Shown piece after piece: positions 1-64,000 of a stretch of 64,000 nucleotides of DNA (position 1 is the first letter of the stretch; every line of letters begins with the position of its first letter). The stretch is from an uncultured bacterium (lineage in GTDB: Bacteria; Krumholzibacteriota; Krumholzibacteriia; LZORAL124-64-63): contig CAVSZB010000007.1 of the NCBI GenBank assembly GCA_963732385.1, positions 960,001 through 1,024,000 of the forward strand, given 5' to 3'. The position numbers and the translations under genes were made by a program. Below the pieces are notes generated by a model. It had not been told where the DNA came from. It saw only the letters and a list, made by a program, of their open reading frames with translations, and did no database searches.

Positions 1-167
1 ACCCGGCGCACGTCCTCATCGGTGGCGAAGTCGAACGGCAGGCTGTGGAGGGCGGCCAGTTCGCGCACCGTGGACAGGCGCAGGGAGCCGTCGAGATGGA
101 CGTGGAGATCGGTCTTGGGCAGCGCCCTCAGGAAAGCGATCCCGGGGCGCCCGACGGAATCGGTCAT
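1..167 (-). CDS. add: Adenosine deaminase (5' part only; runs off window start; absent from the supplied ORF track)
   Basis: Manual translation from ATG 167: MTDSVGRPGIAFLRALPKTDLHVHLDGSLRLSTV. LPKxDLHxHLDGS is the adenosine deaminase metal-binding motif; GGGAGG RBS upstream. Confidence 0.85.
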   Translation of the reverse strand, partial: MTDSVGRPGIAFLRALPKTDLHVHLDGSLRLSTVRELAALHSLPFDFATDEDVRR

Positions 168-390
168 GCGTACCTCCCGAGGGGACAAGAGATTGTCGAT
201 GCGGTCGGTCTGACCCGGCTGGAGTGCGACTCAGCTCCCAGCCGCGCCGCGCCCGGCATCCGACCCGCGCCGCAGGCCGGAACACCCCGCATCGACAAAT
301 CGGAGAAAACAGTGGCAGACGGCGATCGGCCCGTCTCCAGTACTTTAGAGGATACAGGCTGGCGGCCGTCCCGGCAAGAGCGAGCGGTAT

Positions 391-419
391 TGGACAAGCC
401 CGCGGCAGCGCGATATATT
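391..419 (+). promoter_or_regulatory. Sigma70-type promoter for the outer-membrane protein gene
   Basis: TGGACA-N17-TATATT about 40 bp upstream of the ATG. Confidence 0.55.
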
Positions 420-460
420 CAAGCGTCTCTACCTCACGATTGCCCGAAAGGAGCATGTCC

Positions 461-1243
461 ATGCCGCGGGTCTGGAAGCTCTTTGCGGCGGCAGCCTCGC
501 TGCCTGCCGTGCTGTTGATCTTCGCCGTGCTGGCCGCCGACCGGGCAGTCGCACAGGAGCAGGCCGGCATTACCGGCGCCGTCGAAGACACGACCGTCGC
601 CGCCGGCCCGGTTTCCGCCGACGCTCCGCCGGCAACCACGCGCCACAAGCACACCCATCTGCTCGCGGTTTCCGCGCACGGCGGCTGGCGAGTGCCGGTG
701 CGCATCCTCAAGGAGAACAAGCGCAACATCAACGACATCATGTCGTCCAGCACCGGCTTCGATGCCGGTCTGCGCTGCTATCTCCTCGATGGTCTGGCCC
801 TGGGAGCGCGGTACGCGCGCGGCGGGCTCGACCTGACGGACAACACCCTGGACCTGGCCCGCTTCAGCCTCACCGGCGACGAATATCTGAAACTCGACTG
901 CTATACCGTCTGGTTTTCGGCGTATCTCGGCAACGCCCTGATGCCGGATTCCCGGTTCAACCCCTACCTGACGCTGAGCGCCAGCAAGTACGATTGGGCT
1001 TTCAACCGGGGGGGCCGTGACGGCGAAACGTACATCATCCTCGAAACGCCGGTTATGGGCAAGGATATCGGGGTGGCCGGAGGAATCGGCTGCGAGTACG
1101 CGCTCGGCAGCCGGCTCTGGCTGGAGACCGAGTGGATCTGGAACTACGTCTTCACCGAACTGGACCGCTCGGACGACGTCTTCAGCGTTTGGACCAACAC
1201 GCACTACTGGAATCTGGGCCTCGGGCTGGTCCTCGGTTTCTGA
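461..1243 (+). CDS. Outer-membrane beta-barrel protein (OmpA/OmpW-like barrel)
   Basis: Signal peptide ending AVA-Q, alternating amphipathic strands, NPY motif, C-terminal Phe (LGLVLGF); AAGGAG RBS. Confidence 0.7.
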   Translation: MPRVWKLFAAAASLPAVLLIFAVLAADRAVAQEQAGITGAVEDTTVAAGPVSADAPPATTRHKHTHLLAVSAHGGWRVPVRILKENKRNINDIMSSSTGFDAGLRCYLLDGLALGARYARGGLDLTDNTLDLARFSLTGDEYLKLDCYTVWFSAYLGNALMPDSRFNPYLTLSASKYDWAFNRGGRDGETYIILETPVMGKDIGVAGGIGCEYALGSRLWLETEWIWNYVFTELDRSDDVFSVWTNTHYWNLGLGLVLGF

Positions 1244-1269
1244 TCCCTTTTCCCGCGGCCCCGCGCGCA

Positions 1270-1297
1270 AAGGCGCCCCGGTCAACCGGGGCGCCTT
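1270..1297. terminator. Hairpin between convergent genes, probable bidirectional terminator
   Basis: AAGGCGCCCCGG-TCAA-CCGGGGCGCCTT perfect 12-bp stem. Confidence 0.7.
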
Positions 1298-1327
1298 CTG
1301 CTTGCGTCAGGACGCCACTGTCCCCAC

Positions 1328-2596
1328 TCAGGTGCCCGACGCGTAATCGTCCTGGTACCGGATCTGCTCCGGGGTGAGGCTGTCGACCGCCACGCCGAGC
1401 GTGCGCAGCTTCAGGCCGGCCAGCATCTGGTCCTGGGAATCCGGGATGTCGTGCACGCTGGCGTCGAGGGTGCGCCCCTCCGCCGCCAGCCTGATCAGGC
1501 TGAGGAACTGGTTCGCGAAGGACATGTCCATGACCTCGCTGGGATGCCCCTCGGCGGCGGCGAGATTGACCAGGCGCCCCTTGGCCAGCACGTAGATACG
1601 GCGGCCGTCGGGCAGCGTGTACTCTTCGCAGTTGGCCCGGATCTCCCGCACCGATTTCGCCAGGCCGGCCAGGTCGGTGAGGTTGATCTCGCAATCGTAG
1701 TGACCTGTATTGCAGACGATCGCGCCGTCCTTCATGCTCTCGAAGTGACGCTTCACGATCACGTCCTTCATGCCGGTGGCCGTGATGAAGATATCGCCGA
1801 CGCGGGCCGCCTCGTCCATCGGCAGGACCCGGTGGCCGTGCAGGACCGCCTTGAGCGCCGCCGTCGGCTTGATCTCCGTGCAGATGACGCTGGCGCCCAG
1901 ACCGTGCGCGCGCATGGCGCAGCCCCAGCCGCAGTGCCCGAAGCCGGCCACGACGAAATTCTTCCCGGCCAGCAGCACGCTCGTGGCGCGCAGGATACCG
2001 TCGATACTCGACTGCCCGGTGCCGAAAACGTTGTCGAAGTCCCACTTCGTCTCGGCGTCGTTGACGGCAATGACCGGGTACTTCAGGGCGCCGGCGGCGG
2101 CCATGGCGCGCAGCCGATGCACACCGGTCGTCGTCTCCTCCGTGCCGCCGATGATCGTCTTCGCCAGTTCCGGATGCCGGTTATGGACCGAGAAGATAAG
2201 GTCGGCGCCGTCGTCGAGCGTCAGCGTGGGGCGGAAGTCGAGCGTGCGGTCGATGGCCCAGTAGAACTCCTCGGTGTTCATGCCGTGCCAGGCGAAGATC
2301 GGCACGCCCAGATCGGCCAGCGCGGCCGCCACCTCGTCCTGCGTCGAGAGCGGATTGCAGCCGGACCACGACACCTCGGCACCCGCGGCCACGAGCGTCT
2401 TCACCAGGACCGCGGTCTCCTTCGTCACGTGGAGACAGCCCGCCACGCGCATGCCGCGCAGACTCTGCTTGCGCGCATGCTCCTCGCGCAACGCCATGAG
2501 CACCGGCATGCGGGCCTCCGCCCAGTCGATCTTCAGGTGGCCCTGGGGCGCCAGGCCGGGGTCGGCCACCTTGCAGGCAAGCTTCTGGTCAGCCAT
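1328..2596 (-). CDS. ahcY: Adenosylhomocysteinase (SAH hydrolase)
   Basis: GCLHVTKET, CNPLSTQD, DDGADL, EETTTG, KWDFDNVFGTGQS, GRLVNLAAAEGHP motifs. Confidence 0.97.
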   Translation of the reverse strand: MADQKLACKVADPGLAPQGHLKIDWAEARMPVLMALREEHARKQSLRGMRVAGCLHVTKETAVLVKTLVAAGAEVSWSGCNPLSTQDEVAAALADLGVPIFAWHGMNTEEFYWAIDRTLDFRPTLTLDDGADLIFSVHNRHPELAKTIIGGTEETTTGVHRLRAMAAAGALKYPVIAVNDAETKWDFDNVFGTGQSSIDGILRATSVLLAGKNFVVAGFGHCGWGCAMRAHGLGASVICTEIKPTAALKAVLHGHRVLPMDEAARVGDIFITATGMKDVIVKRHFESMKDGAIVCNTGHYDCEINLTDLAGLAKSVREIRANCEEYTLPDGRRIYVLAKGRLVNLAAAEGHPSEVMDMSFANQFLSLIRLAAEGRTLDASVHDIPDSQDQMLAGLKLRTLGVAVDSLTPEQIRYQDDYASGT

Positions 2597-2656
2597 TCGT
2601 TCTCCCGTCGGTTAGGGATCGGTTGCCGGACGATCGTGGGTCAGCCCCGCGCCCGG

Positions 2657-3694
2657 TCATGCGCTCACATCAGCCGGCGTGCCGGCGGCAGCGGGCCGGG
2701 CAGCCACCGCCAGGAACAGGTCCGGCCACCCGGCGCCGTCGCGACGCCGGCGCCCGCCGGCGGGCGGGGCGGCGGGCCGAGTCGCATAGGCCAGCGGCGC
2801 CAGCCCCGCCTGGCGCAGCAGCCGTTCCAGTTCATCCCGCGCGAAGCCGAGCCACTGGTGACCCCGCTCCTCCCGCATCCAGGCCTGCTCGTGCCGCGTG
2901 AAATCGAGCAGCACGACGCGTCCGCCCGGACGCACGACCCGCGCCAGCTCGGCCAGCGCCGTGGCCGGTCGCGCCACATGCCTCAGGACCATCGAGGCAA
3001 ACGCGGCATCGCACACTCCGTCGCGCAGGGGCAGCGCCTGCACGTCGGCACGCTCAAAGGTGATCCCCGTCAGCCGTTCCCGCGCGCACGCCTCGCGGGC
3101 ACGATCCAGCATGGCTGAGCTGCTGTCGACCGCGATCACCTGGCAGCCTGCCGCCGCCAGCAGCGGCAGCAGGGCCCCGGTGCCAGTGCCGACATCAAGC
3201 ACCCGCAGACCGGGCGGGACGAGAGCAGCCACCGCGGCCAGGTGGAGTTCTGAACTTTCGAAGTCCCGACGGATGTCGTCCCAGCGCCGGGCCGCCCCGG
3301 CGAAAAAGCGCCCGGCCCGCGCGTCCCGCTCGCGCAGGACCGCGGCCAGCGCGACGTCGTCGGCGACGACGCCGGGCAGCGTTCCCGCGGCCGCGAGCAC
3401 CCCGTCATGCAGCGCGACACCGCCCGCGAATTCGGCCGCTGCGACCGCGGCGTACCAGCTCCAGGTCCCTTCGCGCCGCTGCCGGATCCAGCCCGCCTCG
3501 CGCAGCAGGGCCAGATGCCGGGAAACCTGCGGCTGCCCCGCCCCCAGGACCCGCACGAGTTCCTGCACGTTCAGCTCTTCCCGCCGCAACAGCCACAGCA
3601 GACGCAGCCGGGTCGGATCGCTCACCGCCCGCAGGATCTCCTGGGGAGCGGGAGCCGACGCTCCTGGCTGGCTGGAGGCTATATATCCCTTCAT
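2657..3694 (-). CDS. ArsR HTH + SAM-dependent methyltransferase fusion regulator (SahR-like)
   Basis: N-terminal SDPTRLRLL...QPQVSRHLALLREAG (ArsR), C-terminal VLDVGTGTG methyltransferase; directly upstream of ahcY; start 3694 or 3700. Confidence 0.85.
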   Translation of the reverse strand: MKGYIASSQPGASAPAPQEILRAVSDPTRLRLLWLLRREELNVQELVRVLGAGQPQVSRHLALLREAGWIRQRREGTWSWYAAVAAAEFAGGVALHDGVLAAAGTLPGVVADDVALAAVLRERDARAGRFFAGAARRWDDIRRDFESSELHLAAVAALVPPGLRVLDVGTGTGALLPLLAAAGCQVIAVDSSSAMLDRAREACARERLTGITFERADVQALPLRDGVCDAAFASMVLRHVARPATALAELARVVRPGGRVVLLDFTRHEQAWMREERGHQWLGFARDELERLLRQAGLAPLAYATRPAAPPAGGRRRRDGAGWPDLFLAVAARPAAAGTPADVSA

Positions 3695-3732
3695 ACGCAT
3701 TAATGAATACCAAAGGCCCGGACAGCCGTCAA
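3690..3732 (-). promoter_or_regulatory. Probable promoter of sahR-ahcY with an overlapping short palindrome
   Basis: TTGACG-N17-TATTCA on the minus strand; TTCAT-N8-ATGAA inverted repeat at 3690-3707. Confidence 0.45.
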
Positions 3733-3782
3733 GTGGTGGAATCCGCTCTGCCGTGTCTTGGCACCCGCCGCGGAGCGATGGG

Positions 3783-5099
3783 TCAGGTGGAAACGACCGG
3801 GGTCGCAACGCCGGTCGGGCCGAGGCAGGCGTACCACAGCAGGTCGGTCAACGGCAGCACCGGCAAAGCCGGCGAGCGTTTCCCCAGCGCGGCCTGGATC
3901 TGGCCTAGGCAGCCGGGATTGCCGGTCACCACGAGATCCGCTCCGGTCGCGGCCAGGTTGCCCGCCTTGCGCCGGCCCATCCGCGCCGACAGGTCAGGAT
4001 GCAGCAGCGCGTACGGTCCGCCGCTGCCGCAACAGACCTCCGCTTCCTCCGGATCGACGATCGTCAGGCCGGGGATGCGCGCCAGCAGCGCGCGCGGCTC
4101 GCGCACGATCCCCTGGCCGTGTCGCGCGTGGCAGGGATCGTGGTAGACGACGCGCAGCGGCATCGTTTGCGCCGGCGGCAGCGACCGCCCGGCCAGCAGC
4201 ACGGCGGCATCGCGCACCCGGTCCGCCAGCGCGGGCGGGGAATGCCGCAGTTCCAGACCGCAGCCGGCCGCCTCCACCACAACCACGTCCATCCCGTCGA
4301 CCGGCGCGAAGGCCGCCAGGTTCACCGCGCGCGACCGCGCTGCTGTCTCTGACTGGCCGGCGTGCGCCGCCAGCGCGCCACAGCAGGTCTGTCCCCCGAC
4401 CTCCACCAGTTCGCAGCCGGCCGCCACGAGCAGCGCGCGCAGGCGACGCTGCGACGCCGGCAGCAGGTCGGCGCTGGCGCAGCCGGCGAAAAGGGCGACG
4501 CGCAGCGGAGGGCCGGACGCGCCGGCCGGCGTCGTCAGCGGCGGCCTCTCCACCGCGGGCAAGGGCGTTCGCCCCGCGCCTGCCCGCGCGGTCAGGCGGT
4601 CCAGCAGCCGCACCAGGGCGGCGTCGCCGGGGGACCACGGCACGCTCGCCGCGAGATGCCGCAGCATCGCCGCCGGTCCGCGCCCGCCTGGCCCGGCGAA
4701 GGCGCGGACCGGCACCGTCGCGGCGCGCAGCCCCCGCAGGACGCCGCGCCGCGCCAGGAGGGAGGCCATGACCCGGGCGCCGGCGCCGCGTCGAGCCGCG
4801 TGCCCGAGCGCCTTGGCCGCCTCGAACAGATCGAGCGCCACGCCGCTCGGGCAGGCGGTGATGCAGGCCTGACAGCCGAGACACTGGTCGAAGGCGGTCA
4901 GGGCGGACGGCTCGGGCGGCCGTTCCGGAGCGGCCAGCAGTTCCCCGAGCAACAGCAGCCGCCCGCGCGGCGACTGCGCCTCGCTGCCGGTGGCGAGATA
5001 GGTGGCGCAGTGCGGCAGGCAGAGACCGCACTGGATGCAGGAGCGGAGCAGACGGTCGAGGCGCGCGCGCAGCGCGGGGTCATCGCTCGGGAGGCTCAC
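3783..5099 (-). CDS. glcF: GlcF-type Fe-S subunit of a glycolate/lactate dehydrogenase (2x[4Fe-4S] + 2 CCG domains)
   Basis: CIQCGLCLPHC, SPRGR, CLGCQACITACPSG, QTCCGAL, YHDPCH, CCGSGG, NPGC; GTG start overlaps the upstream stop (GTGA). Confidence 0.88.
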   Translation of the reverse strand: MSLPSDDPALRARLDRLLRSCIQCGLCLPHCATYLATGSEAQSPRGRLLLLGELLAAPERPPEPSALTAFDQCLGCQACITACPSGVALDLFEAAKALGHAARRGAGARVMASLLARRGVLRGLRAATVPVRAFAGPGGRGPAAMLRHLAASVPWSPGDAALVRLLDRLTARAGAGRTPLPAVERPPLTTPAGASGPPLRVALFAGCASADLLPASQRRLRALLVAAGCELVEVGGQTCCGALAAHAGQSETAARSRAVNLAAFAPVDGMDVVVVEAAGCGLELRHSPPALADRVRDAAVLLAGRSLPPAQTMPLRVVYHDPCHARHGQGIVREPRALLARIPGLTIVDPEEAEVCCGSGGPYALLHPDLSARMGRRKAGNLAATGADLVVTGNPGCLGQIQAALGKRSPALPVLPLTDLLWYACLGPTGVATPVVST

Positions 5100-7615
5100 G
5101 GCGCCCCCACCGGCAATCGCGGCAGCCAAGACGGGCGCGGCAGCCGGTCGCCGGGATCGAACAGCGCCTTCAGCCCCGCGAGCAGCGGGAGAGTCTGCAG
5201 ATCGGCGGGCGGCGGCGGTTCCGTGAACGCGCCGTCGCGCACGATGGCGTCGAGCTGCCAGGCCTCCGCCATATCGTCGTGGAGCGGCTCCGGCGATCCC
5301 GCGCCTTGCGGGCACCGCGCGATCCAGACCAGGCGCGGCGCGGTCTGGAACACGACGCCCTCCCCCGCTCCGCCCGGCCAGCCGCGCGGCACGCCGCGCG
5401 GCGCCAGCAGGTCCCACGTCCGGCCCGCGCGCGCCCATGTCGGCCACCACGGATGCACGGCGAGTCTGGCCAGTTGCGCGAAGGGAAGCCGTATCTCGTC
5501 CAGGTCGCGCAGTCCAGCCGGGCCGAGAAGCGCCGTGAGCCGTTCCGCGCGCCGGTCCAGGTCCCAGGGACGATCGCGGCCCCCGGCGACGACCAGCAGC
5601 GACCAGCCGTCGACGGGTGTCCACCGGCCGGCGCACACCGCGCCGGCCAGGTCGGCGCCCCAGGTCGCCAGTTCGCGCGCCAAAGGAGCAAGGTCGGGTG
5701 GCGGCGCGCCGGGCCGGCTGACACCGCGCCAGGCGGCCACGGTCTCGGGCAGCGGCTTGAGTTGCAGCGTCGCCCCGGTCACGCGCGCCAGCGCCCCGCC
5801 CGCCCCGCAGAGCAGCCGCGCCAGATCGTACCCGGCGACATTCTTGAAGACCGGCGCGCCGGCGCGCAGCGCCCGGCCATTGCCGGTCACGGCCCACACC
5901 TCGAGCAGCGAATCGCGCAGGGGACCGGTGCCCAGCAGCGAGGGGCAGGGCAACCCGCGGTCGATCGCCTCGCGCAGCGCGGGGGCAGTTCCGAGCCCGA
6001 CCCCGCCCGCCTCGGCAACGACCGCGCCGCACGGGACCCAGAGGCCGCGCGCCAGCGCCAGCGCCTGGATCTCCGCCAGCGGCGCCTCGCCCGGCGCACG
6101 CACCGTGAGCGATTCCCAGGCGAAACTGATCTCCTGCGGCGCCAGCGCCAGCGCCCGCGCAGGCGCCGGTGCGCCAGGCGACGGCGGCGGCGGCAGCGCC
6201 TTGCCCGGGTTGACCAGCACGCGTGGATCGAACAGTTGTTTCACGCCCCGCATCAGGTCGGCCGCGACCGGGTCGAGCTGCCGCCCGATCACGTGCAGTT
6301 TCTCCAGGCCGACGCCATGTTCGCCGGTCACGCTGCCGTCGAGCGCCAGCGTGGCGGCCAGGATCTCGTCCGCCGCCAGGTGCGCGCGGCGGGTCAGATC
6401 GGCGTCGCGATCATCGTAGTGGACGCCGGGGTGCAGATTGCCATCGCCGGCGTGGAAGACGGTCGCCACCCGCACGCCATGGCTCCGACCGATCTCGCCG
6501 ACCAGGCGCACGATCTCCGGCAGCCGCGCCAGCGGGACCACGACATCCATGGTGACGTAGTTGGGCGCGAGGCGTCCCACGGCGCCAAACGCCTTCTTGC
6601 GGCAACGCCAGAGCGCCGCCCGCTCTTCGTCATCAACGGCCCGACGCACCTCGCGGGCGCCACGCTCGCCCAGCAGCCGCGCCGCGCGGTCCGCGTCCTC
6701 GGCCACGGCCTCGGCCAGCCCGCCGAACTCCACGATCATGGCCGCTTCGACGTCGGTCGGGAAACCGAAGTGGAACGCCTCCTCCACCGCCTCGAGCATC
6801 GCCTGGTCGACCATCTCCACCGCTTCGGGCAGCAATCCGGTGCCCATCAGGGCCACCACGGCAGCCGTAGCGTCGTCGAGCCTGGGGAACAGCGCCAGCA
6901 GGGTGATCAGCGTTGGCGGTTCCGGTGTCAGCCGCACGCGCGCGGAAGTGACGAGGCCAAGCGTGCCCTCGCTGCCGGTCAGCAACGCGCGCAGGTCGAA
7001 GCCGCGTTCGTACGGGAGGCCGGCGCCGGTGACGCACAGCTGCCCCTGTGCGTCCACCCACTCCAGCGCGAGGACGTGATTGAGCGTAACACCAACCTTC
7101 AGCGTATGTGGCCCGCCGGCGTTCTCGGCGACATTGCCCCCCAGCGTGGCGGCGCTCTGGCTGCTCGGATCGGGCGCGAAACAGAGGCTGTACGGGCGCG
7201 CCGCCCGGGAGAGACGCTCGTTCACCACGCCGGCCCCGGCATCGGCGCGACCGGCCTCCGCCGCGATGATGCAGCGGTCGAGCCGCGCCAGTCCGATCAC
7301 CAAAGCACCCGCGGGCGGCACCGCCCCGCCCGACAGACCGGTGCCCGCGCCCCGCGCCACCCACGGCACCCCGTGGCGCGCACAGGCCGCCACCACGGCG
7401 GCAGCCTGCGCGGCGTCGCGCGGCAGAGCCACCCCCAGCGGCGATCCCCCCGCAAGGTGCGAGGCATCGCGGGCATAGACCGCGCGGGCGGCCGGATCGA
7501 CCAGCAGTTCCCGCGGACCGAGCAGACGACGCAGGTCGCGCAGCAGCGCCAGGCCGGCCGACGCGGCGACGGGAACGGCGGAACCGCAGGCGGTGATGAC
7601 GGGCGACAGCGGCAA
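5096..7615 (-). CDS. glcD: FAD-linked hydroxy-acid oxidase, GlcD fused to a GlcE-like domain
   Basis: GAGTGLSGG, PDPSS, GGNVAENAGG, GSEGTLG, HAGDGNLH, GEHGVG, FDP..NPGK, then a Pro-rich linker and a second module with KNVAGYDL...LKALFDP; TTG start with GGAGAG RBS. Confidence 0.88.
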   Translation of the reverse strand: MPLSPVITACGSAVPVAASAGLALLRDLRRLLGPRELLVDPAARAVYARDASHLAGGSPLGVALPRDAAQAAAVVAACARHGVPWVARGAGTGLSGGAVPPAGALVIGLARLDRCIIAAEAGRADAGAGVVNERLSRAARPYSLCFAPDPSSQSAATLGGNVAENAGGPHTLKVGVTLNHVLALEWVDAQGQLCVTGAGLPYERGFDLRALLTGSEGTLGLVTSARVRLTPEPPTLITLLALFPRLDDATAAVVALMGTGLLPEAVEMVDQAMLEAVEEAFHFGFPTDVEAAMIVEFGGLAEAVAEDADRAARLLGERGAREVRRAVDDEERAALWRCRKKAFGAVGRLAPNYVTMDVVVPLARLPEIVRLVGEIGRSHGVRVATVFHAGDGNLHPGVHYDDRDADLTRRAHLAADEILAATLALDGSVTGEHGVGLEKLHVIGRQLDPVAADLMRGVKQLFDPRVLVNPGKALPPPPSPGAPAPARALALAPQEISFAWESLTVRAPGEAPLAEIQALALARGLWVPCGAVVAEAGGVGLGTAPALREAIDRGLPCPSLLGTGPLRDSLLEVWAVTGNGRALRAGAPVFKNVAGYDLARLLCGAGGALARVTGATLQLKPLPETVAAWRGVSRPGAPPPDLAPLARELATWGADLAGAVCAGRWTPVDGWSLLVVAGGRDRPWDLDRRAERLTALLGPAGLRDLDEIRLPFAQLARLAVHPWWPTWARAGRTWDLLAPRGVPRGWPGGAGEGVVFQTAPRLVWIARCPQGAGSPEPLHDDMAEAWQLDAIVRDGAFTEPPPPADLQTLPLLAGLKALFDPGDRLPRPSWLPRLPVGAP

Positions 7616-7659
7616 GGTCTCTCCGCACGATCAGGTCGAAGGGCGCCAGGGATCCTGTT

Positions 7660-8214
7660 TCAGATCAGGTCGCGCACGATTTCGGGGCGGGGGTTGGCGA
7701 TGATCGCGGTCTGGACGAGCATCCCCTTGCCCCGCGCGACCGCCGCGGCGCTCTCCACGGCGGCCGTGACCGCCGCGAGCTGCCCCGTGAAGGTGAGAAA
7801 CGCCTTGCCGCCGAGCGCCATGGCGAGACGCATCTCCATGAATTCCACCGACGCGGTCTTCGCGGCGGCGTCGGCCGCCTCGAGCATCGTGGAGACGCTG
7901 AAGGTCTCGACCAGGCCGAGGGCGTCGAGCGAGCCGGGCTGGCAGACGTTGCCCAGGGCCGGCAGCAGCGCCGGGTGGGCATGCGGCAGGATCATCTCGT
8001 CGACCAGCGACTCCGCCGCCGTGGCCGCTCCCGCGGCAACGCTCGCGCGGACCGCGCCGACATCCCCTTCGATCAGCACGACGTACTTGCCGGAGCAGAC
8101 GGAGCGGTTCATCAGCAGCCGTACGTCGGCCGCCTTGAGCATGGCGTCGGCCGACTCGATGCCACGCACGACATTACTGGTTTCGACCATGCCGAGTGAC
8201 GGATTGCTGCTCAT
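7660..8214 (-). CDS. pduT: Tandem-domain bacterial microcompartment shell protein (BMC-T), PduT-like
   Basis: Two BMC repeats (LGMVET...ADAMLKAADV...GDVGAV; LGLVET...ADAAAKTASV...LGGKA); VCSGKY retains the PduT Fe-S-ligand Cys; 184 aa. Confidence 0.9.
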   Translation of the reverse strand: MSSNPSLGMVETSNVVRGIESADAMLKAADVRLLMNRSVCSGKYVVLIEGDVGAVRASVAAGAATAAESLVDEMILPHAHPALLPALGNVCQPGSLDALGLVETFSVSTMLEAADAAAKTASVEFMEMRLAMALGGKAFLTFTGQLAAVTAAVESAAAVARGKGMLVQTAIIANPRPEIVRDLI

Positions 8215-8244
8215 GCCTGCTCCTTCGCGGCCCGACCGGCGACC

Positions 8245-9612
8245 TCAGCCGCGCACGATCACGGTGGCCGCCTCGCCGACGCCGGCCACGCGCCCGTCGC
8301 ACGGCGCGTGCACCGGGACTCCCATCTCCCCCTCGGCCACGTCGGCCACCAGCTGCCCCCGCGCCACCCGCTCGCCCGGACGCAGCCGCGGCCGTCCTAC
8401 CGCCCCGGCGTGCTGCCGGTGCGCCACGGTGAGGGTGTCGGGCAACGGGGCCAGGTCGCGATACGGCGCCGGCGCGTCGAAACGACGCAGGTCGAGCCGC
8501 AGTTTCAACATCGCCAGCGGCACGAGGCGGCCGTCGCGCAGCGGGTGAGCCTGGCCACGGTCGGGCGGCGGCTGCGGAAGCGGCCGGCCCGCGGCGGCGG
8601 CCGCGCGCAGCGCGCGTTTCGTCCAGCGGCAGGCGTCGCGCGGGGAGAGATCCTCGGGACAGGCGTACAGATCGCAGAGGCCGCACTCGCAGCAGAGGTT
8701 GCCCCACCCATCGAAATCGTCGGCGCGGTCGGGGCCGAAGCCGAGCCCCCGCATGACGCGATGCGGTTCGACGGCGTAACCGAGCAGATAGCGCGGGCAG
8801 AACTGCGTGCAATAGCTGCACTGGTCGCACGCCGAGCGACCGACGGCGCGCTTGACGCTCTCCGGCTCGGTAACGAAGCGGACCAGACGGTGCGTCGGCG
8901 GCAAAAACAGCAGGGCGGCGGTGGTCTTGGTGACGGCGTGGGCCGGGTCGCGCACCGGCCGGCCCATCATGGCGCCCCCCTCGAGGGCGATCCACGGCTC
9001 GACGCCGCCGGTGTAACCGCCGGCCTGGGCCAGCAGATCCCCGACCGGAGCGCCGAGCGGCACGACCGCCGTGTATGGCCGGCGCACGGCGCCGCAGACG
9101 GTCAGCCAGGTCCCGGTGACCGGCTCGCCGTCGAGCGCCGCAGCCAGATTGACCAACGTCTCCACATTCTGCACCAGCACGCCCACCTCGGTGGGGAATC
9201 CCCCCGCCGGAGGGCGCCGGCCGGTCAGCGCGTGCACGAGCAGGAACTCGTCGCCCGAAGGGTAGGTGTCGTCGAGCCCGGCCACCTCGAACCCGCGCCG
9301 TCGTCCGCAGGCCTGGCGCAACCGATCCAGCAACTCACCGCGTTTTTTCTTCACGGCGATGATCCGCCGTTTCGCCCCCACCAGTTCCGCCGCCCGCGCC
9401 ACCCCGTCGAGCAGCCGCGCCGTGCGTTGCTCCATCAGGTGGAGATCCTTCTCCAGCAACGGCTCGCACTCGGCGCCATTGGCGATGATCGTGTCCGCGA
9501 CGGCGCTCAGCTTGAGATGCGTGGGGTAACCGGACCCGCCGGCGCCAACCACGCCGGCGGCGCGGATCCGCGCCAGCGACTCATCCTTGTGTGCGCGACT
9601 CACCAAGCTCAC
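8245..9612 (-). CDS. pduS: PduS-like (RnfC-related) FMN/NADH-binding Fe-S flavoprotein
   Basis: GVVGAGGSGYPTHLK, NGAECEPLL, YPSGDE, NVETL, GGAMMG, CDQCSYCTQFCP and CCECGLCDLYACP; C-terminal QHAGA...PVHA barrel as in PduS; start approximate (9603-9612). Confidence 0.87.
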   Translation of the reverse strand: MSLVSRAHKDESLARIRAAGVVGAGGSGYPTHLKLSAVADTIIANGAECEPLLEKDLHLMEQRTARLLDGVARAAELVGAKRRIIAVKKKRGELLDRLRQACGRRRGFEVAGLDDTYPSGDEFLLVHALTGRRPPAGGFPTEVGVLVQNVETLVNLAAALDGEPVTGTWLTVCGAVRRPYTAVVPLGAPVGDLLAQAGGYTGGVEPWIALEGGAMMGRPVRDPAHAVTKTTAALLFLPPTHRLVRFVTEPESVKRAVGRSACDQCSYCTQFCPRYLLGYAVEPHRVMRGLGFGPDRADDFDGWGNLCCECGLCDLYACPEDLSPRDACRWTKRALRAAAAAGRPLPQPPPDRGQAHPLRDGRLVPLAMLKLRLDLRRFDAPAPYRDLAPLPDTLTVAHRQHAGAVGRPRLRPGERVARGQLVADVAEGEMGVPVHAPCDGRVAGVGEAATVIVRG

Positions 9613-9721
9613 AGCCGCCCGGATCGGGGTTGCGCGGGAACCGGCGCCGTACGGGCCGGCGGCGAACAGGCCGGCAGTATAGGCCAGGCCGGGGGTCCCC
9701 CACAAGCCCGGCTCCACCGAC

Positions 9722-9754
9722 GACATTGACGCTGCAATGTCACCTGCCTATAAT
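9722..9754 (+). promoter_or_regulatory. Near-consensus sigma70 promoter of etfBA with a palindrome over the -35 box
   Basis: TTGACG(9726)-N17-TATAAT(9749); GACATTG-N6-CAATGTC at 9722-9741. Confidence 0.8.
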
Positions 9755-9809
9755 CCAGCCCGCGCTCGCGCCAATTGCCCGGCGCCGCCGACGGTCACGA
9801 GGAGGAACG

Positions 9810-10592
9810 ATGAAGATCGCCGTGCTGGTGAAACAGACTCCCGACTCCGAGACCCGGATCGGCCTGACCGGGCCGGCGTCGAAAATCGACGACACTAAAT
9901 TCACTCGCGTGCTGAGCCCCTACGACGCCTACGCCGTCGAGGAGGCCATCCGCATCCGGGAACGCACTCCCGGGACCGAGGTCACCGCCATCACCGTGGG
10001 ACCGCTCGACCGGGTGCGCGAAACGATCAAGAAGGACTGCCTCGCGGTCGGCTGCGACAAGGCGATCGTGGTCAGCGATCCGGCCCTCGCCGACGCGGAC
10101 GAAGCAGGCGTGGCGGCGGTCCTGGCGGCCGTCCTGCGGCAGGACGCCTACGACCTGATCCTCTGCGGCAAGCAGGCCATCGATGACGACGCCGCGCAGG
10201 TCGGCGTGCGCGTGGCGGAAATCCTGGGCCTGGCGCACGTCAGCGTGGTGACGAAACTGGAGCTTGCCGACGGCGCCCTGACCGCCCGGCGCGAAATCGA
10301 GGGGGGCCTCGAGATCGTCACCGCGCAGCTGCCGGCGCTCATCACCTGTCAGAAGGGGCTCAACGAACCGCGGCTGCCGAGCCTGCCGAACATCATGAAG
10401 GCCGGCGCGAAGCCGCTGCAGGTGATCACGTGCGCGGACCTCGGCCTGACGCCGCCCGCGCGCACCTACGAGATCCGCCAGTACGCGCCGCCGCCCGCCC
10501 GCGCGGCGTGCCGGCTGGTCCAGAACGACGATCCCGCCGCGGCGGCGGCCGAGCTGGCCAGACTGCTGCGCGAGGAAGCCAAAGTCATCTGA
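9810..10592 (+). CDS. etfB: Electron transfer flavoprotein beta subunit
   Basis: MKIAVLVKQTPD, YDAYAVEEA, GKQAIDDD..QVG, NEPRLPSL; GGAGG RBS. Confidence 0.95.
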   Translation: MKIAVLVKQTPDSETRIGLTGPASKIDDTKFTRVLSPYDAYAVEEAIRIRERTPGTEVTAITVGPLDRVRETIKKDCLAVGCDKAIVVSDPALADADEAGVAAVLAAVLRQDAYDLILCGKQAIDDDAAQVGVRVAEILGLAHVSVVTKLELADGALTARREIEGGLEIVTAQLPALITCQKGLNEPRLPSLPNIMKAGAKPLQVITCADLGLTPPARTYEIRQYAPPPARAACRLVQNDDPAAAAAELARLLREEAKVI

Positions 10593-10611
10593 GGAAGAGG
10601 GAGCCAGGACG

Positions 10612-11589
10612 ATGCCGAACATCGCCGTCTTCATTGAGCAGCGCGATGGCCAGGTCAGGAAAGTGGCCTGGCAGATGATCGCCGAAGCCCGCCGTCTCAC
10701 CGACCAGGCCGGCGGCGAGGTGTGGGGCGTGCACCTGCACGCCGCCGGTTGCGACACGGCGCAGCAGGCCGGCGCGCAGGGCGCACACCGGCTGTTCACC
10801 GCGCAGCACGACCAGTTCAGGCTCTACAACAGCGAGGCCTGGACCGCCGCGATCGTGACGTTCGCGCGCGAGCACAAGCCCGACCTCATCCTGATCGGCG
10901 CCACCGCCCTCGGCAAGGACCTCGCGCCGAAGGTGGCGCAGCGTCTCGGCGCCGCCTGCATCAGCGACAGCATCGCGATCCGGTACGACGGCGCCGCCTT
11001 CGCGGTGCGCCGCCCCATCTATGCCGGCAAGTGCTATGTGGACGTCGTGCCGAAGACCAGCCCCGCCGTGGTGGTCGCGCGCCCGAACGCCTTCGCCCTC
11101 GGCGCGGGCGACGGCGGCGCCGCCGCCGAGACCCCCTTCGCGCCCGGCGTGGACGGTATCGATCTGAAGGCGCGCGTGATCGAAGTGCAGGCGGCGGAAG
11201 GCCGGAAGGTCGAATTGACCGAGGCGGAGGTCATCGTCTCGGGCGGCCGCGGCATCAAGGGCCCCGAGCACTATCACCTGATCGAGGAACTGGCCGCCAG
11301 CCTCGGCGCCGCCGCCGGCGCCAGCCGCGCCATCGTCGATGCCGGCTGGGTCCCCCACGCCAACCAGGTCGGACAGACCGGCAAGACGGTCAGCCCCAAC
11401 CTCTACATCGCCTGCGGCATCAGCGGCGCCATCCAGCATCTGGCCGGCATGTCGTCGAGCAAGTGCATCGTCGCGATCAACAAGGATCCCAACGCCCCCA
11501 TCTTCAAGGTCGCCGACTACGGCATCGTGGGCGACCTCTTCCAGGTCGTGCCGGCGCTGCAGGCGGAAATCGGGAAATTGAAGGGGTAG
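10612..11589 (+). CDS. etfA: Electron transfer flavoprotein alpha subunit
   Basis: [50 protein letters not shown]. Confidence 0.96.
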
Positions 11590-11617
11590 AAGCCGGCAAG
11601 ACCGCTCCGTACGCGAG

Positions 11618-11640
11618 GAAGCCGCCGCGGGGCGGCTTCT
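11618..11640. terminator. Hairpin after etfA, between convergent genes
   Basis: GAAGCCGCC-GCGG-GGCGGCTTC. Confidence 0.55.
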
Positions 11641-11692
11641 GCGCAGGAACCGCCGACACGACCGGCCCGGCCGACGCTCCGGCGCCAGCCGC

Positions 11693-12073
11693 TCAACCCG
11701 CTGGCTCCTCGTCGTCGTCGTCATCCGGCAACTCGCGCCGCTCCGCGCTGATCCCCATGTAGTTCAGGTCGAGATCCTGCAGCAACTCGCGCACCCGCTC
11801 GGCCCAGGCGGGAGGAACCAGCAGGCGGGCCGGCTGGATCAGGGGGTCGATGACAGCGAAGGTCTCCCCGTGGAGAAGGTACGGGATGCCGTTCGCGTCG
11901 AGCAGACTCTTGATCATGAGGATGTCGCCGACGTTATAGGTCGCCAGGATCTCCTCGGCCTCGATCAGCTCGTCGGCGGCCGCGGCCGGGCGTTCCGGCA
12001 CCAGCGGCACATTGCAGTCGACGCAGGCCGCCACGCCGGCCTGGTATTCGGTCGTACATTTCGGACAGAACAT
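11693..12073 (-). CDS. Zinc-ribbon + DUF2007-like small protein
   Basis: MFCPKC...CVDC, then IKSLLDANGIPY...RLLV (DUF2007 pattern); acidic tail. Confidence 0.75.
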   Translation of the reverse strand: MFCPKCTTEYQAGVAACVDCNVPLVPERPAAAADELIEAEEILATYNVGDILMIKSLLDANGIPYLLHGETFAVIDPLIQPARLLVPPAWAERVRELLQDLDLNYMGISAERRELPDDDDDEEPAG

Positions 12074-12175
12074 GGACGTCGCCTTTCGCCAGGGTGCCGG
12101 TCGCCATGGTCGTACAGATCCCCGCCTGCCGACAGTCTCCGTTCACTTCCTGTTCAAAGCTCTGGCAGTCCGGTT

Positions 12176-13267
12176 TCAGGCGCGAGCCTGGCCCGGCCTG
12201 CCCGCCGCCGCGTTCGCCACGTGCCCTCCGCGCAGGCGTGTCTCGACCGCAGCCAGGGCGTCGTCCGCCTCGGCAACGAGTTCCGCGAGGATCTCGCGCA
12301 GCGGCTGCACGCGGTTGACGAGCCCGACGGACTGGCCGGCCATCAGGGACCCGGCCTCCACTTCGCCGTCGACCGCGGCGCGGCGCAGGCTGCCCACCCA
12401 GAAGTGCTCGACTTCGTACTGCGCTTCGGGGCGGGTGATCTCGCCCGCGCGGAGCCTTTCCAGCAGCGTCAGCTGCAGGCGTCCGAACTCCTCCATGGCC
12501 TCGTTTTGCAGCGCGCGCACCGCCACCACGGGCAGCTTGCTGCTGTACTGCGGCGTGGAGATCGCTTCGCGCGAGCGGGCTTTCATGAAGACCTGCTTGA
12601 AGCGCGCGTGGGCGCCGCACTCCTCGGCCACCACGAAGCGCGTGCCGAGCTGGGCGCCGGCCGCTCCCATCAGGCAGAGATGGCCGATCATGCGGCCGTC
12701 GGCGATTCCGCCGGCGATGAAGATCGGCACCTCGTCGAACCTGAACAGGATCTCCTGCAGCAGCACGGTCGTCGAGACATGCCCGATGTGCCCGCCCGCC
12801 TCGCTCCCCTCGAGCACGAGCGCGTCGGCACCGTAGTCGATCATGCGCCGGGCGATGGAATCGGTGCTGGCGAAGCAAATCACCTTCGCGCCGGAATCCT
12901 TCGCCTTCTGCACCTCACTCTGGCGCGGGATCGAGCCGGCGAAAAACATGTGGCTGAGCCGTTTCTCGCAGATGATGTCGAGGTGCGCCTGGTAGTTGGG
13001 CGCGATGACGATGATGTTCGCGCCGAACGGCCGGTCCGTCAGGGCGCGCGTCTCGTCGATGGAAGCGGCGAACTGCGACGGCGGCAGATTGCCCGCGGCC
13101 AGCACGCCGAAGGCGCCCAGGTCGCTCATCTGCGAGACCAGCTTCGGCTCGCTGATCCAGGTCATCGCGCCGCACATGATCGGCAGTTCGACACCGAGAA
13201 AATCCTGGCCGGCCTGCCAGAGCCGGTTCAGGCGCGGAGTCGACCGTACGCTCTCCTGCTTCGCCAT
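12176..13267 (-). CDS. FabK/nitronate monooxygenase-family FMN oxidoreductase
   Basis: GAMTWIS, TDRPFGAN, EGSEAGGHIG, AGGIADG, QLGTRF, MAGQSVG. Confidence 0.88.
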   Translation of the reverse strand: MAKQESVRSTPRLNRLWQAGQDFLGVELPIMCGAMTWISEPKLVSQMSDLGAFGVLAAGNLPPSQFAASIDETRALTDRPFGANIIVIAPNYQAHLDIICEKRLSHMFFAGSIPRQSEVQKAKDSGAKVICFASTDSIARRMIDYGADALVLEGSEAGGHIGHVSTTVLLQEILFRFDEVPIFIAGGIADGRMIGHLCLMGAAGAQLGTRFVVAEECGAHARFKQVFMKARSREAISTPQYSSKLPVVAVRALQNEAMEEFGRLQLTLLERLRAGEITRPEAQYEVEHFWVGSLRRAAVDGEVEAGSLMAGQSVGLVNRVQPLREILAELVAEADDALAAVETRLRGGHVANAAAGRPGQARA

Positions 13268-13341
13268 CGTCTCTCCTTCGCTCGCGCGGCGCACGAACCG
13301 ATACCGGGATCGCCCGGGCCGGACAGCCGGACGGCGCGGTT

Positions 13342-13369
13342 ATCATACTTCAGCGGTCCTGAATCGCAA
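13342..13369 (-). promoter_or_regulatory. Possible promoter for the FabK-like gene
   Basis: TTGCGA-N16-TATGAT on the minus strand. Confidence 0.4.
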
Positions 13370-13383
13370 GATCGGTCGGGCGC

Positions 13384-15399
13384 TCAGCCGTCCGCCAGCC
13401 GGTCCCGGAGCGTCTCGGCAAGGTCGCGCACGACCAGCGTGTCATCGCGGCCGGTCTCCTTGACACCGTCGCCGAGCATCGTCAGGCAGAAGGGGCAGGC
13501 GCTGGCCACTTCCCGCGCGCCGGTGCCGGCCGCCTCGGCGATGCGGTGGTGGTTGATGCGGGTGCCGAGTTTCTCCTCGAGGAACATGCGGCCGCCGCCG
13601 GCGCCGCAGCAGAAGCCCTCGCGGCGGTGGCTCGGCATCTCGACCAGTTCGAGGTCCGGCACGGACCTGAGCACATCGCGCGGGGCATCATAGATGCCGT
13701 TGTGGCGGCCGAGATAGCAGGAGTCGTGGTAGGTCAGCTTCAGCGGCTCGCCGCCGCGCAGCTTCAGCCTCCCCTCGGCGAGGAGGCGAAAGAGCAGTTC
13801 GGAATGGTGGCGAACCTCGACGCCCTCCAGGCCGAACTGCGGGTACTCGTTGCGGAGCGTGTTGAAGCAGTGCGGACAGGCCGTGACGAACTTCCGCGCG
13901 CCGTAACGCCTGAAGGTGTCGATGTTCAGCTGCGCCTGCATCTGGAACAGGTATTCGTGGCCAAGCCGGCGCGACGGATCGCCGCAGCACCCCTCCTCAA
14001 GACCAAGCACGGCGTAGTCGAGACCGGCGCGATCGAACAGTTCGCAGGTGGCGCGCACGACGGCGCGGTTACGCTCGTCGAACGAGCCGGCGCAGCCGAC
14101 GAAGAAGAGCCACTCCGCGCTACCCTTCGCGCCCAGGACCGGCACCGGGGCGTCGCCGATCCAGTCGGCGCGCGCCGCCGCCGGCGCGTTCCACGGGTTG
14201 CTGTTGTTCTCCAGACCCCGCAGCGCGTTCTGCATCTCGGACGGGACACGCGCCTCGGTCATCGTCAGGTACCGACGCTGGTCGATGAGGTGCGGCACGT
14301 GCTCGATCACTACCGGACACGCCGTCTGACACCAGCCGCAGGTCGTGCACGACCAGAGCGTGTCGTCGGTATTGACGTCGCCCGCCAGACGCGGGCGCTC
14401 CAGCGACGCGGCCAGCGCCGCCGCCTCGGCGGGCCGACCCCGCGCCTTCAGTTTGCCGACCTCCTCCAGCCGCGCGCCCAGGCTGAACAGATGGTCGCGC
14501 TCGTCGCAGATCAACGACTTCGGCCGCAACGGCTTGCCGGTCACGGCGGTAGGACAGTGCTCATTGCAGCGTCCGCATTCCGTGCAGGTGAACATGTCCA
14601 GCAGCCGCCGCCATGAGAATTCCTCCACCCGGCCCACGCCGAACGATTCGCGCCCCTCGAACTGCAGCGGATCGGACGCCAGCGGCGGCGTGAGACGCCT
14701 GAGCCAGACGGCCGGCAGCGAGGTCAGGACGTGGAAGTGCTTGCCATACGGCAGGTAATTGAGGAAGCCGAGGACCAGCGCGCAGTGCGCCCAGTACATG
14801 GTCTGCCACCAGTTGCGCGCGGCGGCGGAGTCGAGGCCGACGAACAGCCCTGCCAGCGCGCGCGAGACGAACGCGTAGCCGGCCTCCGGGTGGTCGGGGC
14901 GCAGCCGCAGCAGCGCCGCATCGCCCAGCAGGTCGGTCAGCATGAGCACCGCGATCCAGAGCAGGATGAGCACCCCCTCCACCGACAACGGCAGACGCTC
15001 CGGCCGCGTGACCAGCCGCCGCCAAAGGCCGAAGAGCACCGCGACGATCACGACGACGGCGAAGATGTCCTTCAGCGTGGCGTAGATCAGGCCGGGGCCA
15101 TCACCGAGCAGCGGCAGGTGGAAGTCGGGGGCAAAACCGCGGCCGATGAGGGTCAGCGTGCGCAGCGACACGACGAGGAAGCCGGCGAAGATACCCAGGT
15201 GCATCAGCCCGGCGCCCCGCTCCTGCAGCAGGCGTTGCTGTCCGAAGCCGATCACCAGCAGCGCCCTCAGACGCGCCCAGGGCCGGTCGGTGCGGCGGTC
15301 CGGCTCGGCGGCGCGCAGCAGCCACCAGCGGGCGGCGACCGTGTTGGCGAAGAAGGCGAGGGCCAGCAGCAGCAGCAGGGTCATCGCGACGGGATTCAT
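13384..15399 (-). CDS. Membrane-bound Fe-S oxidoreductase, FadF / ETF:quinone oxidoreductase type (HdrE-like membrane part + HdrD-like CCG part)
   Basis: N-terminal TM helices with His residues, YLPYGKHFH, CTECGRCNEHCP, CTTCGWCQTACP, CCGD, CPHC, YHDSCYLGRHN, CCGAGGG, CPFC. Confidence 0.88.
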   Translation of the reverse strand: MNPVAMTLLLLLALAFFANTVAARWWLLRAAEPDRRTDRPWARLRALLVIGFGQQRLLQERGAGLMHLGIFAGFLVVSLRTLTLIGRGFAPDFHLPLLGDGPGLIYATLKDIFAVVVIVAVLFGLWRRLVTRPERLPLSVEGVLILLWIAVLMLTDLLGDAALLRLRPDHPEAGYAFVSRALAGLFVGLDSAAARNWWQTMYWAHCALVLGFLNYLPYGKHFHVLTSLPAVWLRRLTPPLASDPLQFEGRESFGVGRVEEFSWRRLLDMFTCTECGRCNEHCPTAVTGKPLRPKSLICDERDHLFSLGARLEEVGKLKARGRPAEAAALAASLERPRLAGDVNTDDTLWSCTTCGWCQTACPVVIEHVPHLIDQRRYLTMTEARVPSEMQNALRGLENNSNPWNAPAAARADWIGDAPVPVLGAKGSAEWLFFVGCAGSFDERNRAVVRATCELFDRAGLDYAVLGLEEGCCGDPSRRLGHEYLFQMQAQLNIDTFRRYGARKFVTACPHCFNTLRNEYPQFGLEGVEVRHHSELLFRLLAEGRLKLRGGEPLKLTYHDSCYLGRHNGIYDAPRDVLRSVPDLELVEMPSHRREGFCCGAGGGRMFLEEKLGTRINHHRIAEAAGTGAREVASACPFCLTMLGDGVKETGRDDTLVVRDLAETLRDRLADG

Positions 15400-15540
15400 T
15401 GATATTCCTTCCGAAGCCGCGCCCGGCGCACTTCGAGGCGAAGATAGCTGCGACGCGGCATCCGCGGAAGCGGAACCTCGTGCGGTCGGGATCGTGGTTG
15501 GGCCAGGCCGGTATCGCCGGCAGGTGCTTTGACCCGCCGC

Positions 15541-16239
15541 TCAGACCGCGGCGGCGGCGGCGGCAATCGGCGCCCGGACATGCTCGAGCAGGGCCCGGCA
15601 GACCGCGAGTCCGGCCGGATCGTCGGCGCGCACAGACTCGGTCCAATCCATATCGAGCGTGGTGATGCGACCGAACAGCCGCTGCCGGTGGCGCGCCAGA
15701 CCGGAGCTCAGCGCCAGGTAGAGCGAGCCGTTCTCGCGCAGCCACGGCTCGCCCGGAGCCCGCGGCCGACCGCGCTGGTGGTCGTAGAGAGGAATCAGGC
15801 CGCCCGGCGAGGGGCACCAGAAGCACGGAGCCTCCTCGCAGACCGACAGCAGGGACTCGGCGCGGGCGCGGCGGAAAGCAACGCACGCCTCCTCGACCCG
15901 GCCCGGCCGCCGCAGCGGCAGCGCTGCCGAGAGCAGGGCCACGGTGTCGGGTACGGCTCCCCGCGACTCGAGAAGCTGCAGCGCGTGGAGCGCGATCTCC
16001 GCGGCTCCGGTCGAAGCGACTGACAATGGCGACTCCACCGCCCGCGCTCCCCAGTTTCTCGCCCACGCGAGCGCCTCGGGATCGGCGCCGGCGACGACTA
16101 GATCGTCCAGCGCCGCGACCTCGGCGGCGGAGGCAAGAGTCCAGGCGAGCAGCGGTCGTCCCCCGAGTTCGGTGAGCACGCCCTGCGGAAGGGCCGGCCC
16201 CGGGCGGTCAAGAGGAACGATGGCGATGAGGTTCGACAA
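15541..16239 (-). CDS. Acylneuraminate cytidylyltransferase (NeuA/CMAS)-like protein with a degenerate CTP-binding motif
   Basis: GGRPLLAWT, PLRRP, SLLSVCE, ENGSLY pattern conserved; TTG start with GGGAGA RBS; ARxxSKxxxxKN motif absent. Confidence 0.7.
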   Translation of the reverse strand: MSNLIAIVPLDRPGPALPQGVLTELGGRPLLAWTLASAAEVAALDDLVVAGADPEALAWARNWGARAVESPLSVASTGAAEIALHALQLLESRGAVPDTVALLSAALPLRRPGRVEEACVAFRRARAESLLSVCEEAPCFWCPSPGGLIPLYDHQRGRPRAPGEPWLRENGSLYLALSSGLARHRQRLFGRITTLDMDWTESVRADDPAGLAVCRALLEHVRAPIAAAAAAV

Positions 16240-16576
16240 GCTGCGTCTCCCGTCTGTCCGGACGAATCCGGACTCGTCACCGGCGCGGCGGCCGGGGCTC
16301 CTGCGCTGGACAAGGCCCCGGCAACCGGGTAGATTCTCCGGGTCCCGCACCGGTTGGCGCGGGCAAGTTCTGCCGTCGTTTGCGGCGCCCCGCGAGCGGC
16401 ACCGCGCGGCGCCGGAGATTTCCTGGTCGTCCAACCGTCATGGCTGCAACGGATTGGACATCTCCAGGATCCGGTTCACGCGGCCGCCGCCGGCCGGCCG
16501 CTCCGGCCCGCGGGCCCGACCTTGCAAGATCGATCCCAGATGCCCCGGCTGCAGGGGACGGTGGAGGAAAAACCGC

Positions 16577-17017
16577 ATGAGTGACCCGAATCCCGGCGGG
16601 GAATTCGCCAACCCGCCAGACGACCAGATTGCCGCCTTCCTGCGCGCGATGCGGCACGTGGTGGTGGTCGGCATTTCTGACCGCAGCGACCGACCGAGCC
16701 ACGGCATCACGAAATTCCTGCTCGGCGCCGGCTACGATGTCTGCGGCGTGAATCCCCTCCTGACGAACGTGCTCGGACGCCCCGTCTTCCCCACGCTGGC
16801 CGAGGTGCCCGGTCCGCTCGATCTCGTGGACATCTTCAGGCGCAGCGAGGCCGTGCCGGAGGTCGTCGAGTCGGCGATCGCCGGCGGCGCGCGCGGGATC
16901 TGGATGCAGGAGGATGTCGTCCACCCCGGGGCGGCCGCCCGGGCCCGCGCCGCCGGACTGTTCGTCGTCATGGACCGCTGTATCTACAAAGAGTGGCTGC
17001 GGCTGCTGAACGGCTGA
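16577..17017 (+). CDS. CoA-binding protein (YccU-like)
   Basis: VVGISDRSDRPS, VNP, DLVDIFRRSE, IWMQ, VMDRC. Confidence 0.9.
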   Translation: MSDPNPGGEFANPPDDQIAAFLRAMRHVVVVGISDRSDRPSHGITKFLLGAGYDVCGVNPLLTNVLGRPVFPTLAEVPGPLDLVDIFRRSEAVPEVVESAIAGGARGIWMQEDVVHPGAAARARAAGLFVVMDRCIYKEWLRLLNG

Positions 17018-17050
17018 GCGCCGCACCGCGCAGGGGACAGAGGAGATCTC

Positions 17051-18364
17051 ATGATCAGGATCTGCATGATCGGCACCGGTTACGTTGGACTCGTCTCAGG
17101 CGCCTGCATGGCGGACTTCGGCCACGACGTATGGTGCGTGGACATCAACGCCGAGCGGATCGCCGACCTCAAGAATGGGGTCATCCCGTTCTACGAGCCG
17201 GGACTCGACATCCTGGTCACCAGGAATGTCCAGGCGGACCGCCTGCATTTCACGACCTCGCTCGCCGAGGGGATGGCAGCCGCCGATGTGGTCTTCATCG
17301 CCGTGCAGACGCCGCAGTCGGAATCGGGCGAGGCGGACCTGCAGTATGTCATGCAGGTGGGCGCCGAGATCGGCCGGCTCATGACCGGCTACAAGGTGAT
17401 CGTCACCAAGAGCACGGTGCCGGTCGGCACGGCCCGCCATCTCGAACAGGTCATCCGGCAGGCGCAGCCGCAGCCGGTGCCGTTCGATCTCGCCAGCAAC
17501 CCTGAATTCCTGCGCGAGGGATCGAGCATCGAGGATTTCATGCGGCCTGACCGCGTCGTCATCGGCGCTGGGACCGAGCAGGCCGCCAACCTGGTCCGCG
17601 AGATCTACCGTCCACTCTACCTGCTCGAGACCCCGATCGTGATGTGCGGGATCGAGACGGCGGAGTTGATCAAGTATGCCTCGAATTCGTTTTTGGCGGT
17701 GAAGATCTCGTTCATCAACGAGATCGCGGCGCTGGCCGAGAGCGTCGGCGCCGACGTTTCGAAGATCGCCAGGTCGATGGGTCTGGACAAGCGCATCGGC
17801 GCCAAGTTCCTGCACGCGGGGCTCGGCTTCGGGGGCTCCTGCCTGCCCAAGGACACGCACGCGCTCGTGCACATCGGCCAGGAGGCGGGCGTCGACATGG
17901 CGATCGTGCGCGCGGCGATCGCGCGCAACGAGGAATTGCCGCGCCGCGCTTTCGCCAAGGCGCAGCGGCTGCTGCCCGCGGGGGCCGACACGGTCGCGCT
18001 GCTTGGCATCGCCTTCAAGCCCAACACCGATGACATCCGGGCCGCGGCGAGCCGGCCCCTGACCCGGCTGCTGCTCGACGCCGGCCTCAGGGTGCGCATC
18101 ACCGACCCCGTGGCGATGTCCATGTTCCACGGGATCTTCCCGGAAATCGTGCCGTGCGAATCGGCCTACGAGGCGGCGAGCGGCGCCCACCTCTGCATCC
18201 TGGTCACCGAGTGGAACGAGTTCCGCCAACTCGACCTGGACCGGCTGGGCACGGCGATGAAGCACCGGGCGTTCCTCGACTGCCGTAACGTCTACGACCA
18301 CGCGCGCCTGACCGCACACGGCTTCACCTACGACTGCTTCGGCCGACCGGCGCCCCGCGGCTGA
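17051..18364 (+). CDS. ugd: UDP-glucose/GDP-mannose 6-dehydrogenase
   Basis: GTGYVG, KSTVPVGT, SNPEFLREG, GFGGSCLPKD catalytic Cys, FKPNTDD. Confidence 0.95.
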   Translation: MIRICMIGTGYVGLVSGACMADFGHDVWCVDINAERIADLKNGVIPFYEPGLDILVTRNVQADRLHFTTSLAEGMAAADVVFIAVQTPQSESGEADLQYVMQVGAEIGRLMTGYKVIVTKSTVPVGTARHLEQVIRQAQPQPVPFDLASNPEFLREGSSIEDFMRPDRVVIGAGTEQAANLVREIYRPLYLLETPIVMCGIETAELIKYASNSFLAVKISFINEIAALAESVGADVSKIARSMGLDKRIGAKFLHAGLGFGGSCLPKDTHALVHIGQEAGVDMAIVRAAIARNEELPRRAFAKAQRLLPAGADTVALLGIAFKPNTDDIRAAASRPLTRLLLDAGLRVRITDPVAMSMFHGIFPEIVPCESAYEAASGAHLCILVTEWNEFRQLDLDRLGTAMKHRAFLDCRNVYDHARLTAHGFTYDCFGRPAPRG

Positions 18365-18395
18365 CCGCCCGGTCCGCGGTCAGGGAAGGACAGGC

Positions 18396-18851
18396 ATGAT
18401 CAACGGCGTCATCGTCAAGCCGCTCAAGGCGATTCCCGACGAACGTGGCTGGCTCATGGAGATGCTGCGCGCCGACGACCCGTTTTTCCAGGGATTCGGC
18501 CAGTGCTATCTGACTGCCGTCTACCCAGGCGTCGTCAAAGGGTGGCACTGGCATCGGCTGCAGACGGACCACTTCGTCTGCGTGCACGGCATGGCCAAAG
18601 TGGCCCTCTACGACCGCCGCGAAGATTCGCCCACTCACGGCGAAGTGAATGAGTTCTTCATGGGGGACCGCAACAACATCCTGCTCGTCATCCCAGCCGG
18701 AGTGCTGCACGGCATGAAGGGCATCGGCACGGAGACCGCCCGGATCCTGAACGTGCCGACCCATCCCTACAACCATGCCGAACCCGACGAATGCCGGGTC
18801 GATCCGCATGACAATGACATCCCCTACGATTGGTCCCGACGCGACTTCTGA
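18396..18851 (+). CDS. dTDP-4-dehydrorhamnose 3,5-epimerase family cupin (RmlC-like)
   Basis: DERGWL, VKGWHWH, DRREDSPT, IPAGVLHG. Confidence 0.88.
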   Translation: MINGVIVKPLKAIPDERGWLMEMLRADDPFFQGFGQCYLTAVYPGVVKGWHWHRLQTDHFVCVHGMAKVALYDRREDSPTHGEVNEFFMGDRNNILLVIPAGVLHGMKGIGTETARILNVPTHPYNHAEPDECRVDPHDNDIPYDWSRRDF

Positions 18852-18879
18852 TCCAAGCTACCAGGGCGAAAGGCCACGC

Positions 18880-20034
18880 ATGTCCGAAGCAGTGACAAAT
18901 AGCGTCCGCCGCTACGATCTCGTCACGCCCATGATCCCGTGCCGGGACGAGATCATGGCCGGGTTCGAGCGGATCCTGATGTCCGGCCAGTATGTTTTGG
19001 GCGAAGAGGTGCACGCGCTCGAGCGCGAGATGGCGGTCGCCTGCGGCACCGCCGACGCGGTGGGCGTCGACTCCGGCTCCTCCGCCCTGCACATGGCGCT
19101 GGAACTGGCTGGCGTTGGACCGGGCGTGGAGGTCATCACGACCCCCTACACGTTCCTCGCCACCGTCGAGGCGATCGTGCGCCTTGGCGGCACACCGGTG
19201 CTGGTGGACATCCGACCGCACGACCTGAACTTCGATCCGGCGCTCGTCGAGGCGGCGATCACGCCGCGTACGCGGGTCATCCTGCCGGTGCACATCTTCG
19301 GAGCGCCATGCGACATGGAACCGCTCCTGGCCATCGCGGCCCGTCACGGCCTCGACCTGATCGAGGACATGGCCCAGGCCTTCGGCTCCTTCCATCACGG
19401 CCGGCCGTGCGGTTCGTTCGGGCGGATGGCCTGCCTGAGCTTCTATCCGACCAAGAACCTCCCCGCGATGGGCGATGCCGGCATGGTCTTCTGCCACAAC
19501 GCCGACGACGCGGCGGCGTTGCGCCAGCTCCGCGGACACGAGGCCATCAGTGTGAACGGCCGGCTGCATCCCGGCTGGAACTACCGCATCGACGAAGTGC
19601 AGTCGATGGTCATCCGGGTGCGTCTGGCGCGCTTCAGCGACGAGCAGCGCGACCGTGACCGCGCGGCCGATATCTACAACGGGCTCATCCCCGACTCCAA
19701 CCGCCTGGCGGCCGCTGACGCCTCCCGCGGCGACCGGGTGACGCACCACCAGTACTGGGTGCGCTCCCGCCGTCGCGACGAACTGCAACGGATGCTCGCC
19801 GGGGAGGGGATCGACACCGGTCTCTACTATCATCCCCCCATCCACCGTCACCCGCTCGGCCAGCACTGCCGCGCGTCCGGTCCGCTCGTCGAGGCGGAAC
19901 GGGCAGGAGCGGAGGTCCTCACCCTGCCGATCCACCCCGCGCTGCCCGACGCGGCGGCACGCCGGATCGGCGGACTCGTCCGCGATTTCCTCCGCGCCGA
20001 GCAGACCGCGGCGCCTGTGAGCCCGGGAGGCTGA
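18880..20034 (+). CDS. DegT/DnrJ/EryC1/StrS nucleotide-sugar aminotransferase
   Basis: SGSSAL, TFLAT, PVHIFG, EDMAQA, SFYPTKNL (PLP Lys), LTLPIHP. Confidence 0.92.
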   Translation: MSEAVTNSVRRYDLVTPMIPCRDEIMAGFERILMSGQYVLGEEVHALEREMAVACGTADAVGVDSGSSALHMALELAGVGPGVEVITTPYTFLATVEAIVRLGGTPVLVDIRPHDLNFDPALVEAAITPRTRVILPVHIFGAPCDMEPLLAIAARHGLDLIEDMAQAFGSFHHGRPCGSFGRMACLSFYPTKNLPAMGDAGMVFCHNADDAAALRQLRGHEAISVNGRLHPGWNYRIDEVQSMVIRVRLARFSDEQRDRDRAADIYNGLIPDSNRLAAADASRGDRVTHHQYWVRSRRRDELQRMLAGEGIDTGLYYHPPIHRHPLGQHCRASGPLVEAERAGAEVLTLPIHPALPDAAARRIGGLVRDFLRAEQTAAPVSPGG

Positions 20035-20036
20035 TT

Positions 20037-21143
20037 TTGAAAACGCGCGCTCCGCTGACCCTCGGGTCCGCCCCCTCGCCACTGGCCCGCAATCAGGCGG
20101 CGGCCGTGTTGCGCAGCCTCCTGGAGGCTCATCCCCGGCTCGCCTGCGAGCAGGTGATCGTGCAGATCGCCTCCGGAGATACCGACGCAGCCGGCCCTTT
20201 CCTGGCGGAATCGCGTACGACCGCCCTGGCGCTCCACGCCAAACTGCTGGCGGGTGAATTCCGTCTGGCTGCGCACTACGCCGCCGACCTGGCCCTGCCA
20301 CTGCCCGACGGCCTCGTCCGCGCCGCGGTGCTGGAGCGCGAGACCCCCTTCGACGCCTTCCTCAACCGCCAGGGCCATATCACCGACGAGATGCCCGACG
20401 GCGCGCTGATCGGCGTGCTGAACCTGCGCGCGCGCGCCCAGATGCAGGCGCTATGGCCGCAGCTAGAGGTCCGGGTGCTGCGCGGCGGCGCCGAACGCGC
20501 CCTCGAATCGATGATGCGGCACGGTCTCGTGGACGGGCTGGTGCTGCCGGCCGTCGTCGCCGAGCACCTCGGAATCCAGGCTCTGGTTTCCGAATTGTAT
20601 TATCCCGAGATGATGCTGCCGGGCGGCGGGCAGGGGGTGGTGGTCGTCCTCGCGCGCGAGGACGACGAAGAAGCCCGCGAGGTGGCGCACTCCCTCCACT
20701 CGCAGGCCACGGCCTGGGAACTCGACGCCGAAATCGCCTTCGTGGAGCGGATCGCCTCCGATCTGGATCTGGCGGTGGGCGTCCTGGCGCGCGTGGACGG
20801 TAAGCGCATCCTGGTCACCGGCGCGATCGCTTCGCCCAGCGGCGACTCGGTGAATCGCGCCTCCCGCGACGGGCTGGCCGCGCAGGCCGTCAGCGTCGGC
20901 GCGGGTCTGGCCGAGCAATTGCTGCTCAGCGGCGATTCGCTGCTCGACCTGCTGGAAGCGGATTTCCCGGATGGATTGCCGACGTCGGACTCCGACGAGG
21001 AACTGGCGGACTCCGACGAGCACGGCGCCGCTCGCGGCAACCGCGGCGCCGCCGCCCGCCTGGCCGACACCGAGATACCGGAAGAGATGGATCTCGGCAC
21101 CGAGGAAGAGGACAACGACACCCAGGAAGACGAAGAGGACTAG
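20037..21143 (+). CDS. Hydroxymethylbilane synthase (HemC)-fold protein with a degenerate active site and acidic tail
   Basis: Colinear with HemC (SPLARNQA, SGD, H...DL, LERE.PFDA, LPGGGQG, AE.AF), but substrate arginines and the GGC cofactor Cys are missing; TTG start, GGGAGG RBS. Confidence 0.75.
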   Translation: MKTRAPLTLGSAPSPLARNQAAAVLRSLLEAHPRLACEQVIVQIASGDTDAAGPFLAESRTTALALHAKLLAGEFRLAAHYAADLALPLPDGLVRAAVLERETPFDAFLNRQGHITDEMPDGALIGVLNLRARAQMQALWPQLEVRVLRGGAERALESMMRHGLVDGLVLPAVVAEHLGIQALVSELYYPEMMLPGGGQGVVVVLAREDDEEAREVAHSLHSQATAWELDAEIAFVERIASDLDLAVGVLARVDGKRILVTGAIASPSGDSVNRASRDGLAAQAVSVGAGLAEQLLLSGDSLLDLLEADFPDGLPTSDSDEELADSDEHGAARGNRGAAARLADTEIPEEMDLGTEEEDNDTQEDEED

Positions 21144-22066
21144 CCGTCGGCGGGAGCGAGGCTTGCGGCGATGCCGGCCGCGGCGAACGGGTCGCGCATC
21201 TGGGCCGTCCCCACCTGAACCGCGACCGCGCCGAGCGCGAAAAACTTCAGGGCATCGTCCGCGGAGGCGACCCCCCCCACGGCCACGACCGGAATCCCCG
21301 TCTCCCGCACGATTTCGTCCACCTTCGCCAGCGCCACCGGCAGCACGCCCGGTCCGGTGTAACCGCCGAAGCGGCGGGGCAGGACCGGACGCCCCGAGCG
21401 CAGGTCCACCTCGATTCCGATGAGACTGTTGACCGCTGTCACTCCGTCGGCGCCGCCACGCCGCGCCGCCGCGGCGAGCAGGGCCACGCGCGCCACATTG
21501 GGGGTCAGCTTCGTCAGCAGCACGCGATCCGGGAGATGCGGACGTGCGGCCGCCGTGCATTCTTCGACCGTTGCCGGATCGGCGCCGAAGTCCACCCCGC
21601 CGTGCGCGACGTTGGGGCAACTGACGTTCAACTCCACCCCGTGCCAGCCCGGAACGTCGCGCGCCGCCACCGACAGCGCCGCGCACATCACACCGAAATC
21701 GCGTGGCGCAGTGCCGGCGAGGCTGACCACGAACGGCACGCGGCGCGCGGCCAGACCCGGCAGTTTCTCGGCCAGGAACGCGGCCAGGCCTACGTTTTCC
21801 AGGCCGATGGAGTTGAGCGCGCCGGTGGGCAGTTCGCACAGTCGGGGCTGGGGATTGCCGGTCCGCGGATCCGGGGTGACGGTCTTGGTCACGACCATGC
21901 CGACACCGGCGTAGGCCGAGTCGAACCCCTCGGCCGTGATGTCGTGAGCGTCCAGACCGTAGCCGAAGCAGCCGGAGGCAGTCCAGATCCGGCCCGGGAG
22001 TTCACGCGGGCCGAGCTGGAAGGGGGCGCGCACATCGAGACGCCACCAGTCCGGACGCGGGCTCAC
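21140..22066 (-). CDS. pyrD: Dihydroorotate dehydrogenase B, catalytic subunit
   Basis: ASGCFGYG, TKT, GNPQPR, NSIGLEN, ELNVSCPN, KLTPN; GTGA overlap with the pyrK stop. Confidence 0.92.
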   Translation of the reverse strand: MSPRPDWWRLDVRAPFQLGPRELPGRIWTASGCFGYGLDAHDITAEGFDSAYAGVGMVVTKTVTPDPRTGNPQPRLCELPTGALNSIGLENVGLAAFLAEKLPGLAARRVPFVVSLAGTAPRDFGVMCAALSVAARDVPGWHGVELNVSCPNVAHGGVDFGADPATVEECTAAARPHLPDRVLLTKLTPNVARVALLAAAARRGGADGVTAVNSLIGIEVDLRSGRPVLPRRFGGYTGPGVLPVALAKVDEIVRETGIPVVAVGGVASADDALKFFALGAVAVQVGTAQMRDPFAAAGIAASLAPADG

Positions 22067-22953
22067 GACCGCGTCTCCGACGAGACGCAACCACAGCCGC
22101 CGGGGGCGCCCGAGACGCCGAGGCTCCCCTCCCGGTGAACGAAGCGATCCCAATCCAGTTCGCGGGCCTCCAGCACCGGGCCGTCCTGGCAGGCCGTCAG
22201 CCACCCGCCACCGTGAGCCGGCACGACGCAGCCGCGGCAGGCGCCGTACCCGCAACCCATGCGCTCCTCCACCGAAACCAGGCACGGCCATCCGCGCGCA
22301 ACAGCGAGTGCGGCGGCGGCGCGCAACATCGGCAGCGGGCCACACGCCAACAACCGACGCGCCCCGGCGGACGCCCCCCCTCCGGCCGCGAGCACCGCCT
22401 CCGCCCGCGCCACGACCGTACCGTGCGCGACAGTCCGGCCGGTCGGCGCCGCTCCGGGGTTGTCCACCGCCACCTGCCAGTCCGGGCCGAGCAGTTCCCA
22501 GGGAACATCCCCGACGTCGCGCGCGCCGAAGCAGGCCAGATCGTCCGGACTCCCGTACCGCTCGCGCCAGGCCAGCAGCGGCGGCAGGCCGACCCCGCCG
22601 GCCAGCAGCAGGTGCGGCTCCGGCCCCGCCGGCGCCGGGAACGGTCGCCCGAGCGGCCCCAGCCAGGTCACCGTGGCCCCCGCGGACGCGACGGCAAAAG
22701 CGCCGGTCCCGCCACCCACCACGCGGTAGAGCAGCGATACGACCGGCCCTTCGCTCGCAAGGATCGAGAACGGCCGGGCGAAGACGCGCGCCCCGGGGCC
22801 GGTGAGGTTGACCATGGCGAACTGCCCCGGCGCGAACCTGAGCGGCTGCGGCAGCTCCAGTTCGAGCAGACGCAACCCACTCGCCGAGACCGGGCGCTGG
22901 CCGCCCAGGCGGGCCAGACAGCGCAACACCGGGGCGCCGGAAGCGTCGTTCAC
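22063..22953 (-). CDS. pyrK: Dihydroorotate dehydrogenase B, electron-transfer subunit
   Basis: PGQF, RPFS, GPLG, AGGVG, CGP, EERMGCGYGACRGC, CQDGPV. Confidence 0.92.
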   Translation of the reverse strand: MNDASGAPVLRCLARLGGQRPVSASGLRLLELELPQPLRFAPGQFAMVNLTGPGARVFARPFSILASEGPVVSLLYRVVGGGTGAFAVASAGATVTWLGPLGRPFPAPAGPEPHLLLAGGVGLPPLLAWRERYGSPDDLACFGARDVGDVPWELLGPDWQVAVDNPGAAPTGRTVAHGTVVARAEAVLAAGGGASAGARRLLACGPLPMLRAAAALAVARGWPCLVSVEERMGCGYGACRGCVVPAHGGGWLTACQDGPVLEARELDWDRFVHREGSLGVSGAPGGCGCVSSETRS

Positions 22954-24653
22954 GGACGCCGCCCTCCCGAAGACGGGACGCTGTCGACCGGCGCCGGCGC
23001 GGCGGGTGCCACGCCGATCGAATCGGGCATCGCCGGCGCAGCAGTTGCTGCGTCGACCGAATCGGACGGCGCCACAATCAGGACCGCCGACCCGGCTGGC
23101 GGGACCCACGCGGCCACGGTGTCGGCGACATCTGACTCCGGCGACTCCGGCCTGCCGCTTGCGTCGTCATCCGTCGCCACGAGCGCCCGCCGCGTCCGCT
23201 CGGCAAGCAGGAAACCGAGCAGGTCACCCTCCGCTCCGGCACGGACCGTGAAGGCCTGGGGTGTGCGCGGGAACTCCTGCTGCAGTCGCGCGAGCAACGT
23301 CGCCGCGGAGTCAGCCTGGGCGAGGCTGTCGCGATACACAAGGGCGGCCCCGTAAAGGGCGCGCGCGGCGACCGAGCTGTCCCGGGCCGCCAGACCGGCC
23401 ACCTCGAGGTACAGCGCGAGCGCCTGTCGCGGCCGACCGAGCCCGAGCAGGAGCGCATTGGCCTGGTTGAGCTTGAGTGTCGGCTGCCTGTCCTCTTTTG
23501 CCGATGTCAGGGCCAGCTCGGCGGCCTGATAGTCGCGCACGGCCTCCGCCAGACGGCGGGTTTCCAGCGGCTCGTAGAGGACGCCGGAGTTGCGCATCGC
23601 ATCACGGAGCTGCATGGCGGCCTCATCGAGCTTCCACTGCCGCAGATAGATACGCCCCAGCAGGTCGGCCGCGCGCGCGGCGACGATCGGCGTGCGCCAG
23701 TCCTTCGGCATGTTCTCGAGCAGGGGCGTCACCTCCTCCACGCGCCCCTGCGTAATCAGTCCCTCTGCCTCCACGAGCGCCACGTCACCGCGCGACTTGT
23801 AGACCTCGGCCTCTCCGCGCAGCACCGCCATCTCGCGCTCAGCGTCGTCGTGCCGGCCCAGTCGAGTCAGAACCCTCGCCAGCAGCAGTCGCGCGTCGAA
23901 GGCAAGTTCCCGCCGGGTCGTGGCGGCCAGCACGGCCTCGAGGCGTTGTCCGGCCCCCGCGTAGTCCTTCAGTTCGTACAATGTCACGCCCAGCTGGTAA
24001 CCCATGCGGTCCGCATCCGCTCCTTTGGGAAAGTTCTCCAGCCAGTCGCTGAAACCGGTGCGGGCCCCCTCCCAGTCCTTCAGCGCGAACTTGTTCTCGG
24101 CGCTGACCCGCAACGCCTCCGCCCGGAAGCGGCTCTCGGGGAAGCGTGTGCTCAGCCGCTCGATGGCCATGGTGGAGTTCGCGAGATCCCCTACGCCGAG
24201 GTAGTCCAGCGCCTGGATATAGATCGCCTCCTCCTCGTACGGCGTGCGGGGGTAGTTCGCGAACAGGAGATCGATTTTGGCGATCGACATGCGGTAGGCC
24301 GTCAGGCGGTAGTGCGCCTTCGCCATCAGAAACAGCGCGTCATCCATGAGATCGGATCCGGGATATTCGTCCAGAATCTTCTGGGTCTTCTGCAGCGCCA
24401 TCTCGTACTTCGACTTCTGGGAGGCGGTGGCCTGCTCGGCATCGACCCCCGCCTTCAGCTTGTCCTCGCGCTCCTGTTCGGCCTCCCGGAACGTCCTGTT
24501 CGCATTGAAGTAGGTGTTCCAGTGCGCGCAGCCGGCGGCCAGGACAGCGGCCAGAAGCGCAGCCGCGAGGGCCAGGCGCCGGCCACCAGGGAGCCGGTCA
24601 CGTCGTCGCGGGCCACCTTGCGGCATCGCGACCCGCAGCGGATCGAGGCACAT
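22950..24653 (-). CDS. Tetratricopeptide-repeat lipoprotein
   Basis: Lipobox LAAGC then AHWNTYFNA; multiple BamD-like TPR repeats (YPGS..MDDALF, FPESRFRAEAL); start 24626-24653. Confidence 0.8.
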   Translation of the reverse strand: MCLDPLRVAMPQGGPRRRDRLPGGRRLALAAALLAAVLAAGCAHWNTYFNANRTFREAEQEREDKLKAGVDAEQATASQKSKYEMALQKTQKILDEYPGSDLMDDALFLMAKAHYRLTAYRMSIAKIDLLFANYPRTPYEEEAIYIQALDYLGVGDLANSTMAIERLSTRFPESRFRAEALRVSAENKFALKDWEGARTGFSDWLENFPKGADADRMGYQLGVTLYELKDYAGAGQRLEAVLAATTRRELAFDARLLLARVLTRLGRHDDAEREMAVLRGEAEVYKSRGDVALVEAEGLITQGRVEEVTPLLENMPKDWRTPIVAARAADLLGRIYLRQWKLDEAAMQLRDAMRNSGVLYEPLETRRLAEAVRDYQAAELALTSAKEDRQPTLKLNQANALLLGLGRPRQALALYLEVAGLAARDSSVAARALYGAALVYRDSLAQADSAATLLARLQQEFPRTPQAFTVRAGAEGDLLGFLLAERTRRALVATDDDASGRPESPESDVADTVAAWVPPAGSAVLIVAPSDSVDAATAAPAMPDSIGVAPAAPAPVDSVPSSGGRRP

Positions 24654-24687
24654 GACGTGGACTCTCCGTCCCAGGGGGATGTCGTCT

Positions 24688-26034
24688 TCAGGAACCTTTC
24701 CGCGGCCCCTGGACCATCAGACTACCGTTGGCGTCGTGCCAGGTCAATCGGCCGCGCAGGAAGGTGGCCTTGACCCGCCCGTGGAGACTCTGCCCGGCAA
24801 ACGCCGTATTCCTGCTCTTGGCCAGCAGCGCGCGCGGCTCGACGACCCAGACCTCGTCGGGATCGAACAGCACGAAGTCGGCTTCGTTCCCCTCTTCCAG
24901 GCGCCCCACGGGCAGGTTCATGAGCTGCGCCGGCCGCTCGCTCATCAGGTACACGAGCTGGCCGAGATCGAGCCGGCCCTCCCGCACCAGATAGGTGATC
25001 CCGACCGCCAAAGATGTCTCCAGCCCGATGACACCGAACGGCGCCTGATCGAACTGCAACTCCTTCTCGGTGGCCGTGTGGGGCGCGTGGTCGGTCGAAA
25101 TGCAGTCGAGCACACCGTCGGCCAAAGCCTGCGCCACGGCGGCGACATCCTCGGACTCGCGCAACGGCGGGCTCATCTTGAACAGCGGCGAGTAGCCGCG
25201 GCAGCAGGAATGATCGAGCGCGAAGTGATGCGGCGTCGCCTCGGCGGACACCCGCACGCCCTCCTCCTTCGCCCGCCGCACCAGTTCCACCGAGCCGCGG
25301 GTCGAGACGTGGGCCACATGCAGACGGCTGCCCGTGGCGCGGGCGAGCTCGATGTCACGGCAGGTGCCGGCGTCCTCGGCGGCGCGCGGCAGCCCTTCGA
25401 GGCCGAGGCGCGTGGACCAGTAGCCCTCGTGCATGACGCCGGAGCCGGCCAGGGTGCGGTCTTCCGCATGGGCGATGATCGGCACGTCGAACATCAGGGC
25501 GTACTCGAGGGCGTTGCGCATCAGCGCCCCGTTCGCCACCGCGGCCCCGTCGTCCGTGAAGCCGACCGCCCCCGCATTCACCATCTCGCCGAACTCGGTC
25601 AGGACCTCCCCGGCGCGGCCCACGGTGATGGCGCCGGTGGGATAGACCCGGCAGAGGCCTGTCTCGTTGCCGCGGTCGATGAGGTAACGGACGAGCCCCT
25701 GGTTGTCTATCGCCGGCTGGGTGTTCGGCATCGTCACGACGGCGGTGAATCCGCCGGCGGCGGCCGCACGGCTGCCGGTGGCGACCGTCTCCTTCTCCTC
25801 CTGCCCCGGCTCCCGGAAATGCACGTGCAGATCGACCAGGCCGGGCGCGCAGACGAGCCCCCCGGCGTCGAGCGCAGGCAGCCCCTCGACCGTCGGCGTC
25901 CCCACGCCGGTCGCCTCCACGCGCCCCTTGCGCACGTGCAGAAAGCCCCGCCGTCCGGCCAGCTTGCCGCCGCGGCACAGGCGCGTGTTCGTCACCAGGT
26001 ACTCGGCGGGGATATTATTCCAGTTCCAGTCCAT
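24688..26034 (-). CDS. pyrC: Dihydroorotase (type I)
   Basis: DLHVHFREPG, MPNT, HAED, HVAHVST, KMSPPLR, TDHAPH, SRNT. Confidence 0.95.
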   Translation of the reverse strand: MDWNWNNIPAEYLVTNTRLCRGGKLAGRRGFLHVRKGRVEATGVGTPTVEGLPALDAGGLVCAPGLVDLHVHFREPGQEEKETVATGSRAAAAGGFTAVVTMPNTQPAIDNQGLVRYLIDRGNETGLCRVYPTGAITVGRAGEVLTEFGEMVNAGAVGFTDDGAAVANGALMRNALEYALMFDVPIIAHAEDRTLAGSGVMHEGYWSTRLGLEGLPRAAEDAGTCRDIELARATGSRLHVAHVSTRGSVELVRRAKEEGVRVSAEATPHHFALDHSCCRGYSPLFKMSPPLRESEDVAAVAQALADGVLDCISTDHAPHTATEKELQFDQAPFGVIGLETSLAVGITYLVREGRLDLGQLVYLMSERPAQLMNLPVGRLEEGNEADFVLFDPDEVWVVEPRALLAKSRNTAFAGQSLHGRVKATFLRGRLTWHDANGSLMVQGPRKGS

Positions 26035-26077
26035 CGTCGGCTCCCTTATTCCCGGACCGGGACACGCCCGGCTGGCG

Positions 26078-27028
26078 CTAGTCCGTTTCGCCACCGCGCA
26101 GCGACCCGGGGTCGCCGCCGGAAAGCAGGTAGATGATCGCCATGCGCACCGCCACGCCATTGGTGACCTGATCGAGGATCACCTGGCGCGGCCCGTCGGC
26201 GACCTCGGAGCTGATCTCCACATCACGGTTCATCGGTCCCGGATGCATGATGAAGCAGTCCGGCTTGAGCAACTGGACGATCTCCTCGGTGATCCCGAAC
26301 ATGCGGTGATATTCCCGGTTGCTGGGGAACACGGCGCGGCTCTGGCGCTCGAGCTGGACACGCAGCACGTTCAGGACGTCCGCGTCGGCCACGGCGCGCC
26401 GAAGGTCGTACTCCATCCGGACCCCGAGCCGCTCCACCTCCGGCGGCATCATCGTCGGCGGCCCGCACACCGTCACGTGAGCGCCCAGCTTGGTCAGGCC
26501 CCAGATGTTCGACCGCGCCACGCGGCTGTGCGCGATGTCGCCGATGATCGTGACCCGGCGCCCGGCCAGATCGCCAAGGCGCTGGCGCATCGTCATGAGA
26601 TCGAGCAGGCCCTGGGTCGGGTGCTCGTGCGCGCCGTCGCCGGCGTTGACGACCGAGCTCCTGAGCACGCGCGCCAGGTAGACCGCCGCCCCCGGCGAGG
26701 CGTGGCGCATGATGATCATGTCGATCTTCATCGCCTCGATGTTCTCGGCGGTATCGCGCAGCGTCTCCCCCTTCTTGAGACTGCTGGTGGAGGCGCTGAA
26801 ATTGACGATGTCCGCAGAGAGCCGCTTCTCGGCCAGCTCGAAGCTGATCCGCGTGCGGGTGCTCGGCTCAAAGAACAGGTTCACCACCGTCCGACCGCGC
26901 ATGATCGGCACCTTGCGCACCGGGCGGTCGAAGATGGCCCGGAACTGCCCCGCCACGTCGAGGATGCCGAGGATCTCTTCGGCCGACAACTCCTCCAGCC
27001 CCAGCAGGTCCTTGCGCTTGAGGATCAT
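26078..27028 (-). CDS. pyrB: Aspartate carbamoyltransferase catalytic subunit
   Basis: FFEPSTRTR, KGETL, HPTQ, HSRVARSN, RVQLER, HPGP. Confidence 0.97.
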   Translation of the reverse strand: MILKRKDLLGLEELSAEEILGILDVAGQFRAIFDRPVRKVPIMRGRTVVNLFFEPSTRTRISFELAEKRLSADIVNFSASTSSLKKGETLRDTAENIEAMKIDMIIMRHASPGAAVYLARVLRSSVVNAGDGAHEHPTQGLLDLMTMRQRLGDLAGRRVTIIGDIAHSRVARSNIWGLTKLGAHVTVCGPPTMMPPEVERLGVRMEYDLRRAVADADVLNVLRVQLERQSRAVFPSNREYHRMFGITEEIVQLLKPDCFIMHPGPMNRDVEISSEVADGPRQVILDQVTNGVAVRMAIIYLLSGGDPGSLRGGETD

Positions 27029-27576
27029 TTCGACTGCACCTCCCCGACCACGACCTCCTGCTTCCCGTCGAAGTCGAGCACCTTGACCTTGATGACTTCG
27101 CGCCCGGCGGTGGGGACATTCTTGCCCACGAAATCGGGGCGGATCGGCAACTCGCGGTGGCCGCGGTCCACCAGGACCGCGAGGCGGATGGCGCGCGGCC
27201 GTCCCCAGTCCATGATCTCGTCGAGGGCTGCGCGCACCGTGCGGCCAGTGTAGAGCACGTCGTCGACCAGGATGACGATCTTGTCCGAGACGTCGAACGG
27301 CACCTCCGTGTGCGCCACCCGCGGGGCCGGCCCCAGGGTCGAGAGGTCGTCGCGGTAGAACGTGATGTCGAGGGCGCCGATCGGCAGCTTGACCCCCTCC
27401 ACCTTGGCGATGACGTCGGCGACCTGCCGCGCCAGCGGCACCCCCCGTCGCTGGATGCCGAGGAAGACAAGCTGGTCCGTCCCCTTGTTGGCCTCGATGA
27501 TTTCATGCGCGATCCGCGTGATCGCCCGCTGCATTTCGCTGCCGTCCATGATGACGGCCTTTTCCACGAAGGTCAT
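27025..27576 (-). CDS. pyrR: Pyrimidine operon attenuation protein / uracil PRTase
   Basis: RIAHEIIE, LDITFYRDD, VDDVLYTGRT, DRGHRELPI. Confidence 0.96.
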   Translation of the reverse strand: MTFVEKAVIMDGSEMQRAITRIAHEIIEANKGTDQLVFLGIQRRGVPLARQVADVIAKVEGVKLPIGALDITFYRDDLSTLGPAPRVAHTEVPFDVSDKIVILVDDVLYTGRTVRAALDEIMDWGRPRAIRLAVLVDRGHRELPIRPDFVGKNVPTAGREVIKVKVLDFDGKQEVVVGEVQSK

Positions 27577-27612
27577 GACGCCGCCTCTGCGCTGTGGCCG
27601 CCGCCGGGCAAC

Positions 27613-27694
27613 AAAAAAGGCATGGGCCTGCCATGCCTGAGCCTTGCGTCGACCGTCCCTCCCCTTTTGGGCCTCGCGGGGCCTCATTAAAAGG
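27613..27694 (-). promoter_or_regulatory. PyrR-binding RNA loop plus attenuator terminator in the pyr leader
   Basis: Minus strand CCUUUUAAUGAGGCCCCGCGAGGCCCAAAAGG (27694-27663) resembles the PyrR-site pattern CUUUAA...AGUCCnGnGAGGYU; followed by GGCAUGG-CAGGC-CCAUGCC-UUUUUU (27637-27613). Confidence 0.85.
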
Positions 27695-27718
27695 AATGCC
27701 GGGTTCCGGACCGGGGGC

Positions 27719-27747
27719 AAGATAGCAGGCGGCAGGATAGCGGGCAA
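27719..27747 (-). promoter_or_regulatory. Sigma70-type promoter of the pyr operon
   Basis: TTGCCC-N17-TATCTT with extended TG, just upstream of the PyrR site. Confidence 0.6.
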
Positions 27748-27781
27748 GGGGGAGATTCCCGGGACAGTACGTTCGTCCCGG

Positions 27782-29128
27782 TCAGGCGCGGGCCTGAAGA
27801 CCTGCCGGGCCGAGCTCGAAGATGGAGCAACCGCAGGCGGCCAGGAACGCGGCGTCGTGCGAGGCGACGACAACCACCGCGTCCGCCGGCGCCGCCCGCA
27901 GCATGCGCGCCACACCGCGGGCTCCCCCTCGATCCAGACCGGCGGTCGGCTCATCGAACAGCAGCAACGGCCGACCGCTGAGCCCGACGAGGGCCACGGC
28001 GAGACGCCGTCGCTCCCCGCTGCTCAGGTCGTGGGGATTGCGCCCGGCCAGCGCCGGCGCCAGGCCGGCGGCCGCCAGCACGCCGTCCACACCGGACGCG
28101 GCGAGCGCCGGATCGAGCGCGATTTCCGCCGCCACGCTCGTCCGCGTGAAGAGATGCTCGGGAAACTGCGGCGCCAGCAGCGCCAGACCGTGTTCGAGAT
28201 CGGGCGCGCCGCGCGCGCAGAGGGCCCGGCCGGCCAGCCGGCAGCACCCCTTGACCGGCGCCCGCAGACCGGCCGCGCACGCCAGCAGGGTGCTCTTGCC
28301 GGCGCCGCTGGCGCCGGTGATGCCGATCCGGTCCCCGGCGCACAGTTGCAGGGAGACGCCGGCGAAACCGCGCGCCCCCTCCGGCCAGCGGCAGGACACG
28401 TTTTCCCAGGCGGCCACAACGGTCGCCACCCCCACCCGGCCGCGTGGAGGCATGCCGGTCGCCTCCGGGTCCGGGAACGGTGGCGCCAGCAGATCCCGCG
28501 CCGGCGCCCGGTCCACCAGGGAAGCCGGAGCGCCGTCGGCCACGATCCGCCCCCCTGCGAGCACTATGAGCCGATCGGCCAGCAGCGCCTCGTCCCGCCG
28601 TTGCGTCGCGAACACGCCCGCCCCGCCGGTGCGGGCGCGCCAGGCGCGCAGCCGCTCCCAGAGCCACCGCGCGTGCGCCTCGTCCTGGAGCGCCGCCGGT
28701 TCGTCGCACAGCAGCAATTCCGGCCCGCCCGCCTCAGCCACCGCGAGCCCGAGGCGCTGCTGCTCGCCGGCCGAAAGCACGCGCGGATCCAGCCCGGCGG
28801 CGCCATCGAGTCCGAACTCCCTCAGCAGCAACGCCGGGTCCAGCCCGGGACGTCCGAGCACGAGTTCCTCGGCAACGGAGGCGCCGACGAGCGGCTCGCC
28901 GGGATCCTGGAACACCAGGCCGCAGCGGGCGCGCAGAGGCGAGCCTTCGCCCGCAAGCCAGCGCAGCAGCGAAGTCTTGCCCGAGCCGTTGGCGCCGGCG
29001 AGCGCGATCCACTCGCCACGCCTGAGGGTCAGGTCGAGATCCCGCAGAAGAGTAACCGGGCCGGCAGCGGTTTCGCGCGTAAGTGACCAGCCGCGCAGCG
29101 CGAGGAGAAGGTCCGGCCGCTCACTCAC
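27782..29128 (-). CDS. Tandem ABC ATPase, ECF-transporter (EcfA-A'/CbiO) type
   Basis: Two Walker A motifs (GANGSGKT, GASGAGKS), FQDP and QFPE Q-loops, LSAGE/LSSGE signatures, DEP Walker B. Confidence 0.82.
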   Translation of the reverse strand: MSERPDLLLALRGWSLTRETAAGPVTLLRDLDLTLRRGEWIALAGANGSGKTSLLRWLAGEGSPLRARCGLVFQDPGEPLVGASVAEELVLGRPGLDPALLLREFGLDGAAGLDPRVLSAGEQQRLGLAVAEAGGPELLLCDEPAALQDEAHARWLWERLRAWRARTGGAGVFATQRRDEALLADRLIVLAGGRIVADGAPASLVDRAPARDLLAPPFPDPEATGMPPRGRVGVATVVAAWENVSCRWPEGARGFAGVSLQLCAGDRIGITGASGAGKSTLLACAAGLRAPVKGCCRLAGRALCARGAPDLEHGLALLAPQFPEHLFTRTSVAAEIALDPALAASGVDGVLAAAGLAPALAGRNPHDLSSGERRRLAVALVGLSGRPLLLFDEPTAGLDRGGARGVARMLRAAPADAVVVVASHDAAFLAACGCSIFELGPAGLQARA

Positions 29129-29825
29129 CCCGCAACTCGCCCAGGGCCCGGCGTGCCTTGTCCGCCCAGCCCGAGGTGGTGTCCAGACGGAGATAGGCCT
29201 CCCACGCGGCGATCGCCTCCGTCCGCCGCCCGGCCTCCTGCAGGCTGAGCGCGAGACTGTACGTTCCTTCGCGATGGCCGGGCACGACCCCCACGAGATT
29301 CCGGAAGACGACGGCGGCCGCCGCGAAACGGGCCTGGTGGAAAAGGCAGTTGCCGTGAGCGAAGAGGAGGTCGGCGTCGCGCGGGCTCGCCCCAGCCAGC
29401 GCGCGCAGCTGCGGCTCCGCACGATCGTACAGGCCGCGTTTCAGCCAGACCAGCGCGAGGTTATAACGCGCCTCCCCGAAGTCGGGTGCGACTGAGAGCG
29501 CATTCGTGAAGGCGGTCTCCGCCTCCTCGAGACGGCCCCGATCGAACGCGGCCACTCCACGGTTGTAGGCGTCGATAGCCGGTCCGCTCCGCGGCACGGG
29601 AGTGATGTTGCCGTCGCGCGCCATTTCCCGCGTCACCGGGGACGGCGCAGACGTTACGATCCGCGGGTCGCGGCGAGCGCAACCGCCGGCAAGCAGCGCC
29701 GCCGCCACGCAGCCGGCCACCAGCCGCCGCGCCAGCGCGCCGTCGCCAACAAGGCGGCTCCCCGACCGGAGTCGGGGAGCCGCGGAGATGCGTCTGAACC
29801 GCCGCACGCGCGCCTCCGTGGCCAC
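29121..29825 (-). CDS. TPR lipoprotein
   Basis: Lipobox LAGGC, TPR repeats (AYNRGV, ARYNLAL, TYSLALSL); start approximate. Confidence 0.72.
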   Translation of the reverse strand: MATEARVRRFRRISAAPRLRSGSRLVGDGALARRLVAGCVAAALLAGGCARRDPRIVTSAPSPVTREMARDGNITPVPRSGPAIDAYNRGVAAFDRGRLEEAETAFTNALSVAPDFGEARYNLALVWLKRGLYDRAEPQLRALAGASPRDADLLFAHGNCLFHQARFAAAAVVFRNLVGVVPGHREGTYSLALSLQEAGRRTEAIAAWEAYLRLDTTSGWADKARRALGELRGE

Positions 29826-29854
29826 GCGCCCGCCCGGGGCGGGCCGCGCCCCCG

Positions 29855-30703
29855 CTACCTGAAGTGGTCGAACAGTTCGTTCAGATCCCGGTAATGACCG
29901 GCGCGCTGTTCGAGATCCACGAGCCGGTCCTGCATGGACGGCCGGCCGGTCTCGTAGAATATCCCGGTCCAAAGAGCCTGGTCGTCGAGCGCGAACCGCA
30001 TCGCCTCGAGACGGTTCGACGTGTCGTGTTCGGGCGGGATCTCCTTCACCAGGTCGTTGAACGTCTTGAAGGTGACATCCTTGTTGAAGGTCACGCAGGG
30101 CGAGAAGATGTGCACCATCGAGAAGCCCTTGTGACGGATCGCCTTCGTGAACAACTCCTTCAACTGCTTCGGCTTGCCCGAGAACCCGCGCGCCACGAAG
30201 GAGGCGTTGTACGCGAGATACATGGCCATCGGGTTGAGCGGCTCCTCGACATAGCCGTACGGGGCGGTCTTGCTGGACATCGGCAACGGTGATGTCGGCG
30301 ACGACTGTCCCTTCGTCAGGCCGTAGATGGAGTTGTCGAGCAGGATGTAGGTCAGGTCGACGTTCTTGCGCGCGACGTGCGCGATGTGGCCTCCGCCGAT
30401 GCCCAATCCGTCGCCATCGCCTCCGACCGCGAAAATGTTCAGGTGGGGGCTGGCCATCTTCATGCCGGCCGCCGTGGGGAGCGCGCGCCCGTGCACGCCG
30501 TGAAACCCGTACGTCTTGCAGAAATACGGGAAGCGGCCCGAGCAGCCGATGCCCGAAACGATGACCGTGTTCTTCGGTTCGATGCCGCACTCCACGAGCG
30601 CCTGATAGAACGGATTGAGCGCGCCGTAGTCTCCGCAGCCGGGACACCAGATCGGCTTGAGATCGGCCTTATAGCTGGCGACGGTCAATTCCGTCGTGCT
30701 CAT
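29855..30703 (-). CDS. korB: 2-oxoacid:ferredoxin oxidoreductase beta subunit
   Basis: WCPGCGD, SGIGCSGR, HGRALP, GGDGDG...DNSIYGLTKGQ TPP motif, SPCVTFN. Confidence 0.93.
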   Translation of the reverse strand: MSTTELTVASYKADLKPIWCPGCGDYGALNPFYQALVECGIEPKNTVIVSGIGCSGRFPYFCKTYGFHGVHGRALPTAAGMKMASPHLNIFAVGGDGDGLGIGGGHIAHVARKNVDLTYILLDNSIYGLTKGQSSPTSPLPMSSKTAPYGYVEEPLNPMAMYLAYNASFVARGFSGKPKQLKELFTKAIRHKGFSMVHIFSPCVTFNKDVTFKTFNDLVKEIPPEHDTSNRLEAMRFALDDQALWTGIFYETGRPSMQDRLVDLEQRAGHYRDLNELFDHFR

Positions 30704-32427
30704 ATCGCCTCCTTGAGGGACGCATAAAGTTCTTCAGACGTGAACGGAATGCCATCGTACTTGTGAATCTCGATCGGATGGATGCCGAACTTCCCCTTCA
30801 GGAAATGGGCGTACTGGCCGGTGAAGTTCTCCTCGGCCACGATGATCTTCTTGAGGGGGCCGAGGAAGCGACGGATACCCCATTCGCGCAGCGGCGAGAG
30901 CACGCGGGGGTGCAGATGCGCGATATGGATGCCGTCTTTGCGGGCCAGCATCTCCACCGCCTCTTGCAGGGCGCCAAACGTGCTGCCCCACCCGATGACC
31001 CCGATCTCGGCACCCTCGGGCATGTGCTCCTCCACCGGCAGCTGCATCACCGCGTCGCCCAGAGTCTTCAGCTTGAGAAAGCGCTTCTCGGTCATTTTCA
31101 TGTGCATCTCGGGGGTATAGTTGGGGTCCCCCTTCTCGTTGTGCTCGAGACCGGTGCCCATATAGATGAGATCGTCCTCGCCCGGCACCGGCATCGGCGA
31201 CACGCCGTTGGGCGTGAAGGCGTAGCGCCGGAAGGTTTCGCTGGTGGCCCCCGGCTCGGGGCGCTTGCGGCGCGCCTGCTCGAATTGAGCCAGGTCGGGA
31301 CGGTCGATGTTATTGGTGCTGTAGGCCAGGCACATGTCGGTCAGCACGATCACCGGCATCTGGTAGCGCTCCGCGATGCGGAAGGCGCGCATCGTCTGGT
31401 AGAAGGCGTCCTCCACCGAGAGCGGCGCGATGATGCAGCGCGGCGACTCGCCGCTGGTGCCGTAGATCGCGAACTTCAGGTCCGACTGCTCGGTCTTGGT
31501 CGGCATGCCGGTGGACGGACCGGCGCGCTGCACGTTGATGATCACGACCGGCGTTTCGGCCATCGCGGCCAGATTGAGCGTCTCGCTCATAAGCGAGAGG
31601 CCGGGACCGGAGGTCGCCGTCATCGCGCGCTTGCCGGTGAAGGAGGCGCCGATCACCGAGGCTAGCGACGCGATCTCGTCCTCCATCTGCACCGCCACGC
31701 CGCCGAACTTCGGCAGCTCCTTGCAGAGCATTTCGAACACCGGCGTGGCCGGCGTGATGGGATAGCCGCCGATGAACTCGCAGCCCGCGGCGATGGCTCC
31801 CAGGGCCACGGCTTCGTTGCCGTTGATCAGGATCTGGTCGCGATCCGGCTGGAGACGGAAGTGCCTCTGCCACTTCTGGAGGTGCTGCGCCGCGTACGCC
31901 AGGCCGGCATCGACCGCGCGGATGTTCTTGACGACGACCTCGTCGCCCTTGCGGGCGAAGAACGCCTTGGTGAGCGTGTGGGCGTAGGAAACCGGCACGT
32001 CGTGCAGGAACATCAGAGCCCCGAGCGCGACCATGTTCTTGCCGCGCGTGTCGCCGGTGCATTCGCGGGAGAGATCCTCCAGCGGCAGATCGGCGCGTTC
32101 GCGCCCGCCCAGGCGGTCATCCGGCTGGCACAGCTTGGGATCGAACAGCAGCACCCCCTCGCCCTTCACGTTCTGCACGTAGGCGTTGTAGGCGTCCTGA
32201 TTGAACGCCAGCAGGACGTCGACCTGCTGCTTGAGCGACAGGGTGGGTCCACTACCGGCCCGGAGCTGGAACATCGCCAATCCGCCGCGGATCTCCGCGG
32301 GGAAGGTCCGATAGGCGTGGATGTTCAGGCCGCCGCGCACGACGGCCCTGGACAGGATTTCGCCCATCGAAATGATGCCGTCTCCACCCTCGCCGCCGAT
32401 CCTGACCACCAGATCGTCGTTGACCAA
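30700..32427 (-). CDS. korA: 2-oxoacid:ferredoxin oxidoreductase alpha subunit (gamma-alpha fusion)
   Basis: GGEGGDG, AEIRGG, YPITP, QMEDE, TSGPG, QRAGPSTGMPT, GWGST; TTG start with GGAGGTG RBS. Confidence 0.93.
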   Translation of the reverse strand: MVNDDLVVRIGGEGGDGIISMGEILSRAVVRGGLNIHAYRTFPAEIRGGLAMFQLRAGSGPTLSLKQQVDVLLAFNQDAYNAYVQNVKGEGVLLFDPKLCQPDDRLGGRERADLPLEDLSRECTGDTRGKNMVALGALMFLHDVPVSYAHTLTKAFFARKGDEVVVKNIRAVDAGLAYAAQHLQKWQRHFRLQPDRDQILINGNEAVALGAIAAGCEFIGGYPITPATPVFEMLCKELPKFGGVAVQMEDEIASLASVIGASFTGKRAMTATSGPGLSLMSETLNLAAMAETPVVIINVQRAGPSTGMPTKTEQSDLKFAIYGTSGESPRCIIAPLSVEDAFYQTMRAFRIAERYQMPVIVLTDMCLAYSTNNIDRPDLAQFEQARRKRPEPGATSETFRRYAFTPNGVSPMPVPGEDDLIYMGTGLEHNEKGDPNYTPEMHMKMTEKRFLKLKTLGDAVMQLPVEEHMPEGAEIGVIGWGSTFGALQEAVEMLARKDGIHIAHLHPRVLSPLREWGIRRFLGPLKKIIVAEENFTGQYAHFLKGKFGIHPIEIHKYDGIPFTSEELYASLKEAI

Positions 32428-32631
32428 CGGGCACCTCCACGGGGAATTCACCATGGTACGGCACGGCATCGCCGCGAAACCGCGCGGACGGCGGATCGTC
32501 CTTTGCCGCGCAGGGAAACTGGCCTATAGATAATGCTCGCCGCGGTTCACGGCAACGGAAAGGTCGCCCCGTGCGGCGCTGTGCGGACCCTGCGGCCCGC
32601 GGGCAACCCTAATCGCAGTGGTGACAATGGC

Positions 32632-33714
32632 ATGAAACTGCCCAGCGTCTGTTTCGTCAACTCCCTGCGGGGCTGGGGCGGGGCCGAGGTGTGGGCTATC
32701 GACACGGCGCTCGGCCTGCGCGAGCGCGGACACGGCGTGAGCATCGTGGCCCAGCCCGGCAGCGCGCTGCTGACGCGGGCCCGCAGCGCCGGTCTCGCAA
32801 CCGAGGCGATTCCGATCCGCTTCGACACCGCCCCCTGGACCCTCGTCCGCCTCTGCCACGCCCTGCATCGACACCGGCCCGACGCCGTCTGGTGCAATCT
32901 GACCAAGGACCTCAAGGCCGCCGGCGTGGCGGCGCGCCTGTGCGGCGTGCCAGTCGTGATCGCCAGCCGCGAAAGCGACTTCCCGCTCAAGAACAAACTG
33001 TACTATCGCTGGTACTTCAACCGGATCGCCACGACCGTGCTGGTCAACTCCGCGGCCACCCGCGCCTCCGTGCTGGCGAATGCCCCCTGGCTCGAGCCGG
33101 CGCGCGTGCACCTGCTCTACAAGGGGATCGACGCTGAGCGTTTCCGCCCGGCGCCTGCCCCCCCCTCTGTGCCGACCGTCGGCTTCGCCGGCCAGTTGAT
33201 CGCGCGCAAGGGGCTCCCCGAGTTGATGGCGGCCTGGGCGCTCGTCGAGGCGGCGCCGTGGCCGGTCCCGCCGCGGCTGCGCCTGGCCGGGGAAGGGGAG
33301 CTGGCCGGAGAATTGCGCCGCTGGCGAGCCGGGCTGCGCCACCCGGACGCGGTCCTGCTGCACGGACTGGTCGAGGACATGCCGGCCTTCTATCGCGACC
33401 TGTCCCTGCTGGTCCTGCCGTCCAGGGCGGAGGGTTTCGGGCTGGCGGCGGCCGAGGCGTCCGCCTGCGGGCTGCCGGTGATCGCCACCACCGCCAGTTC
33501 CCTGCCCGAGGTGATCCTGCACGCAGAAACGGGGCTGCTGGTGCCGCCGCGGGATCCCGCGGCTTTGGCCGCCGCGATCGTGCGTCTGCTCGCCGAGCCG
33601 GCGACGGCGCGCCGCCTGGGGGCGGCCGGCCGGCAGCGCGTGCAGACCCGCTTCTGCCGGAGTCGCGCGCTCGATGACCTGGCCGCCCTGCTTGCCCCGG
33701 AGGCCGCGCCGTGA
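32632..33714 (+). CDS. Glycosyltransferase family 4
   Basis: WGGAE, GID, RKG, PSRAEGFG...EASACGLPV, TGLLV. Confidence 0.9.
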   Translation: MKLPSVCFVNSLRGWGGAEVWAIDTALGLRERGHGVSIVAQPGSALLTRARSAGLATEAIPIRFDTAPWTLVRLCHALHRHRPDAVWCNLTKDLKAAGVAARLCGVPVVIASRESDFPLKNKLYYRWYFNRIATTVLVNSAATRASVLANAPWLEPARVHLLYKGIDAERFRPAPAPPSVPTVGFAGQLIARKGLPELMAAWALVEAAPWPVPPRLRLAGEGELAGELRRWRAGLRHPDAVLLHGLVEDMPAFYRDLSLLVLPSRAEGFGLAAAEASACGLPVIATTASSLPEVILHAETGLLVPPRDPAALAAAIVRLLAEPATARRLGAAGRQRVQTRFCRSRALDDLAALLAPEAAP

Positions 33715-35087
33715 TCCCCGCCGCCGGGTCGCCGCCCGCCCCGCCGGGCCTCTCGCGCCACCCCGCCGCGGCCTGGTGGGGTGTGGCCGCCGCGATCGTC
33801 TTCATCGTCTACGAAACGACGATGCCGTTCGACTTCCACTTCACGGCCGCCCAATGGCGGGCCGGCCTGGCGCGCAGCGCGCTCGATCTTTTCGGCTCCC
33901 GCGGACGCGACCTCTTCGGTTTGGCGGACACGGTGGGCAACCTGCTGTTGTTCGTCCCCCTCGGTTTCTTCCTGGCACTTGCGCCCCTCGCCGCGCGCTT
34001 CCGACAATTCCGGCCGTGGCTGTTGGCCCTGCTGGCCATGGCGCTCAGCGCCGCGGTCGAGACCAGCCAGCTGTTTTCGCCGCGCCGCTACACGCAGACC
34101 TCCGATGTCCTGCTCAACACGGTCGGCGCTGCGGCCGGCCTGGCGCTCGCGCGCGCCGGCGGCCGCGCGCTGTTCGACCGCGCCGTGGATCGGGCGCTCG
34201 ACCGCCTGCGCCATGACCCGCGCACCGTGCTGGCCTTCGGGCTGACCGCCGCCATCCTCGCCGGCGCGCTGCTGCCGCTCGATCTGAGCATCAGTCGCGC
34301 CTCCCTGCTTTCCCATCTGCGGGCGGCCGATCTGAGCCTCTTCGCCCCGAACGAACCGCCCGGCAGCCGCCTGACGACCGGCATCGGCCTGCTGAAAATG
34401 GCGTGGATCTTCTCGTTCTGGGGCGCGGCGACCGCGCTCTGGTTCGCCGGCCGCGCCAGACGCCCGCTCGTGTCGACCCTCCTCGCCGGAGCCGTCCTCG
34501 CCCTGCTGGCCGAGGGACTGCAATTGTTCGTGATCTCGCGCACGCTCGACCCCTTCGATCCTCTGGCGGGCCTGGCAGGGGTATTCGCCGGCGCCGCGCT
34601 GGCGCTGGGCGGGCGGGCGATCGGCCTGGGCGACCGGGCGCTGCTGGGTCTGGCGCTGGCCGGATACGGCTGCTATCTCGCGCTCGACATGATCAGTCCT
34701 CTGGACGCTCCGCTCGTAAGCTCCCTGTTGCAGGGGGAACTCCCCACGGCCCATCCGTTCTGCTTCGATCCCCTCCCGTTCCGGGACGCCGGGGTCCAGC
34801 CACGCATGATGGTCCTGGGCGACTGGGGCGCCCGGCTGCTGCGTTTCGCACCGCTGGGCGCGTTCCTGCGTCTGGTTCCCCGGCGCGCGGCGGCACGCTG
34901 GGGAATCGCCGCCGCAACCGTGGCGGGCGCCCTCGGCCTGGAACTGCTGGAAGGGCGCCTCGGGGCGGGGCGGGGCGACATGACCGACGTTGTCATGGCG
35001 GCCGCCGGACTGGTCGTGGGGTGGTCATTCGCCGCGCGTCTCGCGTCCCGGCTGCGCGACGCGCCGGCGACCGGGGAGGAACCATGA
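33711..35087 (+). CDS. Polytopic membrane protein with repeated VanZ-like domains
   Basis: NLLLFVPLG...ETSQLF.PRR...SDVLLNT.G (VanZ), echoed twice downstream; GTGA/ATGA overlaps with neighbours. Confidence 0.75.
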   Translation: MIPAAGSPPAPPGLSRHPAAAWWGVAAAIVFIVYETTMPFDFHFTAAQWRAGLARSALDLFGSRGRDLFGLADTVGNLLLFVPLGFFLALAPLAARFRQFRPWLLALLAMALSAAVETSQLFSPRRYTQTSDVLLNTVGAAAGLALARAGGRALFDRAVDRALDRLRHDPRTVLAFGLTAAILAGALLPLDLSISRASLLSHLRAADLSLFAPNEPPGSRLTTGIGLLKMAWIFSFWGAATALWFAGRARRPLVSTLLAGAVLALLAEGLQLFVISRTLDPFDPLAGLAGVFAGAALALGGRAIGLGDRALLGLALAGYGCYLALDMISPLDAPLVSSLLQGELPTAHPFCFDPLPFRDAGVQPRMMVLGDWGARLLRFAPLGAFLRLVPRRAAARWGIAAATVAGALGLELLEGRLGAGRGDMTDVVMAAAGLVVGWSFAARLASRLRDAPATGEEP

Positions 35088-35875
35088 GCGCCATCATCGT
35101 GGCCGCGGTGCAGACCGCGCCAGTCTTCGGCGACGTGGCCGGCAACGTCGAACGAGCGCTTGCGCTCGTGCCGAAGGAGTGCGATCTCGCCGTGCTGCCG
35201 GAACTCTGCTCCACCGGCTATCAATTTGTTTCGCGCGCAGAAGCTCGCTCGCTCGCCGAGACAGTGCCCGACGGCCCCGCCTGCGCGCGGCTACGCGCTT
35301 TCGCCGCGTCCCGCGGCACCCACATCGTGGCCGGCCTGGCCGAACGTCACGGCGAGCAGGTCTTCAACAGCGCGGTCCTGTTCCGACCCGACGGCGGCTG
35401 GGGGCTGTATCGCAAGGTCCATCTCTTCTGGGAGGAGAAGACGCTGTTCGATGCCGGGGATCGCGGTTTCCCGGTCTTCGCCGCCGCCGGCGCCACGGTA
35501 GGCCTGATGATCTGCTTCGACTGGATCTATCCCGAGGCCGCGCGCTCACTCACCCTGGCCGGCGCGACCCTGCTTTGCCATCCGTCCAACCTCGTCCTGC
35601 CCCACTGTCCCGACGCGATGATCACCCGCTGCCTCGAAAACCGCGTCTTCGCGGTCACCGCCAACCGCGTGGGCGAGGAATACCGAACCGGCACGCCGCT
35701 GCGCTTCATCGGCCTCAGCCAGATCGTCTCGCCCCAGGGCGAGCGGCTCGTCCGCCTCGAAGCGAACGCAGAGGGGACAGCCGTGGCCTTGCTTGATCCC
35801 GCCACGGCGGACCGCCGCATCACGCCGCTCAACGACCTGCTCGCCGACCGGCGCCCGGAGATGTACCGAAGGTAG
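35084..35875 (+). CDS. Carbon-nitrogen hydrolase (nitrilase/amidase superfamily)
   Basis: LPELCSTGY (Glu), YRKVHLF (Lys), ICFDW (Cys) catalytic triad. Confidence 0.92.
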   Translation: MSAIIVAAVQTAPVFGDVAGNVERALALVPKECDLAVLPELCSTGYQFVSRAEARSLAETVPDGPACARLRAFAASRGTHIVAGLAERHGEQVFNSAVLFRPDGGWGLYRKVHLFWEEKTLFDAGDRGFPVFAAAGATVGLMICFDWIYPEAARSLTLAGATLLCHPSNLVLPHCPDAMITRCLENRVFAVTANRVGEEYRTGTPLRFIGLSQIVSPQGERLVRLEANAEGTAVALLDPATADRRITPLNDLLADRRPEMYRR

Positions 35876-35916
35876 AACAACCGGCCGAAAGAGCGACGGG
35901 CGCTCTCAACGCCGCC

Positions 35917-36192
35917 TCAGCCGCGATCGGCGTTCGCCGCGGAATTACCGCCGGGCGGCGCGCGGAAGCCGCGCGACAGCACGACGGCCAGCAGCGACCA
36001 GACGAACATGACGAGGCCGATCAGCAGCCCCACGCCGATGAATTGAGCAGGCGCCATCGCCCGGCCCATGGCCGACAGATAGTTGTCGGGCACATTGCTC
36101 AGAAAGAGACGGTAGTTGACCAAGCCCAGCAGGGCGCCCAGCACCAGGCTCCCCGCGAGCAGGACGATCAGGCCCACGTTCCTGCGCTGCAT
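35917..36192 (-). CDS. Small two-TM hypothetical membrane protein
   Basis: Two hydrophobic helices, AGGGGG RBS. Confidence 0.6.
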   Translation of the reverse strand: MQRRNVGLIVLLAGSLVLGALLGLVNYRLFLSNVPDNYLSAMGRAMAPAQFIGVGLLIGLVMFVWSLLAVVLSRGFRAPPGGNSAANADRG

Positions 36193-36397
36193 CCCACCCC
36201 CCTTGCCGGCGGCAATTGAGCGATCCGGGCGAATATCCCCACCCGGCTGCGGTGGTCATGATAGCGGAGAAGATCCGTTCCGCAAACCGAGAATCAACTC
36301 CCGGGGAACAGGGGTCAGGCGGCCTGCAGCGCGCGCAGGCGCGGGTCGCCATTGGCGAAATCCGCGCCGCCGCTCCGGGCGGCGCAGCAGGCGGGGC

Positions 36398-36829
36398 TCA
36401 ATGCAGGGAGGGGGAACCGGGACCGGAACCGAGCTCCGGATCGCCGAGATCGGGTTCGGTGCGCTCCGCCTCCCGGAAGGGATCCGCCTCGGGATCGAGC
36501 AGCATGGCGAGTTCCCACAGGTGCAGGAGTCCTTCGAAATCGAGGTGCTCGGCCGCGGCCACCACTTCGTCCTCGATGAGCAGTTCGAGGAAGCCGGTGC
36601 GCTGATCGCGCTCCTTGAGCCGTTCAACGGACGGCAGTTCCTGGCGCCGCTGCTCCTCGCCGGCGCGCGGCCCGGCCAGGAAGTCGAGATAGAGATCCCA
36701 GTCGCCGCGGAAGTAGCGCAGACAGGTCAGACAGAGCCGCTCTTCGCCCTCGGTGAGCAGGTTCAGGGCCGCTTCCGCGGACTCGACGCCGCGGCGATCA
36801 TCGCGCTCGGGTCGCTTCTTGCCGGCCAT
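36398..36829 (-). CDS. Hypothetical acidic helical protein
   Basis: Starts 4 bp after the glgC stop; natural composition, CLTC motif. Confidence 0.6.
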   Translation of the reverse strand: MAGKKRPERDDRRGVESAEAALNLLTEGEERLCLTCLRYFRGDWDLYLDFLAGPRAGEEQRRQELPSVERLKERDQRTGFLELLIEDEVVAAAEHLDFEGLLHLWELAMLLDPEADPFREAERTEPDLGDPELGSGPGSPSLH

Positions 36830-36833
36830 GCAA

Positions 36834-38075
36834 TCAGTCCTTAAAGCGGATGCTCTTGGGCACGATGACCAGACCGTCGTCGGTCACCTTGAAGAGATGG
36901 CGATCCTTCGCGGGGTCGCGACCGATCACCATGCCCTCGGGAATCACCACGTCCTTGTCCACGATGGTGCGATGCAGATCAGCGTAGCGACCGATCACGA
37001 CGTCGTCGAAGACGATGGAGTCGGTTACGCGGCTGAAGGAGTTCACGCGCACGTTGCGCCCCAGCAGCGAGCCCTCCACGTGGCCGCCGCTGATGATCGT
37101 CCCGCCGCCGACGATGGAGTTGGCGATCGTGCCGGCCAGGCCTCCGTCGGGCGTGAAGCCGTGCACGCTCTTGGCCGGCGGCACCGGCGCCTGCCAGGTG
37201 CGGTACGGCCATTCGCGGTCGTACAGGTTGAACGCGGGCTGCCGGGAGACGAGATCCATCGAGGCGGCGTAGTAGCTGTCGAGCGTGCCGATGTCGCGCC
37301 AGTACTCCGGAGCACCGGTCTGGGGATCGCGGAAGGGGAAGGCGTAGACATTCCCCTGGCCGACCATGGCCGGGATGATGTCGCGCCCGAAATCGTGACG
37401 GGAACCGGGCAGCCGCGCGTCCTGGCAGACCCCCCGGACCAGTTCCTGCGTGTCGAAGCAGTACACGCCCATGTTGACCAGGCAATGCTCGGGATCACCC
37501 GGGATCGTGCGCGGATTGGCCGGCTTCTCCTCGTAACCAACGATCCGCCAGCCAGCGTCCACCTCGATGATGCCGAACTGGTGCGCCCCCTCCCGCGGCA
37601 CGACGGCCACACTCACGGTCAGGCCGGCCTGCTTGTCGAGATGGAAATCGAGCATCTGGTTGTAGTCCATCTTGTAGACATGGTCACCGGACAGGATCAT
37701 GACGTGTTCCGGCTTGGTCCGCTCGAGCAGGTAGATGTTCTGGAAGATCGCGTCAGCCGTGCCCTCGTACCACTTCAGGCCGACCCGCCGCTGCGGTGGG
37801 ATGCGGTACAGGAACTCGTCGGCCTCGTAGTTGAAGATGTTCCAGCCCTTCTGGAGATGCTTGTCGAGGGAGTACGACTTGTACTGCGTCAGCACAAAGA
37901 TGCGCTTCAGCCCGGAGTTGACGCAGTTCGACAGGGTAAAGTCGATGATGCGGTAGACGCCGCCGAACGGCACGGCCGGCTTGGACCGGTCCCGCGTGAG
38001 GGGATACAGGCGCTCACCCTGGCCACCGGCCAGGATGATGGCCACGACCCGGCGGAACCACTGCGGAGTCCTCAC
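36834..38075 (-). CDS. glgC: Glucose-1-phosphate adenylyltransferase
   Basis: LAGGQGERLYPLT, KPAVPFGG, GTADA, SGDHVYKM, EKP, DFGRDIIP, YWRDIGT. Confidence 0.96.
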   Translation of the reverse strand: MRTPQWFRRVVAIILAGGQGERLYPLTRDRSKPAVPFGGVYRIIDFTLSNCVNSGLKRIFVLTQYKSYSLDKHLQKGWNIFNYEADEFLYRIPPQRRVGLKWYEGTADAIFQNIYLLERTKPEHVMILSGDHVYKMDYNQMLDFHLDKQAGLTVSVAVVPREGAHQFGIIEVDAGWRIVGYEEKPANPRTIPGDPEHCLVNMGVYCFDTQELVRGVCQDARLPGSRHDFGRDIIPAMVGQGNVYAFPFRDPQTGAPEYWRDIGTLDSYYAASMDLVSRQPAFNLYDREWPYRTWQAPVPPAKSVHGFTPDGGLAGTIANSIVGGGTIISGGHVEGSLLGRNVRVNSFSRVTDSIVFDDVVIGRYADLHRTIVDKDVVIPEGMVIGRDPAKDRHLFKVTDDGLVIVPKSIRFKD

Positions 38076-38127
38076 TACCGTCCGCCTTCCCGGAGTCTCC
38101 GAGCGGCCGACGGCCGCGAATCCCGCA

Positions 38128-38496
38128 TCACTGCGCGACCGGCTCCGCTTGCAATAGTTCCCGGACCGTCTGGACGAGTTCGTCCACATCCGCCGACTTG
38201 GTCACATATGCGTCGGCGGCCCAGGTCAGGAAGTTGTCGCGATAGCTGGAGTAGGCCGTGTTGAGCACGACGGGAATCGTGTTGTCACGGTCCAGAATGC
38301 GCTGCAGACACTCCACACCGTCCATGCCCGGCATGCGGATGTCCAGCACCACCAGGTCCGGCCTCATCAAGTCAACGTACTCGAGGCCCTGCTCGGCTGT
38401 GGCCGCCGCCATCGTTTCGAACCCGGCGCGCCGCAATTCTGTCTCGTACAACAGACGCAGATGTGGCTCGTCATCGACGATCAGAACCTTCTTCAC
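38128..38496 (-). CDS. Single-domain response regulator (receiver only)
   Basis: VLIVDDE, DLVVLDIRMPGMDG, NTA, YVTK. Confidence 0.93.
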   Translation of the reverse strand: MKKVLIVDDEPHLRLLYETELRRAGFETMAAATAEQGLEYVDLMRPDLVVLDIRMPGMDGVECLQRILDRDNTIPVVLNTAYSSYRDNFLTWAADAYVTKSADVDELVQTVRELLQAEPVAQ

Positions 38497-38581
38497 CACA
38501 CCACCTCCATGATCCGTGCTCGGCGACAGTACGCACGTTGCATCCCTGCCTCGACACCATAGCAAATCCTGCGCCCCGCGG

Positions 38582-40366
38582 CTACCGGGAATCTGCCTCT
38601 ACCCCCTCGTCTTTTCGCGGCTTGGGCAGCGGAAGCGTAAATGTGAATATGGCGCCCCCGCCCGGCGCATTCTGACACGCCAGCACACCGCCATGGCCCT
38701 TGACGATCTGGCTGGAAATGGCCAGCCCCAGGCCGGATCCGGTCGGTTTGGTGGTAAAAAACGGGGTGAACAACTTCGGTTTCGCGGACTCCGGCACGCC
38801 GGGGCCCTCGTCGCACACCTCCACCCGCACCCCCCCCGTCTGCAGGCGCGTCAGCACCGCCAGCCGCCCACCCCCGGCCATGGCCTGCATCGCGTTGACC
38901 ACGAGGTTCTGCATGACCTGCTGGATTTCGCCGGGGTTGATCCGCGCCCGCACCCCGGGCGCCTGCAGATCCAGGTCCAGGACGACCCCCTGTTCCCCCA
39001 TCTTCCCCTCGTGGACGCGCACGGTTTCGGCCACCAGTTCGTCGATCACGACCAGCTTGCGCAGGATTTTCTTCGGGCGGATGAAATCGAGCAGATCGTG
39101 GATGATCCGCTCGAGCCGCGCCACCTCCTCCGTGATGATCGCAGCATACTGCCGGTGCGGATCCCCTTCGGCGAGCGAGCGGTGCAGGGTTCGCGCGAAG
39201 CCGCCGATGGCCACCAGGGGGTTGCGCAACTCGTGCGCCACGACCGCCGCCGTCTCGCCCATGATCGAGAGTCGCTCCATGCGCAGGAGCTGCTTCTGGT
39301 CCTCCTTCTGCCGCTGCGCCGCGCGCCGCAGATCGGCCAGGCGCTGCTGCAGCTCTTCGTAGAGTCGGCTGTTCTCGATCGCGTTGGCCGACTCGTTGGC
39401 GAGCAGTTGGAGGAACTCCAGATCGAGGTCTCCGATCTCCCGGCCGGAAATAGCGTTGTCCGTCACGATCACCCCGAGCGGCCCGCGTCTGGTCATCAGC
39501 GGCGCCACGGCGAAGGCCGTGTGTCCGAGCCAGTGGCGCATGTCATCCACACCGGGAAAATCCACCTCGCTCGCCACGACCCGGAACGCCTGTCGCTCGT
39601 TCATGGAGCGGATCAGGATGTGGTCCGCCGCCGCGACCGGAACCTCCATCTTCTTGACGATTTCGTTGACGGCGACATCGGTCTGTTTCAGCGAGCGATC
39701 GTAGCGCGTCATCAGCGCGATGAGGTCGTCCTGCTGGTCGGAAAGGTCGTGCCAGATACGCGCCGCTTCGTCGGGGTTGGACGGTCCGATGGCGATCTCG
39801 CCGCGCAGGCGCTGTGACTTGTCGTCGATCAGCAGCAGGAACGCGCGGTTGAAGCGCAGCCCCTGGCCCGCGGTCACGCAATGCAGCACCGCCTCGAGGA
39901 TCTGCTCCAGGGTCATGCGCTCTCCGTAGAGCGCCTCGTTGATCTGGTTCAGCAGCGACAGCCGCCCCAGCCGCCGCACCCGGTCCTCGTCGATCATCTT
40001 CATGTGCGTGATATCGTGGATGGCGATCAGGCTGCGCCGCCGTCCTTCGGCATCGTGAAAGTGGTCGCAGACGATCTCCACCGGCACGGCGCCGCCGTGC
40101 GCCGGGAGCAGGGTCAGTTCCTGCGGAGGCCCCTGGTCGCATTGTTCCGGCAGGCCGTCCGGGGTGAGCGGCAGGTCGGAAGCGAGGAACCGCGCCAGCG
40201 GCTGGCCCACCAATTCGCCAGCCGGCAGCCCGAGCATCCGGCAGGCGCCGGCGCTGGCCAGACGAATGCGGCACTCTTCCCCGAGCACGAGCAACGGCAC
40301 GCTGCCGGCCACCACCGCCTTGCTGAGCCAAAGCGCCTCCTGCAGCAGCACTTCGTCGAGTTCCAC
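38582..40366 (-). CDS. Cytoplasmic PAS-GAF sensor histidine kinase
   Basis: PAS (HDIT), GAF (FNRAFL...ANAIENSRLY), AHELRNPL, NLVVNA, DEGPG, FFTTK, GSGLGL; no TM segment seen. Confidence 0.92.
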   Translation of the reverse strand: MELDEVLLQEALWLSKAVVAGSVPLLVLGEECRIRLASAGACRMLGLPAGELVGQPLARFLASDLPLTPDGLPEQCDQGPPQELTLLPAHGGAVPVEIVCDHFHDAEGRRRSLIAIHDITHMKMIDEDRVRRLGRLSLLNQINEALYGERMTLEQILEAVLHCVTAGQGLRFNRAFLLLIDDKSQRLRGEIAIGPSNPDEAARIWHDLSDQQDDLIALMTRYDRSLKQTDVAVNEIVKKMEVPVAAADHILIRSMNERQAFRVVASEVDFPGVDDMRHWLGHTAFAVAPLMTRRGPLGVIVTDNAISGREIGDLDLEFLQLLANESANAIENSRLYEELQQRLADLRRAAQRQKEDQKQLLRMERLSIMGETAAVVAHELRNPLVAIGGFARTLHRSLAEGDPHRQYAAIITEEVARLERIIHDLLDFIRPKKILRKLVVIDELVAETVRVHEGKMGEQGVVLDLDLQAPGVRARINPGEIQQVMQNLVVNAMQAMAGGGRLAVLTRLQTGGVRVEVCDEGPGVPESAKPKLFTPFFTTKPTGSGLGLAISSQIVKGHGGVLACQNAPGGGAIFTFTLPLPKPRKDEGVEADSR

Positions 40367-40397
40367 GTCCACCCCTTTTGCCGGTGCTCCCGGCGGC

Positions 40398-41858
40398 TCA
40401 GGTCTGCCTGGCCAGCCGCGCGTAGAGCGCTTCGTAGGCGGCCGCCGAGGTGTCCCAGGGGAACAGGGCCCGCATGCCGCGCGCGCGCAGCGCCGCCCAG
40501 GCGGCCGCATCGTCCCACAGCGCCAGCGCCCGGTCCAACGCGCCGCGCAGCGCCCGCGGCGTGTACTCTACGAACGCAAAACCGGTTCCGTCCGGTCGGG
40601 AGGCGTCGATCACCGTGTCGGCAAGTCCGCCCGTCCGGCGCACGATCGGCACCGCCCCGTAGCGCAGGGCGTACATCTGCGCCAGACCGCACGGTTCGAA
40701 CCGGGACGGCATCAGGAACAGGTCGCACCCCGCGTAGACACGATGCGCCAGCGCCTCGTCGAACCGATCCACGAAAACCAGGCGTTTGGGGTGCCGCGCC
40801 GCCGCGGCAGCCAGCAGGACCCGCCAGCGCGCCTCGCCAGTCGCCAGGAACACAACCCGCAGCCCGTCGCGCAGCAGGCCGTTCAAAAGCGGCAGGAGAA
40901 CCTCCGTCCCTTTCTGCTCCACCAGCCGTCCGACGAAGCCTGCCACCGGCCCGTCGCCATCGGCCAGGCCGAGTTCGGCGGCGAGCGCGGCGCGGCACGC
41001 CCGCTTCCCCTCGGGATGGGCCGCGTCGAACCGGACCGCCAGATGCGGATCCCGCGCAGGATTCCACGCCTGCAGATCGGCGCCATTGAGGATGCCGGAG
41101 AAATCGCCGCCGCGTCCGCGCAGCACGCCGTCAAGACCGCAGCCCGACTCCTCGTCGGTGACGACCTCGCGGGCGTAAGTGGGGCTGACGGTGTTGACGA
41201 GGTCGGACTCGAGGATGCCGGCCTTCATGACGTTGAGCCGGCCGTGGAACTCCAGCGGACCGGGATAGACCGCGTCGGCGGCCGGCAGACCGATCTCCAT
41301 GAGCCGCTCCGGCGGCGCGTCGAGCTGATGTGCGAGGTTGTGGATGGTGAGCAGGGTGCCGGCCGCGCCGACCCCCTCCACCCCGGCCCACCAGCGGCGG
41401 TGGTAAAGCGGCGCCAGGGCCGAGGCGGCGTCGTGCGCGTGAATCACCTCGGGCGTCCAGCCGAGCAGCCCGGGCAGGGCAAGCGCCGCCTGGGCGTGGA
41501 AGGAGGCTCGCGCGATGGCGTCGGGAAAGTCAGCCCCTGTCGCGTCGGCATACACGCCGGGACGGCCGAACAGCGCCGCGTTCTCGGCAAAGTAGATCCT
41601 GACCGCGGCCGCACCGGAACCTTTCAGGTGCCACCGCGCAACGTGCACCTGCTGCCCCACCCGCAGCGGCAACGGCGGCAGGCGCAGCAGCGGACGGATG
41701 TGCAGCGCCGCTCGATCGAGGTGACCGTAGAGCGGCAGCACCACCCGCACATCGTGCCCCCGCGCCGCCAGCGCCGACGCCAGCGAGGCGGTCATGTCGG
41801 CCAGCCCGCCGACCTTCACCACCGGCGCCAATTCGCCGGTCACCATCAACACCCGCAT
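40398..41858 (-). CDS. glgA: Glycogen synthase
   Basis: KVGGLAD, IHAHD, TIHNL, TVSPTYA, GILNG, RLVEQKG, PSRFEPCGL, TGGL. Confidence 0.95.
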   Translation of the reverse strand: MRVLMVTGELAPVVKVGGLADMTASLASALAARGHDVRVVLPLYGHLDRAALHIRPLLRLPPLPLRVGQQVHVARWHLKGSGAAAVRIYFAENAALFGRPGVYADATGADFPDAIARASFHAQAALALPGLLGWTPEVIHAHDAASALAPLYHRRWWAGVEGVGAAGTLLTIHNLAHQLDAPPERLMEIGLPAADAVYPGPLEFHGRLNVMKAGILESDLVNTVSPTYAREVVTDEESGCGLDGVLRGRGGDFSGILNGADLQAWNPARDPHLAVRFDAAHPEGKRACRAALAAELGLADGDGPVAGFVGRLVEQKGTEVLLPLLNGLLRDGLRVVFLATGEARWRVLLAAAAARHPKRLVFVDRFDEALAHRVYAGCDLFLMPSRFEPCGLAQMYALRYGAVPIVRRTGGLADTVIDASRPDGTGFAFVEYTPRALRGALDRALALWDDAAAWAALRARGMRALFPWDTSAAAYEALYARLARQT

Positions 41859-41889
41859 GGCAGCCCCCGGCGCGCGGACAGCGCGCGAT

Positions 41890-42933
41890 CTAGAACGGTT
41901 CCACCGTCGCTTCGCGCAGAAACCGCGCGGCCTCCTCCGGCGCGACCGGATTGATGTAGAAATCGGTGCCGGTTTCGAACCCGGCCACCTGCGTCAGCCG
42001 CGGCAGCAGCTCGAGATGCCAGTGGTAGTCCCACGCGAGCGTCTGCCAGAGCCCCCGTTCGCTGCCGTAGGCCTCCGTGTTGGGCGCCGTGTGCAGCACG
42101 AGATTGAAGGGTGGATCGGCCAGCACTCCCTGCAGCTGCCGCGCCACGGTCCCCAGACAACGCGCCAGAGCGGCCAGATCCTCAGCACCCGCGGCGCCGA
42201 AATCGTGCGCGTGGGTGCGCGGCAGGATCATGATCTCGAACGGGAAGCGGCTGGCGTAGGGGGCGAAAGCCACGAAACGTTCGCTCTCGTACACGACGCG
42301 CACGCCCCGGTCGAGCTCCTCGCCGAGCACGTCGCAGAACAGACAGCGCTCCTTGCGCTGGTAGTGTGCACGCGCCTGGTTCAGTTCCACCGTCACGGTG
42401 CGGGGAATGACCGGCGTGGCGATGATCTGGCTGTGGGGATGAGCCACCGTGGAGCCGGCGATGGCGCCGTGGTTCTTGAAGAAGAGGACGTATTTGAGCC
42501 GGCGGTCGCGATGCAGGTCGCGCAGACGCTCCCCCACGGCCCGCAGCAGCGTGGCCACCTCGCCGGCCTTCATGGCGGCCAGCCCGGAAACGTGCCCGGG
42601 GGTGTCGACGATGACCTCGTGCGCCCCGATGCCCCGCATGCAGTCGTGGATCCCCACGCCGCGGCGCTCCAGATCGCCCTCCACCGCGAGCGCGGGATAT
42701 TTGTTCGGAAACACCCGGACCTGCCACCCGGGGCCGTTGGGGCCGCCGCCCGGCGGACGGCCGAGGGCCAGCACTTCGGCCGGCGTGCGCTCCTCGTGGC
42801 CCGGACAGAACGGGCAGTACAGCGCACCGGACGGTTCGACCGCCGTCACCTGCAGTTCCCGCGGACGACGGCTGCGATCGGTGGCGATGATGACCCAGCG
42901 TCCCTGGATCAGGTCGTAGCGAAGCTCCGACAT
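41890..42933 (-). CDS. galT: GalT-family nucleotidyltransferase (galactose-1-P uridylyltransferase / ADP-glucose phosphorylase-like)
   Basis: CPFCPGHE, NKYPAL, GAHEVIV, HPHSQ, CLFC, HWHLE, GFE. Confidence 0.88.
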   Translation of the reverse strand: MSELRYDLIQGRWVIIATDRSRRPRELQVTAVEPSGALYCPFCPGHEERTPAEVLALGRPPGGGPNGPGWQVRVFPNKYPALAVEGDLERRGVGIHDCMRGIGAHEVIVDTPGHVSGLAAMKAGEVATLLRAVGERLRDLHRDRRLKYVLFFKNHGAIAGSTVAHPHSQIIATPVIPRTVTVELNQARAHYQRKERCLFCDVLGEELDRGVRVVYESERFVAFAPYASRFPFEIMILPRTHAHDFGAAGAEDLAALARCLGTVARQLQGVLADPPFNLVLHTAPNTEAYGSERGLWQTLAWDYHWHLELLPRLTQVAGFETGTDFYINPVAPEEAARFLREATVEPF

Positions 42934-42987
42934 GCAATTCCCTCCCGCGGCGCTCCCGCGCGGTGATGAAATTCCGAAACGGCGGAC

Positions 42988-45296
42988 TCAGACGATCCAG
43001 TCGTCGGCATCGGTCGGTCCGCGCGGCGCCCGTACGGCGAGCGCGCCGCTCGCCGGCACGCGCAGCTCGGTGCGCCCCCCCCGTTCGAGCGTGATGAAGA
43101 AGACAAGCTCGTCGCCCGGAACCAGGCCGAGCCGGGGCCATGGCACGGCGACCTCGGCGATGCGGTCGCAGACGCCGGCCGGCTCCGCCGATGACGCCAT
43201 CCCCTCCACCTGCGGCAAGAGCGTGATGTCGCCGCGTCCGTCCTCCGTCCGGGGCAGGCGCAGCACGGCGACCCGGCGAGCGGCCCCGTCCGCCGCCGTT
43301 TTCCCCCCGGCACGGGCGCGCCGTCCCGTTCCGCGGCCGCCGTCGGCGCGACCACCTGCACGACGAGATCGAGCCCCCTGAACACCGTGGCCCCGTGTCC
43401 AGGAGCGGGATCGAGCCTCAGCAACAGTCGCTGTGGATCGGCGCCGAACCACAGCGCCGCCAGGGGCGAGTCTCCCCGGTGCATGGCGCCCCGCTCGCCG
43501 CCCGCATCGCACCGTCCGGCATCGAGCCATTCGAAGTAGTGCGTCACGCGGCCGTCGAGAGTCACGTCCAGCGGCGCCCGTGGCGCTAAGCCGGCCGCCG
43601 GCGCCAATGCCAGCGTGTCACGCAGCGGGACCGCCAGATCGGCCGGCGGAGTATCCCCGAGTTGCCGGTAGACATTGCCGAGGTGCGCCCGGAACAGGGC
43701 GTCGAACTCCGCGGCGAATTCCGTGGGGTGGTCATCGCCATACCACCAGAACCAGTCGCTGCCTTCGGCCGACGCCATGGCGCGCCAGGCGCACGCGAGC
43801 GGCGTAGTTGCGGCGGGACCGAGCAGGTCCGGGTCGGGGGCCGGCACGCGGCCACCGCCCGGCAGCGCCACCTCGCGCAGGGCGCCGGCGGCCGCCAGGC
43901 GCGGTTCGAGCCAGTCGCGGGTGGCGGCGAGACGGTCCCAGGCGCGGTTCTTCTGTGCATGACCGACCCAGGTGGTCAGGTCGCGTCGGATCCAGGAACC
44001 GGCGCGCAGACGCGGCAGCGGCCTCGGCGCCTCGCCGCCCCCTTCGTCCAGGAAATGCGAAAATGTGCTCCAGCGCAGCCCGGGCGCCGCCGCCACGCCA
44101 CGGTAGAAGCCGCGCAGGAAGTCGACCCCCTGGGCCGGATAGGCCTCCCAGGCGTTCTCTCCGTCCAGAATGATCGCCGTCAGGAAGCGCCCGGACGGCA
44201 GTTGGGCGCGGATTCCCTGCAAATGTCCGACGAGGTCGGCTGCGGCCCGCTCCCCCTCCCACCCCGCATAGACGAAACCGATGCGGTCGGACAGGCCCTG
44301 GTCGCGGAAGAAGAGGCTCGGCATACCGTCGCCCCCCCAGCGCCACGGCTGGAAGTGCCCGCCGGACGGCACAGCGCCGTCCCAGGAGGCGGCCAGCACA
44401 TCCTGGTCGCTGGCGAGCCAGCGCACCCCGCAGGCGGCGAAGACGCGGATCGCCTCCTCGCTCAGAGCCCCCTCGGCCGGCCACATTCCGCGCGGACGCA
44501 CGCCGAGCAGTCGCTCCGTTTCGTCCAGTGCGACCCGCACGTGCCACCAGGCATCGCCGGGACGGGTCACCCTCGCCGCCGGCAGCGTCAGGCCTGGGAT
44601 CGCCTCGAGGGCGGCCCGCGTGTCGCAGAGCAACGGCGCGATGGGGTGCGCCCAGGGCGTGCAGGAGACCTCGTGCGCACCGCCGCTCGCCAGCTCCCGA
44701 TAGGCCGGCGTCACCCGGGCGAGGAAGGCGTGCTGGAGGTCCAGGAGCCCGTGCTTCTCGTCGTTCGTGAAACCGCGCCCCTTGCGCAGCAGCGCGGCGA
44801 CCAGCGGCTCCTCGCGCAGGGTGCGCCCGGACCACGCCAGATGGAACCCGACCTGCAGATCGCGCAGCTCCGCGACGGTGAACGCCGCAGCGATTCGCTC
44901 TGGCGATTCATGCCTGCGCCTCTCCCGCTTGCGCCACAACTCGGCCAGGCGGGGCAGCTCCGCAAAACGTCGGCCATGGTGGAAGGCGAAGAAGCGCTTC
45001 AGCAGCAACGCGCGATCCGCCGGCGCCAGATCGGCCGGATCAGCGCGCGCCAGGGCGAGAAACTCATCCTCGCCGCGCCCGGCGGCCGCCGCGGCCAGCT
45101 GGCCCAGGAGGGTCGGCACCACGTTGAAAACCGTGCGCGCCTCTGGCACTTCGGTCGCCAGGCGCGCCATGTCGGCGTAGCTCGCGAGGGCATGCAGCCT
45201 GACCCACGGCATGACCACCCGGCCGGTGATCGGGTCGGTATAATCGGGCTGGTGCATGTGCCAGAGGACTGCAACCGCCAACTCCGTGGCAGCCAT
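42988..45296 (-). CDS. GH57 glycoside hydrolase (amylopullulanase-like); C-terminal ~100 aa lie in the -1 frame after about 43300
   Basis: WHMHQP, WVRLHA, HPIAPLL, WPAE (nucleophile), DGENAWE (acid/base), GSWI, AEGSDWFWW; natural-looking C-terminus (EVAVPW..LGL.PGD...DWIV*) is in a different frame. Confidence 0.88.
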
Positions 45297-45368
45297 GGGC
45301 TCCCTCCCCGATCAGCGATTGACGACCCGCCGCGGGCCGGCGGGAAAGCGCACCACGCCGGCGACGCC

Positions 45369-45397
45369 AGCTTACACCGGCGGCGACCCGGTGGAAA
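45369..45397 (-). promoter_or_regulatory. Possible promoter of the glycogen operon
   Basis: TTTCCA-N17-TAAGCT on the minus strand. Confidence 0.4.
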
Positions 45398-45476
45398 CGA
45401 CCCTTTGCGACGCGGACACCCCCGGTCGGGCCGTTCCGAACGGTGTACAGCCCCCCCCCGCGCCGGGCCTTACGCG

Positions 45477-46361
45477 TCAGAACAGCGGCAGCGTGAGTTC
45501 AGGCAGATCACCGGCCGCGAGACGCGAGGCGACGTAGTCGCCCATCGCCTGGAACCGGCCGCGTGCGAGCAGGGTGGCGAGTTTGCGCGGCATGGCCAGC
45601 TGGCCACCCTGGCTGCGCAGGCGGGTGACGGGGTCGAGCCGCACTTCAGGGCGCCAGGCATCGAGTTCCCAGGGATGCAGATAGTTGATTACCGGCACCC
45701 CCTGCCGGCGCGCGCAGGCGCGCAGCATGGCGTAGGCCGGCAGCGGCAGCAGGCGCAGGTAGCCGCCGCCGGAGAACGGCCAATTCTGGCCGACGCCGCG
45801 CACGGTCGTCATCGGCACCTCGACGAACGGCGTCGGGCCGGCGAGGCGGAACGGGTGCCGCGGCGCGCGCGTCTGGCCGTAGCGGGGATGTCGCACCGGG
45901 AACAGGGAGCTATCGTAGCGAAAGCCGCGATCGCGCAGCAGTTCGAGGTAGCCGTGCACCGGCGGCAGCAGCGTGAAGCTCGGCGCACGGTAGCCGTCCA
46001 CCCGGGTCACGCCGGCCGCCCGCAAGGCGGCCAGGGCACGGTCGAGATCGGCCAGGAAAGCCGCGCGGTCCAGCTTGTGCACCTCGGGATGCCCGTAGCT
46101 GTGGCAGCCGATCTCGTGCCCGGCCTCGACGATGCATCGCACCAGCGCGGGGTGACGTTCAGCCGTCCAACCCAGCACGAAGAAGGTGGCGCGCACGCCG
46201 TGGCGCGCCAGCAGTTCGAGACAGCGCTCGGTGTTGGCCACGACCCGCGAAGCCTGTTCCGCCCAGCGCTCCGGCGGCACCGTCGCCAGATAGTTGTGGC
46301 CGTGGAACCACTCCTCGACATCGATGGTGAGGATGTCCGGCGGCCCGTTCATCCTGCTCAT
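45477..46361 (-). CDS. Polysaccharide deacetylase (DUF3473 / exosortase-locus type)
   Basis: TIDVEEWFH, ATFFVLG, HEIGCHSYGH, GYRAPSF, YDSS, SGGGYLRL, YLHPWE. Confidence 0.9.
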   Translation of the reverse strand: MSRMNGPPDILTIDVEEWFHGHNYLATVPPERWAEQASRVVANTERCLELLARHGVRATFFVLGWTAERHPALVRCIVEAGHEIGCHSYGHPEVHKLDRAAFLADLDRALAALRAAGVTRVDGYRAPSFTLLPPVHGYLELLRDRGFRYDSSLFPVRHPRYGQTRAPRHPFRLAGPTPFVEVPMTTVRGVGQNWPFSGGGYLRLLPLPAYAMLRACARRQGVPVINYLHPWELDAWRPEVRLDPVTRLRSQGGQLAMPRKLATLLARGRFQAMGDYVASRLAAGDLPELTLPLF

Positions 46362-47020
46362 ACCCCTCCCTCGGCCCCCGACTTCGCCTCCGGCTCCGCC
46401 ACGCAGGCGAACTGCAGCCAGCGGGTGTCCCCCAGCCGGCCGAGCGCCGCCAGATTGATCAGCCGGAACTTCCACGAACGGGTCGGCGTGATGCCGGCCT
46501 GCCGCGTCAGGCGGTAGCCCGCCGTGGCGAACAGGCGACCCATGCTGCGACGCGTGTAGAAACGCACATGCGTGCGGTCGAGGATCCCCTCGTCGGCATA
46601 CTTCCATTCGCCGCCGACCACCAGATTCCACAGGTTGGGAAAATGCCGGACGTTCGGAATCGAGGCCACCACGCAGCCGCCCGGCGCCAGCTTGGGTCGC
46701 AACAGACGCAGCAGTGTTTCGGGCGCGTAGAGGTGCTCGAGCAGATCGTTCAGCACGGCGCAGTCGAAATAGGCGTCGGGCAGATCGGGCACGCGCGCCA
46801 GCGCATCGCCGGTGAGCACGCGATCGAGTCGCTCGACCGCCATCCCGGCGGCGAGCGGGTCGAGTTCGATTCCCCACACTTCGGCGCCGCGCGCCTCGCG
46901 CAGGCGCGACGCGAAGCACCCCTGTCCGCACCCCACGTCGAGGATGCGGCGCGCCCCGGCCGGCACGAACGGCACCATCTCCGGCCGCGGCCGCGCGAAG
47001 TAACCTGTCCCGCCCGTCAT
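46358..47020 (-). CDS. Class I SAM-dependent methyltransferase (surface-glycan type)
   Basis: ILDVGCGQG, DLLEHL, SIPNVRH, GILDRTH. Confidence 0.88.
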   Translation of the reverse strand: MTGGTGYFARPRPEMVPFVPAGARRILDVGCGQGCFASRLREARGAEVWGIELDPLAAGMAVERLDRVLTGDALARVPDLPDAYFDCAVLNDLLEHLYAPETLLRLLRPKLAPGGCVVASIPNVRHFPNLWNLVVGGEWKYADEGILDRTHVRFYTRRSMGRLFATAGYRLTRQAGITPTRSWKFRLINLAALGRLGDTRWLQFACVAEPEAKSGAEGGV

Positions 47021-47199
47021 GCGCGCTCCTCGCCCCCGCCTCGTGGCCGGGCGCCGCACAGCCTAGCACCCCGGACGGCGCCTCCGCCAGCCTCGACCTT
47101 GCCGTTCGGCCCCGCCGGCGCGGCGCACTCGACACGCCGCGCAACGCGGCCTAGACTGACGCCGGCCAGGGACACCCGCCACGGACGGAAAGAGCGCTC

Positions 47200-48816
47200 A
47201 TGCCTGACATCCTGCGCCGGACGACCGCTTTGGCGGTGCTGCTGCTGGTGACCGGGTCCGCAACGGCCCGCACCGCACCGCCTCCGCCGAACATTGCCGC
47301 GCCCGACTCGGCCTGGCTGCGCCTGACGCTCGCGCCGGAGCGCCTGTCCGGCCTGGCGCGACTCTGGTACCACCGGGACGAGGGACCGGGCGAGGCGCTG
47401 CTCCTGCTCGGCGCGGCGTACACGATCAGCGCGGTCAGGGTGGACGGTCAGCCCGCGGTCTGGCGCGAGACCGCCGCGCCCGGCGATTCGTCGGACCGCG
47501 ATCCGGCACCCGCGACCTGGCGCGCGGCCCGCGCGCTGCGGGTCACGCTGCCGGCGCCTGCAGCACTGCGGTCATCCGCCCGCGTGGTGGAGATCGCCTA
47601 CGACGGAGCGCAACAGGCCCGGGCACCGTGGTCCTTTCTCCTGCGTCCCGGCGACCTCTTCCACCCCCTCGCCCCCGGCACGTCGCTGGCGTGGCGCGTG
47701 GAACTGCCGGGCGTTGACGCCGCGACGGTGGCCGGCAACCTCGTCGCCGTCGGCGCAGGCTACCGGACGCCGCGGCCGGTCGCCGCGCTCTACCTGCTCG
47801 GCGCGCTTCACCCGTTGAAGTGGCGCGCGGTCGGGGAGCTGCGGCTCGCCTGCCTGGCGCCCCCCGGCGAAACGACGCCCCCAGCGACCTGGGACCGTTT
47901 GACGCGCCTGCTCGAGCGGGCCAGGGGGGATTGGGGCCCTTACCCCTGGCCGACGTTGGTGATCGTCCCGGACCCGGCGCGCGGCGACCGCCCCCGCGCC
48001 TATCCCGGCGTCATCGAAACCGGACCGGTCGCGGAGGGGGTGGCGGGCGATGCCGTGCTGCTGCACGAAATCCTGCACGGCTGGTTCGGACTCGGCGTGA
48101 CCGCGCCGCCATGGGGCGACTGGAGCGAGGGGCTGTGCGCCCTGCTGGCCGACCACGACCTGCGCGCCGCCGACAATCCCCAAGCCGCGGCTCTCTTCCG
48201 GCGCGGGCTGCTGCGGCGTTTCACCGCTCTGGCCGGCACACCGGCCGACGTCCCGCTGCGCGACTACGCGCCGGGCGACTCCGTCACCGACGTGGTCGGT
48301 TACGGCAAGGGTCTGTTCTTCTTCCTGGAGCTGCGTCGCGAACTGGGCGAGGCCCGCTTCGTGGAGGGGTTGCGGCGGTTGCAGAGCCGGCACGGCGGCG
48401 GACAGGCGGATTGGTCCGATCTGTTCCGCTGCTTTCCGGCCGACGCGTCCGGCGGCCTCGTGTCCTTCTTCACCGCCTGGCTTGACCGACCGGGGGGGCC
48501 GGGCCTTGCAGCCGAAAACGCCACCTACGACCGGGCCCGGCGCGAAGTGCGGGTGAACATCCGTCAGCGCGCCGCGGCGTCCGGTCTCCGATCGGGCCTC
48601 CCGCCCGCGCCGTGGCCGATGCGCGTGCGGCTGCGCCTGGACGGACTCTCGAGCGCCCCGGTCCTGGTCGCGCTGGACAGGGCGGAACGGATTTGTCGCC
48701 TGCCGGCCGCCACCATACCCACCGCCGTGACGGCAGACCCCTTCTGGGAGACTTTCCGGTTGCTCGAAGACCCCGATCCGCCGCGGGCGCCGCTCGGCGG
48801 ACGTTCCGGTCGGTGA
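47200..48816 (+). CDS. Secreted M1-family (gluzincin) metallopeptidase
   Basis: Signal peptide, GPYPW, HEILHGWFG...WSEG (HExxH...E), YGKG. Confidence 0.8.
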   Translation: MPDILRRTTALAVLLLVTGSATARTAPPPPNIAAPDSAWLRLTLAPERLSGLARLWYHRDEGPGEALLLLGAAYTISAVRVDGQPAVWRETAAPGDSSDRDPAPATWRAARALRVTLPAPAALRSSARVVEIAYDGAQQARAPWSFLLRPGDLFHPLAPGTSLAWRVELPGVDAATVAGNLVAVGAGYRTPRPVAALYLLGALHPLKWRAVGELRLACLAPPGETTPPATWDRLTRLLERARGDWGPYPWPTLVIVPDPARGDRPRAYPGVIETGPVAEGVAGDAVLLHEILHGWFGLGVTAPPWGDWSEGLCALLADHDLRAADNPQAAALFRRGLLRRFTALAGTPADVPLRDYAPGDSVTDVVGYGKGLFFFLELRRELGEARFVEGLRRLQSRHGGGQADWSDLFRCFPADASGGLVSFFTAWLDRPGGPGLAAENATYDRARREVRVNIRQRAAASGLRSGLPPAPWPMRVRLRLDGLSSAPVLVALDRAERICRLPAATIPTAVTADPFWETFRLLEDPDPPRAPLGGRSGR

Positions 48817-48843
48817 GGCGGGAGCGGCCGCTCGGCGCGACGG

Positions 48844-50034
48844 TCAGCCGACGCGCGCGAGCGCCTGCGCCAGGTCTTCGGTGAGATCCCCGATGTCCTC
48901 GATCCCGACCGAAATACGGATCAGGCCGGGCGCGATGCCGGCCCGCGCCAACTCCGCGTCGGAGAGCGGGCCGTGCGTCATCGTCGCGGGGTGCTCGATC
49001 AGCGATTCCACACCGCCCAGGCTCACCGCCAGCACCAGCAGCCGCGTGGCCTCCACGAAGCGGAGCCCCGCCTCCCGCCCCCCCTTCAACTCGCACGCGA
49101 CCATGCCGCCAAACCCGTGCATCTGCCGGCGCGCCAGTTCGTGCTGCGGATGCTCCGGCAGGCCCGGATAGTGCACCCGCTCGACCGCGGGATGGGCGGC
49201 GAGAAAACGGGCCACGGCCAGGGCGTTTTCGTTGTGACGCTCCACGCGCACGGCCAGGGTCTTCATGCCACGCAGCAGGAGCGAGGCCGCGTGCGGATCG
49301 AGGCAGCCGCCAAGCAGCTTCTGCTTGCGCCAGATCCGCTCCATCACCGGCGCCGCACCGATCGCGCAGCCGGCGATGACGTCGGAATGTCCGGAGAGAT
49401 ACTTGGTGGCGCTGTGCACCACCACCTCGGCGCCCAGCGCGAGCGGGTTCTGGTTGATGGGCGAGGCGAAGGTGTTGTCAGCAACCGTGAGGATGCCCCG
49501 CGCACGCGCCTCCGCGGCGACGGCCGCGATGTCGGTCAGCACGAGTTTGGGGTTGTCGGGCGTCTCAACGTAGAAGACGCGCGTGTCGGGCCGCGCCGCC
49601 CGCGCGAAATTCCCCGGCTCGCGCGGATCGACGAAATCCACCGTCACGCCCAGGGCGCGCAGATCCCGGCCGAGCAGCTCGGTGGTGGCCGCATACAACG
49701 AATCGGCCGCCACGACATGGTCGCCGGGGCCGAGCAGGGCGTAGAGCGTCGTGCTGATGGCGGCCATGCCGGAGGCGAAGGCGAGCGCCTTCTCGCCCCC
49801 CTCGCAGTCGGCAACGACACGCTCCCACACCTCGACGGTCGGATTGCCCCAGCGGGTGTAGAAGGCCGACGGGTGGGTCTCGTCCGCGTATCGCGCCCCC
49901 TGCGCCGCGCTGGCGAGACGGAAGGTCGCACTCTGGTAAACCGGTGTGGCCATCGGCGCGGAAGGGGACTCCGCCGGCGGGTGATGCACCACGCGGGTCC
50001 GCAGGGCGGACCGACGAGTCGGATCAACGGTCAA
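48844..50034 (-). CDS. PLP-dependent trans-sulfuration enzyme (methionine gamma-lyase / cystathionine gamma-synthase or lyase)
   Basis: YTRWGNPT, ASGMAA, ETPDNP, DNTF, HSATKYLSGHSD, SLGGVES, RISVGIE. Confidence 0.92.
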   Translation of the reverse strand: MTVDPTRRSALRTRVVHHPPAESPSAPMATPVYQSATFRLASAAQGARYADETHPSAFYTRWGNPTVEVWERVVADCEGGEKALAFASGMAAISTTLYALLGPGDHVVAADSLYAATTELLGRDLRALGVTVDFVDPREPGNFARAARPDTRVFYVETPDNPKLVLTDIAAVAAEARARGILTVADNTFASPINQNPLALGAEVVVHSATKYLSGHSDVIAGCAIGAAPVMERIWRKQKLLGGCLDPHAASLLLRGMKTLAVRVERHNENALAVARFLAAHPAVERVHYPGLPEHPQHELARRQMHGFGGMVACELKGGREAGLRFVEATRLLVLAVSLGGVESLIEHPATMTHGPLSDAELARAGIAPGLIRISVGIEDIGDLTEDLAQALARVG

Positions 50035-50061
50035 GACACGAGCCTCTCGCGGAGCGCCTCG

Positions 50062-50421
50062 CTACGGCTGCACCGGATAGCGATCCGGCCGCGCGAACAG
50101 ATCGATCAGGAAGGTGCGCTTACTGAAACTGGCGCGATGACTGGCGCCCTCGGGAATGTGATAGGCCTCGCCCTGCTGGTAGAGATCGGTGTGTCCGCCG
50201 ATCTCCAGCGTCATCTCGCCCGCGACCACGGTACCCCACTGTTCGCAGTGATTATGGTCGGGGAAGGAGGTGCCTTCATCCATCTCGAAGAAAACAACCT
50301 GTCGGTCGTCATTGCGCAGGCAATGGCCGATCACGCCCGAAACGGGCACGACAACCAGGGGCAGGGAGAGGATCTCCCGGGGCCAGAGGCTCTGTCCGGG
50401 CTCGGTCCTGCCGGTCTCCAT
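50062..50421 (-). CDS. Cupin-domain protein
   Basis: PDHNHCEQWG...GEAYHIPEGASH cupin motifs; GAGGAG RBS. Confidence 0.85.
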   Translation of the reverse strand: METGRTEPGQSLWPREILSLPLVVVPVSGVIGHCLRNDDRQVVFFEMDEGTSFPDHNHCEQWGTVVAGEMTLEIGGHTDLYQQGEAYHIPEGASHRASFSKRTFLIDLFARPDRYPVQP

Positions 50422-50564
50422 GCGCTCCTCCTCGTTTGGAAGGGTATCTCCGGAACGCGGTGCGCGCGTCCCGCAGGACATCTTAGCCTGCCGCCGGGGA
50501 AGTGCAAGAGCCGGACACGGCCGGGTGTCTCGGAACCGGCCGGGCGCACGGGCACGCGACCAGT

Positions 50565-51767
50565 TCAGCCATTGACAGCGCCACTGAGGTCGTTCGGCAG
50601 CCAGAAGCGGAAGACGCTCCCCTCGCCCGGCGTGCTCGCCACGACCAGGTCGCCCCCCATGCCCCGCACAATGCTCTGGCTGATCGCCAGGCCCAGTCCG
50701 GTGCCGCCGCAGCGACGGGCCGTGTCGGCGCGGCCCTGGTCGTAGGGGTCGAAAATCGCCGACAGCAGCGACGACGGGATCCCCTCGCCCGTGTCGGCGA
50801 TCTCCACTTCCAGCCACCCGGACCGCCCGGGACGGGGCCGGCAGTTCAGCGACACCCCGCCGCGGGAGGTGAACTTCACCGCGTTGCCGAGCAGATTGCA
50901 CAGCACCTGACGCACCCGCGTCGCGTCGCCCCGCTGCTCGACCGGCACCTCCGGGTCGATCCGCACCTCGAACGACAGACCCTTGACGAGCGCGGTGGGA
51001 CGCACCGCCTCCGCCGCCTCCCGGGCGGTCTCGCGCAGATCGTACCGAATCGTTTCGAAGCGCAGCCGACCGGCCTCGATCTTCGATAGATCGAGCACGT
51101 TGTTGATCAGCGTCAGCAGGGCCTCGCCGCACGCCTTGATGGCCGTGGCGTACTCCAGGGGCTCCGGCCCGAGCGGCAGCAGGTTGAGGAGATCGGCGTA
51201 GCCCATGATCCCGGTCAGCGGGGTGCGCAATTCATGCGACATGCTGGCCAGGAATTCACTGCGGTTGCGCGCCCTCCGTTCGACCTCCCGCCACGCCTCC
51301 GCCTCCTCCGCTCGCCGGACGGCAAGCGCCCCGACACTGTCGAGCAACTTCCCCCAGCCGGCATCCGCCTCCGGCACGCCATGCCCGAGGAGGGCGGCAG
51401 GCACCTGCTCGCCGTGACGTCCACGGACCCGCAGGGCGGTCGCGCGCACCAGACTGCCGCACGCCCCGCAGCGCCAGCCGGTCAGCCAGCCTCCCGCCGG
51501 CGCCGCCGGGAGGCCGGCCAGAAGTTCCGCGCGACAGTCCGCCGCCAGCGATCCGGCCCCCTCCGCCCCGCCCGGCAGCGTCCGCTCGCGCCAGCCGTCT
51601 CCCACGCGCTGGAACAACAGCACCCGCGGTCCGCCGGCGGCCGCGATCCCCGCCGCCAGCGCGCCCAGACTCGTTTCATCCAGCCGGCAGGACGCCACCA
51701 GCGCGTCCGACGCACCCGGGCAGACCGCCACTTCGCTGACATCGGTTTGGCGGGTGATCATGCGCAT
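50565..51767 (-). CDS. Histidine kinase (hybrid-type core without a receiver)
   Basis: SEFLASMSHELRTPL, LDLSKIEAG, RQVLCNLLGNAVKFT, DTGEGI, GGTGLGLAI; start approximate. Confidence 0.88.
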   Translation of the reverse strand: MRMITRQTDVSEVAVCPGASDALVASCRLDETSLGALAAGIAAAGGPRVLLFQRVGDGWRERTLPGGAEGAGSLAADCRAELLAGLPAAPAGGWLTGWRCGACGSLVRATALRVRGRHGEQVPAALLGHGVPEADAGWGKLLDSVGALAVRRAEEAEAWREVERRARNRSEFLASMSHELRTPLTGIMGYADLLNLLPLGPEPLEYATAIKACGEALLTLINNVLDLSKIEAGRLRFETIRYDLRETAREAAEAVRPTALVKGLSFEVRIDPEVPVEQRGDATRVRQVLCNLLGNAVKFTSRGGVSLNCRPRPGRSGWLEVEIADTGEGIPSSLLSAIFDPYDQGRADTARRCGGTGLGLAISQSIVRGMGGDLVVASTPGEGSVFRFWLPNDLSGAVNG

Positions 51768-51868
51768 CCCGTGGGGAAAAGGCCGGCCGGACCGCAACCT
51801 AAAACCAGACTTTAGGTTCGGACGAGGCGACGGTTTCTTGAGCCGGGATTGCGATCGCCGCGCGGATC

Positions 51869-52780
51869 CTAGGCCGCGGGCAACAACAACTTCCCCGCGC
51901 GGGCCGGTGCCGCGGCGGGCAGGAGGAAATCGGCCACGACGGGGAAATGGTCGGACGGCCTGGCCTTTTCGTGGCCGAAGAACCGGTCGAAGTCGACCCG
52001 CTCGACCCGCCCCACCTCGAGCCGGGGCCGGTAGAGCACATAATCGATGCGGCGAGCGCCGAGCAGGGCCCGCTTGACGCCGCGGAGCGACCCGAGGCCG
52101 CGGAAGGTGGCGGCCGCCTCCGGCGCGAGCGAATTGCCCGCCCGCCAGGCGTCGTGCAGCGCCGTGTCGCGCCGAGCGCCGTCGGCCAGCGTGAGCAGTT
52201 CGGGCGAGTTGGCCACGGCATTGAAGTCGCCGGTGAGGAAGAGGGGCGTGTCGTCGCCGAGCTGTCGCACCCGCGCCGTCACATAGTCGCGCAAAGCCAG
52301 CGCGCTGCGTCGTCGCGCCAGCCCGCTGAAGGCCTCGAGATGGGTGGTGCCCATCACGAACGGCTGACCCCCGCCCAGCAGCTCGAAGGTCTGCCAGGTG
52401 GCCACCCGCGGGCGCGTGCCGGGCGCAAAGCGTGAGGCCGGCACCCCCGGCGTCGGCGAGAGCCACCAGGTATCGGACTCATCCTCGGCCGGGCGGACAC
52501 GATCCCGGCGGTAGAAGATGGCGCAGTACCAGTTGTGGACACTGTCGGAAAGATCAGTCCTCGACAGGTTGCCTTCCCCGACGAAGTCGTACTCCGGAAG
52601 CAGCTCCGCCAGCTCGATCAACTGGGCCAGGTTCGCCTCCTGGGTGCCTACGACATCCGGCGCGTACTCACGGAAGATGCGCGCCACGCTGCGCTTGCGC
52701 AGTCGCCAGGGATGGCTCCGCCTCAGCTGCGTGGATGTGAGCAGATTGAATGTCATGACGCGCAGGGTTGCAGAGTGCAA
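51869..52780 (-). CDS. Endonuclease/exonuclease/phosphatase (EEP) family protein
   Basis: MTFN, GTQE, TTHL, GDFN, RIDY, SDHFPV. Confidence 0.9.
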   Translation of the reverse strand: MHSATLRVMTFNLLTSTQLRRSHPWRLRKRSVARIFREYAPDVVGTQEANLAQLIELAELLPEYDFVGEGNLSRTDLSDSVHNWYCAIFYRRDRVRPAEDESDTWWLSPTPGVPASRFAPGTRPRVATWQTFELLGGGQPFVMGTTHLEAFSGLARRRSALALRDYVTARVRQLGDDTPLFLTGDFNAVANSPELLTLADGARRDTALHDAWRAGNSLAPEAAATFRGLGSLRGVKRALLGARRIDYVLYRPRLEVGRVERVDFDRFFGHEKARPSDHFPVVADFLLPAAAPARAGKLLLPAA

Positions 52781-52978
52781 GGTCCTCGAATCTCCAGGCG
52801 AGTGCCAGGGAGCGCGTGTCGCCCCCGGCCAGGTGGTAGCCAGTCGTTACAATTTCGCGCCCTCGGGCGGCATCCGCAAGGCGCGCGGACCCGGATCGGG
52901 AAGCATGCGCCACGGTGCAGCCGCGTGATTGCATAAAACGGGCCGCGCTCCGGAAAGTTTCAAGTATTGTAATTTATT

Positions 52979-53563
52979 TTAAGGCAATGATTTACGGCGA
53001 CGACTCGCCTGATTGAACAGCTCCAGCTGCGGAGGATGCAATGGCAGCCCGGCGCGTTGCAGGACGGCGGCGATCCAGTGGTCGCGATCGCGCGGCGCGA
53101 GGGCGAGACGGGGAAAGCCGAATTCGTCGAGCAGCCGGTCGATCAGCTGGTCGATCGCACCCTGGAAGTCCACGGAGGTGTCGCGCGTGCCGTCGAACGA
53201 CGGGGGGGCGATGACCGGCACCTTCACGAGCAGTGTGTAGCTCGACATCCAGGCGCGCAGGAACGGTTCGAGGTCGGGCCGTCGGCCGGCGGCATGGACC
53301 ATGTAGGCGTAATTGTCCACGACCGAACGATCGCACACGACCGCTTCGTAGCGGCTGGCGACCTCGATCTCGCGCGCCACCTGGGAGTGCAGGATCCACG
53401 ACTGGGCGGCGATCGTCGTGTCACGGTTGATCGGCAGCGGGCAGGCGCGGGCCACCTCCTTGACGATGTCGACGCTCAGATCGAGCCGCTTGAGACAGGC
53501 GGCCAGCTCGAAACAGAGCGTCGTCTTGCCGACGCCGTGGGTGCCGATAAACGCGATCTTCAT
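52979..53563 (-). CDS. P-loop NTPase / nucleotide-kinase-like (AAA_28, NadR/Ttd14 type)
   Basis: GTHGVGKTT, EVAR, CDRSVVDNYAY. Confidence 0.8.
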   Translation of the reverse strand: MKIAFIGTHGVGKTTLCFELAACLKRLDLSVDIVKEVARACPLPINRDTTIAAQSWILHSQVAREIEVASRYEAVVCDRSVVDNYAYMVHAAGRRPDLEPFLRAWMSSYTLLVKVPVIAPPSFDGTRDTSVDFQGAIDQLIDRLLDEFGFPRLALAPRDRDHWIAAVLQRAGLPLHPPQLELFNQASRRRKSLP

Positions 53564-53794
53564 GACGCGGGAGGATAGGGTGCCGGACCGGCCAAGTCCA
53601 GCGCCGCCTGCGCGGCGGCAGAAGAGCGAACACAGCTCCCGGACGATTTGCTATACTGGAGGCTTCGAAAGGCCGTTCCGCTTGGGCCATGTAAGACCGT
53701 CGCGTCTTCCACCGGCGGTCGGCCGGCAACGCCGCCGAGCCCCTGGGTCCCTGCGGCGGCTTTTGGTGCGCTCATCACAGCAGGAAGGATCAGC

Positions 53795-56437
53795 ATGTCT
53801 CGCCGCAATTCTTCTGCCGCGGCTGCCGTCACCGTGGGACTCGTCGTCATCCTGCTCGCCACGCTCCTGCCGGGCGCCATCGCCGCCGCTGTGCTCCCGA
53901 TCCCGCATCACGATCTGGTCGTCGTGGAAGCTCCTGGCGGGACCCTCGCCGCGCTGGCAGCCGCCGGCTACGACATCGTCGGCGGCAAACCGGGCTTCGA
54001 GGCGAAAATCCTCGCCACTCCCGCCGAGCAGGCGCGCCTGACCGCCGACGGCTACCGCTTCGTGGTGGAGCAGCAGGACCTGGAGTCGTTCTACGCCGCC
54101 CGCGGCGGCAAGGGAATCGGCTTCGGCGCCTTCCATACCTATTCCGAGACCATGGACCAGCTCGACGCACTGCACGCCGCCTACCCGACCGTCACGACTG
54201 CGAAGTACGCGATCGGCACCACGAGCGAGGGACGCACGGTCTGGGCACTGAAGGTAAGTGACAACCCCGATGTCGACGAGAGCGAGCCGGAGGTGCTGTT
54301 CGACGCCCTGCACCACGCGCGCGAACCGATGTCGACCGAGGCCTGCCTGCTGCTGATCGAGTACCTCGGCGCCAACTACGCGACCGACCCCTACGTGCGC
54401 TGGCTCGTCGACGAGCGCGAGATCTACTTCGTGCCGATCGTCAACCCGGACGGTTACGTCTACAACGAGCTCACCTACCCCGACGGCGGCGGCATGTGGC
54501 GCAAAAATCGACGCGACAACGGCGACGGCTCCTTCGGCGTGGACCCGAACCGGAACTATCCGTACGAGTGGATCGGCCCGGGATCCAGCGACGATCCCTC
54601 AAACGACCTCTATCGCGGCCCCTACGCCGGCAGCGAGCCGGAAGTACAGGCCCTGATGAACCTGTCGCTCACGCATCAGTTCCAGACCGCGCAGAGCTTC
54701 CACACCTACAGCGACTACGTGCTGATACCGTGGGGCTTCACGCTCGATCACACGCCCGACGACGCCATCCTGCGCGACGTCGCCAACACCATGGCCGCCA
54801 CGAACGGCTACACGGTCGGCCAGGCGCCCGAGATCCTCTACGTGGTGAACGGCAGCGCGACCGACTGGCAGTACGGCGAGCAGGCGGTCAAGGGGAAGAT
54901 TTTCGCCTTCTCCAACGAGATCGGCAACGACACCGACGGCTTCTGGCCGCTCGACACCCGGATCCCCCAGCTGTTCCAGGACAACCTCCCGGGAGCTCTC
55001 CACCTGATCGAGGTGGCCGGCCCCTCCCTTTTCGTGCGCAACCTGGCCGTGACCGGCGGCGACGGCAACGGCCGCCTGGACTCCGGCGAGAGCGCCGGCC
55101 TCGCCTTCGACGCGCTCAACGGCGCGGTGATGATGAACGCGGACGACGTGACGGTCACCCTGCTCAGCGACGACCCCTACCTGCAACTGGGCGAGGCGCA
55201 GCGCCTGCTCGGCACGCTGGGTCCCCGTACGACCTGGAGCTGCGCCGCGCAGCCCTTCCAAATGACCGTGGACGCGGCCTGTCCGGCCCAATACGTCATG
55301 CCGCTGATCCTGCGCTTCGCCTGGACCGGCGGCGCGAAGGATGTGGCGGTGAATCTGCCGGTGGGGGCGCCGACCGTGCTGGTCGCCGACGACCTGGAGA
55401 ACGGCACGCTGCTCTGGAAGCTTACCGCGCCGTGGGGCCTGACCACGGCCGACAGCCATTCCCCCACCCACTCGCTCACCGATAGTCCCTCGGGCTCTTA
55501 CGCGAACAATTCCAGCCGTTCGGCGCAGCTGCTCAACCCGCTGGACCTCACGGGAATCGGCCTGCCGACCCTGGCCTTCTGGACGCGGTACGTCACCGAG
55601 GCCGGGTATGATTTCTGCCTCGTCGAAGCCTCCACCGACGGCGTCTCCTGGCAGACGCTGGCCAGCTACAACGGATCGCAGACCGCCTGGGTGCAGAAGA
55701 TCATCCCGCTCGACGCCTATGCGGGGCAGACGCAGTTGCGTCTGCGCTTCCGACTCAAGAGCGACGGCTCCGTTACGGACGACGGCTGGTACCTCGACGA
55801 TGTGGTCATATCGGGGTACCCGGTTCCGGCCGACGCCGCCCCGACGGCTCCGGTGGAGATCGCACCGGTGGACGGCGTCACCGTGACAACCCCTGTGTTC
55901 ACGGTGCTCAACGCCACCGACCCCGACGGCCCGGCTCCGCTGACGTACGGGCTGCGCATCTACAGCGACCCGCTCTTCACCCTGCCGGTGCTCACACAGA
56001 CCGGTCAGGCGGAGGGAGTCGGCCAGACGATCTGGAGCCTGCCGGCCGACGCGCTCGAAGGCGGCACCTGGTACTGGCGCGCCTGGGCCGACGACTCGAT
56101 CCTGCGCGGGCCGCTCAGTTCCGGCGCAGCGTTCGTCCTCGACACGCAGACCGGCGTCGATGACGGCGCCCGCCGCTCCTTCCTCGCCGCGACGCCGACC
56201 GGCGGCGGCATCTCCTTCCGCTTCACGGTGCCGCGCGCCGGCCGCGCCACGCTTACCCTCTACAACCTGCGCGGCGAACGGGTGGCGGTCGTCTTCGCGG
56301 GCGAGATCGCCGGCGAAACGACGACGATCTGGAATCAGCGCGACACGGCCGGAGCTGCAGTCGCCTCCGGTCTCTACCTGGCCCGCCTGAGCGGACCCGG
56401 CACGGAACTCTCGCTCAAGCTGCTCGTGGTGCGCTGA
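53795..56437 (+). CDS. Secreted M14 zinc carboxypeptidase (carboxypeptidase T-like) with beta-sandwich domains and a C-terminal FlgD-Ig-like domain
   Basis: Signal peptide, HHARE, NPDG, WRKNR, GVDPNRNY, SEPE, HTYS, catalytic E in NEIG; C-terminal LYNLRGERV...WNQRD..G..VASGLY. Confidence 0.9.
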   Translation: MSRRNSSAAAAVTVGLVVILLATLLPGAIAAAVLPIPHHDLVVVEAPGGTLAALAAAGYDIVGGKPGFEAKILATPAEQARLTADGYRFVVEQQDLESFYAARGGKGIGFGAFHTYSETMDQLDALHAAYPTVTTAKYAIGTTSEGRTVWALKVSDNPDVDESEPEVLFDALHHAREPMSTEACLLLIEYLGANYATDPYVRWLVDEREIYFVPIVNPDGYVYNELTYPDGGGMWRKNRRDNGDGSFGVDPNRNYPYEWIGPGSSDDPSNDLYRGPYAGSEPEVQALMNLSLTHQFQTAQSFHTYSDYVLIPWGFTLDHTPDDAILRDVANTMAATNGYTVGQAPEILYVVNGSATDWQYGEQAVKGKIFAFSNEIGNDTDGFWPLDTRIPQLFQDNLPGALHLIEVAGPSLFVRNLAVTGGDGNGRLDSGESAGLAFDALNGAVMMNADDVTVTLLSDDPYLQLGEAQRLLGTLGPRTTWSCAAQPFQMTVDAACPAQYVMPLILRFAWTGGAKDVAVNLPVGAPTVLVADDLENGTLLWKLTAPWGLTTADSHSPTHSLTDSPSGSYANNSSRSAQLLNPLDLTGIGLPTLAFWTRYVTEAGYDFCLVEASTDGVSWQTLASYNGSQTAWVQKIIPLDAYAGQTQLRLRFRLKSDGSVTDDGWYLDDVVISGYPVPADAAPTAPVEIAPVDGVTVTTPVFTVLNATDPDGPAPLTYGLRIYSDPLFTLPVLTQTGQAEGVGQTIWSLPADALEGGTWYWRAWADDSILRGPLSSGAAFVLDTQTGVDDGARRSFLAATPTGGGISFRFTVPRAGRATLTLYNLRGERVAVVFAGEIAGETTTIWNQRDTAGAAVASGLYLARLSGPGTELSLKLLVVR

Positions 56438-56463
56438 CCGGCGATGCTGCCGGCCCCTCTCGC

Positions 56464-56494
56464 GGCCCGCCGCCTTCAGGGCGGCGGGCCTTTT
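56464..56494 (+). terminator. Rho-independent terminator
   Basis: GGCCCGCCGCC-TTCAG-GGCGGCGGGCC-TTTT. Confidence 0.85.
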
Positions 56495-56538
56495 GCGTGA
56501 CGGCCGTCCGCGCGCTCCCTATCCTCGCTCCTGCCCCC

Positions 56539-56567
56539 TGTAAACGGCGGCGCTCCATCCAGCGTCT
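56539..56567 (+). promoter_or_regulatory. ECF-sigma-type (likely autoregulatory) promoter
   Basis: TGTAAAC-N17-CGTCT (AAC / CGT pattern) 30 bp upstream of the ECF sigma ATG. Confidence 0.6.
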
Positions 56568-56597
56568 TCAGTGTCAGTCCGGAAGGAGGCGACGGTG

Positions 56598-57188
56598 ATG
56601 ACAGAATCCGCACATCGACAGGACGGGGAACTGGCCCGCCGGGCGGCCGCCGGCGATGAGCGGGCCTGGCGCGCGATCTACGACGCGACGTGCCAGCCGC
56701 TCTTCAACTTCCTGTGCTGGCAGCTGGGCGACCGCGAAGCGGCCCGCGACGCGCTGCAGGAGACCTACCTCGCCGCGTACCGCCAGCTCGGCGGCTACCG
56801 CGGCGAAGGCAGCCTGCTTGGCTGGTTGCGGGCCATCGCGCTGCGCAAGGGGTTCGACTGGAAGCGGGCGTTCTGGCGGCGTCTGCGCCTGCGGGAACGG
56901 CTGGCCGGCGAGCCGGTCGCCGCGGTGCTCCCGCGCGAGGAGATCGTCCTCGACGCGGAGCGGGCGGCGCTGTGGCGGGCGATCGGCGCCCTGTCACCGC
57001 AACAGCGGGCGGCCCTCCTCCTCCACGAAATGGAGGAGTTGCCGGTCGCCGAGGTGGCGATGGCGCTCGGTTGCGCCGAAACCACGACGCGGGTCCACCT
57101 GCACCGGGCCCGCGAACGCATGCAGCGGCTGCTCCGCACGGACGAGCCGGTTTCCGTCGTCGAGGAAATGGGAGGGCAGCAGACATGA
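56598..57188 (+). CDS. ECF RNA polymerase sigma factor
   Basis: Region 2 (ARDALQETYL...GWLRAIA) and region 4 (LSPQQRAALLL...TTRVHLHRAR); AAGGAGG RBS. Confidence 0.93.
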   Translation: MTESAHRQDGELARRAAAGDERAWRAIYDATCQPLFNFLCWQLGDREAARDALQETYLAAYRQLGGYRGEGSLLGWLRAIALRKGFDWKRAFWRRLRLRERLAGEPVAAVLPREEIVLDAERAALWRAIGALSPQQRAALLLHEMEELPVAEVAMALGCAETTTRVHLHRARERMQRLLRTDEPVSVVEEMGGQQT

Positions 57189-59359
57189 AGCACGATTTCG
57201 ACCGCAACGGCTTCCGCCTCACCGACCGCGAGCGCGCGGAGCTCTGGCAGCAGATCGACCCGTCGGCCCGCCGGCGCGCCGCCTGGCGGCCGCGTCTCGT
57301 CCCGGCGCTGGCCACCGGAGCCGTGGCCCTGGCCGCCATCGCCCTGGTGATGATGAATTTCCCGCGCCGCGGCACGGACCTGCCCGCGCCGCCCGCCACG
57401 CCGTCCATCACGCGCATCGTCGCGCAGTCCGCGGCCCCGGCGGCGCCGCCGCAGAGCGTCACCGTCGTCCCTTCGGCGGAGAGCCGCCGGGAGTCCGCGG
57501 GCGACGCGCCAGGGATAGCGGAAGCGACCCGGATCGCCGACGACGACCGTGTCGCCTCTGACCGTCAGGCCCCGCCCGATATCGCGGACGCCGCCCGCCA
57601 GACCCCGGTCGTCAACGCCGTCCAGGAGCAGCGGATCACCGGGGAGCGTCGGATGAAGTATTCCATCGACTCCGTCGAGGAGACTGTGGCCAAGCAATCC
57701 GGCGCGTCCGGGAGCGGCAAGAAGATGTTCACGCGCGGCGGCCGCACGGGCGAGGTCAGTATGCACGTGGGCGATACGCCCGCGGACAAGTCGCGCAACG
57801 AAAGCTCCGGCGGGCTCACGCTGAGCCCCGGCGAGGCGCCGCCGGCCGCTCCGCGCGGCGGGCGTCCCGTCGCTGACGAGGAGCACGACTTCCGCACGCG
57901 CTGCTGGATCCCTCCCCAGGATCCGGCGTTCGACGCGATGTCCTTCCGGCACTCCGGCGTCAATCCGTTCGTGGTCACCGACGCGGACCCGCTGTCGACC
58001 TTCGCGCTCGATGTGGACAACGCCTCTTACACGCTGACGCGCGCCTACCTCGAGCGGGGCGAGCTGCCGCCCGCGGCGGCCGTCCGGGTGGAGGAGTGCG
58101 TCAACTTCTTCGCGCAGGACTACCCCGCGCCCGACGGAGGCGACTTCCGGATCGCGGTCGACGGCGCCCCCTCCCCCTTCGGTGAGGGGTACGAACTGCT
58201 GCGGATCGGCCTGCGCGCGCGCGACGTGTTGCCGGCGGCGCGCCGGCCGGCCGCGCTCACCTTCGTGATCGACGTATCAGGCTCGATGCGCCGCGAGGGG
58301 AGGCTGGAGCTGGTCAAGAGCGCCCTGCGGGTGCTGTTCGACGAGCTCGACGCGGACGACACGGTCGGCATCGTCACCTACGCGACCCACGCGGAGGTGG
58401 CGCTGCCGCCGACCCCGGTCTCCCGGCGATCGCGTATCGAAGGCGTCATCGCCAGGCTCGAGCCCCGGAACTCCACGAACGTCAACGAGGGTCTCGAGTA
58501 CGGCTATCGCATGGCGCGCGAAAGCTTCCGGACCGGCGCCGTCAACCGGATCGTCCTCTGCTCGGACGGCGTGGCCAACGAAGCGATCACGGTGGCCGAG
58601 GGGATCCTCGACGACGTGCGCCGCGAGGCCGACGCGGGGATCCACCTGACGGCGATCGGGGTCGGGATGGGCAACTACAACGACGTCCTGCTCGAGCAGC
58701 TCGCCGACCGGGGCGACGGCAACTACTTCTACGTGGACGACCTCGACGAGGCGCGCCGGGTCTTCCGCCGCAACCTCACCGGCACGCTGCAGACCGTGGC
58801 GCGCGACGCCAAGGTGCAGGTCGAGTTCGATCCCGACGTCGTGCTGCGCTGGCGGCTGCTCGGCTACGAGAACCGTGACGTGGCCGACCGCGACTTCCGC
58901 AACGACGCGGTAGATGCCGGCGAGATCGGCGCCGGGCACCAGGTCACGGCGCTCTACGAGATCAAGTGGACGCCCGTTGGCGCGCGACGGTCCGCACAGC
59001 GGCGCGGCGCCGGCGCGGCGCTGGGGGTCGTCCGGCTGCGCTACCGCGAGCCGGAGAGCGAGGGGCGGCAGGCCGGTCTGGCGCGGGAACTGAGCCGCCG
59101 CATCACGCCGCGCGATCTCAGCCGTTCCTTCGGCGCGGCCGATCCGCGCCTGCGGTTGGACGCCGCGGTGGCGGAGTTCGCCGAGATCCTGCGCGGCAGC
59201 CCGTGGGCCAGGGGCGGCGACCTGGATCGCGTGGCGCGTCTCGCGGCGGAGGTGGCGGACGAACTGCCGCGCGACGACGCGGTGGCGGAATTCGCCCGCC
59301 TCGCCCGCACGGCGGCCCGGCTGCGGGGGGCCGACGACGCCGGGGAGGAACGGGAATAG
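57185..59359 (+). CDS. Membrane-anchored vWA protein (YfbK / vWF_A + DUF3520 type), probable anti-sigma
   Basis: Short N-terminus + one TM, STFALDVD.ASY, MIDAS DVSGSM, SDG.AN, GYENR, DAGEIGAGH; ATGA overlap with the sigma gene. Confidence 0.88.
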   Translation: MKHDFDRNGFRLTDRERAELWQQIDPSARRRAAWRPRLVPALATGAVALAAIALVMMNFPRRGTDLPAPPATPSITRIVAQSAAPAAPPQSVTVVPSAESRRESAGDAPGIAEATRIADDDRVASDRQAPPDIADAARQTPVVNAVQEQRITGERRMKYSIDSVEETVAKQSGASGSGKKMFTRGGRTGEVSMHVGDTPADKSRNESSGGLTLSPGEAPPAAPRGGRPVADEEHDFRTRCWIPPQDPAFDAMSFRHSGVNPFVVTDADPLSTFALDVDNASYTLTRAYLERGELPPAAAVRVEECVNFFAQDYPAPDGGDFRIAVDGAPSPFGEGYELLRIGLRARDVLPAARRPAALTFVIDVSGSMRREGRLELVKSALRVLFDELDADDTVGIVTYATHAEVALPPTPVSRRSRIEGVIARLEPRNSTNVNEGLEYGYRMARESFRTGAVNRIVLCSDGVANEAITVAEGILDDVRREADAGIHLTAIGVGMGNYNDVLLEQLADRGDGNYFYVDDLDEARRVFRRNLTGTLQTVARDAKVQVEFDPDVVLRWRLLGYENRDVADRDFRNDAVDAGEIGAGHQVTALYEIKWTPVGARRSAQRRGAGAALGVVRLRYREPESEGRQAGLARELSRRITPRDLSRSFGAADPRLRLDAAVAEFAEILRGSPWARGGDLDRVARLAAEVADELPRDDAVAEFARLARTAARLRGADDAGEERE

Positions 59360-59382
59360 ACCCCGACCGCCGCCGACCGACG

Positions 59383-59421
59383 CACCGCCGCCCCGCGCCC
59401 GGTCAGCGCGGGGCGGCGGTG
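59383..59421. terminator. Long GC hairpin between convergent genes
   Basis: CACCGCCGCCCCGCGC-N7-GCGCGGGGCGGCGGTG 16-bp stem, no U-tract. Confidence 0.55.
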
Positions 59422-59450
59422 TGTCGCGCGACGGCGCCGGGGCCGCCCGC

Positions 59451-59951
59451 TCAGTAGCGCATGATCACGCGCAGTTCCCGCAGCGAATCGGCCAGGGCAA
59501 AGCGCGCCTTGGCGAACTGCGGCGGTCCCATGCGGGTGTGGTTGTTCGACACGCCGCCCCCCTCCTTCGGCTTCGGAAAAGGGAAGGTGCGCATGTCGAA
59601 TTTGCCGTTTCCGTTCTTGTCGTGGAAGACCTGCAGGGCGTAGATCGTGTCGAACGGCACCGACACGAAGCGCACCTGCACGCTGTCGGGCCGCACCGGC
59701 ACGACCAGGCGCGCGAAAGCCTGATCCGGCTTGAGCCAGCCCTGCGGGCCGCGGAAGAGGGCGAACAGCAGACTCCCTCCCTGGTCGCCCCGCACGCCAA
59801 CCGCCGTGACCACGATCTGGCCGTCCGGCGGGAGCGGCGCGGCCACGGCAATGAGTTCGTCCTGCCCCTGCGCCTCCTGCGCCGTGACCGGCGCGGCCAC
59901 GACGACCAGAGCCAGCAGGCACGGCAGCAGACCCGGCTTGATGTCCTTCAT
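59451..59951 (-). CDS. DUF2141-family exported protein
   Basis: Signal peptide; YAL..FHDKNGNGKFD...PKEG.G.SNN...GPPQF. Confidence 0.85.
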   Translation of the reverse strand: MKDIKPGLLPCLLALVVVAAPVTAQEAQGQDELIAVAAPLPPDGQIVVTAVGVRGDQGGSLLFALFRGPQGWLKPDQAFARLVVPVRPDSVQVRFVSVPFDTIYALQVFHDKNGNGKFDMRTFPFPKPKEGGGVSNNHTRMGPPQFAKARFALADSLRELRVIMRY

Positions 59952-59981
59952 GCCCCCCCTTTTCGGCGCCGACGCGCCAGA

Positions 59982-61898
59982 CTAGCGCACCTCCGCACGC
60001 ACCAGCTCGACCGCGACCCGCGGATTCAAAAGCAGCAGCCCCTCCTGCCCCTCGAGCGAGTCGGCGCCACGCTTGATGAGATCGATGGTCTGCGCCGGCG
60101 TCAGGCCGGGACGCAGGGCGATCAGCTTGCCGGCCAGGTTGGCCGCGTTGGGCGAAGCCATCGAGGTGCCCGACATCTTCATCCGCCTGCCGCCCGGGAT
60201 GGTGCTCTCCACCTCGAAACCGTTGGCGTAGATCACGACGCGGCGGCCGCGGCTCGTGAAGCCGGTGCGCCGGCCGGCCTGGTCCACGGCGCCGACCATC
60301 AGCAGGTTGGGCAGGTCGAGCGCGCCGGGAATCGAATGGTCGAACTCCACGTCGTTGTCGTCGTTCCCGGCCGCGGCGACGAACAGGATGTCCGGCGCCT
60401 GCGCCAGCGCGCCCGCCATCCCCTGTTTAAGGATTCCGAGGTACTCGGCGGCCATGCGCGAGCGCTCCGGCGCACCGGCGCCGATGTTGTTCGCCTCGAG
60501 CATCCCCTCGATCTCCTTGAGGCCCCAGCCCCAGCTCATGTTGACGACCCGCACGCCGTGCGCCTTGAAATAGTCGACCGTGCGCCGGTAGGAATCGGCG
60601 TGGCGCAACGCGGACTCGCGCGTGAGCGGCTCGGGAATGGTGTGGTAGTCGAAGCTGATACGGGCCGTCAGCACCTTCGCGGCCGGGTTGCCGTCGAGCG
60701 CCAGGCCGGCCACGTGAGTGCCATGAGCGTAGAGCCCGACAAAACCGAGTCCCTCCATGAACGGCTGCACGTCGGCCGGCGCCATGGTCGACATCCGCTG
60801 CCGCAGCGCGGAGGCCTCGGGACTCTCCACGCCCGACTGCAGATCGGTGAACCCCTTCATCTCCGCCAGCGCCTGCGGGAGCCGTTCGGTCTGGTCGCCG
60901 GTCGGGTGGAGCAGTTCGGTCACAGGGCGTCCCGCGCGGTCGAAGGCGATGCCGTTGACGTCGTCGATGAAGCCGTTGCCGTCGTTGTCAAGACCATCCG
61001 GCTTCTCCGCCGGATTGACGAAGACGCGGTCGCCGAACACCGGCACGTCGACGCCGGCGTCCCACACCGCGATCATGACCGGCGTCAGTCGGTCCCGGGC
61101 GGGATCGAGCGTGACCATGCGATCGGCCCAGATGTCGCTCTGCCCGGCCGCTTCGGCCGGCGCGCCGGCCAGGAAGGTGACGAAGGCGGCGATCATTTCG
61201 TCACGCAGCGGCAGCACCGTGCGCAGCGCTGCGCCCAGACTGACCACCTGGGCCGCCAGGTCGGCGCTGATCTCGCCGGAACCCGCGGCGACGGGGTCGA
61301 TCTGGCTCTGCACCATGCCGAGCAACAGGGCCGGGCTGGCGATCTCCATACGTCCCTTCATCGCCTCGATGTTGTTGCGCACGAGGTCGATCGGCAAAGA
61401 GGCCAACTGCGCGTCGAGAGCGGCGCGGAAGGCGGCGCGGAACGCCGGCGTCGTGAGGTCGGCGCCGGCAGCGGTGCGGGCCGCGACCCAGGCCCGCGCG
61501 GTCAGGCCGGTCGTCAGGCGCTGCGCCTCCTTGTCCTCGCGCGCGCGCAACGACTCCACCCGCGCCTGCGCGTCCTGATCGCGTCCCTCGAGCAGATCGA
61601 GCGAGAGCAGCGTGTTGTCGAACCGACGCAGGGCCGCCGCATCTTTGATGTCGTAACGCGAGAGATCGGCCTCGATGTCGGCTCGCACCTGACCGCAGAA
61701 AGCCGCGAAAAGCGCGTCGTCCTGGACCAGCTCGGACACCTTCCCGGTCACTTTGTAGGCATGACGCGGCAGGTCGTCGAGCGAACGAACGGGGAGCTTG
61801 TCCGCGGCGGATGCGCCCCCCACGCCCAGCAGCAGTCCCAGCGAGAATCCGACCGCCCGCAGGCGCCCGCGGGTGAACACACGACCCGATGTCATCAT
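59982..61898 (-). CDS. Secreted S8 (subtilisin-like) serine peptidase with a large helical N-terminal region
   Basis: Signal peptide; WDAGVD, HGTHVAG, AAGND, GTSMASP; DNDGNGFIDD Ca-loop. Confidence 0.92.
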   Translation of the reverse strand: MMTSGRVFTRGRLRAVGFSLGLLLGVGGASAADKLPVRSLDDLPRHAYKVTGKVSELVQDDALFAAFCGQVRADIEADLSRYDIKDAAALRRFDNTLLSLDLLEGRDQDAQARVESLRAREDKEAQRLTTGLTARAWVAARTAAGADLTTPAFRAAFRAALDAQLASLPIDLVRNNIEAMKGRMEIASPALLLGMVQSQIDPVAAGSGEISADLAAQVVSLGAALRTVLPLRDEMIAAFVTFLAGAPAEAAGQSDIWADRMVTLDPARDRLTPVMIAVWDAGVDVPVFGDRVFVNPAEKPDGLDNDGNGFIDDVNGIAFDRAGRPVTELLHPTGDQTERLPQALAEMKGFTDLQSGVESPEASALRQRMSTMAPADVQPFMEGLGFVGLYAHGTHVAGLALDGNPAAKVLTARISFDYHTIPEPLTRESALRHADSYRRTVDYFKAHGVRVVNMSWGWGLKEIEGMLEANNIGAGAPERSRMAAEYLGILKQGMAGALAQAPDILFVAAAGNDDNDVEFDHSIPGALDLPNLLMVGAVDQAGRRTGFTSRGRRVVIYANGFEVESTIPGGRRMKMSGTSMASPNAANLAGKLIALRPGLTPAQTIDLIKRGADSLEGQEGLLLLNPRVAVELVRAEVR

Positions 61899-62005
61899 CG
61901 CCAACTCCTTGCCGGTGGACCACAATAGAGGAAACTCGGGAATCAGGATCGGCCCGGACGCGGGCGCCGTCAAGCAACGCCCGACATCGCAGCCTGCCCG
62001 CCGTC

Positions 62006-62041
62006 AAAAAACATCCGCCCCACGGACGGTCCGTGGGGCGG
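62006..62041 (-). terminator. Rho-independent terminator after porB
   Basis: CCGCCCCACGGA stem (62015-62041) followed by a T6 run on the minus strand. Confidence 0.75.
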
Positions 62042-62071
62042 TGCGCGCGGAATCAAAAACTGCGCAGGCGG

Positions 62072-63025
62072 TCAGGCGCCCACCGGCGCGGGCGTCTCGC
62101 CCGCGTCGCGCAGAAGGCGTGCCCAGTCGAAGTCCACCTTGCGCTGGATCTCGGCCAGAAGCGCCTCATTGCCCGGCTTGAACAGGTGCTTGAAACGCCC
62201 CTGCGGCTTCATCCAGTCGACGATCGGCACCTGCTGCTTCGGCTTGTGGTTGACGACATACTTCCCGTCCTCGACCTCGAACAACGGCCAGAAGTTCGAC
62301 TCGACGGCGATCCGCGCCATCTCCATGCCGAGCTCCATCTCGAAGTGCCAGCCGACGGTGCACGGCATGAGGATGTTGATGAACGCCGGGCCCGGCGTAT
62401 CGAGCGCCTTCTGCACCTTGGTGGCGAGATCGCGCCAGTGGAAAGGAGTCGTCTGCGCGACGTACGGGATGTTGTGCGCGACCATGATGCGGGTCAGATC
62501 CTTGCGGTGCTGCTCCTTGCCCTGGCGCACCTTCCCCGCGGGCGCAGTGGAGGTGTGGGCGCCGAACGGGGTGGCGCTCGAGCGCTGGATCCCCGTGTTC
62601 ATGTAGGCTTCGTTGTCGTAGCAGATGTAGACCATGTTGTGGCCGCGCTCCATCGCGCCCGAGAGCGACTGCAGGCCGATGTCGTAGGTCCCGCCGTCGC
62701 CGCCCATGGCGATGAAGTTGATGCGCTCGCGCTCGGCCGGCAGTTCGCCGCGCTTCTTGAGCGCGCGGAAAGCCGTCTCCACTCCCGAAACGGTGGCCGC
62801 GGAATTTTCGAACGCCGAGTGGATGAACGGGATCTTCCACGCGGTGTAGGGATAGATCGTGGTGACGACCTCCATGCACCCCGTGGCGCAGCCCAGGACC
62901 GTGTCCGCACCGGCGGTCAGCATGACCTGGCGCAGGATATTGGCTCCGGTGCAGCCGGCGCAGGCGCGATGCCCGCCGGCCAGGAGGTCCTCGTGCTTGG
63001 TGAGCTGCTGCAGATTGACAGCCAT
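62072..63025 (-). CDS. porB: Pyruvate/2-ketoisovalerate:ferredoxin oxidoreductase beta subunit
   Basis: GHRACAGC, TGCMEV, GGDGGTYDIG...DNEAYMNTG.QRS. Confidence 0.93.
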   Translation of the reverse strand: MAVNLQQLTKHEDLLAGGHRACAGCTGANILRQVMLTAGADTVLGCATGCMEVVTTIYPYTAWKIPFIHSAFENSAATVSGVETAFRALKKRGELPAERERINFIAMGGDGGTYDIGLQSLSGAMERGHNMVYICYDNEAYMNTGIQRSSATPFGAHTSTAPAGKVRQGKEQHRKDLTRIMVAHNIPYVAQTTPFHWRDLATKVQKALDTPGPAFINILMPCTVGWHFEMELGMEMARIAVESNFWPLFEVEDGKYVVNHKPKQQVPIVDWMKPQGRFKHLFKPGNEALLAEIQRKVDFDWARLLRDAGETPAPVGA

Positions 63026-63039
63026 CGTGGCCTCCCTTC

Positions 63040-64000
63040 CTAGAGCCTCACGCCCAGGAGATTGATCGTCTCGCCTGTCTTGCCTTTGGCCGCGTCGACC
63101 AACCGGTCGATCACACTGGCGATCTGCCGCAGATCGCAGTCGCGGCCGCCCAGGCCGTAAATCCAGTTGAGCACCGGCGGCGCGCCGGGCTGTCCATAAA
63201 GCGCCGAGCGCACTTCGCTGAACAGCGGCCCGCCGGCGGCCCCGAACGACACGGCGCGGTCGAGGACGGCCACCGCCTTGCGACCCTTCAGGGCCGCCGC
63301 GATTTCCGTGGCGGGGAACGGCCGGAACAGACGGAGCTTGAGCATCCCGACCTTCACGCCGCGTTCGCGATAGTCGTCGATGACATCCTTCGCGGTGCCG
63401 GCGGTGGAACCCATCATCACGAGCGCCACTTCGGCGTCGTCAAGCCGGTACGACTCGAAGAAATCGTAGTGCCGGCCGCTGAGCTCGCCGTACTCACGGC
63501 TGATCTGGTTCACCACGCCGAAGGCCCTCTGATGCGCCTCCATCTCGCCGATCTTGTGCTCGAAGTAGTAGTCCGGAAGATCCAGCGGACCGACCGTGAT
63601 CGGCTTCGCCACGTCGAGCAGCGCGTAGGCCGCCTTGTAAGGACCCACGAACTTCTCCGCGTCGGCGGCGTCGAGGATATGCAGAGAATCGGCGGTGTGG
63701 CTGATGATGAAACCGTCGTAGTTGATCATGACCGGCAACCGCACGTCGGCATGCTCGCCGATGCGGAACGCCATCAGCGCGTTGTCGTACGCCTCCTGCG
63801 CGCTTTCGCAGAAGAGGTGGATCCAGCCGGCGTCGCGACCGCCCATGGCGTCGCTGTGGTCGCAGTGAATGTTGATGTTGCCGGAGAGCGCGCGGTTCAC
63901 CAGCGCCATGCAGATCGGCAGGCGCAACGAGGCGGCCACGTAGACCAGCTCCCACATCAGGGCGAAGCCGGCGGAACTGGTGGCGGTGATCACGCGGGCG
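63040..64000 (-). CDS. porA: Pyruvate/2-ketoisovalerate:ferredoxin oxidoreductase alpha subunit (5' end outside the window)
   Basis: TATSSAG, NRALS..INIHCDHSD, DGFIISH, LFRPFP, GLGGRD. Confidence 0.92.
   Translation of the reverse strand, partial: ARVITATSSAGFALMWELVYVAASLRLPICMALVNRALSGNINIHCDHSDAMGGRDAGWIHLFCESAQEAYDNALMAFRIGEHADVRLPVMINYDGFIISHTADSLHILDAADAEKFVGPYKAAYALLDVAKPITVGPLDLPDYYFEHKIGEMEAHQRAFGVVNQISREYGELSGRHYDFFESYRLDDAEVALVMMGSTAGTAKDVIDDYRERGVKVGMLKLRLFRPFPATEIAAALKGRKAVAVLDRAVSFGAAGGPLFSEVRSALYGQPGAPPVLNWIYGLGGRDCDLRQIASVIDRLVDAAKGKTGETINLLGVRL

What the first reader, a model, noticed from the sequence alone, without database searches (positions are those of the whole stretch)
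3783..9612. Shell-less PduS-PduT microcompartment redox pair in an operon with a GlcDE-GlcF hydroxy-acid dehydrogenase
Seen: four co-oriented genes, pduS-like > pduT-like > glcD/E fusion > glcF, with gaps of 30 bp, 44 bp and a GTGA overlap. The BMC-T protein keeps the Fe-S-ligand Cys (VCSGKY). I recognised no BMC-H, BMC-P (EutN/CcmL), aldehyde dehydrogenase, PduL or signature enzyme in the 64 kb. Established: in Pdu-type microcompartments PduS (NADH/FMN/2x[4Fe-4S]) binds PduT, a trimeric shell protein with a pore [4Fe-4S] cluster proposed to pass electrons across the shell; GlcDEF oxidises glycolate or D-lactate. Inference: this is either a free-standing electron-transfer complex (hydroxy-acid > GlcDE/F > PduT > PduS > NAD+) that reuses a shell protein as a redox wire, or a satellite locus that couples lactate/glycolate oxidation to a microcompartment encoded elsewhere. 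I do not know of a description of this combination.
Basis: partly seen in the sequence, partly recalled or inferred. Interest (0 to 1): 0.78.

Follow-up and report, generated by a model that had tools for sequence, protein, structure and literature searches.

The report
Satellite microcompartment NAD-recycling gene pair
Two genes of a known electron outlet of bacterial protein organelles sit in front of lactate/glycolate-dehydrogenase-like genes, far from the organelle's own genes; they likely recycle NAD+ for that organelle, and the neighbourhood is likely a lineage-specific insertion rather than a new shell-less machine.

Summary
The four genes, gaps and pore cysteine are as described. 'Shell-less' is wrong for the genome: a shell locus (BMC-H, three BMC-P, Cys-less BMC-T, acylating aldehyde dehydrogenase) lies 465 kb away, and DeoC, RpiB and a class II aldolase with encapsulation-peptide-like extensions lie elsewhere, likely a dispersed SPU3-like deoxyribose microcompartment. 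PduS/PduT is the published MNdh/BMC-TSE NAD+-recycling module, already known from satellite loci. In this phylum (relatives are labelled Ca. Krumholzibacteriota) PduS occurs in 7 of 208 genomes, one clade, always in a variable slot between etfB and a family-wide (lpdA)-glcD/E-glcF operon that 71 of 86 family members carry, mostly without the pair; the same slot holds efflux pumps or sulfatases elsewhere. None of 160 outside pduT loci carries glcDEF. Best reading (0.70): satellite module co-transcribed with, but not specifically wired to, GlcDEF. Open minority case (0.12): GlcF is the module's still unknown outer electron acceptor. The scan noted the same arrangement before in another genome.

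The parts
8245..9612 (-). pduS-like gene = MNdh (metabolosome NADH dehydrogenase; FMN + 2x[4Fe-4S]), 455 aa
   Evidence: PF01512 16-157, PF10531 171-218, PF13534 261-323, PF13375 388-449; Cys motifs at 262 and 307 conserved in 12 aligned homologues
7660..8214 (-). pduT-like tandem shell protein = BMC-TSE, pore Cys40 (CSGK), 184 aa
   Evidence: two PF00936 domains; aligns to PduT structures 3nwg, 3pac, 3n79; C40, G42, K43 invariant in 84 sequences
5096..7615 (-). fused GlcD/GlcE-like FAD 2-hydroxy-acid dehydrogenase, 839 aa; GlcE half degenerate
   Evidence: PF01565 + PF02913; TIGR00387 421 bits, PRK11282 92 bits, both under cut-off; HAGDGNLH and GEHG motifs; model pLDDT 81.7, best fold matches D-lactate dehydrogenases 9qit, 8jdv, 7qh2 over about 460 residues
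3783..5099 (-). GlcF-like iron-sulfur subunit (2x[4Fe-4S] + two CCG domains), 438 aa
   Evidence: PF13183/PF13534 + 2x PF02754; all cluster Cys invariant in 36 homologues; homologues named glycolate oxidase iron-sulfur subunit by JGI
9613..9809 (.). divergent promoter region: TTGACG-17-TATAAT (9726-9754, + strand, towards etfB); TATACT -10-like box at 9681-9676 facing pduS
   Evidence: scan finds the + strand site, 11 of 12 matches; its hexamers are conserved in 15 of 15 aligned relatives; the minus-strand box is read by eye and is under the scan's threshold
9810..11589 (+). etfB (9810-10592) and etfA (10612-11589), divergent; fixed flank of the variable slot
   Evidence: PF01012, PF00766; divergent from glcD in 18 of the 21 family loci tallied
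1328..3700 (-). ArsR/methyltransferase regulator (3700-2657) and ahcY (2596-1328): downstream flank, probably a separate unit
   Evidence: PF01022 + PF08241; PF05221 + PF00670; syntenic in most family loci

Best explanation
The pduS-pduT pair matches the published MNdh/BMC-TSE module and likely serves as a satellite NAD+-recycling outlet for a microcompartment whose shell and aldehyde dehydrogenase genes lie 465 kb away, while its place in front of glcD/E-glcF is likely one lineage-specific insertion into a variable slot of an older operon. Shown: gene content, order, distribution. Inferred mechanism: DeoC (encapsulation-peptide-like N-terminus) cleaves deoxyribose-5-phosphate inside the shell; the acylating AldDh turns acetaldehyde into acetyl-CoA and makes NADH; MNdh, docked on the luminal face of the PduT trimer, oxidises NADH and passes electrons via FMN and two [4Fe-4S] clusters to the pore cluster bound by three Cys40, and out to non-specific soluble carriers. 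GlcD/E-GlcF would work separately as a quinone-linked 2-hydroxy-acid (D-lactate or glycolate) dehydrogenase and share only a promoter with the pair.
For: Shell locus with BMC-H, 3 BMC-P, Cys-less BMC-T and AldDh over the PRK15398 cut-off (592 vs 403) at C7:499436-502851. No Fe-ADH and no PduL found, so another NAD+ route is useful. DeoC next to deoB and RpiB next to adenosine deaminase carry helix-plus-linker extensions; in 5 of 10 relatives' shell loci an RpiB-DeoC gene pair in or near one frame lies directly upstream of the same shell cluster, the SPU3 signature. Satellite MNdh pairs are published (PVM 18 of 20, ACI 5 of 7) and common here: 43 of 53 and 17 of 21 well-flanked outside loci have no other BMC gene. 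PduS in 7 of 208 phylum genomes, one clade, against GlcF in 71 of 86 family genomes. 13 of 16 non-carrier family loci have lpdA or a remnant directly before glcD; the slot also holds co-oriented RND-pump-like genes (one abutting lpdA), sulfatases and others. In 3 of 6 resolvable carriers lpdA separates pduT from glcD. 0 of 160 outside loci have glcD with glcF.
Against: In all 6 carriers where the next gene can be seen, pduT is followed closely by lpdA or glcD, and the link has lasted across five genera at 61-94% PduS identity, longer than a neutral insertion need last. In G000, G200 and G026 the NAD-linked flavoprotein gene lpdA is gone where pduS-pduT stands, which could be a replacement. No BMC-Tdp, usual in SPU3, was found. 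Encapsulation peptides are judged by eye. No expression or binding was shown.
Confidence: 0.7

Rival explanations
1. GlcF is the outer electron acceptor of the module: NADH in the shell > MNdh > PduT pore cluster > GlcF ferredoxin domain > CCG clusters > quinone (or GlcD reducing pyruvate/glyoxylate), and the operon was kept because it wires the organelle to the respiratory chain.
For: Tight operon kept in five genera; GlcF keeps all cluster ligands; the direction is downhill from the published cluster potentials of -349, -217 and -147 mV to menaquinone (about -75 mV, recalled); the in vivo acceptor is unknown in print.
Against: One origin only. 0 of 160 outside loci; 'pf02913' 0 hits in the published MNdh locus table. 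The paper argues the acceptor is non-specific and small enough to reach the concave pore; GlcF is 438 aa and normally bound to GlcD/E (recalled). GlcDEF is carried without the pair by most of the family. lpdA intervenes in half the carriers.
Confidence: 0.12
2. Metabolic co-regulation without electron contact: the encapsulated class II aldolase makes glycolaldehyde or lactaldehyde (for example from ribulose-1-phosphate formed by MtnA), the AldDh route yields glycolate or lactate, and GlcDEF consumes it, so both gene sets are wanted at the same time.
For: The aldolase has a C-terminal peptide-like tail in all 6 PduS carriers examined, in G118 and in families f3 and f6, but not in 15 other family members. 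Best, sub-threshold NCBIfam matches include ribulose-1-phosphate aldolase; MtnA is present. GlcF and shell genes occur in the same four families and in none of the other five.
Against: No FGGY kinase in G000 and in 84 of 86 relatives, so no fucose/rhamnose route; no malate synthase in G000 and in 82 of 86; MtnA is in 192 of 201 genomes and does not discriminate; within the family shell and GlcF presence are not clearly associated (64/11/7/4, Fisher p 0.09, kin not independent); the clearest signature enzyme is DeoC, whose product is acetaldehyde.
Confidence: 0.09
3. The divergently encoded ETF (with the nearby membrane Fe-S/CCG oxidoreductase at 15399-13384) is the acceptor, and the pair is kept here for the bidirectional promoter shared with etfBA.
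For: pduS is head-to-head with etfB at about 200 bp in G000, G200, G155 and G026; one outside locus (L082) has etfAB next to the pair, converging.
Against: etfBA flanks the slot in carriers and non-carriers alike; unrelated genes separate them in G056 and G120; 1 of 160 outside loci.
Confidence: 0.06
4. A free-standing, shell-less complex drives hydroxy-acid > GlcDEF > PduT > PduS > NAD+.
For: No other shell gene in the 64 kb; tight gene spacing.
Against: A shell locus exists in G000 and in the five other carriers checked, G026, G200, G056, G155, G120, and a BMC-H-type match in G199. Measured direction is NADH outward. Lactate/pyruvate (about -190 mV) and glycolate/glyoxylate (about -90 mV) to NAD+ (-320 mV) is uphill without bifurcation (recalled values).
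Confidence: 0.03

Closest known systems
MNdh/BMC-TSE (PduS/PduT homologue) NAD+-recycling module, Sutter et al. PNAS 2024, PMC11626177
   Same: Same four-domain MNdh with C-terminal RnfC_N, adjacent BMC-Ts with pore Cys, AldDh-type microcompartment in the genome, no alcohol dehydrogenase, satellite position.
   Different: Pore motif CSGK rather than CP(G/S)K (CSGK in 72 of 83 homologues); co-oriented with glcD/E-glcF, which I did not find in the text or locus table.
SPU3 sugar-phosphate-utilisation microcompartment (Sutter 2021 PMC8217296 Supplementary Data 2; Dwyer 2024 PMC11585597)
   Same: AldDh with N-terminal peptide, DeoC and RpiB with peptides (in one frame in relatives), one BMC-H, BMC-P triplet, Cys-less BMC-Ts; MNdh rare (4 of 70 SPU3 loci in print; 7 carriers here against about 100 shell-bearing genomes).
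   Different: In G000 DeoC, RpiB and the aldolase are scattered; no BMC-Tdp found.
MIC7 microcompartment (Ca. Latescibacteria, Eisenbacteria; Sutter 2021 Supplementary Data 2)
   Same: Main locus with only AldDh besides shell genes, P triplet, a Cys-less Ts and in some genomes a Cys-bearing Ts with PduS.
   Different: MIC7 has a second specialised BMC-H and a satellite Tdp, not found here; its PduS/T sits in the main locus in the four listed cases.
GlcDEF glycolate / D-lactate dehydrogenase (E. coli type) and FAD-linked D-lactate dehydrogenases (LctD, LDHD)
   Same: FAD-binding and cap domains, metal-binding His/Glu motifs, GlcF with 2x[4Fe-4S] and two CCG domains.
   Different: GlcD and GlcE fused, GlcE half degenerate; all under the equivalog cut-offs; no malate synthase; ancestrally preceded by lpdA.

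Membership tests
MNdh/BMC-TSE module | MNdh domains PF01512, PF10531, 4Fe-4S dicluster, with PF13375 moved to the C-terminus | tested here: met
   definition in PMC11626177
MNdh/BMC-TSE module | tandem BMC-Ts gene directly adjacent | tested here: met
   30-bp gap
MNdh/BMC-TSE module | pore cysteine at the PduT C38 position | tested here: met
   C40 aligns with the PduT Cys, invariant in 84; second residue is S not P, as in 72 of 83 homologues
MNdh/BMC-TSE module | AldDh-containing microcompartment in the same genome | tested here: met
MNdh/BMC-TSE module | NADH oxidation, three Fe-S clusters, complex on the luminal face | not testable with these tools
SPU3 microcompartment (for the distant locus) | DeoC (PF01791) and RpiB (PF02502) with encapsulation peptides, often fused | tested here: met
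   TIGR00126 and TIGR01120 over cut-off with N-terminal helix-linker extensions; adjacent to the shell cluster in 5 of 10 relatives' loci; peptides judged by eye
SPU3 microcompartment (for the distant locus) | BMC-H, BMC-P triplet, Cys-less BMC-Ts, AldDh with N-terminal peptide | tested here: met
SPU3 microcompartment (for the distant locus) | BMC-Tdp shell protein | tested here: inconclusive
   PF00936 search found only three genes; genome 95.8% complete and permuted Tdp can score weakly; no Tdp-specific model was run
MIC7 microcompartment (for the distant locus) | second specialised BMC-H and satellite Tdp | tested here: not met
   one BMC-H only; definition
GlcDEF (E. coli-type glycolate dehydrogenase) | GlcD FAD and metal sites; GlcF dicluster plus two CCG domains | tested here: met
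GlcDEF (E. coli-type glycolate dehydrogenase) | curated equivalog scores for GlcD, GlcE, GlcF | tested here: not met
   421 vs 568 and 383 vs 897; 92 vs 284; 159 vs 333 bits
GlcDEF (E. coli-type glycolate dehydrogenase) | glycolate as substrate, quinone as acceptor | not testable with these tools
   closest solved folds are D-lactate dehydrogenases; malate synthase absent
Shell-less electron-transfer complex (proposed) | no shell or AldDh genes in the genome | tested here: not met

The most novel reading that the evidence does not exclude
In this Krumholzibacteriota clade GlcF is the dedicated outer electron acceptor of the BMC-TSE pore cluster, so NADH made inside a deoxyribose-degrading microcompartment is drained across the shell into the quinone pool through a hydroxy-acid dehydrogenase; it would be the first named in vivo acceptor for MNdh/BMC-TSE and the first wiring of a microcompartment to respiration.
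Probability: 0.12. Interest if true: 0.7.

Novelty: new member of a known kind. Interest (0 to 1): 0.27.

Why it matters
The pair itself is ordinary. The one open question it touches is what takes the electrons from BMC-TSE in vivo, which PMC11626177 leaves unanswered; this operon supplies named candidates (GlcF, ETF) for a direct assay, but the comparative evidence for them is a single evolutionary event. A side result is useful for cataloguing: about half of the sampled phylum carries an SPU3-like nucleoside-sugar microcompartment whose enzymes are dispersed in this clade, which may explain the 'incomplete core' look of MIC7-like loci.

Tried and rejected
RNA evidence: four metatranscriptome runs of one freshwater-sediment study hold a related strain at small share; contigs cross the pduS/pduT, glcE/glcF and glcF/arsR junctions and the pduT-glcD gap (6 bases into the next gene), but no silent control was laid and contigs show no single transcript, so I do not count it as co-transcription. 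Terminator scan found nothing between the four genes, with 2 sites against 2.7 expected, uninformative. Assembly artefact for the glcD/E fusion: rejected. Longer 493-aa pduS start at 9726: rejected, it overlaps the etfB promoter and relatives begin near 9612. glcD near the pair in three Acidobacteria (L043, L044, L049): rejected as support, it is separated by opposite-strand genes or on the other strand and lacks glcE/F. Fucose/rhamnose (PVM-like) substrate: rejected for lack of FGGY kinases. GlcD tree could not show the carriers to be one clade (2 changes, one origin not ruled out; quick tree); both trees are quick trees, the careful search did not finish. lpdA as a BMC partner: no sign; G000 has three other lpdA genes beside 2-oxoacid dehydrogenase genes. 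Inverted repeat 9722-9741 as a conserved operator: not kept in relatives.
Full report
Observation. Domain content fits the names. PduT has C40-S-G-K; C40 is invariant in an alignment of 84, and CSGK is the common form in this branch (72 of 83 parsed; CPGK 7, CAGK 3, one unparsed). The glcD/E fusion is one frame in all 11 relatives aligned; its model (pLDDT 81.7) matches D-lactate dehydrogenase folds over the GlcD half, and the GlcD, GlcE and GlcF scores are all under NCBIfam's equivalog cut-offs, so 'GlcDEF-like' is the most that can be said. Database relatives of GlcF are labelled Ca. Krumholzibacteriota.

The genome is not shell-less. PF00936 and PF03319 searches found a cluster at C7:499436-502851, 465 kb from the window's pair: BMC-H, BMC-P, aldehyde dehydrogenase, BMC-T, BMC-P, BMC-P. 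The AldDh passes the PduP/EutE-type model (592 vs 403 bits) and the BMC-T there has no pore Cys. No PduL and no Fe-alcohol dehydrogenase were found in this 95.8% complete genome. Three scattered enzymes carry helix-plus-linker extensions of the encapsulation-peptide kind, judged by eye: DeoC next to phosphopentomutase (C7:645 kb), RpiB next to adenosine deaminase (C3:454 kb) and the only class II aldolase (C4:19 kb). In 5 of the 10 relatives' shell loci fetched at 20 kb (G051, G055, G047, G070, G098) RpiB and DeoC lie in one frame with an internal peptide directly before the same shell cluster, which is how SPU3 is described in Supplementary Data 2 of PMC8217296 (parts 2-3 of 6 read). The stripped locus in G000 looks like MIC7 in that same file. 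No BMC-Tdp was found. I infer a dispersed SPU3-like organelle: deoxyribose-5-P to acetaldehyde to acetyl-CoA plus NADH (core chemistry from passages of PMC11585597).

The pair is published. PMC11626177 (parts 1-2 of 8 and passages read) renames PduS/PduT homologues MNdh/BMC-TSE, finds them in 2,172 of over 7,000 loci, adjacent in 97%, shows electron flow from NADH through FMN and three Fe-S clusters (-349, -217, -147 mV), notes frequent satellite placement (PVM 18 of 20, ACI 5 of 7) and likely horizontal transfer, and leaves the in vivo acceptor open, arguing it is non-specific. Its table lists MNdh in 4 of 70 SPU3 loci.

Is the link to glcDEF conserved? glcD alone was near in 3 and 1, glcF-like weak hits in 2 and 0; the three Acidobacteria cases are not operonic. 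Of well-flanked loci, 43 of 53 and 17 of 21 had no other BMC gene, so stand-alone pairs are the norm in this branch. Inside the phylum, PduS occurs in 7 of 208 genomes, all in the window's family, five genera; the five complete sequences form one clade (SH-aLRT 100, quick tree). Shell BMC-T matches occur in 102 of 201 and GlcF in 86 of 201 (71 of 86 other family members). So both the organelle and GlcDEF mostly exist without the pair.

What the locus looked like before. The block ahcY - arsR/MT - glcF - glcE/D - [slot] - etfB - etfA is family-wide. Of 16 non-carrier family loci fetched (chosen from the 71 for score and contig length), 13 have lpdA or a decayed remnant directly before glcD and 3 do not. 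The slot also holds co-oriented RND-pump-like genes (G105, G055, G198; in G055 abutting lpdA), sulfatases, and other unrelated genes (the pump label is my reading of the sequences). Carriers read pduS-pduT-lpdA-glcD/E-glcF (G056, G120; G199 across a contig break) or pduS-pduT-glcD/E-glcF (G000, G200; G026 across an assembly break); G155 shows only etfB/pduS at a contig end. The simplest history is one insertion behind the operon's promoter, then loss of lpdA in one branch. Against this: the link has lasted across five genera, and the GlcD tree does not prove one clade.

Rivals. GlcF as outer acceptor is thermodynamically allowed and would answer the open question, but rests on one event (0.12). 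A metabolic link through the peptide-tagged aldolase is suggested by the tail's presence in 6 of 6 carriers examined plus G118 and five genomes of two other shell-bearing families, and its absence in 15 other family members, one f2 genome and 7 of 7 genomes without shell matches (35 genomes plus G000 examined); but FGGY kinases (2 of 86) and malate synthase (4 of 86) are nearly absent from the family, MtnA is near-universal (192 of 201), and shell and GlcF presence are not clearly associated within the family (0.09). ETF as acceptor (0.06) and a shell-less complex (0.03) are weaker.

Novelty. No paper joining this pair to glcDEF came up in searches (listings; passages of PMC4207490, PMC5615132, PMC11725831 read), nor in the supplements searched; two large supplementary archives of PMC8217296 could not be read and may list such loci, and the library lacks most subscription papers. 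DHAP-shunt papers were seen as listings only. An earlier scan note on another genome (e1-2796168) reached the same reading; I had stated mine before seeing it. Verdict: a new member of a known module in a lineage-specific setting; interest 0.27.

Noticed in passing
G000:C7:499436-502851; L186-L190 (G051, G055, G047, G070, G098): An SPU3-like microcompartment is widespread in this phylum (BMC-T match in 102 of 201 genomes, four families). RpiB-DeoC is fused beside the shell cluster in some genomes and dispersed with separate N-terminal peptides in G000's clade, which makes the main locus look like MIC7.
   Followed up: partly
G000:C4:18693-19463 (L191:1456-2226): Class II aldolase with a C-terminal encapsulation-peptide-like tail; the tail tracks the PduS-carrying clade within the family and is also in families f3 and f6, but is missing in 15 other family members and in 7 genomes without shell genes.
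   Followed up: partly
L169:9271-10509, L179:9123-10424, L168:9576-10661, L160:9391-10641, L178:9867-11240: The lpdA gene before glcD/E is decaying in several lineages (32-43% identity, redox-active CxxxxC region or dimerisation domain lost) yet stays as an open frame.
   Followed up: partly
window 9726-9754: Near-consensus sigma-70 promoter of etfB; both hexamers conserved in 15 of 15 family genomes aligned although the flanks are not.
   Followed up: yes
window 9722-9741: Perfect 7-6-7 inverted repeat (GACATTG / CAATGTC) over the etfB -35 box; not kept in relatives.
   Followed up: partly
window 1328-3700: ArsR-methyltransferase gene followed by ahcY, resembling the SahR-sahH unit (name recalled), with a promoter-like TTGACG-17-TATTCA in the gap after glcF.
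   Followed up: no
window 13384-15399 and 12176-13249: Membrane protein with Fe-S dicluster and CCG domains plus a FabK/NMO-like flavoenzyme, syntenic with etfBA across the family; resembles ETF:menaquinone oxidoreductases (recalled).
   Followed up: no
G001:C1:86953-88481; G004:C3:55533-57058; G140:C538:794296-795954; G166:C641:417-1954: A more distant class II aldolase lies directly beside mtnA in four genomes (coordinates), a DHAP-shunt-like or MtnB-like pairing.
   Followed up: no
L154:16160-17235 (G026:C5 end): About 40 codons of glcD follow pduT and then switch into unrelated sequence, while the rest of glcD starts at another contig's end: likely a mis-assembly.
   Followed up: partly
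L084, L015, L020: PduS from bins labelled Arcobacter and Chitinophagaceae nest inside Acidobacteriota on the tree: transfer or mis-binned contigs.
   Followed up: no
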